A stretch of DNA of 37,364 nt from a virus (Duplodnaviria > Caudoviricetes): positions 1 to 37,364 of the IMG/VR virus record IMGVR_UViG_3300017783_000075, one strand, 5' to 3'. The notes beneath the pieces are model-generated. The model ran no database searches. It was not told where the DNA came from and saw only the letters and a program-made list of their open reading frames with translations. Both the position numbers and the translations under genes were made by a program. Every line of letters starts with the position of its first letter. Within the stretch, counting starts at the first letter, position 1. Of this stretch, positions 1-37,364 are shown one piece after another.

Positions 1-2829
1 GAAAGTCCACAAAGCATTGTGTATGACCATAGTGAGAAGAAGTTGGGTAGTGAGTTAATTACTGCATCAGTAAGCACAGGAAGTGGAATTACATCAAGTA
101 GTTATATTACTTATGATGATGGTAAAATGAATATTAATGGAAGTGGGCAAGATTTTTATATTACAATAAATAATACTGCTGACACATCAAGTACATCTTT
201 TAGATATAGATTAGTAGTTACTGTCGATTCATATACATCGGGTGGTATGAGCATGGCAGGAGGTAGTGCAGGATTTAATGCTTTTACAATCGGTGATTCA
301 TTTAATGATATTATTGTACCCGATTCTAATGGCGGTTCATTCCAATTAAGAGTAGTTAATTATGTAGGTGTTATAAGTAGCATATCTCTAAAGAAAATAG
401 AGATGGGCAACCACGCTTCTACAAAATTCTTTAGCACTATAGATGAAATAGAAGATGGTGCATTTGCTACTGCTACAAACGCAAGTACAACAGGAGCATA
501 TTGGACAACAGACGATGCTTGGAGCATAGGAAGTAGTGTTGCAACTTGTAATTTTAGTGGTTCAGCTAACAAAAGTATGAGTCAAGGTAGTAATAATGGA
601 AGCGTATCTGCTCATCCATTAACTGCTGGAAAAACATATAGGGTAACAGGAACTGTTGTAGTTACAGAATTAAACGGATATTTAAGTGTTGGTTCTTATG
701 GTTCTAATTTTACAACTGTACTCCCAAGCGATACTGCTGATGGTGCTACAGTTAATTTTGATGAAGAAATTCTTGCAAATACAGGACAAATTCAAATTAG
801 AACAGTTGGTTCTGGAGGTGCTAATAATTTTACATTAAATAATGTTACTTGTAAAGAAGTAGGAATATCCTCAACTGGCTTTACTACTGCTCAAAATGAA
901 CCAGTCATTCCGCAGATTCCATTGGTGAAAAGCAATGAAAAAATGGCAGTACCAAGTGATGCTTCTACTAATACTTATGTACATTTACCAGATGGATTAA
1001 CCGCAGGATTGACTGAAATAACAATATCTATGTGGTTTCAAAAAATAAAGTCTGGAAATTCATTCGTTACACTTTTTGCAGTAGATGGTGGTGGTACTTA
1101 TTTTAGAGACACAAGTAATAATAGAATTACTTGTCATATGCCTTTTGATAATGGTGGCAATCCTTTTACAAATTTTGAATTTCCAAATGATTTAGCACTT
1201 CATCATTATGTATTTACAGTTAAAAGTGGCAATCAAGAAGTATATAGAGATGGAGTTTTAGTACATAGCACTACTGTAACTACTACAACAATGTCTGATA
1301 ATATAAGAAGAATTGGAAATTATGCAAATTCACAAGATAATTCAATGGCAGATGAATTTGCAATTTTTAATAGACATTTTACTCAAGCAGAAGCACAAGA
1401 ACTATTCAACGATGGTCTCGCATATGATGCTACTACACACTCCAAGTCTGGAAATTTATTAGGCTACTGGCGTAACGATGGCGTAACTACATGGCAAGAT
1501 AGAAGAGGATGGAGTTATTTAAATTTTGATGGTACAGGAGATTTTGTACAAGCAAGTTTGTCGTCTAATACAGTAGGACAGACATATTCTTTTTGGTGGA
1601 ATACTACAAATACAGGAATTAATAATTGGATATTTGCACTAAAACAAGATTCTACTTATCGAGCAAGGTTTTGGCAAGACTATGCATATCAATTTAGAAT
1701 CGGTACTCAAGCTGATTCTAATTATGTTTATGTAGGAGCAAGTGGTAACTCTACTGGAGTATATAACAATGGTGCGTGGCATCATATATTAGTATATATA
1801 GATAACACTATCGGTAGCTCTAAAGTATATGCAAATGGAGTTGCTTTATCAATGGGTTCAGGAAATGGTAGCTCTTCTGTAGGAACATCTAACACGCTTA
1901 TTATAGGAAATAAAGCGGGTAGTATCTCTCAATTTGCGGTTTGGAGCGGTGATAAAACATCATCTGCATCTGGTATTTATGCTACAGGAGTTAATGGGAA
2001 TTTAACAAATGCTTATAGTACAGATTTAATTGGGTATTGGAAACTTAATACTGCAAGTACAGATGCTAACGCAATAAAAGATTTAGTTGGTACTAATCAT
2101 GGTACTGTAAATGGTAATCCTACACTTAACACAGGCAACGATGGTTCTGTACAAGGCACACCAGACTCAATTACAATTCGTGAGGGATTAACCTCTGGAA
2201 AAGATGGATTAGGATTTTCGTTAAGGAACGATGATAGTAATACTTTAAGACTTTCTCAAAAATTAGAACATTTAATAGTTCCATATACAAAAGCAATAAG
2301 TGCAACATCTATTAGCGATGCAATAACAGTTGAATGTTGGGTAAAGTTTCACGACCATCCAAGTGGATATAATGTTATAGCTTCAAATGCTACAGGTGGT
2401 GCTTGGTCAAATGGATGGTCTTTAGCTATGGTAAATAGTGAATTAAGATTTGCTATTAATAACTACAATGCGAATAAAGCATATACTACTATAAGTGATT
2501 TTACAAAATGGTATCATATAGTTGCTACTTATGACAGAAGTTTGTCATCAGATAATATTGCAATATATGTTGATTTAGTAAAAGGTACATCTGGTGATTA
2601 TACAACTGCGATTGCAGAAAGTAATAAAGATTTACATATTGGTTATTTAGATAGTGAAAATGTATCTGTAAAAGCACAAACTTGTTTAATAGATGAATTA
2701 AGAATTTATAACAGAGTATTAACTGGATTTAAAGCAAATGGTACTGCTGTTGCAGATACTGAAACAGTTGCATCTGGAGAAATAGCTAAAAATTATAAGC
2801 ATGGCAAAGGAAAGCATAAAAATGACTAA
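1..2829 (+). CDS. LamG/concanavalin A-like multi-domain fibre (receptor-binding) protein, 5'-truncated by the window edge
   Basis: Frame is open from base 1. At least three LamG-type repeats (TISMWF..HHYVFT..YRDG..DEFAIFNR; YLNFDGTGDFV..WHHI..YANG; TVECWVK..WYHIVATYD..IDELRIYNR). Probably the continuation of the ORF starting at 36804. Confidence 0.85.
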   Translation, partial: ESPQSIVYDHSEKKLGSELITASVSTGSGITSSSYITYDDGKMNINGSGQDFYITINNTADTSSTSFRYRLVVTVDSYTSGGMSMAGGSAGFNAFTIGDSFNDIIVPDSNGGSFQLRVVNYVGVISSISLKKIEMGNHASTKFFSTIDEIEDGAFATATNASTTGAYWTTDDAWSIGSSVATCNFSGSANKSMSQGSNNGSVSAHPLTAGKTYRVTGTVVVTELNGYLSVGSYGSNFTTVLPSDTADGATVNFDEEILANTGQIQIRTVGSGGANNFTLNNVTCKEVGISSTGFTTAQNEPVIPQIPLVKSNEKMAVPSDASTNTYVHLPDGLTAGLTEITISMWFQKIKSGNSFVTLFAVDGGGTYFRDTSNNRITCHMPFDNGGNPFTNFEFPNDLALHHYVFTVKSGNQEVYRDGVLVHSTTVTTTTMSDNIRRIGNYANSQDNSMADEFAIFNRHFTQAEAQELFNDGLAYDATTHSKSGNLLGYWRNDGVTTWQDRRGWSYLNFDGTGDFVQASLSSNTVGQTYSFWWNTTNTGINNWIFALKQDSTYRARFWQDYAYQFRIGTQADSNYVYVGASGNSTGVYNNGAWHHILVYIDNTIGSSKVYANGVALSMGSGNGSSSVGTSNTLIIGNKAGSISQFAVWSGDKTSSASGIYATGVNGNLTNAYSTDLIGYWKLNTASTDANAIKDLVGTNHGTVNGNPTLNTGNDGSVQGTPDSITIREGLTSGKDGLGFSLRNDDSNTLRLSQKLEHLIVPYTKAISATSISDAITVECWVKFHDHPSGYNVIASNATGGAWSNGWSLAMVNSELRFAINNYNANKAYTTISDFTKWYHIVATYDRSLSSDNIAIYVDLVKGTSGDYTTAIAESNKDLHIGYLDSENVSVKAQTCLIDELRIYNRVLTGFKANGTAVADTETVASGEIAKNYKHGKGKHKND

Positions 2830-3364
2830 TACATATTTAATATTAACCAAAGCAGTATATGAGGGTAAGCTACCAAGCAAACTCAAAACTGCGGATAAAT
2901 TGTCTTGGAATGAGTACACTTATAAAGATGTAGAAAAGACTGCTACACGATCTGTAGACAAATATGATTATTATCCAAGTGAAGATAACACGAAGGATGA
3001 AATAAAGGTTTATATGGATGATTGTGATGTAGATTATTCATCAAGCGACACCAAAGCAGAACTACTTGAAAAGCTCATGTCAGAGCCTCATTCTGTGCCT
3101 AAAAAAGATGAAGAGTATACGTATACAGAATCTGTAGTAGATAAAACCACATTACAAAACCCAAGTTGGCAAGAGTGTGCATTTAAGCAAGGCAAATTAG
3201 GCGCACCAAGATGGAATAAAGACAATACAAAGGTTCTTGTTAAATATGAGTTATCCATCGCTGATGGAACTCTAGACCAAGTTAAAGGAGTTAGTGGCAT
3301 TACTGCTTTATCTCACAGTGAGTGTTTAGGTGAAATGAAAAAGGATGAATGGTCTGGTGAATAA
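2822..3364 (+). CDS. Hypothetical virion-associated protein with an internal HeH/LEM/SAP-like helix-extension-helix motif
   Basis: Motif NTKDEIKVYMDDCDVDYSSSDTKAELLEKL. ATG at 2822 overlaps the upstream stop (ORF track starts it at 2801). Confidence 0.6.
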   Translation: MTNTYLILTKAVYEGKLPSKLKTADKLSWNEYTYKDVEKTATRSVDKYDYYPSEDNTKDEIKVYMDDCDVDYSSSDTKAELLEKLMSEPHSVPKKDEEYTYTESVVDKTTLQNPSWQECAFKQGKLGAPRWNKDNTKVLVKYELSIADGTLDQVKGVSGITALSHSECLGEMKKDEWSGE

Positions 3365-3848
3365 TAAGGGTAATTCACTTGCTGAGTTTGCAGTTACTAT
3401 GGCTATCATGGCTACTCTTGCAACTACTTCCGCTCCTGCTTTTAGTAGAATTGGTGAAGGTGCTAAAGCTAAACAAACTAAAGCTAATCTTGAAAAAATT
3501 GTTAAAGCATCTCAGATGTGGTATAATCAACAAATAGAAGTTAATGGTATGGGTAAATTCCCATCTCAGCCACATAGGACAGTTAGTGTAGGTGAAGTTA
3601 TTGATTACAATGGCAATCGTAGAATAGAAACAGATGAAATACTCGATGGTGTTTATGTACCTGTGTTTAGTGATACTAGCTTTCTACATTTGTTTGATAA
3701 TGATACAATTAAGTCACCTTATCAAGAAGGTAGATATTTATATGCTATCGTAGGTGGCTCTGGGACAGGAAATGCTATTGTGTCTCCTATCTTTGTAGTT
3801 GTAGATGAAGAAAACCCAGAAGACTTTCATAAATATTATAAGCCATGA
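3345..3848 (+). CDS. Type IV pilin/pseudopilin-like protein with class III (prepilin) signal peptide
   Basis: NNKG|NSLAEFAVTMAIMATLATTSAP: basic leader, G at -1, E at +5, hydrophobic helix, P at +22, then amphipathic helix AKAKQTKANLEKIVKASQMWY. Confidence 0.8.
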   Translation: MNGLVNNKGNSLAEFAVTMAIMATLATTSAPAFSRIGEGAKAKQTKANLEKIVKASQMWYNQQIEVNGMGKFPSQPHRTVSVGEVIDYNGNRRIETDEILDGVYVPVFSDTSFLHLFDNDTIKSPYQEGRYLYAIVGGSGTGNAIVSPIFVVVDEENPEDFHKYYKP

Positions 3849-4168
3849 GTGATGAGAAAACGTACAGATCATATGGGGTGGCAAAGATTGATGATAACTT
3901 TCGTGTTAGTCTTAACATTAAGTGGCTTGGGCAAATTATTGTGGGAGTTGCTATTATTGTGCTTGGCTACTTACGTATTGAGAATAGAATTAAAGAACTT
4001 GAGCGTAGAGTTCAACTATCTGATACCAGAATTGAAGAGCTTGTCAATAAACATATAGAAGAAGAAGAAGTTAAAATAACACATATGCAAGAACAACTAG
4101 AATGGTATCAAACAGAGCTAAACTTAAATCCCTTATCTTGGGGAAAGAAAAAGAAAAAAAGAAAGTAG
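3845..4168 (+). CDS. Single-TM coiled-coil membrane protein (lysis region)
   Basis: TM segment WLGQIIVGVAIIVLGYL followed by heptad coiled coil and basic C-terminus. ATGA overlap with upstream gene. Confidence 0.65.
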   Translation: MSDEKTYRSYGVAKIDDNFRVSLNIKWLGQIIVGVAIIVLGYLRIENRIKELERRVQLSDTRIEELVNKHIEEEEVKITHMQEQLEWYQTELNLNPLSWGKKKKKRK

Positions 4169-4235
4169 TCTTAACAGAGGATGACTTTAATCATAACTAT
4201 TTTATTAACAGAGAACTGCGGAGGGTACGATAGTA

Positions 4236-4553
4236 GTGGATTTTTTAGCAATTTATTCAGAAGCGGGTATGATAGGTGTCGTAGGGGCTATGTTCATGTT
4301 TATGGTTTATTCAATGAACAAAAGAGGAAACGAACAAGCAGAATCACTTCAGAATTTAAAAATAGAAAATAAGGGGCAAAGTGAAACACTTGAAAATATG
4401 GAAGGCATGGTTATTAAGCTTATTGGAAGATGGAATCAATCAGATGACAAGCTTGATAGAAAATTTGATGCACTTAATAAAGAAATAAATGATTTAGATA
4501 ATCAAGTCTCTGAAATCAAAGGCAGTTTATCTAGGGTAAATGGAAAGCACTAA
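4236..4553 (+). CDS. Holin-like N-terminal TM + coiled-coil protein
   Basis: GMIGVVGAMFMFMVY TM then coiled coil. Lies upstream of the endolysin. Confidence 0.55.
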   Translation: MDFLAIYSEAGMIGVVGAMFMFMVYSMNKRGNEQAESLQNLKIENKGQSETLENMEGMVIKLIGRWNQSDDKLDRKFDALNKEINDLDNQVSEIKGSLSRVNGKH

Positions 4554-4693
4554 TGGATAGTACAAAAGTAGCAATAGCAAGTATTAGTAATTATGGATTA
4601 TCATTAACAAGCGTTAGTCTAACCTTGCAGTGCATAGTGGCATTTCTTACAATAATTTACTTATTAATAAAAATAAAAAATACAGGAAAATAA
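4553..4693 (+). CDS. Small hydrophobic membrane protein (46 aa), possible holin
   Basis: Not in ORF track. MDSTKVAIASISNYGLSLTSVSLTLQCIVAFLTIIYLLIKIKNTGK; TAATG-coupled and fills the gap exactly. Confidence 0.6.
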   Translation: MDSTKVAIASISNYGLSLTSVSLTLQCIVAFLTIIYLLIKIKNTGK

Positions 4694-4694
4694 T

Positions 4695-4922
4695 ATGAAT
4701 TTTAAATCAATAATGCTATCAGTAGCAGAATCTCAAGCAGACCAGTTTAAAAATAAAGCAGTAGAATGGGTGCAGTCAGAAGAATTTCAAGATGAACTTG
4801 CTAGTAAAATAAATGCAAAAATTGACATACCTTTTGTCAGTGAAGATAAAGAACAGATTTTTTTTGAAAAATGTGTTGACCTAGTTGCTGATGTTATTGA
4901 AGGTTTATTTAAAGGGAAGTAA
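4695..4922 (+). CDS. Hypothetical protein
   Basis: 75-aa ORF in a tightly coupled operon (KINAKIDIPFVSEDKE motif). Confidence 0.65.
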   Translation: MNFKSIMLSVAESQADQFKNKAVEWVQSEEFQDELASKINAKIDIPFVSEDKEQIFFEKCVDLVADVIEGLFKGK

Positions 4923-5218
4923 TGCCTAGAAAAAGTAAAAGAGATCCTAGGTTAGCTAGATTTGGGCTTAGTGGTTACAACAAACCCAAAAGAACAAGAG
5001 GTCATAAAACTAAATCTCATGTAGTTCTAGCTAAAGTAGGTAGTAAGGTAAAACTAATACGCTTTGGTCAAAAAGGTGCTAGTACAGCAGGTAAACCTAA
5101 AGCAGGGGAGTCAGCAAGAATGAAGGCAAAACGTAAATCATTTAAAGCAAGGCATAGAAAGAATATAGCTAGAGGTAAGATGTCTGGAGCTTATTGGGCA
5201 AACAAGGTGAAGTGGTAA
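4922..5218 (+). CDS. Highly basic conserved phage protein
   Basis: K/R-rich with KLIRFGQKG...KRKSFKARH...SGAYWANKVKW, a pattern I recognise from phage/large-virus hypothetical proteins. TAATG-coupled. Confidence 0.7.
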   Translation: MPRKSKRDPRLARFGLSGYNKPKRTRGHKTKSHVVLAKVGSKVKLIRFGQKGASTAGKPKAGESARMKAKRKSFKARHRKNIARGKMSGAYWANKVKW

Positions 5219-5352
5219 TGGCTAAAAAAGTAAGTTGGTCTTTTGGAGGTAAAAGGTACTCTGGTACTTTAATCAGGGAGACTAAAACACATAAGTTCGC
5301 AAGAACTAAAAATGGAAAGATAAAGAAAATTAAAAAGAAAGGAAGAAAATAA
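5218..5352 (+). CDS. Small basic protein (44 aa)
   Basis: Not in ORF track. MAKKVSWSFGGKRYSGTLIRETKTHKFARTKNGKIKKIKKKGRK; TAATG overlap at both ends. Confidence 0.65.
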   Translation: MAKKVSWSFGGKRYSGTLIRETKTHKFARTKNGKIKKIKKKGRK

Positions 5353-5441
5353 TGCCTTACGGAAAGGGATCATACGGAAGTAAAAAAGGTAGACCACCTA
5401 AAAAAAAGAAAAAACTAACTAAAAAGAAAAAGAAAAAATAG
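5352..5441 (+). CDS. 29-aa lysine-rich peptide with AT-hook-like motif
   Basis: Not in ORF track. MPYGKGSYGSKKGRPPKKKKKLTKKKKKK; TAATG start overlap, TAGTG overlap with the endolysin. Confidence 0.6.
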   Translation: MPYGKGSYGSKKGRPPKKKKKLTKKKKKK

Positions 5442-5821
5442 TGTATAAGTTTGGTAAAAGGTCAAGAAAAAGACTTGAGGGCATTGAGCCTGAGTTAAGG
5501 TTTATTCTAAATGAACTTATTAAGATAATGGATGTTACTATTATTGAAGGGGTAAGGTCACAGGAAAGACAAGATGAGTTAGTTGCTAAAGGTGCTAGTA
5601 AGACGAAATATTCTAAGCATATTGATGGTAGGGCAGTAGACCTTGCCCCTTACCCTATTGACTGGGATGATAGAGACACATTTCATTATATGTGTGGAAT
5701 GATAAGAGGGATTGCTCATGTAATGAAGATACCAATTAGAGTTGGGTGTGATTGGGATTCTGATGGGCAAACTAAAGATAACAACTTTGATGACTTAGTT
5801 CATATGGAATTAAAAAGTTAA
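5441..5821 (+). CDS. Endolysin, peptidase M15 (L-Ala-D-Glu peptidase-like)
   Basis: IIEGVRSQERQ..SKHIDGRAVDL..D(LV)HMEL: SxHxxGxAxD Zn motif plus C-terminal HxE. Confidence 0.9.
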   Translation: MYKFGKRSRKRLEGIEPELRFILNELIKIMDVTIIEGVRSQERQDELVAKGASKTKYSKHIDGRAVDLAPYPIDWDDRDTFHYMCGMIRGIAHVMKIPIRVGCDWDSDGQTKDNNFDDLVHMELKS

Positions 5822-5838
5822 ATGTTTAACTTTTTGCA

Positions 5839-5867
5839 TTGCATTAAAGAGTATCAAATAGTAATAT
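5839..5867 (+). promoter_or_regulatory. Sigma70-like promoter for the neck/tail operon
   Basis: TTGCAT(5839-5844)-17 nt-TAATAT(5862-5867) in the intergenic gap, about 10 nt before ATG 5877. Confidence 0.5.
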
Positions 5868-5876
5868 AGAGGCACT

Positions 5877-6827
5877 ATGGCATATTGTACAAATAGAGAT
5901 TTAAAAGATGTATTTCCCTCAATAGATGAGTTTGACAGCAAAGAAGCACTATACGGATGGGTAGTTGAAAGTACTAACTTATATAGAGCAAATAATAGTG
6001 GTTTAGTTACTCAGTTATTTGCAAGTGGGCAAGACTTAGGTTCTGCTGAATCTAGTAGTGGGGCAGTAAATTCTAATGGCAAGTGGTTTTATGATTCATC
6101 TTTAGATGCTGTTTATTATTTTAATAGTGCCGTTAATCCTAATGATATATTGATGGAGTCAGGAGAGGACTGGTCAGCACTAACTGCAAGATACCTATCA
6201 AATGCTGAAAAATATCTTGATTCTAGGATAGATGGAAGATTACCTCGTAAACAATTCAAGGATAAAGATGGTAATTATGACTATATAATAGTAAGGACGA
6301 CAGCTTTAATAGCATCTTCTTTTCTTATTAGAGCAAGTGATCCCACATCTGAAATAGCAAATGCTTTATTTGAAGAAGCCGATAGAAACATTGCATCATT
6401 AAATGATGGTTCAACAAAACTATCTTGGCAAGTTACAGGAGACTCTAGTAAAGGGGTTATCAGACAAGTAGCAGTAAGTGGTAATGTAAACTTAGTAGAC
6501 ACTAGGGGGCATTATACTGGCATATACGACAGGGTGGGAGTAAAAATTACAACGGCAGGAGCTTTAGGAACTGCTAAATACTCAGTATGGAAAAGAGATT
6601 CTAACAACCTAGGTGCTGAGAGAATGAATAATGGTGTCACTGCTGATTATACAGAGATAATTAATGGGCAATATCAAGAACTTACATATGGAGTAACAGT
6701 GCGATTTTCAGGAGATACAGCGGATACAGCAACTTTAAATGATAAATGGGAAGTAGAGTTTTTTGGTAAGAATGAATCTGTAGATGATACAGGAATGCCT
6801 TACTCAATACGGATGACTCGTAGATGA
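5877..6827 (+). CDS. Head-tail adaptor/connector-like protein (Mu gp36-like core with extra domains)
   Basis: MAYCTxxDL N-terminus, A(EK)YLDSRI and TALIASSFLI helices. First gene of the tail operon. Confidence 0.55.
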   Translation: MAYCTNRDLKDVFPSIDEFDSKEALYGWVVESTNLYRANNSGLVTQLFASGQDLGSAESSSGAVNSNGKWFYDSSLDAVYYFNSAVNPNDILMESGEDWSALTARYLSNAEKYLDSRIDGRLPRKQFKDKDGNYDYIIVRTTALIASSFLIRASDPTSEIANALFEEADRNIASLNDGSTKLSWQVTGDSSKGVIRQVAVSGNVNLVDTRGHYTGIYDRVGVKITTAGALGTAKYSVWKRDSNNLGAERMNNGVTADYTEIINGQYQELTYGVTVRFSGDTADTATLNDKWEVEFFGKNESVDDTGMPYSIRMTRR

Positions 6828-7255
6828 TTTCTTTTGTCAATATATGGGATGACAAAATATTAGATACTATTCGTTCTTTTCTTAATGCGGAATTTGCGGG
6901 TAATATCCCTATTTACACAGGGGCATTCAAAGACATGGGAAACCAGTCTATAAGACTTAATCCTGTAGGCACGGATTTGATTGAGCGTATGTCTACAGCA
7001 GAAATGAGAGAGTATATATTAGATGTATCATATACTTTTAAAGAAAAAACAATCAAAAAGGATACTTGGGAACATATATTTCGTCAAGTATCACACATAG
7101 AAGCTCTGTTCTTTCAAAATGAACATAACACCTACTTTGATGGTAGACTGTTGAGCTGTCGTATTAATGAGCTAGAAGAAGATGAAGAGTTAATAGATGG
7201 TTTAAATGTTATGAGGTGGGAATGGAGAGGTAAGTTTTTAGGCAACATATCATAA
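6824..7255 (+). CDS. Putative tail terminator/completion protein
   Basis: 143 aa, acidic, located between adaptor and tail tube (synteny only). Confidence 0.45.
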   Translation: MISFVNIWDDKILDTIRSFLNAEFAGNIPIYTGAFKDMGNQSIRLNPVGTDLIERMSTAEMREYILDVSYTFKEKTIKKDTWEHIFRQVSHIEALFFQNEHNTYFDGRLLSCRINELEEDEELIDGLNVMRWEWRGKFLGNIS

Positions 7256-7273
7256 AGTAATAAGGAATACGAT

Positions 7274-7447
7274 ATGAAAGTAAAGTTAAAAAAAGATGAA
7301 AAGCTATCTTCTAATAACAACTATTGTAATTTAGTTTATAAAGATTGGGTAGCACTTAACCAAGGTAAAAGTATTGAGTTAAGTACAATACCTAATGCAA
7401 TTAAAGATAAAATAGAAATTAAAAAAGAAAAAAAAGGAGATAACTAA
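7274..7447 (+). CDS. Small hypothetical protein (57 aa)
   Basis: Not in ORF track. MKVKLKKDEKLSSNNNYCNL...KKGDN, AAGGA RBS upstream, TAATG-coupled to tail tube. Confidence 0.6.
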   Translation: MKVKLKKDEKLSSNNNYCNLVYKDWVALNQGKSIELSTIPNAIKDKIEIKKEKKGDN

Positions 7448-8454
7448 TGGCAAACGAAGTTTTTTCACCCAGAGATTTTAAAGCATGGATAATAGAGGAA
7501 ACAGTTACTGGTAATGCAAGTTTAGATGCACCAGTCATAACTGGTTCTTTATTACAACTAGATGTAGATTCCGTTGCTTTCCCAAGTCTTAGCCCTAATC
7601 AAGTTACGGCTGTAAGATCAAGGGGCGGTAGAGTTCTGCATGATGAAGATTTTTTTCAAGATAATACAATGAGGGCTATTGAAGTAAGTTTAGCAGGAAC
7701 ATTTAGGCAAGATAGTGGAACAGCTATGTTAATGCAAAGTGTAACTGGTATGGATTTAAACGCAACATTAGCTGATGTTGCTATGGTAGCTAGTCCAACT
7801 GGAGTAAGTGGTGCTTACGGACAAACTGAGTCAAATAAAACATTTACTTTGGTTTTAGCATCTCCTGATACAACAGGTGGATTTAATACTGTTTTAGGTG
7901 GTTGCTTATGTACATCATTCTCATTAAATGCAGATATGACAGCAGATGGCGGTCTTTATAAATTTGAAGCAACTATATCTAGTGGTCAAAAACCAATTAC
8001 AAACAATGTAGCAACAGAGTCTGGAAGTGCTTTTGGCTCTACATTAAGAACTATGAGTACATTAAATTCCTCTAATATAAAAGTTGGAGCAATAACTCCA
8101 GTAGTAAATTCTTTTGGAGTGACAATAGAAAGCCCTGCAATATATACAGGTTTTTCTTCTAATGGTTACCACTCATTTGCAAGAGGTTCAGAGTTTACAG
8201 TAATCGCTAATGCTACAGTAAAATATGATGAAGTGTCAAAAGTATTGTATCACAATTTAAATCAGCAAACTGCTATTACTGATGGTAATTTATTTACAAT
8301 GCCTCAAACTACGGCTACACACACCTCTGTAACTATTCCAAATGGATTTTTAACAGAAGTTGCTTTTAATGAAGGTGATGCTATGATGCTAGATGTTGAA
8401 CTACAAGGTACAAGTGATGGTTCAGCTAGTATTATTACATTTGACATGGCATAA
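7447..8454 (+). CDS. Major tail tube protein
   Basis: 335 aa, T/S/G-rich and beta-rich, strong RBS (AAGGAG), directly upstream of chaperones and tape measure. Confidence 0.7.
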   Translation: MANEVFSPRDFKAWIIEETVTGNASLDAPVITGSLLQLDVDSVAFPSLSPNQVTAVRSRGGRVLHDEDFFQDNTMRAIEVSLAGTFRQDSGTAMLMQSVTGMDLNATLADVAMVASPTGVSGAYGQTESNKTFTLVLASPDTTGGFNTVLGGCLCTSFSLNADMTADGGLYKFEATISSGQKPITNNVATESGSAFGSTLRTMSTLNSSNIKVGAITPVVNSFGVTIESPAIYTGFSSNGYHSFARGSEFTVIANATVKYDEVSKVLYHNLNQQTAITDGNLFTMPQTTATHTSVTIPNGFLTEVAFNEGDAMMLDVELQGTSDGSASIITFDMA

Positions 8455-8456
8455 GC

Positions 8457-8720
8457 ATGAAAGACATTAAATTAACTACAGGCAAAGAAGTAAAAATGAA
8501 AGAAATGTCAGTAGATGATATGGATTTTTGCAACGATATACCTGAAATGAAATACGATGGAGATAACTTGATAGCAATAAAACACTTAGCTAAAGCTAGG
8601 ACTGCATGGATTCGCAGGGGTGTTGATAATGCAGATGATAAATTCATTAAATCTTTAACAGACGATGAAAAAAATGAGCTATCAGTTGCTATACAGGACT
8701 ATCAACGCTTGGGGGAATAG
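8457..8720 (+). CDS. Tail assembly chaperone (lambda gpG-like)
   Basis: Between tail tube and tape measure; ends in slippery GGGGGAA immediately before TAG. Confidence 0.7.
   Translation: MKDIKLTTGKEVKMKEMSVDDMDFCNDIPEMKYDGDNLIAIKHLAKARTAWIRRGVDNADDKFIKSLTDDEKNELSVAIQDYQRLGE
8711..8717 (+). promoter_or_regulatory. Programmed -1 ribosomal frameshift site (G GGG GAA)
   Basis: TTG GGG GAA TAG. The -1 frame is open from 8711 through ATG 8774 to the stop at 9157. Confidence 0.7.
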
Positions 8721-8773
8721 AAGCCCTCACACTAGAGTACAATCTTCAAGTAGTAGACCAATGTGAGGGATGT

Positions 8774-9157
8774 ATGTATCATACATACCCATATAAAGCT
8801 CGTATTCCTATCGTAATCGAGGGGAAATATGAAACACGAACATTCTCATCTAAAAGTGATGTTAATAACGTAATTGCTCTATTAATAGAAGAAGTAAAAG
8901 AAAGAAACAAAGAGGGTAGAAGTTTTAATGTGGCTGAGTCCGTAGTAAAACAACTACCCTTTTTTACTTGCCCGAATGTCTTATTAGACAAACAAGCTCA
9001 GAAAGATATATCTAGGTATCTATATTCAAGTAATTTTGGTGTCTTGCCTTACAGTGGTTCATATGGCAGTCATCCAAATAAGTGGATAGAAAAAAGTTTC
9101 TTAATAAAAAATATAATAGATCGTAAAAAATCAGAGGCAGTCAACAATGGCAGATAA
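8774..9157 (+). CDS. Tail assembly chaperone C-terminal part (gpT-like; likely made as a G-T fusion from 8457)
   Basis: -1 frame relative to the upstream ORF, open back to the slippery site, precedes tape measure. Confidence 0.65.
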   Translation: MYHTYPYKARIPIVIEGKYETRTFSSKSDVNNVIALLIEEVKERNKEGRSFNVAESVVKQLPFFTCPNVLLDKQAQKDISRYLYSSNFGVLPYSGSYGSHPNKWIEKSFLIKNIIDRKKSEAVNNGR

Positions 9158-11534
9158 TATAGTAAAAATTAAATTTAAAGCGGAAGGCAAAGAGTTAGTA
9201 GATACACTTAAAAAGCTAGACTCTATTCAAAGACAGTTAACGCAGACTCAACAAAGCTTAGTAAATGTTGGTAAAAAAGTAACAAAAATGAATGATAGTC
9301 ATGTTAAAGATTATCAAAAACACGCTGAAGCTCAGGGTAAAAGAAATCAGCAAATAGCAAAACTTAGAAGATCATTAAAGGCTTTAGGTAGTGATTTTAA
9401 AAAAGCTGGTGTGTCTAATAAAGTACACACTGACGCAATTAAAGGAAATAGATTAGCATTAGCTAAATTAAATATATTAACTAAAAGACATATCACGACA
9501 ATGAAAGAACAGCAGGGCGGTATCTTTGGGTTAATTGGTGGTAATAGATTGCTTGGAGGTTCTTTTGCGGTACTAAGATCTAAATTACTACTCATGAGTT
9601 TTGCAGGTACATTAGTTGGCTCTACAATAGGCAGACTAGCTAGGCAATTTGGAGTACAGGAAGATGCTGAAAAAGATTTATCTACTCAATTAGGACATAC
9701 TAATCAAAAATTACTAGAACAAGCCTCTGAACTTCAAAGAATTACTACACATGGAGATGAAGCACTATTAGTAGTAATGAGATTTGCCTCTACTTTAGGA
9801 ATACAAGAAAAAAACTTATTTAAAGTAACTAAAGCATCGATAGGCTTATCGGAAGCATATGGCATAGACCTTAAACAATCTACAAGAATGTTAGCTAATG
9901 CGACTAGTGGCAATACGGAAATGTTGCAAAGATATATTCCTGAATTAAAAAATACTAAATCAGAATCTGAAAAATTAGCCCTTATTAGTGAAAAGGTTAC
10001 AGAAGGTTTTAAACTACATATTGAAAAAGTTGGTACTTTAAATTTTGCTTTAGATCAAATGAGCAATTCAACAGGAGATGTTGCAGAAAAATTAGGACAA
10101 GTACTAGCACCTGCTGTTATATTCTCAGCAGAAAAAATGCAAGAATATGCTGATACTTTTGACGAAGCAAAAGTTAAAAGATATTCATTGATTATATCTA
10201 GCATGGCAACTGTATTTGTAGGTTATAGAGCAGTAGTTATAGCCTCTACTATAGCTAATAAGGGATTTTCAGCAAGTTTAACTAAAACAGGTCTTGGGGC
10301 TATAGTAGTAGTTGCAGGTGTTTTTATTGAAAAATTATTAGAGATGGCAGGAGCTTTTGAAACAGTTACTTCTGATTCAGACAGTTTTAATGAATCTCAA
10401 AAAATAACTAATAAATTAACAAAGTCACAAATTGATAATATTGAAAAATTACGACAGCTTTCAGAAAATAGAAAAAAATCTATTGACAATGAAATAACTT
10501 CATTATTATTGCAAGAAGCTGAACTTCTTGACTTAGATGAAATACAGCAACAATATATTAAACATGGCTTTGAATTTGTTGAAGATAATCGTAAAAAAGT
10601 AGAATCATTAATTGTTATAAAGAAAAGAGTTGAAGAATTAAAAGAGGCAGAAAAAGAAAAGTTAGAAGCAGATAAACAACAAGCTCGTGATAAGAAAAAA
10701 ATAAATGATGATTTATTAAAAGCTGAGAAAAAATTCTACGATGATCAAAAAGAAGCTAGGGCAACAGTCCTAGAGGATAGCCTATCTTTTCAATTTCAAG
10801 AATTAGAACTTCAAACAGCTAGATATAAGCAGTTATTTGAAGGAGCTGAAGCAAGATTAGCTATTGATGAGTTTGAAAGAAATAAAAAAAGAGAGTTAGC
10901 TACATCAAAGCTAGAAGAAGATAGTGCTTTATATAACGCATCTCTAAGCTCTTACGATGCTTTTATTCAGGGGATGATGGATAAAGATATGAACCATCTC
11001 CAAACAAAACAAGCTATGGAAAATGCATTTAAAGAGTCATTAATTAGATTTCTTGCAGACCTAATTAAAGAGCAAGTAAAAGCATTTTTAATAGAAAAAA
11101 CTATTAGAAAAGCTAGTGACAAAGCAACTGAAAAAGATGCTATGGTTAGTGGAGCAAGAATATTTGCTTCTTATTCGGGAGCGGCAAAAGTTAAATCATT
11201 AGCAACTAGTGGGGCTAATGCAATATCGGCTGGGATAGCTACTAAAGCGTTTGATCAGCAGGTAGACTCTATGCAAAAATTTGAACAAGGTGGTTTAATA
11301 GGGGGTAGAAGGCACTCTCAAGGTGGTACTGTTATAGAAGCAGAGCAAGGTGAGTTTGTAATGAATAGAAATGCCGTAGAATCTATTGGGCTAGAGCAAT
11401 TAGCACAGATGAATCAGACAGGTAGTTCTGGTGTCACTATTAATATACAAGGCAATATGGTAGGTAATGAAGAATTTGTTAGAGATACTTTGATACCAGA
11501 AATAAATAATACAGTCAAACAAGGACTAGCATAA
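9147..11534 (+). CDS. Tail tape measure protein
   Basis: 795 aa, helical/coiled-coil and Ala/Gly-rich segments. C-terminal FEQGGLIGG..EAEQGEFVMNRNAV motif is typical of tape measure proteins. Confidence 0.9.
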   Translation: MADNIVKIKFKAEGKELVDTLKKLDSIQRQLTQTQQSLVNVGKKVTKMNDSHVKDYQKHAEAQGKRNQQIAKLRRSLKALGSDFKKAGVSNKVHTDAIKGNRLALAKLNILTKRHITTMKEQQGGIFGLIGGNRLLGGSFAVLRSKLLLMSFAGTLVGSTIGRLARQFGVQEDAEKDLSTQLGHTNQKLLEQASELQRITTHGDEALLVVMRFASTLGIQEKNLFKVTKASIGLSEAYGIDLKQSTRMLANATSGNTEMLQRYIPELKNTKSESEKLALISEKVTEGFKLHIEKVGTLNFALDQMSNSTGDVAEKLGQVLAPAVIFSAEKMQEYADTFDEAKVKRYSLIISSMATVFVGYRAVVIASTIANKGFSASLTKTGLGAIVVVAGVFIEKLLEMAGAFETVTSDSDSFNESQKITNKLTKSQIDNIEKLRQLSENRKKSIDNEITSLLLQEAELLDLDEIQQQYIKHGFEFVEDNRKKVESLIVIKKRVEELKEAEKEKLEADKQQARDKKKINDDLLKAEKKFYDDQKEARATVLEDSLSFQFQELELQTARYKQLFEGAEARLAIDEFERNKKRELATSKLEEDSALYNASLSSYDAFIQGMMDKDMNHLQTKQAMENAFKESLIRFLADLIKEQVKAFLIEKTIRKASDKATEKDAMVSGARIFASYSGAAKVKSLATSGANAISAGIATKAFDQQVDSMQKFEQGGLIGGRRHSQGGTVIEAEQGEFVMNRNAVESIGLEQLAQMNQTGSSGVTINIQGNMVGNEEFVRDTLIPEINNTVKQGLA

Positions 11535-14368
11535 TGGCTTACAGCTCTTCATCTAAAGAAAATTGGTTATTTGATTTTTACAATCAAGATTCATACCTTG
11601 ATTTTGATGGAGTTAATGACTATGTTGATTTAGGAGGGACAACAAGTACTTCTCCCATTAGTGTAGCGGGTAATGGTTCAATAGCCTTTTGGATTAACTT
11701 TCCAGTTTTAGGGGCACAAGAAGATATATTTTATAATAATTCTCAAGATTCAAACTACTCAGGGGTTATGATTGCTAAGGGCTCTGATAATAAAATAGCA
11801 ATTACTTGGGGAGATACAGGTGGGGCGGGATCAAGTAATAGGGAAACTATGATTAGCGGGACTACCCTTGAGGTAAATAAATGGTATTTTGTAGTCATTG
11901 CAACTAATTTTGAGTCTAGTGATGCACTTAGAAATTCTAATTGTAAAATTTATATTAATGGGGATGCTAGTGGAAATGTCACTAATAGTGGTACTTCAGA
12001 TGAGAATGCTCCAATTTATAGCCCTAATGGGGTTGCTTATATCGGGAAAGAAACGATTGGAAGTGATGCATATGGCAGATTTAAAATGAGAAGCCTAGCG
12101 GTTTATAATGTTTTTTTAAATCAAACTAATGTTAATTCTTTATACAATAGTGGTAACTATATAAACTTTAATGAAGTAAGACCAGACGATATAGTAGCTT
12201 ACTATAAATTTAATGGTAGCATTACAGCTACGGATTTAATTAATTCTCAACATGGTAAAGTTAGAGGAGCTACATATGCAGGTTCAAACTTACATTTATC
12301 ATTAGATGATACATCTTATAATGACAATTTTTATTATGGGGTGATTAAAAATAAACCATCTATTAGGGAGTCAATAGATTTATCCTCTTCTAAATCAAAA
12401 AAATCTAATATAAGTGTTAGTATACCTGACTTTACATACAAAGGAAGTCCAATATCAGAAGAACTTTTTGGCAATGGTGTATATTTAAATTATGATGTTA
12501 AAGTTTATACTAAATTACAAAATGATGCCCCATTACTTATTGGATGTTTTAGGTTAGCCGATGTTTCTACTAATGGTGACTCATTATCTTTAGCATTAAA
12601 CTCTTTTAATCCTTGGGACGATATAACATTTCCACAAGAAAGACATTCTCAGCAAGGTATATATGCACCAACTGCTTATGGTGATTATGAACATGGAGTA
12701 TTTGGGGGAGATGCTTCTTACATGGGTGTTTATCCTGTTCCTGTTCTTTCTGCTAACAGGAAGCAGTATAGCTGTGTAGTCCCTAGATCGTATTCTGCTA
12801 ACTCTAATAGTCACTTACATTATTATGCTGGGTTTAATTGGTTTTGTGCTGTGAATGACGGAAGCCACAATCATCCAGCAACAGCAATAGAAGGCGGTGT
12901 TAATATTTTTAATTCACCAACATCACATAGGGCTAATGGCTATATAAGACCACAAAATTCAACACATGAAGCAACCGAGGGTGGTACAGTAACATATTTT
13001 ACAGACTCATTAAATACTTTTACATATAATTCGTTTAATGGGGGTGCTAATACGAGTGTATTTGGATTTGCAGATATAAATAACACTAGTGACAATAGAT
13101 ACTTAGTAGTAAAGACTCCATCTAGAAAATTTGAAATAACATTAATTAAGGGATTTAAAGTTCAATACAGAGTCTTTCTAGATGATGGGGCTGGAGAACA
13201 TCAAAGATATTTTATAGATGCTTTTAGTAATGAGTATGATCCAAGTGCGGATGACTTAAGAGATAGTCCTCTTGAAAAAATTATATCTAGTACATCTATT
13301 AGTAATCACACTATCCTTTTTGATTCATCCCCTGATAATGCAACGCTAAATAGTATAGATGGCTGTGTTTGCCCTGACGAATTGCTTTTAAAATTTGATC
13401 CTTCTACTCAAAGCGGAAACACACATGAAGACCATCAGCTTAATATATATGATATACAATTACTATATGAAGTAAGGTTTGATTTTAATGTAGATGATGG
13501 GAAAAAGTTAGAAGATTTAACTTATTTTTATTGTGGTGGGAACGGATTAACCCATACTATTACAGGGTTAGCTGGAAATAATATTACCGAAATCCATGAA
13601 GCACATTTAGATTTAATGAGTAGGTATGCAGGTTTAGATGTACAAACTAACCCTGCTACTGATATTATAGGTTGGGGAAATGGAAGTAACGATAACAAGT
13701 TAGATCATTTAAAAGACTGGAAAATAAGATACTGGGAATTAAACCCAGTAAGCTTGAGTAAATCATTAGAAAAACTACAATATGAAGGTGGTTTTATATT
13801 TAGATTCAGAAGAGGTAATTTAAATGAACCTGAGTATATTTTTATTAAAGATAGTTACTCATCTTCAGATGTGAACATAACGCTATCTAAATATGATTTA
13901 AAAGATATTCAAATTAACCCCGATACTTTTAGCTCTATTGCTACAAAAAAGAATATTAGCTATAAAAAACACCCAGATCCTTCAAAAAGCAACTACGCTG
14001 TTTTAAAAAACTGTTTTAATACAACATCTAAAGCTGAGTATGTAATTAATTCAAAAGAAAATAAAAAAGATATTAAACTAGATGCTTATGTTGCTCCAGA
14101 AATACCTGCATCTCCGTCATCAACTCCAAATGATGATTTTTATAGCTACTATAATAAAATTGATGGAGAAATTAGATTAAACGCATCATCTCAAATTATT
14201 AACCCTAAATATTTTGATATTAACCTAGGTGAGATAGTTCAGTTTAGTGATATGTACCCAAAAAAAGCATTTAATAAATCATTCACTAATATGATTTTTA
14301 TGATAACTTCAATAACAAGAACAGTTGGAGTATTAAAATTTACAGCTAGAGAAATAGGAGCAATTTAA
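11534..14368 (+). CDS. Tail tip/hub protein with an inserted LamG domain
   Basis: YLDFDGVNDYVD..SIAFWI..WYFVV..IYING..IVAYYKFNG near the N-terminus. Follows tape measure. Confidence 0.7.
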   Translation: MAYSSSSKENWLFDFYNQDSYLDFDGVNDYVDLGGTTSTSPISVAGNGSIAFWINFPVLGAQEDIFYNNSQDSNYSGVMIAKGSDNKIAITWGDTGGAGSSNRETMISGTTLEVNKWYFVVIATNFESSDALRNSNCKIYINGDASGNVTNSGTSDENAPIYSPNGVAYIGKETIGSDAYGRFKMRSLAVYNVFLNQTNVNSLYNSGNYINFNEVRPDDIVAYYKFNGSITATDLINSQHGKVRGATYAGSNLHLSLDDTSYNDNFYYGVIKNKPSIRESIDLSSSKSKKSNISVSIPDFTYKGSPISEELFGNGVYLNYDVKVYTKLQNDAPLLIGCFRLADVSTNGDSLSLALNSFNPWDDITFPQERHSQQGIYAPTAYGDYEHGVFGGDASYMGVYPVPVLSANRKQYSCVVPRSYSANSNSHLHYYAGFNWFCAVNDGSHNHPATAIEGGVNIFNSPTSHRANGYIRPQNSTHEATEGGTVTYFTDSLNTFTYNSFNGGANTSVFGFADINNTSDNRYLVVKTPSRKFEITLIKGFKVQYRVFLDDGAGEHQRYFIDAFSNEYDPSADDLRDSPLEKIISSTSISNHTILFDSSPDNATLNSIDGCVCPDELLLKFDPSTQSGNTHEDHQLNIYDIQLLYEVRFDFNVDDGKKLEDLTYFYCGGNGLTHTITGLAGNNITEIHEAHLDLMSRYAGLDVQTNPATDIIGWGNGSNDNKLDHLKDWKIRYWELNPVSLSKSLEKLQYEGGFIFRFRRGNLNEPEYIFIKDSYSSSDVNITLSKYDLKDIQINPDTFSSIATKKNISYKKHPDPSKSNYAVLKNCFNTTSKAEYVINSKENKKDIKLDAYVAPEIPASPSSTPNDDFYSYYNKIDGEIRLNASSQIINPKYFDINLGEIVQFSDMYPKKAFNKSFTNMIFMITSITRTVGVLKFTAREIGAI

Positions 14369-14369
14369 A

Positions 14370-15473
14370 ATGGCAAATATGAATATCAGAACCCCAAGGT
14401 TTTATATAGATTACATTAACTTTATGAGTAGTAGGGACTCTGCTGGGGGACACTACGGAATAGAAACTTCAAATAGTACAGGTGAGCAAATAGATGTAGT
14501 AACAGGTAATAATGTTGCTGAACTTTATGATATGAAACCTTTAAATCAAGTAGAGTTCAATACAACAGGTAATACAGATGGTCATGTAAACTTATGGATT
14601 GATTTTAAATCCAATGCTTTTAATGTAGATTTTATTGCAATATTAAATCATAACTGTCAAAGAGCAGATGCTAAAATAAGAGTAAGTAGCTCAAATACAT
14701 TTGATGATGTAAAAACTGTAGACCATACTGGTTCTGATAATACTGAGGGCAGTAATGTTTTAACTGAAATTTTAGGCTCAGGGGCTATAATTAATAATAA
14801 AGCGTTTATGGTTGATGCAAGTGATCACTCTTGGGGTAAGGGACATACAATATTCACTATGCCACAACATGGAGATGATGACAGGTATTTTGGAATACAA
14901 TTTGAAGGCACAAATGGCTTAACAGGTGGAAGTGTTGCTCAAGATAATGGGACTTTTAGTACTGACCATAATCTAAGAATTGGTTCTATACTTTTAGGGC
15001 AATTTTATGATATGCCTCAAAGCCCAGATTTATCAGTAAAGAGATCGATTTCATTTGATGGGGTAAATATACAAGAGTCGTTAGGTGGACAAAAATATGC
15101 TACTATGACAAATCATGGAAGAAAAAATATTGTAGATGATAATAAAAGCCCATTTCATACATACTTTAATTCATTTGGTGCTTATGGAGGTAGAGTGTCT
15201 TACGATATGAAATTTAGTTATATTAGCTCTACTGATTTAATGCCTGACAACTATAATGAATTTCAAAACTCGGATAGTGCTATAGTTGAAGATATGTGGA
15301 ATAAAACAAATGGTAGCCATATTCCATTTATATTTACACAAGATGGTTCAGCATCTTTACCACATAGTGAAGCTGATTACTTATTTGCTAGATTTGCTCA
15401 AAACAGTTTATCTATGACTCAGGTAGCACCTGATGTATTTGATGTATCTATGAAGATTGAAGAAGAGTTTTAG
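14370..15473 (+). CDS. Minor tail/tail-tip structural protein
   Basis: Last gene of the tail operon; DFIAILNHN and LRIGSILLGQFYD beta-rich motifs. Confidence 0.55.
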   Translation: MANMNIRTPRFYIDYINFMSSRDSAGGHYGIETSNSTGEQIDVVTGNNVAELYDMKPLNQVEFNTTGNTDGHVNLWIDFKSNAFNVDFIAILNHNCQRADAKIRVSSSNTFDDVKTVDHTGSDNTEGSNVLTEILGSGAIINNKAFMVDASDHSWGKGHTIFTMPQHGDDDRYFGIQFEGTNGLTGGSVAQDNGTFSTDHNLRIGSILLGQFYDMPQSPDLSVKRSISFDGVNIQESLGGQKYATMTNHGRKNIVDDNKSPFHTYFNSFGAYGGRVSYDMKFSYISSTDLMPDNYNEFQNSDSAIVEDMWNKTNGSHIPFIFTQDGSASLPHSEADYLFARFAQNSLSMTQVAPDVFDVSMKIEEEF

Positions 15474-15810
15474 TGTCAGGTATAACAATATTAAGGTCTA
15501 AGGCAGACCATCTTATTATACGCTCTATAAACTTAGCAAACTCTTTTGTAGATAATGTTTTAGTGCTGTCAACATCAAAGTGGGTTTTTATTGTTGAATG
15601 CATTTCTTGATCTGTATATCCTAAATCTTCTGCTATTATATTAACAATCTTCCAATAATAATTATTCTGTTGGGCAGAGCGAACTCCTGTTTCATTGAGT
15701 TCTAGATAATACTCGCCTGAAAGGTTAGCTACAGCATTATCAAACTCTGCCCTGTTTAGGAGGGTTAATTTACCATTCTCTATCTTGCAGGGGAATCGCA
15801 ATCTAGACAT
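15448..15810 (-). CDS. ninB: NinB-like recombination protein
   Basis: RSAQQNNYYWKIV..STKTLSTKEFAKFIERI..IVIPD, matching the RSxxQN / STxxL motifs of NinB/Orf family. Confidence 0.7.
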   Translation of the reverse strand: MSRLRFPCKIENGKLTLLNRAEFDNAVANLSGEYYLELNETGVRSAQQNNYYWKIVNIIAEDLGYTDQEMHSTIKTHFDVDSTKTLSTKEFAKFIERIIRWSALDLNIVIPDTKTLLQSS

Positions 15811-16028
15811 ATCTTCTCATCCCATAGTTTAGCATCGGGGCTACTCCACATTTTACCCTCAAATATATTCCACTTCTTCTGGCATTTAGGACACCAGAAT
15901 AATGATTCATCAGCTCTAATCTCATCTGTTTTATGATTCTCTCTAGTTCTTTTTTCTATAATAGGGCTATCGAGAGCATCGATAACCCATTGAATAGAGT
16001 CAATCTTTCTTGTTTTGTTCTTCGACAA
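15780..16028 (-). CDS. Hypothetical Zn-ribbon protein
   Basis: WCPKCQKKW and ICLDC Cys pairs. Confidence 0.55.
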   Translation of the reverse strand: MSKNKTRKIDSIQWVIDALDSPIIEKRTRENHKTDEIRADESLFWCPKCQKKWNIFEGKMWSSPDAKLWDEKICLDCDSPAR

Positions 16029-16320
16029 TTATTCCACCTAGCAACAATAAATAGTTTCTTGCATCTTGAATCCTGCCGATTATTGGTTCTTCTGATACTT
16101 CCTTACCATTAAGCACATAGTTTCTAATAGAATCCATATGCTTTAGTAAGTATATTAAGGCAATATGCTGAGTCTCTAAGTTCATTCGATCTGCAATACT
16201 CTTGAAATTTTTGAACTTATCCTCATCAGAAACAGTATACTCTTCGCCTTTAACGAGCATAAGTCTATTCTCTTCCTTTTGCATAGACTCTGCCCATTTC
16301 ATAAAATCAGGTACTTTCAT
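16000..16320 (-). CDS. Nucleotide-modification-associated/MazG-like all-alpha protein
   Basis: KGEEY..KNF..LKHMDSI..EPIIGRIQDARNYLLLL resembles the KxxDY..NF..D(L/A)xNY pattern of Nmad1/DUF1599-type proteins. Confidence 0.55.
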   Translation of the reverse strand: MKVPDFMKWAESMQKEENRLMLVKGEEYTVSDEDKFKNFKSIADRMNLETQHIALIYLLKHMDSIRNYVLNGKEVSEEPIIGRIQDARNYLLLLGGIIVEEQNKKD

Positions 16321-16520
16321 TCTTCTTCTTCCATGTACTTATTATAGTCCTCTACTCTTTCAATACTGATAGTATTATGAGTAAACTCATTATTCTTACC
16401 AAAATATTCTTCTGCTATTATTGCATAAACATCATCATTTATGTTCCAACCTAACTCTGTAATAATATCATTGGGAATATTAACCTTATAGTTACCAGTA
16501 CCCCTTAGCTTATAACTCAT
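16317..16520 (-). CDS. AbrB/MazE-like small DNA-binding protein
   Basis: GNYKVNIPNDIITELGWNINDDV swapped-hairpin signature. Confidence 0.55.
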   Translation of the reverse strand: MSYKLRGTGNYKVNIPNDIITELGWNINDDVYAIIAEEYFGKNNEFTHNTISIERVEDYNKYMEEEE

Positions 16521-16633
16521 TTACTCCTCCAGTATACCCATTTAGATTTAGTTGTTTCCCACATTCCTTCTTGCCATAGCTTACTATTGTAAACTACCAA
16601 GACTAGTACAAATGCTAACATTAGTTCTACCAT
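16517..16633 (-). CDS. Small membrane-anchored peptide (38 aa)
   Basis: Not in ORF track. MVELMLAFVLVLVVYNSKLWQEGMWETTKSKWVYWRSK; AGGAG RBS, ATGA overlap. Confidence 0.55.
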   Translation of the reverse strand: MVELMLAFVLVLVVYNSKLWQEGMWETTKSKWVYWRSK

Positions 16634-16659
16634 TTTATCTCCTTTTTTATTTTAATATT

Positions 16660-16736
16660 TTGCCCCATGAACGCCAATTCACTTTAGTCAAACAGTCTTA
16701 TTCAAACCACTGTTTATTATTTAAGTTAAGGGGCAA
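16660..16736. ncRNA. Candidate structured intergenic RNA (three-stem junction)
   Basis: Outer stem ttgcccc(16660-16666)/ggggcaa(16730-16736); inner hairpins aaacagt(16690-16696)/actgttt(16709-16715) and atgaa(16667-16671)/ttcac(16678-16682). Confidence 0.35.
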
Positions 16737-16739
16737 TAA

Positions 16740-16964
16740 TTACTCGTCATATTGTTTAGCCATTTCATCTACACACTCATCACATACTTCATAGCTACAA
16801 ATTGTACAAGATTTTAATTCTTCTATGTCTCTGATAACATCATCTACTATTTCACTAATCTTTTCTATATGTTTTTTTAACCCTGCTTTAGAGTAATCAG
16901 ACATTTCCATCTCTGTATAACTCCAGATGCTAGTAACTTTATTTTTAATATTTGTTAAGCTCAT
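16740..16964 (-). CDS. Hypothetical protein with CxxC motifs
   Basis: GGAGG RBS; CTIC..CDEC. Confidence 0.6.
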   Translation of the reverse strand: MSLTNIKNKVTSIWSYTEMEMSDYSKAGLKKHIEKISEIVDDVIRDIEELKSCTICSYEVCDECVDEMAKQYDE

Positions 16965-16973
16965 TTAATCCTC

Positions 16974-17336
16974 CTAAAAATCAAATTCTGTTTGCCTTAG
17001 CCTAGTGATAATCTCCTCATAATCACTATCTAAGAACTTCACTACTTTATTCTTACGTTCTTTAACAGTCTCGTACCATTGGATGCCACGCTTTTCTATT
17101 GCCCATTCTACAAACTCGGCAGGAGTTTTATGAGCAGAGAAATTGGAGGAGAACACATGACATCCAACGCAGAGACAAAAACCATTATCAACATCCCAAC
17201 GGACAGACCTAATAGACCTTGAGTAAAAGTGGTGTGCGTTGAGAGGCTTCGTCTTACTACAGTGTTCACACATCCCATATTCTTTTACCTTGTCTGCCCA
17301 TGCTTTATCTAACTTTTTTGATAATGATCTTTTCAC
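16974..17336 (-). CDS. ninG: NinG/Rap-like HNH-type nuclease
   Basis: KKLDKAWA..CEHC..AHHFYSR..VRWDVDNGFCLCVGCH. Confidence 0.7.
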   Translation of the reverse strand: MKRSLSKKLDKAWADKVKEYGMCEHCSKTKPLNAHHFYSRSIRSVRWDVDNGFCLCVGCHVFSSNFSAHKTPAEFVEWAIEKRGIQWYETVKERKNKVVKFLDSDYEEIITRLRQTEFDF

Positions 17337-17342
17337 AGATAA

Positions 17343-17861
17343 CTAAAAAGGCATCCCATCTTGTGGAGCATCAGAATTAGTTAAATGTTTAACTTTTTCT
17401 TCAGACTCTAAAATGGAAAGTAATGTTTGCATATTCGTATCTATTGTAACCATATCAGTATCGCTTAACATATCACCTTTCTTAACACCAAATAACTCAA
17501 CAGCTAACTTCAAGCATACCTGCTTATGTATGTCGTGAGTTCTATTATCTACAGTTGTAGATGTAGCTACAGGAGCTACAGCTTGAGGCTGAGTTCCTTC
17601 TAAAGGCTGAACTGTCCAAGCTGATTTCCCAGGAGCATACTCTTCTTTAGTAATACTAACCTTAGCACCCTGCCCATAAACAGATAATTTCTTATGTAGT
17701 GCATCTGTAGCAAAGAAACCTGTTTCTATGCCATCTTTCCTAACACCATACAGATACCAATTACCATAAGAATTAGTCCCTTCTTTAGGCTGTGGGTATA
17801 GTAACTCTACTACATTTGGGTTGGTTGGGTTTAATTTAAACGTATCTTTATTTTGATCCAT
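17343..17861 (-). CDS. Putative single-stranded DNA-binding protein
   Basis: Beta-rich N-terminus and acidic-aromatic C-terminal tail (DAPQDGMPF) typical of SSBs; in the replication cluster. Confidence 0.5.
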   Translation of the reverse strand: MDQNKDTFKLNPTNPNVVELLYPQPKEGTNSYGNWYLYGVRKDGIETGFFATDALHKKLSVYGQGAKVSITKEEYAPGKSAWTVQPLEGTQPQAVAPVATSTTVDNRTHDIHKQVCLKLAVELFGVKKGDMLSDTDMVTIDTNMQTLLSILESEEKVKHLTNSDAPQDGMPF

Positions 17862-18126
17862 TATTTTTACTCTCCTTTATTTGTACTATTGTTTTTACTG
17901 TTTCTGTTAAGTCTCTTTCTGTGACTACTTCATCTTTGTTTGTATCTTTAACCACTATACTTGCACACTCTATATAGGGATGTCTAGACTCAAACTCTAT
18001 CAAATGCTCTTGAACTCCTTCTACTAAGTCTGACATTGTAAACCTAGTTATAGTTCTTTCGCCTTGAGTTTGGTCATCAAAACCATCCCATGCTATTGTA
18101 GCCCAATATATATCGTTTGTTTTCAT
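17848..18126 (-). CDS. Hypothetical protein
   Basis: 92-aa ORF with AGGAG RBS. Confidence 0.6.
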   Translation of the reverse strand: MKTNDIYWATIAWDGFDDQTQGERTITRFTMSDLVEGVQEHLIEFESRHPYIECASIVVKDTNKDEVVTERDLTETVKTIVQIKESKNNGSK

Positions 18127-18157
18127 ATCTGATATTACTCCTTTATATCTATGCCAA

Positions 18158-18922
18158 TCAACCCTTAATTAACTCACCCCATAGAGATGTTTTACCATCT
18201 ACTATCTGTACCATATGAACTGTAAAAAATCCAGAGTGGTAAAAATCTACAATAGCAAAAGCGTGTTGCCAATTATGTTGCCTATTACCTAACCATTCAT
18301 TAGCCTCTGCACTCATATCTTTTAAGCAACCTATACTCCAAGCTGACTTTACACCATCTATATGAGTAACTGACGACTGCTGAATATCATGGTGATGTCC
18401 ATACATTACATTACCACCCATTCTAAGTAGGTGATTTCTAGTGTGTTGCATACCTGCAAAATGATGACCATGATAAAAGTTAAGCTTACCAATCTTTAGC
18501 ATCTTACCTAATCTGTGATATTTATAACCACGCTCTTTTAACTGCAATGCATTCTTTACTAAGAAATCCTTAGCTAGGTAGGGGTTTTCTTCGACAAATC
18601 TATTAAGCCAATCCTCATGGTTACCTTCAATAAAATGCCTTTCTTTTACATTAGCTTTGTCTAAGGACTCGTCAATTATATCCATACCCTTATTAACTTC
18701 AGCTATTTCTTGAGTAACGAAAGGTAACTGATATTCTAGCGGTGGTCTTTTCTTTTTTTTCCACTGCCAATGACTCACTGAACTCCACTCGCCTGTATCT
18801 CCTAAATCTATGTAGCCATCTGGTTTTATAATTTCTATAGCTTGACACACAACACTTATGGCTTTCATATCTGCCATTGGAAAATGTTTATCAGGTGTAA
18901 CTATATACCTTTTTACTTTCAT
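18158..18922 (-). CDS. Calcineurin-like metallophosphoesterase
   Basis: PDKH, LGD, EGNHE, HGH and GHHH motifs. Start probably at MKVKRY (track gives 18943). Confidence 0.85.
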   Translation of the reverse strand: MKVKRYIVTPDKHFPMADMKAISVVCQAIEIIKPDGYIDLGDTGEWSSVSHWQWKKKKRPPLEYQLPFVTQEIAEVNKGMDIIDESLDKANVKERHFIEGNHEDWLNRFVEENPYLAKDFLVKNALQLKERGYKYHRLGKMLKIGKLNFYHGHHFAGMQHTRNHLLRMGGNVMYGHHHDIQQSSVTHIDGVKSAWSIGCLKDMSAEANEWLGNRQHNWQHAFAIVDFYHSGFFTVHMVQIVDGKTSLWGELIKG

Positions 18923-19158
18923 ATTAACTCCGAGTTTAACCACTTATCTAATGCCTTACTCCATTGGTCATAGGTGGCTTTATTGTTATTATATTTAACC
19001 CATATTGAGTCAAATTCTTCATATAATCTTTTTCTCATATGTCTCAAAGGTCTTGATTTATCTTGACCTCTAAACTTATCATTAGTTATTATTTCTGTCT
19101 TATCCAAAAAGATCTTGTTTAAATCGTTCTTCTTCAAAATACTCAGAATACCTCCCAT
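18919..19158 (-). CDS. Hypothetical protein (true start possibly TTG near 19107)
   Basis: Fills the gap between primase-helicase and phosphoesterase. Confidence 0.5.
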   Translation of the reverse strand: MGGILSILKKNDLNKIFLDKTEIITNDKFRGQDKSRPLRHMRKRLYEEFDSIWVKYNNNKATYDQWSKALDKWLNSELI

Positions 19159-20785
19159 CAGTCAAATTGTATTTTAATTTAGCAGGATTACCTTGATTTG
19201 GCTTTCCATTCTTATATTGAAATCTAATCTTATGTACATGAATACCTGCATAGTCATCCTCTTCTGACTTATGCCTATGGACTGTAATAGCATTATCACA
19301 CTTATTAAACCAATTGGCAGAACCACTTATATCGTAAGGTGTTGGTACTACAGGTTTTCTATTAACATCGTTTTCCATTTTTCTAGGATGAGCAACTAAC
19401 CATATATGCATCTCATTGATTTTAGCAAATGCACTTAACTGAGACAATACCCTAGATATATATAAAGTCTCGTTCTCGCCATCTCCAAATTTATGTTCCA
19501 AAGTATTCCACGGATCAACAATTAAGCCATTTAATCCAAACCTATAATTTAATATCTTGGCTTGTTCCATTATGGATTCTATAGTAACAGAATCTTCTTG
19601 AGTACCTATAAACTTTATGTGGTCATTAAGTATCTGCATTGAACTTCTAGCTGTCGCCTCGTCTAATTTATTATCTCCCCAAAATGGTTTACCTGCAAAT
19701 TTACCTACCAGTTTCAATAAGTGATGCTCAACTGGGAAATTCTCAGCAGAGAATAAACCAAACTTCCAACCATATGATTGAACCATATTAATCATTAAGG
19801 CATCCATCCATTCTGACTTACCCATATTAGGTACACCTGTTATAATTGTAACCTCAGATGGACTAACTAAATAATGTGGATCGACAGCACTCCATCCTGT
19901 AGATAAGCCCTTGTGTTGAGGTTTTAACAATAAATCAATAGCATCATCTTCAATGTCTTGAACCATTATAACCCCATCAATCGGATAAGGATGTGAGTTA
20001 CTTACTATATTCTGAACTTCATCTTCTCCGTGCTTTATAAGTACTTCATTCATATCTTTACATCCATCGGGATATGTAACTCTAAAGCATTTTTCTCTAC
20101 CTATTCGCCTAGATAATTCATCTCTCAAGAATTTACCTGCACTATCTGAATCTGTGCATAATATAACAGTCTCAGCATTCATTAAATGTTCTTCAGCCGA
20201 AAGTAAGTAACTAAACTTCTTATCAGTAGGATTTGAACCACTAGCAGGGGCTCCGTCTGGAACAGATATAACATTCATAAATCCAGACTGCACCAATGCT
20301 AATGCATCCATTTCTCCTTCAGTTATTATAATAGTTTCCATGCCTTTCATTGCATCAAATCTATAAAAACATTTCTCTGCATTTTTAGATTGCTTAAACT
20401 TTTTATCTGCTGTCCTTGATTTTATATTTACAACTTCACCTTCCTTATAAAAGGGAAAATGAATCCACCTATTATCAAAACCTATTTTCTCTGAATCCAC
20501 AACTGCTCTAGTTATACACCTATCTTCAAACCATTGATATACTTCTTCGGGTAATTCTGTCTTTGGTGGCTTTGGTTTTTCTATTGGTGAAATAGTTAAA
20601 TGTTTAACTTTTTTATTTAGTGATCCCTTCCATCCACAATGATGACAATGCCATACTCCTTCATCAATATTTACAGATAAGCAAGTATCTGATTTATTTT
20701 TTCTAACATGAGAACACTTAGGGCAAGTAGTTTTTTCTTGCCGTGATGTACCTCTAACAAATATGCCGTTCTCCTCAAATGTCAT
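19100..20785 (-). CDS. Bifunctional primase-helicase (T7 gp4/Twinkle-like)
   Basis: CPKC..CHHC Zn finger, TOPRIM (ITEGEMDAL, SVPDGA, TDSDSAG, KDMNE), Walker A GVPNMGKS, VDPWN, VAHPRK, YDISGSA. Confidence 0.95.
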   Translation of the reverse strand: MTFEENGIFVRGTSRQEKTTCPKCSHVRKNKSDTCLSVNIDEGVWHCHHCGWKGSLNKKVKHLTISPIEKPKPPKTELPEEVYQWFEDRCITRAVVDSEKIGFDNRWIHFPFYKEGEVVNIKSRTADKKFKQSKNAEKCFYRFDAMKGMETIIITEGEMDALALVQSGFMNVISVPDGAPASGSNPTDKKFSYLLSAEEHLMNAETVILCTDSDSAGKFLRDELSRRIGREKCFRVTYPDGCKDMNEVLIKHGEDEVQNIVSNSHPYPIDGVIMVQDIEDDAIDLLLKPQHKGLSTGWSAVDPHYLVSPSEVTIITGVPNMGKSEWMDALMINMVQSYGWKFGLFSAENFPVEHHLLKLVGKFAGKPFWGDNKLDEATARSSMQILNDHIKFIGTQEDSVTIESIMEQAKILNYRFGLNGLIVDPWNTLEHKFGDGENETLYISRVLSQLSAFAKINEMHIWLVAHPRKMENDVNRKPVVPTPYDISGSANWFNKCDNAITVHRHKSEEDDYAGIHVHKIRFQYKNGKPNQGNPAKLKYNLTDGRYSEYFEEERFKQDLFG

Positions 20786-20787
20786 AT

Positions 20788-21567
20788 TTAACCTCCCTGT
20801 TGATTGTATGATGTTAATATATTATGGAACTTTATATTTCCATTATTTGCCTTATGTCTCAATGTATGTAATGATGTGACTTGAGAGTGCCAGAATTTAT
20901 CTCCCAATGTAAAATCTAAAACATCACAAACAACATTATAATTAACATTATCTAATTTAATTAAATCATATAATGTATTGATTGCTTTATTAAGTAAATC
21001 CGTTTCATCCTTTCCTTCAAATAAATGAGGAAATCTTTTTTTCTGTTTATGTAAAAAATTAGATGCCACATTCTTTAGTGCAATTAATTGCTCATTATTT
21101 ATATTAGGATTTATTGTAGTAATAACTGCCTGTTTATCTATATATAGTTTACTTATACTATTATTATGTAATAATGTTTTACCTGTGGTACTAGGGGCAG
21201 ATATACCTTCTCCTGTGGAATCATTAGCTACCCCATAATCTATAGGTATATAGGTATGACTAGTGATTGGGTTTACCCCATTACCTGTGGGTATAGGGGT
21301 AATGTATCTTTTTATAAATTTATTTGTTCCTTTTTCAAACTCAATTTGCACATGAACAAACCCATTTTCCCTTAACTCTTTTAGGCATCGTGAAACATAA
21401 ACTTTAGTTATATCCATCACTTTACTAAAAAAAATATTTCTTTTAATGCAAGTCCCATCATCTTCTAAAGTTGCAGTTATTTCACAATATAATAATTTAG
21501 ACAAAGGTTTTAGGTTTTTGCTGTGTCTAATATTTAATGGCAATATTCCAAAATATCCATTAGTCAT
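20788..21567 (-). CDS. Replication initiator protein (N-terminal winged HTH, lambda O-like organisation)
   Basis: LKPLSKLLYCEI..N(IF)FSKVMDITKVYVSRCLKELRENGFV HTH; low-complexity central linker carrying DNA repeats; directly upstream of the helicase. Confidence 0.75.
   Translation of the reverse strand: MTNGYFGILPLNIRHSKNLKPLSKLLYCEITATLEDDGTCIKRNIFFSKVMDITKVYVSRCLKELRENGFVHVQIEFEKGTNKFIKRYITPIPTGNGVNPITSHTYIPIDYGVANDSTGEGISAPSTTGKTLLHNNSISKLYIDKQAVITTINPNINNEQLIALKNVASNFLHKQKKRFPHLFEGKDETDLLNKAINTLYDLIKLDNVNYNVVCDVLDFTLGDKFWHSQVTSLHTLRHKANNGNIKFHNILTSYNQQGG
21179..21300. repeat. Iteron-like repeats inside the initiator gene (putative ori)
   Basis: ttacctgtgg at 21179 and 21281; taccccataatctataggtata (21229) vs taccccattacctgtgggtata (21274), 18/22 identical; tcctgtgg at 21211. 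Confidence 0.55.
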
Positions 21568-21775
21568 TTATTCCTCCTTTTACACAATAGTTATAATAAG
21601 CACACTCTTTGCCTTCCTTAATTTTGCAAACCTTTCCTGTGTACTCACTATCAATAATTTGATTAAGTTGTTTGTCGATCATAATACCCGAACATATAAA
21701 GTCAGTATTATAATTTGCACAATTTTTTTTTACGGATGTTTGAATATCGTTTTTTTCTCTGTTCATTCTTAACAT
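21560..21775 (-). CDS. Cys-rich hypothetical protein
   Basis: CANY..CSG..CK..CAYYNYCV; GGAGG RBS. Confidence 0.6.
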   Translation of the reverse strand: MLRMNREKNDIQTSVKKNCANYNTDFICSGIMIDKQLNQIIDSEYTGKVCKIKEGKECAYYNYCVKGGIND

Positions 21776-21813
21776 CTTTTTCCTCCGTAGGTTTAGGTAG
21801 GTTTATGTTTACT

Positions 21814-22086
21814 TCAAATGGATATGGCATTTTTACTCCAATACTTTATAGGGACAACTAATTTCTTTTCTCCACCTAGATTTTTATAAAAACCATTAGA
21901 AAGAGCCTCTTCCGTAGCTATATCATAGGCATACTGCCTTGTAATATAACGAATAGTATGATATTTTACAAGTGGGAATTTTTCTACATTAATTGTCCAA
22001 CTTCCACCAGACATTCTAAGCTTACTAGATTCCTTTTCATATTTAGTTAAAACATAGTTCTTAATATATACTCTTGGCATTCTCAT
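21814..22086 (-). CDS. Hypothetical protein
   Basis: AGGAG RBS, ATGA coupling. Confidence 0.6.
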   Translation of the reverse strand: MRMPRVYIKNYVLTKYEKESSKLRMSGGSWTINVEKFPLVKYHTIRYITRQYAYDIATEEALSNGFYKNLGGEKKLVVPIKYWSKNAISI

Positions 22087-22229
22087 ATTGTCTCCTTTTT
22101 TAATACTTTCCTAGCTACCTCTCTTAAGTAGATAGGATTACCTTGTTCTGAACAACTAGCTATCTCTTCTAGTGCTTCGTGATACCTTTGATTTTCTTTT
22201 AGTATATGACTAATTATATCTTCATACAT
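22083..22229 (-). CDS. Small hypothetical protein (48 aa)
   Basis: Not in ORF track. MYEDIISHILKENQRYHEALEEIA...KKETI; coupled at both ends. Confidence 0.55.
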   Translation of the reverse strand: MYEDIISHILKENQRYHEALEEIASCSEQGNPIYLREVARKVLKKETI

Positions 22230-22389
22230 TATCACTACCTCTATTCCAATCAAATAATATACTCTCTAATAAATCGGGATTCATATTATTTATTAAGTGA
22301 TATACAAAATTAAAAACATCTTTATGTTCTCCACTTAGCCCAATGGAATGTTTTTGTACCTCAGCTAATACCTTATTTTTTTCTAGCAT
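22222..22389 (-). CDS. Small hypothetical protein (55 aa)
   Basis: Not in ORF track. MLEKNKVLAEVQKHS...NRGSDNV; TAATG-coupled to the methyltransferase, AAGGAG RBS. Confidence 0.55.
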   Translation of the reverse strand: MLEKNKVLAEVQKHSIGLSGEHKDVFNFVYHLINNMNPDLLESILFDWNRGSDNV

Positions 22390-23006
22390 TATATCTCCTT
22401 ATTTTCTAGTATTTCATAACATAACTCTTGAGGTATCTTACTACGCTCATAATTACCCTTAAGACCTTGTGTACCTGTTCTACTACCTCTAGGTGCAGGT
22501 TCATGATGGCAATCTCTATTCCCATTGTGACACATACCTCTAGGAACCCATTCAAAGTCATTTGTAAACCAATCTGTTGGCTTCATTCTTGTGTCATTAT
22601 AAGAGCAGTAAGTCACAGTTTTTCTAAATGGAACAGGTTTTATAACATCTAATTTTCTTAGTTTACCTCTAGGATTCTCAATATAAAAATACTTCGGATT
22701 AAAATGATCTATAATATCTAGAGTCTTTTGAACTATTTTTATACCTAGCTTTGCTTGTTCTGTTTTAGGGGTATTGTCTTTGTGCCAATGCTTACCTATA
22801 CTAGCTACAGAAAAGAACGTACAAGGGCAAGAGGCATGGATTATATCGGGTTTAAATGGTACTTTACCCACATCAAACTCTAATATATCTGTGACATAAT
22901 CAATCTTATCAAAGTTATTTATATCAGATGTAAATGTTTTATGTCCTAGGCTTTCAGCAACTTTGCTAAAAGACCTAGAACCTGCAAACAATTCTAATAC
23001 ATTCAT
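22389..23006 (-). CDS. Short C5-cytosine DNA methyltransferase
   Basis: Motif I VLELFAG, motif IV ASCPC (catalytic PC), motif VI IENP. Confidence 0.8.
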   Translation of the reverse strand: MNVLELFAGSRSFSKVAESLGHKTFTSDINNFDKIDYVTDILEFDVGKVPFKPDIIHASCPCTFFSVASIGKHWHKDNTPKTEQAKLGIKIVQKTLDIIDHFNPKYFYIENPRGKLRKLDVIKPVPFRKTVTYCSYNDTRMKPTDWFTNDFEWVPRGMCHNGNRDCHHEPAPRGSRTGTQGLKGNYERSKIPQELCYEILENKEI

Positions 23007-23329
23007 GCTACAGCCCCCATATCATCAATTAATTTATAATCGTCAAATTCTGGCTGAATATTACAATTATCCATTATGGTTGCTTTTATACTACCAACAA
23101 AGGCATTTGCTGATTCTTCGCTATGAACCAAATTATGCTCAAAATAATTACTTATATGATGTATAAATAAAGTTGGCAATATGATTTCTGAAAATTTATC
23201 AAACTTATTATTTGATAGTTCTTCAACATGGTTAGTTATTAACTCATTCATTTTATCATTAAAACTAGTACAATCTTTTTGAAATTGTTTTGTTTCAAGA
23301 TACTTTTCTTTTTGTTTTTCTGTTAACAT
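23003..23329 (-). CDS. Hypothetical protein
   Basis: 108 aa, AGGAG RBS. Confidence 0.6.
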   Translation of the reverse strand: MLTEKQKEKYLETKQFQKDCTSFNDKMNELITNHVEELSNNKFDKFSEIILPTLFIHHISNYFEHNLVHSEESANAFVGSIKATIMDNCNIQPEFDDYKLIDDMGAVA

Positions 23330-23353
23330 ATGTTCTCCTATTTAGTTAAACGT

Positions 23354-23626
23354 TTAACTTTTTATTATTTCTTTTACAATAAACCCTTTTACACTTTGTG
23401 TGTAACTTGTAAGCCCTAAACAAGTTGGGCAGGTTTCTTTTGTTTTTCCGTATGAGGGAAAATCTTGATGTGTTAAAACATACTTTCTATGCTTTGACTC
23501 CATTCTTCCCCCTGCACCATTAATTTGAAAAAGTAATTTTTCCCAACAGTTATTGCACTTCTTACAATGTTTTATAACTTTGTCAGCTTTTTTACTTTCA
23601 TAATGTAATATATTTTCTGATTTCAC
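23354..23626 (-). CDS. Hypothetical Zn-ribbon protein
   Basis: HCKKCNNCWE..DFPSYGK..CPTC; GTG start overlapping the upstream TAG. Confidence 0.55.
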   Translation of the reverse strand: MKSENILHYESKKADKVIKHCKKCNNCWEKLLFQINGAGGRMESKHRKYVLTHQDFPSYGKTKETCPTCLGLTSYTQSVKGFIVKEIIKS

Positions 23627-23799
23627 TATTCTTCTCCCTCGTCTATTCCCCTAAGTTCAATATTATAATCATTAGCTACTTTCTTAAGTAGTATTTCAGT
23701 ATAATATTTTTTATCACTAGTCATTTCTAATGTATAGCCTTGAGTAAATAAATACTCTATAGCATCCATACATTCTTTTTTGCTTACTTTATTTAGCAT
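23626..23799 (-). CDS. Small hypothetical protein (57 aa)
   Basis: Not in ORF track. MLNKVSKKECMDAIEYLF...GIDEGEE; AAGGAG RBS. Confidence 0.55.
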   Translation of the reverse strand: MLNKVSKKECMDAIEYLFTQGYTLEMTSDKKYYTEILLKKVANDYNIELRGIDEGEE

Positions 23800-23945
23800 T
23801 ATCTTGTTCTCCTTATTTGATGGTTAAGTCTGAGAGCGTGAAATCTATAAGTATCTACTTTCATTCTCTCAATGTTTAAATCTGTTTTTAGTTTAGCCAC
23901 CCATATAATAAGTGCCATGAGTGTTAATAATAATATAATCTCCAT
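23799..23945 (-). CDS. Small N-terminally membrane-anchored protein
   Basis: MEIILLLTLMALIIWVAKLK...; ATG 23945 has an AGGAG RBS (the track's TTG start at 23996 is the promoter -35). Confidence 0.55.
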   Translation of the reverse strand: MEIILLLTLMALIIWVAKLKTDLNIERMKVDTYRFHALRLNHQIRRTR

Positions 23946-23967
23946 AAGTTCTCCTATTGTTAGATAT

Positions 23968-23996
23968 AAGTTATTAATAATATAAATAATAGTCAA
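23968..23996 (-). promoter_or_regulatory. Sigma70-like promoter (middle/replication operon)
   Basis: Minus strand TTGACT-17 nt-TAACTT. Confidence 0.6.
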
Positions 23997-24002
23997 GGAA
24001 TA

Positions 24003-24407
24003 TTAAAACCTTGGATTTATATAATCTTTCCAATGATGAATTAATTTTATTTGTTTATTAGTTGATTTATTACCAATCCTCATATTAATCTGCCACCTTT
24101 TATTATGTCGCTTATTTTTTACGTACATTATAACAGGACTAGTCAAGCCGTTAGGCTGTTTAATCTCATGCACTAAGGCAACCCAATCTGCTCTAGATTT
24201 TTTTACATCAAATACAACAGAATCAATGCTATCATATTGGTTAGATAATTTTACCTGTAAAGTAAACATCCTATTTTTTTCTTTGTCCTCTACTATAAAA
24301 TCAACTCCGTCATCATCAATCTCAACTTTGTGAGGATATAAACCCCTCTTTATTAGGTCAATTTTTGCAAAAGATTCTCCAATCATACCCTTTCTAAGAC
24401 TGTTCAT
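24003..24407 (-). CDS. PD-(D/E)XK endonuclease-like protein
   Basis: KGMIGE..DDDGVDFIVE..LQVK. Confidence 0.7.
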   Translation of the reverse strand: MNSLRKGMIGESFAKIDLIKRGLYPHKVEIDDDGVDFIVEDKEKNRMFTLQVKLSNQYDSIDSVVFDVKKSRADWVALVHEIKQPNGLTSPVIMYVKNKRHNKRWQINMRIGNKSTNKQIKLIHHWKDYINPRF

Positions 24408-24627
24408 TTATAACCCCCAAAAATAAATCGGTTCTATTACATACAATTTCTCTAGCAAGTTTTATACTTGTTAATAAATCATCCTTATCAAATTTATAAC
24501 CCATGTCAATCATTAAATTGGGTTCGTCCCAAGCCATATTATTAAAGACATCTGATGTAATAAGGTTTTCAATCTCTTTTAATGCCTCATTAACTATTTT
24601 TCTATTTTCTTTATCAATGTTTACCAT
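24394..24627 (-). CDS. Hypothetical protein
   Basis: 77 aa, GAGG RBS. Confidence 0.55.
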   Translation of the reverse strand: MVNIDKENRKIVNEALKEIENLITSDVFNNMAWDEPNLMIDMGYKFDKDDLLTSIKLAREIVCNRTDLFLGVINEQS

Positions 24628-24628
24628 T

Positions 24629-24787
24629 TTATACCTCTCTGTATATTGTTAAATATAATAACATAATCCAAAATAAACTAGGGAATACAATTTCTAAAAA
24701 TCTCATCATAAAATAATGGTCAAATTTTAAAATCACGAAAAGTGATCCAGAAATGATCCCTAAAATAACACCTATTAATTTATTCAT
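24629..24787 (-). CDS. Small two-TM membrane protein (52 aa)
   Basis: Not in ORF track. MNKLIGVILGIISGSLFVILKFDHYFMMRFLEIVFPSLFWIMLLYLTIYREV. Confidence 0.55.
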   Translation of the reverse strand: MNKLIGVILGIISGSLFVILKFDHYFMMRFLEIVFPSLFWIMLLYLTIYREV

Positions 24788-24960
24788 TGTTTAACCCCTT
24801 GCAATTTCTCTACCTCCAGATATAGCTCATTGTTTCTGTCGTAATCATCCCATTTATAATTGTCTCTAAACTTGTTGGCATCTTCATATGAATCAAATAA
24901 CCCATAGACCATTGAATCACATGAATCCCAATTTGCTATAACTACGTATTTATCTTTCAT
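24784..24960 (-). CDS. Small acidic hypothetical protein (58 aa)
   Basis: Not in ORF track. MKDKYVVIANWDSCDSMVYGLFDSYEDANKF...; GAGG RBS. Confidence 0.55.
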   Translation of the reverse strand: MKDKYVVIANWDSCDSMVYGLFDSYEDANKFRDNYKWDDYDRNNELYLEVEKLQGVKQ

Positions 24961-24961
24961 T

Positions 24962-25450
24962 TTATACCTCTATAGGTGTTAATATTTCAAGTATTCTATC
25001 TGTAACCTTTGGAATTAAGCGCTTGTTTATATGCTCGGCTTCTTCTTCGTCATGCTCTCTATTATATCTAATAGACTCTAAGGCGCTACTTGATACATGA
25101 GCGCCACCCCTTGAATACATTTGAGCAGTTTCATTTAATATATAAAACCTCTTCAGTAGTTCGCAAAGTTCCCAGCCCTCTTTTTCTGAATATGGGGTTT
25201 CAACTAGCCTAGGCTCTGTACCATTCCATTCAGTAAAAAACTCACTCATAAAATTGGTTGCGTGTTCGTGTGAGTTTATATCTTTAGATAACTGAGGTTG
25301 TTTATTATTCGTAAAGGTTTCAATGTATCCGAAACCCCAATACCAATCACAATCCCAACTAGGAGACTGTAGCCAATAATATGTGCCCTCTTTATCTTTA
25401 CCTAATAAATAAACATCTTTATTAAATGCGTGTTTTTTTGTCTTTCTCAT
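24962..25450 (-). CDS. Phage early hypothetical protein
   Basis: 162 aa with Trp-rich PSWDCDWYWGFGY motif. Confidence 0.65.
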   Translation of the reverse strand: MRKTKKHAFNKDVYLLGKDKEGTYYWLQSPSWDCDWYWGFGYIETFTNNKQPQLSKDINSHEHATNFMSEFFTEWNGTEPRLVETPYSEKEGWELCELLKRFYILNETAQMYSRGGAHVSSSALESIRYNREHDEEEAEHINKRLIPKVTDRILEILTPIEV

Positions 25451-25581
25451 TATCTTATTTCCTCTATTTTTTTATCTATTTCATTAAACCAATTTTTCAT
25501 TTCTTGTTCAATTTCTTGAATAGCTTGTTTTTTTAAAAATGCGTTTACATCTTCAAAAAATTTATCATCTAGTTTTTTCAT
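25450..25581 (-). CDS. Small helical hypothetical protein (43 aa)
   Basis: Not in ORF track. MKKLDDKFFEDVNAFLKKQAIQEIEQEMKNWFNEIDKKIEEIR; TAATG coupling. Confidence 0.5.
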   Translation of the reverse strand: MKKLDDKFFEDVNAFLKKQAIQEIEQEMKNWFNEIDKKIEEIR

Positions 25582-25601
25582 TATTTTATTATCTCCTCTT
25601 A

Positions 25602-26168
25602 TTAAATTTCAAAGTTCATTAAATCATTAAAGCTGTCTGTAAAAGTTAAACATTTAACTTTTTTACCTGTCTTTTCAACTCTCCATATTTTCTTGGCTTG
25701 GTGTTTTCTGCCCTCTGTCCAATCATGAACAACACCATTTTTAATCCCGATAACATGACCTGTAACACCCATAACATAATTGTTAATAGGTAGGTATTCA
25801 CTTTGATTATTTGGTGTAATATGTTTATAAGCAGATGTTAAGGTTTCGTTATTATCGGGCTTAAATTTAGGGTATGACCTTTCGCCATTCTCCCAAACAT
25901 CGACACCCGAAACCCATTTTCTAAGGTTATTTAATTCGAAAGTAGGTCTAAACAAAGTAACTTTAAAACCCTCTTGTTTAGCTAATTTTCTTAATAATCT
26001 GTCAGTATGAAAAGGGGCTAAACCTCTATGTTTTTTTCTGCCGTTAGCCATGTAAAAATCATAGATTTTTTTATAATCCATATTGAAAGCAACCGAGGCA
26101 CTTACCAAAGTACAACAACCACTATCGTTTTTATATTCTTTTGTATTTTGTATTTCTTTAATATTCAT
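25602..26168 (-). CDS. Early protein with Cys/His/Asp pattern (possible papain-like/C39-type fold)
   Basis: DSGCCTLVSASVA..GR..G and GHVIGIKNGVVHDW. ATG 26168 follows a GGAGG RBS (the track start 26198 lies inside the ribozyme). Confidence 0.6.
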   Translation of the reverse strand: MNIKEIQNTKEYKNDSGCCTLVSASVAFNMDYKKIYDFYMANGRKKHRGLAPFHTDRLLRKLAKQEGFKVTLFRPTFELNNLRKWVSGVDVWENGERSYPKFKPDNNETLTSAYKHITPNNQSEYLPINNYVMGVTGHVIGIKNGVVHDWTEGRKHQAKKIWRVEKTGKKVKCLTFTDSFNDLMNFEI

Positions 26169-26183
26169 GTTAATTAATCCTCC

Positions 26184-26243
26184 AATTATAGACGGCATAA
26201 TTAAATGCCGTTTCGACTTTATTAAGTCATCTTCAGTATAATT
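26184..26243 (-). ncRNA. Type I hammerhead self-cleaving ribozyme
   Basis: Minus strand: AAUUAUA-CUGAAGA-U-GACUU-AAUA-AAGUC-GAA-ACGGCAU-UUAAUU-AUGCCGU-C^-UAUAAUU. Core CUGAnGA/GAAA/UH is present and stems I, II and III pair perfectly. Confidence 0.9.
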
Positions 26244-26839
26244 TAGACAACTTTTTCGGTTTCTAATTCCTCCATTATTTGAGCAGGTGACAATTGACCT
26301 TTTAAAAAGCTAATTAAATCATGCGCATATTTTTCGTGTTTTTCCATTAGTTTTAAAAGTTCTTCCTCGAATGTTTTAGGCTCTGCTACTTTCTTAGCCT
26401 CTAAAACAACTTTAAATTTACCTAAATCATCATTACTGAATAGGTTTCTATTTAGGCATTTATCCCCATTTAAAACACCATTGTTAATCTTTTTAATAGT
26501 AACAATTTTGTTCTTGGTATCCTCTCCTAATAGTTTCATTTGCACTGTTTTAGCCTTTACAATAGTCTGTAGTCTAGTTTTTACCCATTTTTTTGTAGAG
26601 GTTACAAACTCAGGAGATTCTTCCTCATACACTCTATTTAACTCCTTTGTCAGTAGTGTTTCGGCTTTTTCCTTATTAGCGTTAAAAATGTCTCTTATGA
26701 TAATATCCACCATAGAATCTTCTAATTCATTGGTTTTTATTCCACCGATTACAACATTCTTAATCTCTTTTTTTGTTGGCTTTTTTGCGCTTGTTAACTG
26801 TGCTGTTTTGACTTTTTCCATAACTCTAGTTCCTTTCAT
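26243..26839 (-). CDS. First early gene, hypothetical protein
   Basis: 198-aa K/E-rich ORF directly downstream of a strong promoter (start may be MEKV at 26821, AAGGA RBS). Confidence 0.65.
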   Translation of the reverse strand: MKGTRVMEKVKTAQLTSAKKPTKKEIKNVVIGGIKTNELEDSMVDIIIRDIFNANKEKAETLLTKELNRVYEEESPEFVTSTKKWVKTRLQTIVKAKTVQMKLLGEDTKNKIVTIKKINNGVLNGDKCLNRNLFSNDDLGKFKVVLEAKKVAEPKTFEEELLKLMEKHEKYAHDLISFLKGQLSPAQIMEELETEKVV

Positions 26840-26853
26840 TTATTTTGAGTCTA

Positions 26854-26883
26854 ATCTTAATTAGAACCCTTTCAATATGTCAA
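26854..26883 (-). promoter_or_regulatory. Strong sigma70-like early promoter
   Basis: Minus strand TTGACA-18 nt-TAAGAT. Confidence 0.6.
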
Positions 26884-27614
26884 GGACTTTTTAATTAGTT
26901 AAAAATTTAACTTTATTTAAGGTTATCAAATCACATAAAGGATTTTAAAAAAGCGATTATTTACTTAAAAGTCAATAGCTAATTTTACTTATTTACAATT
27001 AACCTAGAAAAAAATTCATTTTATGTAATTTTTTACTTGCTTTTGTCAAAAAGCTTTTAGGGGTGTCTAAATGATCCATAGAGCCAATATTTTAGCTGTT
27101 CATACATTTACATTAAAAACATTTCTTTCTAATGATTAGCCCTATTCTAGAGCGTTTACTCTCGACAAAATCATTCAATTTTACCTAAAACCAATTAAGC
27201 ACCTATTAAGTTATCTCCATAGTAAAGAGTAACCAATAAAACAAGTAAATTCTATTCAAGATGTAAAGATTTAATTGGGGTGTTTTGTCGTTTGTCAATA
27301 GTTAATTTGATTTTAATTTGTATAACCATAAGCCACCCACAAAAGCAACAGAAAAGATTTATTTTCTTTTTACTTGACTTTAGGCGATCCGTTCTAATTT
27401 TATTTTTATTTTTTACTTGACTTGTATTAGGGTAGGGGCGTATATTTCGGAAATTTATAAGGTGCATAGGCGTTCCCCATAAATTATTGCATAACAAACA
27501 CTTAGAGCCCACTTTATAAAAAAATCTCAAAAGAAAGTCCTTTAAAAGCTAACGCTTTTATGTTATGTATTGTATAGTAGTAGGAGTGCCTTATTAGGAT
27601 TTAGGTTAAATCTC

Positions 27615-27643
27615 TTGTATAAAGATAGGAAAGTCCGTAGAAT
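27615..27643 (+). promoter_or_regulatory. Sigma70-like promoter for terS
   Basis: TTGTAT-17 nt-TAGAAT, followed by AAGGA RBS and ATG 27668. Confidence 0.55.
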
Positions 27644-27667
27644 ATACCATAATCTAAGGAAATTATT

Positions 27668-28297
27668 ATGAGTGTTACATTACCAGTTAAATGGAAACCA
27701 GAAAAATCACTAGCTATTGATATGCTAGTCTCGTCACCTGAGACATCTATACAAGAAGTTGCAGATAAGGCTGGGGTTACGAAAGCTACTATCCATAACT
27801 GGCTTAAAGATCCTGAATTTGTAGAAATTTTTTATCAGAAATATATGGTTACTTTTGGTTCTAGATTGCCAACAGTATTAAATAGTATGGTAAGAGAAGC
27901 TGAGGCGGGGAATGTACAAGCGGGGAGATTAGTACTGGAACATTCTGGGAAACTTATTAAAAGAGTTGAAGTTAATAACCATAAAAGCCCCTTTGAAAAA
28001 TTTTTGAATACCCAAGTGCCTGAAGATGTTGATATATACGATGAGGTGGAGATACTCCCACAAAGACCTATAGTACCAGAAAAACCAGTAGTAATAACAC
28101 CTCAACAAGAAAAGCGAGAGTTAAAAAAGAATTTAAAAAAGAATGAGAAACGAAGAGAGGCTAGAAAGTGGAGGGCTAGAGCTGATGCCGTAGGTATTAG
28201 TAGACCAGAAAAAGGAAGACAAACACCTGCACAGCGTAAAGCATGGCAAGATAAAATTGAAAGAAAAGAAAAAGCCCTAGGTATCGAATCTTTTTAA
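27668..28297 (+). CDS. terS: Terminase small subunit-like HTH protein
   Basis: SIQEVADKAGVTKATIHNWLKDPEF HTH, then EAEAGNVQAGRLVLE oligomerisation-type helix and basic C-terminus. Confidence 0.65.
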   Translation: MSVTLPVKWKPEKSLAIDMLVSSPETSIQEVADKAGVTKATIHNWLKDPEFVEIFYQKYMVTFGSRLPTVLNSMVREAEAGNVQAGRLVLEHSGKLIKRVEVNNHKSPFEKFLNTQVPEDVDIYDEVEILPQRPIVPEKPVVITPQQEKRELKKNLKKNEKRREARKWRARADAVGISRPEKGRQTPAQRKAWQDKIERKEKALGIESF

Positions 28298-28423
28298 GAA
28301 TGTCTTTGTGTCGTAAGACTTACATTCTGGACAAACTTGTTCCCTATCAGCTCCAACGGCTAATACTTCCCATGTCCATCTACATCTAAGGCAGATACAA
28401 TTTAATACATTAAACTTATTCAT
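28277..28423 (-). CDS. Small Zn-ribbon protein (48 aa)
   Basis: Not in ORF track. CLRCRWTWE..CPECKS; ATGA-coupled to the upstream minus-strand gene. Confidence 0.55.
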   Translation of the reverse strand: MNKFNVLNCICLRCRWTWEVLAVGADREQVCPECKSYDTKTFLKRFDT

Positions 28424-28887
28424 ATAAATATACTATCATCTATTTCCATTGATTCAGGCACTAACTGACAGTAGCAGTTATCCTTGCAAAGACTCCAACC
28501 AGATCCTGGCATCCCTCGTTGTTCCCAGTTTTCCCAAGTATCAACCTCACCTGCTACACTTTGACAGTCGTCACAAATATTTTTAGATACTGCAATCCAT
28601 CTTAAGCCTTCCCCCATTTCTCCCGATCTGCGGAATGCTTGATTAATTCCTCCAACAACTCCTCGTTTAATTGAATTTCTGAGTTCTCCGAAGATTCTAC
28701 CATAGGACATAAAGTCTTGCTCAAGAACCCCAATAATTGATTGTTCATCAAGACCACTTCTTCTAAGCCTTTCAACTTGTTGTCTAATCCTTTGATTGAA
28801 AATTCTAGAGTCGTAAGACATTCCAGAAGCAATCTCAGTAAGTAATCTTCTATCTCTTTCATCTAGTTCAGTCCCTTCTTTTGCCAT
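28420..28887 (-). CDS. Minor head protein (MuF/SPP1 gp7-like C-terminal Cys domain)
   Basis: RWIAV..ICDDC..AGEV..PGSGWSLC..NCYCQLVP; downstream of portal. Confidence 0.65.
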   Translation of the reverse strand: MAKEGTELDERDRRLLTEIASGMSYDSRIFNQRIRQQVERLRRSGLDEQSIIGVLEQDFMSYGRIFGELRNSIKRGVVGGINQAFRRSGEMGEGLRWIAVSKNICDDCQSVAGEVDTWENWEQRGMPGSGWSLCKDNCYCQLVPESMEIDDSIFI

Positions 28888-28921
28888 AATCTACTCCTGA
28901 GTTTTTATATAATACAATAAT

Positions 28922-29344
28922 TTATTTTTTTAGTGCTTTTTTTACGCTTTTAATAAAGTTTTTTTGAATTTCTTTTTTATTTTTTATTGTAACAGAAATA
29001 AAAGGTCTTGCTTCTATTTTAATATTAGGAATCATAGATTTTTTATCAGTTGTAAACCCATCGTTATGCAGTTTTCCATAAGATAACATTTCTAAAGAAT
29101 CTTTATTTGTCTTTATGCTTTTGTATAAAGCACCAGATGCTTTTAAAGCTGGAGTTTGCCTTTGACCTCGTTTTTTTCTTATTTCTTTTGTTAGTGGAGA
29201 TAGTTTTCTTAATCCTCTGTCAATTTTTTGCTTAGAATCTTGCTCTGACTTAGTAGCATAAGCTGAAGATACTTCATCAAGTATTTCCCAAGTTTTACTT
29301 TGCAGTTTCTTAAAACTAAAGTTTTTTGTTATTTTTAATTCCAT
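28922..29344 (-). CDS. Virion morphogenesis protein (Mu gpG-like)
   Basis: LSPLT..RK..LKASGALYKSI..YGKLHNDG..IEARPFI. Confidence 0.7.
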   Translation of the reverse strand: MELKITKNFSFKKLQSKTWEILDEVSSAYATKSEQDSKQKIDRGLRKLSPLTKEIRKKRGQRQTPALKASGALYKSIKTNKDSLEMLSYGKLHNDGFTTDKKSMIPNIKIEARPFISVTIKNKKEIQKNFIKSVKKALKK

Positions 29345-29549
29345 CCCAAAACTCCTCTCCTAGTTCTTTTGCTTCTAGATACTTACTTAGATTGTCATAA
29401 ACACCTTGCTTTACTTGTTGTTCAGCCCACTTAGTAGGGTTTTCCATTACATCTTTTAAAGTCCCTGTAAAATTAATCTCCAGATTGTTGATCTTGTCTA
29501 GCTTCTTGACGGAACTGCGTAAATATTGACTGTTCTCCTTCTTGCTCAT
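29316..29549 (-). CDS. Hypothetical protein overlapping the portal 3' end
   Basis: MSKKENSQYL... with GGAG upstream (track start 29567). Confidence 0.5.
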   Translation of the reverse strand: MSKKENSQYLRSSVKKLDKINNLEINFTGTLKDVMENPTKWAEQQVKQGVYDNLSKYLEAKELGEEFWDGIKNNKKL

Positions 29550-30792
29550 TCGTACTCCTATTTTCATCTATAATTGATTGTGCTTGTGCTATCGTGAGGT
29601 CTTTGTTATCTCTAGCCATTATCTTAGCTCTAGTAATAAGATTGTTATTTATATCAAATTCATCTTTAAGAATCTGGTCTTGAACTGTTTTTGGATACTC
29701 AACTTCTTCAAAGTCAACTCCAAACTCTTCAGGCAGTGATATACCATTGTATTCAGCGATAACTCTTTCTACATCATAAAAGTCTTTTTCATACATTCTC
29801 CAAAGAGCAATATCATCATAGTAGTCTTCTTTTCTCTCCATATCTTTAATCATAAGGGAGATACCACTAGGGACTTCCCCACCAGACTCAGCCCAAGTAA
29901 TCCACAGGTGATTATTTGTAGCAACTAATTCCATTTGGAATTTGATATTATTAATAGCCTCATCTATATTGCCTTGAGGGCTTGTAATATTGTAAGCACC
30001 ATCTTCACCCATATCAAGAATAGTATTAGAGCCTGACCTTAACATGCTTTGGTCTGCATTTAAACCTGTAACCCAAGGTTGACCAAACATATTAAACCTC
30101 ATTCCTAGGTTCATTTCAGTCAAAGCAATATTAACTTGTTCGTTGCAATTAATAATGTCAGATGCTCCCTCTACAAAGAAAGAGTCTATCTGATCTTCCC
30201 TATGAGTAAATACAAAAGGTAGGATGCCATATGGATTAGGAGATTCAGAAATCATATTACCTTCTTCATCCATGATGCCATAATTATTCTTATCCCAATA
30301 CTCCCACTGTAACCCCTCTGTATTTGAAAGGTCTGATGTGCTATTTAATAATGGATAAATAATAGTACTAGGTTCAAATGGATTATCTTCAAAGTATGCT
30401 TCAAAATAATATATTGGTCTATAGTCAAAATAACCATCTCTCCAATGAACTCTATTTGCTACAGTCCCTAATAATCTAGTCATTCTTTCAGAATGTTTCA
30501 TGCGGACATTTTTTGTTTGGATAAGCTGTTGATACACTTCGCTATTATCGCCTGTTGTTCTTTTTGCCCCTAAACTATAAATTCTGCTAATTTTATTTAT
30601 AAATTTTCTAGTAAAATTAGTTAAACTAGGAGGTATTTCACTAAAAGCATCTCCATTAAAATAATTGTTAATGTATTGGTCTGTAGAAATTCCTGAATAG
30701 TAGTCAAGGTGTTTTCTAATTTCATTTCGCCTTTGGTGTGCCATCATCAACTTAGTTTCTATTAACTTATCTTTTATCATCTGGTTTATCAT
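29473..30792 (-). CDS. Portal protein (SPP1 gp6-like)
   Basis: DYYSG, NPYGILPFV, SGISL motifs; 439 aa directly downstream of terL. Confidence 0.85.
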   Translation of the reverse strand: MINQMIKDKLIETKLMMAHQRRNEIRKHLDYYSGISTDQYINNYFNGDAFSEIPPSLTNFTRKFINKISRIYSLGAKRTTGDNSEVYQQLIQTKNVRMKHSERMTRLLGTVANRVHWRDGYFDYRPIYYFEAYFEDNPFEPSTIIYPLLNSTSDLSNTEGLQWEYWDKNNYGIMDEEGNMISESPNPYGILPFVFTHREDQIDSFFVEGASDIINCNEQVNIALTEMNLGMRFNMFGQPWVTGLNADQSMLRSGSNTILDMGEDGAYNITSPQGNIDEAINNIKFQMELVATNNHLWITWAESGGEVPSGISLMIKDMERKEDYYDDIALWRMYEKDFYDVERVIAEYNGISLPEEFGVDFEEVEYPKTVQDQILKDEFDINNNLITRAKIMARDNKDLTIAQAQSIIDENRSTNEQEGEQSIFTQFRQEARQDQQSGD

Positions 30793-32102
30793 CTTTGTAT
30801 CCTTTTCATTTCTCTATTCCTCATTGGAAATCTATTTATAATAAAATACCTAAAAGCATCGTTTCCGTGATCATGGTATCCATCTTTAATTGGTTCTTCT
30901 TTAATTGGTTTACCCTCTTCGGACTCAGGGTATCTATACTCTTCAAAATCTTCTATCATCTCTTTACAGGAACTGTGGACATGCACTCTTCTTACTCCGT
31001 CAGCACTTTCAAAAAACCCCCTAGTGTAAGATACGCTGTTAACAATATTCCTACTATTTCTATCTTTAGTTGATAGCACTCTTATTCCACTTCTCCTAAA
31101 TATCTCCATGTCTCCTGCTCCGCTCTGACCTTGAACATTAGCACCTGCGGGATCACCATAGTAAGACATAACAGGGTAGCCCTTAACTTTAATCATCTTA
31201 ATTAGGTCTTCAGTTTTAATATTATTTTTATGAAGTATGGTGTCAAACACCCTTATATGCTCAAGCTCACCATCGTATTGTGTCTGTATAAATAAAACAG
31301 CAGGTTGCCTGTATCCAAAATCTATTGCACAGAATGTAGGCAGATTAGGATCATATGGATAATGCCCTACATCTAATTCTCTATTAAAATCCCAAACCTT
31401 TCCTTCAAATACAGAAAACTCTGCACCAAACTCTTGACCAAAAAGTTCTTTAGACATATTTCTTTTTCTTTCAATAATAGCAGGATCTTCTAGTCCTAAT
31501 GGAAATTCATGCTGATTAACCCAAGATGGTGAAGTGTGACTTTCCCACATAGGATCATCTCTTCCTAATTTAAACAAATCATATATCCAGTTTCTACCTT
31601 CTGGTGTAGTAATAAAAATAACCTTTCCTTTTCTACCTGCAACTGTAGGGGATAAATACATATCCCAAATCTTTTTATTCATCTTAGCAACCTCGTCAAT
31701 TACAAGTAGGTCAAGACCTTCTCCCACTAAACTTGATGGATTATCTGCTGACATTCCTTCTACAGTAGTTCCCCACTTAAAACGAATATACATGTCTTTC
31801 TCAGATGCCTTATCAACATCTTCGGGATGCCCAATAACCATCCTTTGCCATATCTCACGGAAAATAAGCCTAGCTTTCTTGTAAGACATTCCAACAACCC
31901 AAATTCTTTTATCAGGTTGAGATGCTACATAGGTAGCTTCCATAGCACTAGCCCAAGTTTTACCAAATCTTCTCCCGCATACTACAACTTGAAATCTAGC
32001 ATCTTGTTTTTCGGGGAAGTGTAGTGGCACTTGTCCGTTATGTGGCTTGTATTCTAAGTAATCAAACCATTTTTTCTTAAATTCGTAATTTTTTTCTTGC
32101 AT
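30789..32102 (-). CDS. terL: Terminase large subunit
   Basis: Walker A CGRRFGKT, Walker B LVIDE, TTPEG, RNase H-like IDFG..GDPAG..DHGNDAFRY. Confidence 0.95.
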   Translation of the reverse strand: MQEKNYEFKKKWFDYLEYKPHNGQVPLHFPEKQDARFQVVVCGRRFGKTWASAMEATYVASQPDKRIWVVGMSYKKARLIFREIWQRMVIGHPEDVDKASEKDMYIRFKWGTTVEGMSADNPSSLVGEGLDLLVIDEVAKMNKKIWDMYLSPTVAGRKGKVIFITTPEGRNWIYDLFKLGRDDPMWESHTSPSWVNQHEFPLGLEDPAIIERKRNMSKELFGQEFGAEFSVFEGKVWDFNRELDVGHYPYDPNLPTFCAIDFGYRQPAVLFIQTQYDGELEHIRVFDTILHKNNIKTEDLIKMIKVKGYPVMSYYGDPAGANVQGQSGAGDMEIFRRSGIRVLSTKDRNSRNIVNSVSYTRGFFESADGVRRVHVHSSCKEMIEDFEEYRYPESEEGKPIKEEPIKDGYHDHGNDAFRYFIINRFPMRNREMKRIQR

Positions 32103-32116
32103 TAGATTACTTTGAT

Positions 32117-32145
32117 AACTTACATTATACCATATCTTAATGCAA
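32117..32145 (-). promoter_or_regulatory. Promoter candidate for the terL-portal operon
   Basis: Minus strand TTGCAT-17 nt-TAAGTT, plus an extended -10 TGGTATAAT within the spacer. Confidence 0.45.
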
Positions 32146-32190
32146 GAGTAATTCTTGTGTTTTAAATACTAACTCACTGAAGAGGTAAAA

Positions 32191-32688
32191 ATGTCAGAAG
32201 AAAAGACCATCGAGCCAGATGTAAAACAGGAAAACGACACTAAAGTCGAAAACAATGTACCAATAACAAGGTTGAATGAAGTGATTTCAGAAAGAAATAC
32301 TCTTCGTGAAGAAATTCAAGCTTTTAAAGAAAGTCAGGATGATCAAAAAAGAGCAAAGCTAAAAGAAGAAGAAAAATGGCAAGAGTTAAATACAGAACTT
32401 GTCAAAGAACTTGAAACCTACAAACCTTATAAAGATAAGTGGGATTCAATGGATAAAAAACTTCGGGAAGATGCTTTAGCTAGATTGCCTGAATCTAAAC
32501 GAGAAAAATTCTCCAATGTGGACACTCAAACATTGTTAAGTATTGTTGATGAGTTTACTGTAGCAAAAGAAAACCCACCTGATAGGCAGGGAACTGTGCC
32601 AACAGATAAACTCGGAAAAGTCACTGATATGAGCATGGATGAGAAGAAACGTAATTGGGGGCAAATATTAGAATCTTATAGGAGATAA
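32191..32688 (+). CDS. Capsid scaffolding protein
   Basis: Acidic coiled-coil (VPITRLNEVISERN..EEEKWQEL) immediately upstream of the major capsid gene. Confidence 0.75.
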   Translation: MSEEKTIEPDVKQENDTKVENNVPITRLNEVISERNTLREEIQAFKESQDDQKRAKLKEEEKWQELNTELVKELETYKPYKDKWDSMDKKLREDALARLPESKREKFSNVDTQTLLSIVDEFTVAKENPPDRQGTVPTDKLGKVTDMSMDEKKRNWGQILESYRR

Positions 32689-32694
32689 TAATAA

Positions 32695-33555
32695 ATGAGT
32701 TACGGAGCAATAGGGGCAGGTAATACTGGTCTAGCAGAAGTCAACGTATTTATTCCAGAGCTTTGGAGTGAATATGTATATGACTATCTAAATAGAAAAT
32801 TAGTATTTCGCCCATTAGTAGACGATTTTAGTGACCTAGTTCAAGGCAAAGGTGATGTTATCCATGTACCAATGCTTTCTGAAACTGCGGTTGAGACTAA
32901 AGCCCAAAATACAGCAATAGAATACGACATCGATGCAGGTGCTGTTGCTGACATTACAGTTAATCAACATAAGTACGTATCAAAATTATTTGAAGATATT
33001 GCAGTCATACAGGCAAATCCTGGCATGGTTGAAAAATATTCTCAAGCAATGGGATATTCACTAGCTAAAGAGATTGATGCTCATATCGCTAGTAAGTTGA
33101 TTACAGTAACATCAAGTATTACTACTGGTGATGATGATGTAATTACACAGGCTAATTTCCAAACAGCATTAGCTACACTTGGAGAAGCTGACTTAGACTA
33201 CAGAGATGGTGATCTTATGTTAGCTGTAAATCCAACAGTATATGCTGACTTACTACAAGAAGATAGATTAGTTAGGTTTGACTCAACTGGTCAAGCTAAT
33301 GGCGGTTTTTCTTCTGGTATGGTAGAAAAAGCATATGGTTTACCTGTTATAATGACTAACGCTTTAGCAACTGGTGGTACTGATGTCTGTGGAGTTATTT
33401 TCCACAAGAGTACAGCAGGATTTGCTATGCAACAGGACATTAGAATGCAGAGTGATTACTCGATTGACTATCTTGGTACTAAAGTAGTAGCAGATGCTCT
33501 TTATGGGTGTGCTTTGATTCATGCAGGTCGTGGAATCAGATTTACTAACGACTAG
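32695..33555 (+). CDS. Major capsid protein (HK97 fold, P22 coat-like)
   Basis: FIPELWS, GKGDVIHVP, GYSLAKEID, ADALYG motifs; AGGAG RBS. Confidence 0.9.
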   Translation: MSYGAIGAGNTGLAEVNVFIPELWSEYVYDYLNRKLVFRPLVDDFSDLVQGKGDVIHVPMLSETAVETKAQNTAIEYDIDAGAVADITVNQHKYVSKLFEDIAVIQANPGMVEKYSQAMGYSLAKEIDAHIASKLITVTSSITTGDDDVITQANFQTALATLGEADLDYRDGDLMLAVNPTVYADLLQEDRLVRFDSTGQANGGFSSGMVEKAYGLPVIMTNALATGGTDVCGVIFHKSTAGFAMQQDIRMQSDYSIDYLGTKVVADALYGCALIHAGRGIRFTND

Positions 33556-33570
33556 TAAATAAGTAGTATC

Positions 33571-33595
33571 GTGGGGGTGGTTAATCTGCCCCCAC
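33571..33595 (+). terminator. GC-rich hairpin after the major capsid gene (terminator or stabiliser)
   Basis: gtggggg-tggttaatctg-cccccac; lacks a clear U-tract. Confidence 0.45.
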
Positions 33596-33659
33596 AAATA
33601 ATTTCACTATGCCAAGTAATCTTGGGCGGTAAGTGATGAAAATACAAGGAGATTAAGTA

Positions 33660-33956
33660 ATGTCGAAGAGACACTTTTCAGTTTTAGAATCAAACAATGT
33701 AGCACTAGGGCAAGGCGGTTGCCTATTTGAAAGTGGCACAGATGCTATTTCAGGTAAAAAAATAGTGGCTATACAATTTTTAGAAGATACAGCATTCTCA
33801 CTATTAACACCCGCAGATAGTTCTTATATAGGTTCATCTGGTGGTAATGGAGATGCGGTAAGTTCTTCCAATACATTCCCTCAAGGAGTTACCATATTTG
33901 GTAGTTGGACTGCTTTCACTTTATCTAGTGGATCAGTTATAGCATATTTAGGCTAA
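33660..33956 (+). CDS. Small structural protein (head decoration/fibre-associated)
   Basis: 98 aa, beta-rich (AIQFLEDT..FPQGVTIFG.W..L.SGSVIAY), AAGGAG RBS, between capsid and fibre genes. Confidence 0.55.
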   Translation: MSKRHFSVLESNNVALGQGGCLFESGTDAISGKKIVAIQFLEDTAFSLLTPADSSYIGSSGGNGDAVSSSNTFPQGVTIFGSWTAFTLSSGSVIAYLG

Positions 33957-33957
33957 C

Positions 33958-36804
33958 ATGCTAGGATTAGCTAGTAGTTTAGTTAAAGGGGGTGCATCCC
34001 TCTTAACATATGTCAAGGACAACCTCAAGTTATACCTCGACTTCAAATCAAGTAGGTCAGACACACTTGCATTCCCATCAGAGGGTTCGACATCGTTTAC
34101 TAATACGACTGGTGAGCATATAAATTGCGGTACTCAAATAGCTACAGATTTAGGAGGCAGTTTTAATACTGCTTTTACTGTTTCTTTTTGGCTATACAGA
34201 ACAGTTACGAATAATTCTTGCGGAATGTTTTATATCGGAACTTTTGACAATATTAATGGGAAAATTCAAATATATACTCATCTTGATACATTAAAATTTA
34301 GAATTAATAATGTTGACCAACTTGATATAGATAATTTTTCAGCTAATAATGCTGGTTGGAATCATATAACTCTTACTTGGAATGCATCTACAACTACTTC
34401 TACAGTATATGTTAATGGAGTAGCTCAAACCCCAAAAACAAATTCTGAAAGTTCTATTGCTTTTACAAGTAGCATGAAAACAATTATTGGTAATTATTTT
34501 GGAGAGGTATTTCCTTTAAGTGGTAAGATGGCTAATGTAGCACTTTGGTCAAGAGCCTTATCCCTCGAAGAAGTCAACTCCGTTATGAACAAGTCTTACA
34601 GTCAGTTAGGCTCTGTAGAAAAAACAAGTTTAGTTAGTTGGTGGGCATTGGATAGTGCAAGTGGTGGAGTAGTACAACCTCACGATGGAGAAACATTAGG
34701 TAGTAATATTGCAAGTTCATTGACTTGGGTAAACTCAAGTAGTAGTCCTTATGAAACATTTGTAACAAGTGGAAATAGTATTACAAATGCAGTAAACACA
34801 AGTTGGGGTATTGCTTACACAAGTGATTTTTCATTAACATCTGCAAAATCATATAAAATTAGTTTTGATATAGATATATCAAGTGGCTCAATAGACCTTG
34901 TAAGAATTGGAGGAAATACAAATTTAGATAGTGGGTTGCAATTAGATAAAGTTCCTGCAAATGGAATAAATACTTTTTATATAACATCATCTGCTACAGG
35001 AAGTAGTTTTAAATTTGGTTTCAGAGGAAATGATGCAGTTGCGTTTTCTATGAGTAATCTATCAATCAAAGAAGTAACCTCAAACACGGGATTTGTCACA
35101 GGAGCAACAACTACCACATCAGTATATGGTGGCAATGCACCAGTCTTACCTCGTGCAATAGACATAGCTGAATCACAAGCAGAGCAGATTGGGGATGGTA
35201 GTGCAAGTTTTAATGGTTCAACTGACTATGTAGAAATAGATTCAAGTAATTTACCTAATCTGCAACCATATACTATTAGTGCTTGGTTTAAAATTGACAC
35301 ATTACAAGCATCTGCAATTATAGCTTGGGGCGATGAAGCAGTATATGAAAGAAGATCAATGTTTATTTGGAATGGTGGGAGTGGTTCATCTTGGAAATTA
35401 ATACCAAGTATATACGGAGAAAATCCTACAGGAGCAACTGATTTAGAAACTAATAGATGGTATCATGGCGCATTAGTTGTTAATCCAACTGCAAAAACAT
35501 ACGAAATATATTTAAATGGAATTTTAGATGGTTCTGGTTCTTATAGTAATAATTTTGTTTCTTGGAGTGGTACTACAGGGTATATAGGAAAAACAGGAAG
35601 TGGTGAAGATTTTGATGGTGCTATTAGTCAAGTAGGACTATGGCAAGGTGCATTAACATCAGAGCAAGTTAGAACATTAGCTCAAGATGTAACTTCCTAT
35701 GCCAAGATACCCGCAGATGTTAAGAGTACATTGGGTGCAGAAGTTAATACTCTTGCTAATGCTTTAAGTCCTTCTAATGAAGCTAATGCCACTACAGGGC
35801 TTACATCTACAGGAAGTATAAGTTCTGTCTCAAGTCCAACATATTCTGGTAATTATTCTATAAAATTTGAAACAGATGCAAACACAGAGTATATAAGTGC
35901 ATCAAGTAATTTTACTGTAGAAGATGATAAATTTTATAAATTTTCTGTTACTTGGAAAACTGATTCAAGTAGCCACTCAATGAAACATTTTATTGGAACA
36001 GGGATAGGAAGTACAGCTTATGTAAATATTGAGGGAGTTGCAGGTTCTACAGAGTGGGTTACAAGCGATTACTACTTTATTACAACTTCAACAAATTTAA
36101 ATTTTACATTTGCAGAATTTACAGGTGATAGTGACATTGTTATGTATATAGATAACATTTCTATCAAGCCAGTCACTAACGACCTCGTAGCGTATTATCC
36201 CCTTGATGCTGATAGTTCAAATACTTCTAATGGAGTTGGAATTACAAATGATTCTGTGGGTGGAGAAACATTGGGTAGTGATTTAGTAACTAATGGAGAT
36301 ATGAGTAATCTTGCTGATGCGGGTAGTAATGGTTATGCTTTTAGACCATCAAGTGGTTGGACTTTTAAACACTCTTCTAGTTCTGGTGGAACATCAACGC
36401 AATTTTCTCAATCAGATAATGGTGCTTTAAGAATATATAGTAACAGAGATGGGATAGAATATTATACTGTTGGAGCTAATGTACTTGTTTCTACAGGAGT
36501 TTTATACAAACTTACATTTGATGCTAAAACTAATGATGCAAGTAAAACAAATCTTGGTGTTAGATATTCAAATGGTAACAATATGGCTTATGGTAATAAT
36601 GGGTTGGATGTAGGTGTAACTCTAACAACATCTTTTCAAACATTTACATATTATTTTGTTCCAGATGCTCATAGTAACGGAGGAAGAGCAGTTCATTTTG
36701 GTAGACATCACAATACAAGTGTAGGACATACTACAAGCGTAGATGCAACTTTAGACAATGTATCTGTCAAACAAGTAACCTCAAACACAGGAGTGCTTAA
36801 ATAA
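33958..36804 (+). CDS. LamG/carbohydrate-binding multi-module fibre protein
   Basis: Two LamG domains (TVSFWL..WNHITLTW..YVNG; FNGSTDYV..TISAWF..WYHG..YLNG) interleaved with three CBM-like modules ending in (D/S)NxSIKxV. Confidence 0.85.
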   Translation: MLGLASSLVKGGASLLTYVKDNLKLYLDFKSSRSDTLAFPSEGSTSFTNTTGEHINCGTQIATDLGGSFNTAFTVSFWLYRTVTNNSCGMFYIGTFDNINGKIQIYTHLDTLKFRINNVDQLDIDNFSANNAGWNHITLTWNASTTTSTVYVNGVAQTPKTNSESSIAFTSSMKTIIGNYFGEVFPLSGKMANVALWSRALSLEEVNSVMNKSYSQLGSVEKTSLVSWWALDSASGGVVQPHDGETLGSNIASSLTWVNSSSSPYETFVTSGNSITNAVNTSWGIAYTSDFSLTSAKSYKISFDIDISSGSIDLVRIGGNTNLDSGLQLDKVPANGINTFYITSSATGSSFKFGFRGNDAVAFSMSNLSIKEVTSNTGFVTGATTTTSVYGGNAPVLPRAIDIAESQAEQIGDGSASFNGSTDYVEIDSSNLPNLQPYTISAWFKIDTLQASAIIAWGDEAVYERRSMFIWNGGSGSSWKLIPSIYGENPTGATDLETNRWYHGALVVNPTAKTYEIYLNGILDGSGSYSNNFVSWSGTTGYIGKTGSGEDFDGAISQVGLWQGALTSEQVRTLAQDVTSYAKIPADVKSTLGAEVNTLANALSPSNEANATTGLTSTGSISSVSSPTYSGNYSIKFETDANTEYISASSNFTVEDDKFYKFSVTWKTDSSSHSMKHFIGTGIGSTAYVNIEGVAGSTEWVTSDYYFITTSTNLNFTFAEFTGDSDIVMYIDNISIKPVTNDLVAYYPLDADSSNTSNGVGITNDSVGGETLGSDLVTNGDMSNLADAGSNGYAFRPSSGWTFKHSSSSGGTSTQFSQSDNGALRIYSNRDGIEYYTVGANVLVSTGVLYKLTFDAKTNDASKTNLGVRYSNGNNMAYGNNGLDVGVTLTTSFQTFTYYFVPDAHSNGGRAVHFGRHHNTSVGHTTSVDATLDNVSVKQVTSNTGVLK
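34686..36788 (+). repeat. Paired direct-repeat anchors flanking CBM-like cassettes
   Basis: tggagaaacattRggtagt at 34686 and 36261; aagtaacctcaaacac (16 bp exact) at 35072 and 36773. Confidence 0.7.
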
Positions 36805-37364
36805 TGGCTACAACGATACAAAGCGGAAGAGGAAGTTCTCCATTACTTACAGCAGATGTCGCTTCAAGAGCCGAGGTATATGGCGGACGAGGATTAGTGT
36901 TTGATGGGGTTTCAGATTACCTTGATTGTGGAGATATAACATCTTTAAATAGTACCTCTGCGTTTACAATATCTGTATGGATTAAATCAGACAATACAAA
37001 TAGTTTAGATTATTTATATAATAAAACATCAAGCAGTTCAAGTCTGATACGCATGGCAATAGCGTATAATATTATGTATTTTAATGTTTATAATGGTGGT
37101 AACGCTTATGGAAGTGTAGCTTTTACATCAACAGATTGGAATCATATATCTTTAGTGTTTAACGGAAGTGGCACAGGCAATAGCAATAGACTTAAAGCAT
37201 ATATAAATGGTGAAGAGCAATCACTTACATATACAGGAACTATACCATCAACGACTGCTAATTTATCTGGAGCAACATTTCAAATTGGCAAATATCTTAC
37301 TGACCATTTTGAAGGTAAAATGTCTGATGTAAAAGTTTACTCATCTGCATTAACAGAAGCAGAA
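36804..37364 (+). CDS. N-terminal part of a LamG fibre protein, 3'-truncated by the window edge
   Basis: Not in ORF track. TAATG-coupled ATG 36804; MATTIQSGRG..FDGVSDYLDCG..TISVWIK..WNHISLVF..YING..MSDVKVYSSALTEAE, open to the last base. Confidence 0.85.
   Translation, partial: MATTIQSGRGSSPLLTADVASRAEVYGGRGLVFDGVSDYLDCGDITSLNSTSAFTISVWIKSDNTNSLDYLYNKTSSSSSLIRMAIAYNIMYFNVYNGGNAYGSVAFTSTDWNHISLVFNGSGTGNSNRLKAYINGEEQSLTYTGTIPSTTANLSGATFQIGKYLTDHFEGKMSDVKVYSSALTEAE

Follow-up and report, generated by a model that had tools for sequence, protein, structure and literature searches.

Why should a tailed phage carry a gene for a type IV pilin directly upstream of its putative lysis genes? The window, i.e. 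the whole stretch of 37,364 nt that was analysed (IMG/VR record IMGVR_UViG_3300017783_000075), was identified as tailed phage DNA by profile searches, which found terminase, capsid, primase-helicase, M15 endolysin and LamG fibre-like genes. The same searches of its ORFs found no integrase, repressor or pilus machinery, in agreement with an earlier note on this DNA, which had described a pilin gene and no apparatus for pilus assembly. Repeats of at least 15 nt were not found at the window ends, and hence the completeness of the phage genome is not established. The genes around the pilin gene, and the segments within it, are the following:

1..2829, plus strand: LamG-domain fibre-like virion protein, 5′ end open, assigned by domain matches
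2801..3364, plus strand: upstream gene of 187 aa, function not assigned, replaced by other genes in many relatives
3345..3848, plus strand: phage type IV pilin gene, 167 aa, predicted mature length 158 aa
3345..3371, plus strand: class III leader ending in K-G, overlapping the upstream gene at its end, with GTG 3357 as a possible other start
3372..3437, plus strand: predicted membrane stalk, N+1 to P+22, with E+5
3603..3638, plus strand: Dx[DN]x[DN]RRI[ED]xx[ED] loop, predicted to bind calcium, in the small-phage form only
3714..3743, plus strand: SPYQxGxYxY segment, start of the head beta-sheet, common to the host family
3845..4168, plus strand: membrane and coiled-coil protein of 107 aa, first gene of the putative lysis cassette
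4236..4553, plus strand: membrane and coiled-coil protein of 105 aa with a weak Rz-like spanin match (E 5.5e-5)
4553..4693, plus strand: hydrophobic holin-like peptide of 46 aa, kept in relatives, function inferred
5441..5821, plus strand: M15-type peptidase endolysin (phrog_465, E 6.6e-37)

The pilin ORF shared 20 nt with ORF 2801-3364 upstream and 4 nt with ORF 3845-4168 downstream, which verified that the gene overlaps both neighbours and is set in the late operon. The location between fibre and lysis genes that had been given for it was correct on the lysis side, but the LamG gene lies one gene further upstream. The lysis region also contained small, very basic Lys/Arg-rich proteins (4922-5218 and 5194-5352), and clusters of such proteins (c20, c26) were swapped among relatives. 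At 27668-32688 the genes for the terminase large subunit, a probable portal and a neck protein were on the minus strand and formed an inverted packaging block, flanked by plus-strand small terminase and capsid genes.

The product of ORF 3345-3848 is a type IV pilin, and this identification was borne out by full-length homology, by profile matches and by structural matches of the predicted model. Standard pilin profiles are escaped by this family: the N_methyl score (PF07963) was 13.8 bits and thus below the curated cut-off of 21.2, a search with TIGR02532 gave no match, and by the canonical type IVa definition the protein falls outside, with Asn instead of Phe or another hydrophobic residue at +1 and with the curated score missed. 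P0139, a pilin with the signal G/FTLTEL (the slash marks the cleavage site) that passes TIGR02532, was aligned with the phage pilin from end to end with 38% identity (E 1e-35), and the alignment set G/N upon G/F. With the profile of the host family described below, PDB chains of Geobacter pilins, MshA and PilA were matched at E values between 1e-7 and 1e-4. The AlphaFold model consisted of a long helix (residues 11-67) and a small beta-sheet head, with a pLDDT of 81 overall and of 53-65 in the stalk. The best 19 structural matches among 48,161 chains compared were pilins or pseudopilins throughout (Z 4.2-6.0); the top match had a Z of 6.0 and an rmsd of 3.0 over 79 aligned residues, all Z values being below 8. 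Foldseek comparison of the model with the PDB and with viral models yielded nothing at E<=0.001, and the neighbours in the ESM Atlas, viral clusters and one planctomycete N_methyl cluster (0.94-0.95), are a lead only. Among 50,697 GenBank phage records there was no match for the pilin, nor for the tail tube, and a PHROGs search with the pilin was also without a match.

The leader ended in the motif K8-G9/N10-S-L-A-E14, which places Glu at +5 and P31 at +22. The class III signal KG/NSLAE with E+5 and P+22 that had been read from the sequence was thus present and was conserved in homologues: G9 and N10 were found in 88 of 90 full-length homologues (two gaps), E14 in 88 of 90 and P31 in all 90, and all 64 distinct phage copies had K/R/S-G before the cleavage site. 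The loop sequence DYNGNRRIETDE, which had been read as EF-hand-like, and a segment of the type SPYxxGxYxY (SPYQEGRYLY) were likewise present in the ORF. The hydrophobic helix of about 20 residues also exists, but its hydrophobicity is only moderate (Kyte-Doolittle 19-residue maximum of 1.45; host family median 1.26). The true start may be the GTG at 3357 instead of the ATG at 3345, because 14 of 80 relatives offered only GTG or TTG as starts within 10 codons. A longer leader with CxCx3CxC before the cleavage site was observed in 11 of the 80 pilins (L008, L010-L014, L058, L060, L062, L075, L080). An assembly chimera was ruled out, as one contig of the independent run X3 covered positions 3074-3876 with zero mismatches and the gene was carried by 80 IMG/VR loci (80 kept of 94 relatives).

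The codon usage of the pilin gene resembled that of ordinary late genes, and a sigma-70 scan revealed 32 sites versus 30.0 expected, i.e., no signal above chance. A phage sigma-54 promoter was rejected: the look-alike (9/33 pilin-carrying versus 2/14 pilin-free sequences) sits in the codons of the upstream gene and is missing from the window. RNA contigs of X18 and X19 covered only about 4175-6000, so that the pilin gene was outside and they are uninformative on its expression either way.

The closest cellular relatives of the phage pilin, with 31-39% identity, were GxSLxEF pilins of Marinimicrobia (SAR406). Profile-profile comparison of the phage and host families gave a probability of 100%, and both have the signal, the stalk, FPxQ, SPYQxG and the C-terminal strands in common. 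As judged from sequence comparison, the phage pilin is a descendant of the Marinimicrobia GxSLxEF pilins. A likeness to pilins of this group, and with it this host, had been suggested in the earlier note; the nearest cellular homologues agree with it, and so does, besides the pilin, a match to a host tRNA gene (see below). A scan of species genomes revealed 29 cellular loci, of which 10 were titled Marinimicrobia or Neomarinimicrobiota and two had other names; L082, which was counted as a host locus, was near-identical to a phage copy and is probably viral. Strong matches (E<1e-20) were present in 26 of 401 genomes of the phylum, and within the genomes searched the family was restricted to part of one order.

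In this order the GxSLxEF pilins open the pilin cluster of a pilus locus. Where the loci were long enough, the genes were arranged in the order response regulator, PilD, PilB (which has a c-di-GMP motif), sigma-54 activator and PilC; between one and five GxSLxEF pilin genes came next, then canonical pilin genes, and after these an ExeA-like ATPase gene and a secretin gene. PilT and PilM were over the cut-off in four of five such genomes, where they lie at a second locus. With its ExeA-like ATPase and its ATPase bearing a c-di-GMP motif, the layout resembles that of MSHA pilus loci. Tandem pilin amplification was observed in L085, L089, L101 and L104, with up to five GxSLxEF and eight canonical copies, the amplified GxSLxEF copies mostly having a sigma-54 site each, and in L099 the pilin was doubled as an inverted pair. 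The residue at +1 was Asn, Gln, Ser or Ala as a rule in 66 distinct host copies. The Asn that had been flagged as atypical is therefore unusual when compared with the canonical Phe, but it is no quirk of the phage. PilD may tolerate residues other than Phe at +1, for which the searches gave no confirmation, and the host prepilin peptidase presumably does so, because its own pilins have Asn, Gln, Ser or Ala there. A sigma-54 site was located about 75-125 nt upstream of 41 of 61 host GxSLxEF copies versus 0 of 108 other pilins (background 5%), and due to these individual sites the GxSLxEF pilins are likely to be abundant subunits. The canonical pilin just downstream had a similar codon bias and stronger ribosome-binding sites (20/27 versus 18/59), and it is also a candidate for the main subunit.

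Host assignment was based on tRNA segments and on phage contigs. In the pilin-carrying relative G440, which has a backbone different from that of the window, a segment of 62 nt about 100 nt from the integrase gene agreed at every position with tRNA-Ala(TGC) of G002, whose genome itself encodes GxSLxEF pilins. This was the best match among 233 genomes of the order, and an identical match was not found among 970 plasmid records. For the tRNA-Pro half in G444 and G445 the best match was 96%. The partial tRNA copies beside the integrases (L287:878-938 in G440, Ala TGC; L289:759-807 in G444, Pro TGG; L290 in G445) are probable attachment sites. Related phage contigs were detected in three genomes of the host order, G349 (primase-helicase 68-70%), G175 and G004; they were short and stand-alone, and with no control order this link is weak. 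Integrated prophages with host flanks were not found. Taken together, the nucleotide and protein matches make Marinimicrobia with GxSLxEF pilins the likely hosts, and this is not proven, because tRNAs are conserved and the search covered the genomes of one order and plasmids. Hardly any viruses have so far been assigned to Marinimicrobia, a common group of marine bacteria; as far as could be found, host and phage are both uncultured. As the GxSLxEF family is confined to part of one order in the genomes searched and occurs in several unrelated phage groups, it could be used to assign hundreds of viral contigs to a host.

Of 80 loci as listed, 76 had the pilin gene immediately 5′ of the putative lysis genes; two of the remaining four ended at a contig edge, and two were hidden by ORF pruning. 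Upstream of it, several different modules were found in relatives. The gene is optional: among 80 loci found via the downstream gene, 38 had the pilin, 34 lacked it and eight were too short. A tree of the next two genes required five gains or losses of the pilin, at least four of them forced, and three close relatives (terminase 88-89%) were without it. The pilins were 79-94% identical across phage groups with different terminase, portal and capsid families (38 fetched records and the window, groups with less than about 30% of gene clusters in common), and their identity was not correlated with that of either of the following two genes (Spearman 0.08 and 0.06). Both results indicate that the pilin is selected on its own. 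A match between pilin and fibre type was not seen, as the pilin identity was 0.85 within and 0.85 between classes of the upstream fibre, and sisters without the pilin had the same fibre types. No obligate partner gene of the pilin was found among 39 genomes; the best co-occurrence was that of a metallophosphoesterase (19/21 versus 4/18), which follows backbone and completeness, and in this count G449 was scored as pilin-free, yet it has a partial pilin at its contig edge. A tyrosine integrase was present in four of 29 pilin-carrying and in one of 17 other records. Most of the pilin carriers, 25 of which have no such integrase, are therefore probably lytic phages, which have little time.

The slot of the pilin is not cleanly empty in pilin-free phages; usually a small lipoprotein gene (30-43 or 70-93 aa) is found there. 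This gene was present in 37 of 71 sequences with the pilin and in 31 of 38 without it. In relatives it adjoins the 107-aa gene on the 5′ side (L116, L129, L042:10492-10764), and it is absent from the window. The tiny form has about 11 mature residues, e.g., CDxGWSxxGYEV. Some pilin-free phages have a multi-pass membrane protein of 97 aa in the slot instead (L118:2098-2391 and relatives), with a weak, sub-threshold match to heliorhodopsin.

For a comparison of the phage and host forms, 118 relatives in a protein collection and 94 in IMG/VR (80 kept) were available. The short phage form was a single clade (support 100/100) on a long branch, and the tree did not pin down its host sister group. 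The mature length was 158 residues in 63 of 64 distinct phage copies. The host GxSLxEF pilins have 194-243 mature residues and variable heads. Of the first 45 mature residues, i.e., the stalk, 33 were identical to the closest host copies, whereas the head was shorter than that of the host and the variable host loops were gone. A loop Dx[DN]x[DN]RRI[ED]xx[ED] was found in 64 of 64 phage copies and in none of 66 host copies, and this pattern arose in 0.04% of shuffles. An EF-hand loop has its ligands at positions 1, 3, 5, 9 and 12 and Gly at position 6. Positions 1, 3, 5 and 12 of the phage loop (D87, N/D89, N/D91 and E/D98) were acidic or Asn in 90 of 90 homologues and the intervening positions varied; position 6 is occupied by Arg, and an entering helix is absent from the model. 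The loop is a candidate for calcium binding. The median dN/dS of the phage pilin was 0.13 (1720 pairs) compared to 0.11 for the endolysin, and purifying selection extended over the whole head (pN/pS 0.17-0.30). At a stalk identity of 85-95%, the heads were 80% identical among phages, but only 50% among host orthologues.

A scan of IMG/VR with the host profile yielded 168 relatives, and the 80 that were kept were mostly host-length pilins of large phages (in records of as much as 132 kb), without the acidic loop. In 64 of these 80 another pilin followed directly, and N_methyl was found in 10 of 10 such neighbours tested. The flanking genes were typical of large marine phages, and PilB was not over the cut-off in any of 15 partial large-phage records. 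A quick tree forced at least three separate origins. The cassettes (L441-L520, e.g., L445:3965-5869, L449:3920-5906 and L478:3950-6003) consist of a host-length GxSLxEF pilin and one to three canonical pilins, mostly preceded by an intergenic gap without a sigma-54 site. By eye, the N-terminus of the protein encoded by L506:1648-2328 and relatives (cluster q7) looks similar to the c-di-GMP-binding motif in PilB of the hosts; a Pfam search of this protein gave no match at E<=0.001. As the pilin was captured once by small phages and at least three times by large phages, the pilus is a likely point of conflict between phages and their hosts.

What could the pilin of the small phages do? The best explanation, to which we give about an even chance, is that the protein is synthesised late, joins the host pilus, and masks or stalls it as a receptor for phages. 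It draws on sequence, homology, context, selection and distribution as described above, and on a predicted fold. The pilin would be translated from a late polycistronic message via the overlap with the upstream gene, and the host PilD, whose neighbouring pilins bear the same signal, would cut it at G/N. The host-like stalk would carry it into the pilus, and because the variable loops of the host head, to which phages would attach, are missing from the short, fixed phage head, mixed or stalled pili might adsorb fewer virions. The likely gain would be that progeny are not lost on the pili of the dying cell and that late superinfection is blocked. A precedent is P-FimU, which enters pili and blocks adsorption (PMC12952977). 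On the other hand, there is no sign that the pilus is the receptor, and LamG domains, which are lectin-like, abound in the fibres; pilin identity is independent of the fibre class, and sisters without the pilin have the same fibre types; P-FimU genes are diverse and have promoters of their own, unlike this uniform gene, for which the promoter signal did not exceed chance; and late timing leaves little time for pilus turnover. Re-skinning of the pilus had also been suggested; as a move in an arms race it is disfavoured in view of the uniform phage head, which does not follow the fibre type. Alternatively, the pilin could be the main subunit of an adhesive, calcium-stabilised filament that the phage builds on the host machine, so that the cell sticks to particles or hosts before the burst. 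Purifying selection on the whole head, the fixed length and the phage-specific calcium-loop-like motif are in line with such a filament, as are the multi-pilin cassettes from the same host locus in large phages, and the SNJ2 pilins build their own filaments on the host machine (PMC12426801). It seems unlikely, however, as the missing promoter, the overlapping and often non-ATG starts and the late-gene codon usage argue against the output of a main subunit, and the probably lytic majority (25/29 records without tyrosine integrase) is short of time. A wider version, which we consider quite unlikely, is that small and large phages each took over the Marinimicrobia pilus, the large ones with whole pilin cassettes and the small ones with a single shared, re-engineered and calcium-clamped pilin. 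Late in infection this pilin would build or cap filaments, so that the dying cell becomes sticky and collects fresh hosts or particles and no longer soaks up virions.

The pilin might instead stay in the inner membrane as a decoy that occupies PilD or the PilC platform and stops piliation; the stalk is indeed its most host-like part (33/45 identical), and headless phage pilins exist for which such an action was proposed (PMC12952977). A conserved head with an invariant loop would be superfluous for a pure decoy, and this reading appears improbable to us. A function in the timing or support of the membrane proteins of the lysis cassette, with no remaining relation to pili, would fit the position just 5′ of the cassette (76/80 loci as listed) and the lower frequency of the same-slot lipoprotein (absent in 34/71 sequences with the pilin versus 7/38 without it, the sequences not being independent). 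About half of the sister cassettes lack the pilin, the pilin sequence does not track the cassette genes, and G-1, E+5 and P+22 are conserved, and thus a lysis accessory is very improbable. Hardly to be expected is a secretion system instead of a surface pilus as the product of the host locus, with a phage pseudopilin that blocks or redirects secretion. The host ATPase and platform proteins scored alike on the PilB/GspE and PilC/GspF models, all below the cut-off, PilT and PilM are at a second locus, and GspG-type chains were among the top structural matches; but tandem, individually promoted, head-variable pilins, with one to five GxSLxEF copies and up to eight of the next family per locus, fit an exposed filament, and the presumably MSHA-like ATPase layout also speaks for a pilus.

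Phage-encoded pilins as such are known, and the idea of a phage pilin that enters the host pilus is therefore less new than first judged (PMC12952977; PMC12426801). In the literature searched, which excluded the supplements of virome catalogues and of bioRxiv preprints, no paper on the GxSLxEF family or on pilins of Marinimicrobia phages was found; 'pilin' and 'pilus' were absent from the passages of PMC4611503 that were searched, and 'marine' and 'Marini' from the searched part of the supplement of the P-FimU paper (PMC12952977). The family, the host, the design of the head and the late, lysis-coupled setting were not found in print.

P-FimU of F10-like Pseudomonas prophages enters pili and blocks adsorption (Sztanko et al., PMC12952977). 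Like P-FimU, the pilin of the window is encoded by a lone gene among late phage genes, optional for replication and without machinery, and both are about 30% identical to a host pilin. P-FimU copies a minor tip pilin, is expressed by the prophage from its own promoter, has extra loops and is diverse, whereas the window pilin copies a sigma-54-promoted, head-variable family, lacks a promoter signal, and occurs mostly in integrase-free phages; its head is shorter and uniform and bears an acidic loop that is new. Homology and profile searches showed that it is not derived from FimU. PilA-like genes are present in Xylella prophages (P-PilA) and in virulent Vibrio, Aeromonas, Synechococcus and Pseudomonas phages (PMC12952977); these, too, are full-length phage pilins, some of them in lytic or marine phages, with functions that are only proposed, but they belong to a different pilin family and a different host. 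PilA1 and PilA2 of the haloarchaeal provirus SNJ2 form filaments on the host machine (PMC12426801). They resemble the window pilin as virus-encoded pilins that depend on a host assembly machine and as a case of repeated capture from hosts, but they are archaeal, proviral and highly expressed and form filaments of their own, so that the cassettes of the large phages are closer to them than the gene of the window. Zip, which binds PilZ, and T5 Llp, which binds FhuA, follow a logic of progeny protection and exclusion (10.1101/2024.03.05.583538; 10.64898/2026.03.26.714494). The proposed purpose is the same, i.e., to keep progeny and rivals off the infected cell, although neither of the two is a pilin. 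In contrast to P-FimU, a uniform, late and lysis-coupled pilin would serve the protection of progeny and not the defence of a prophage.
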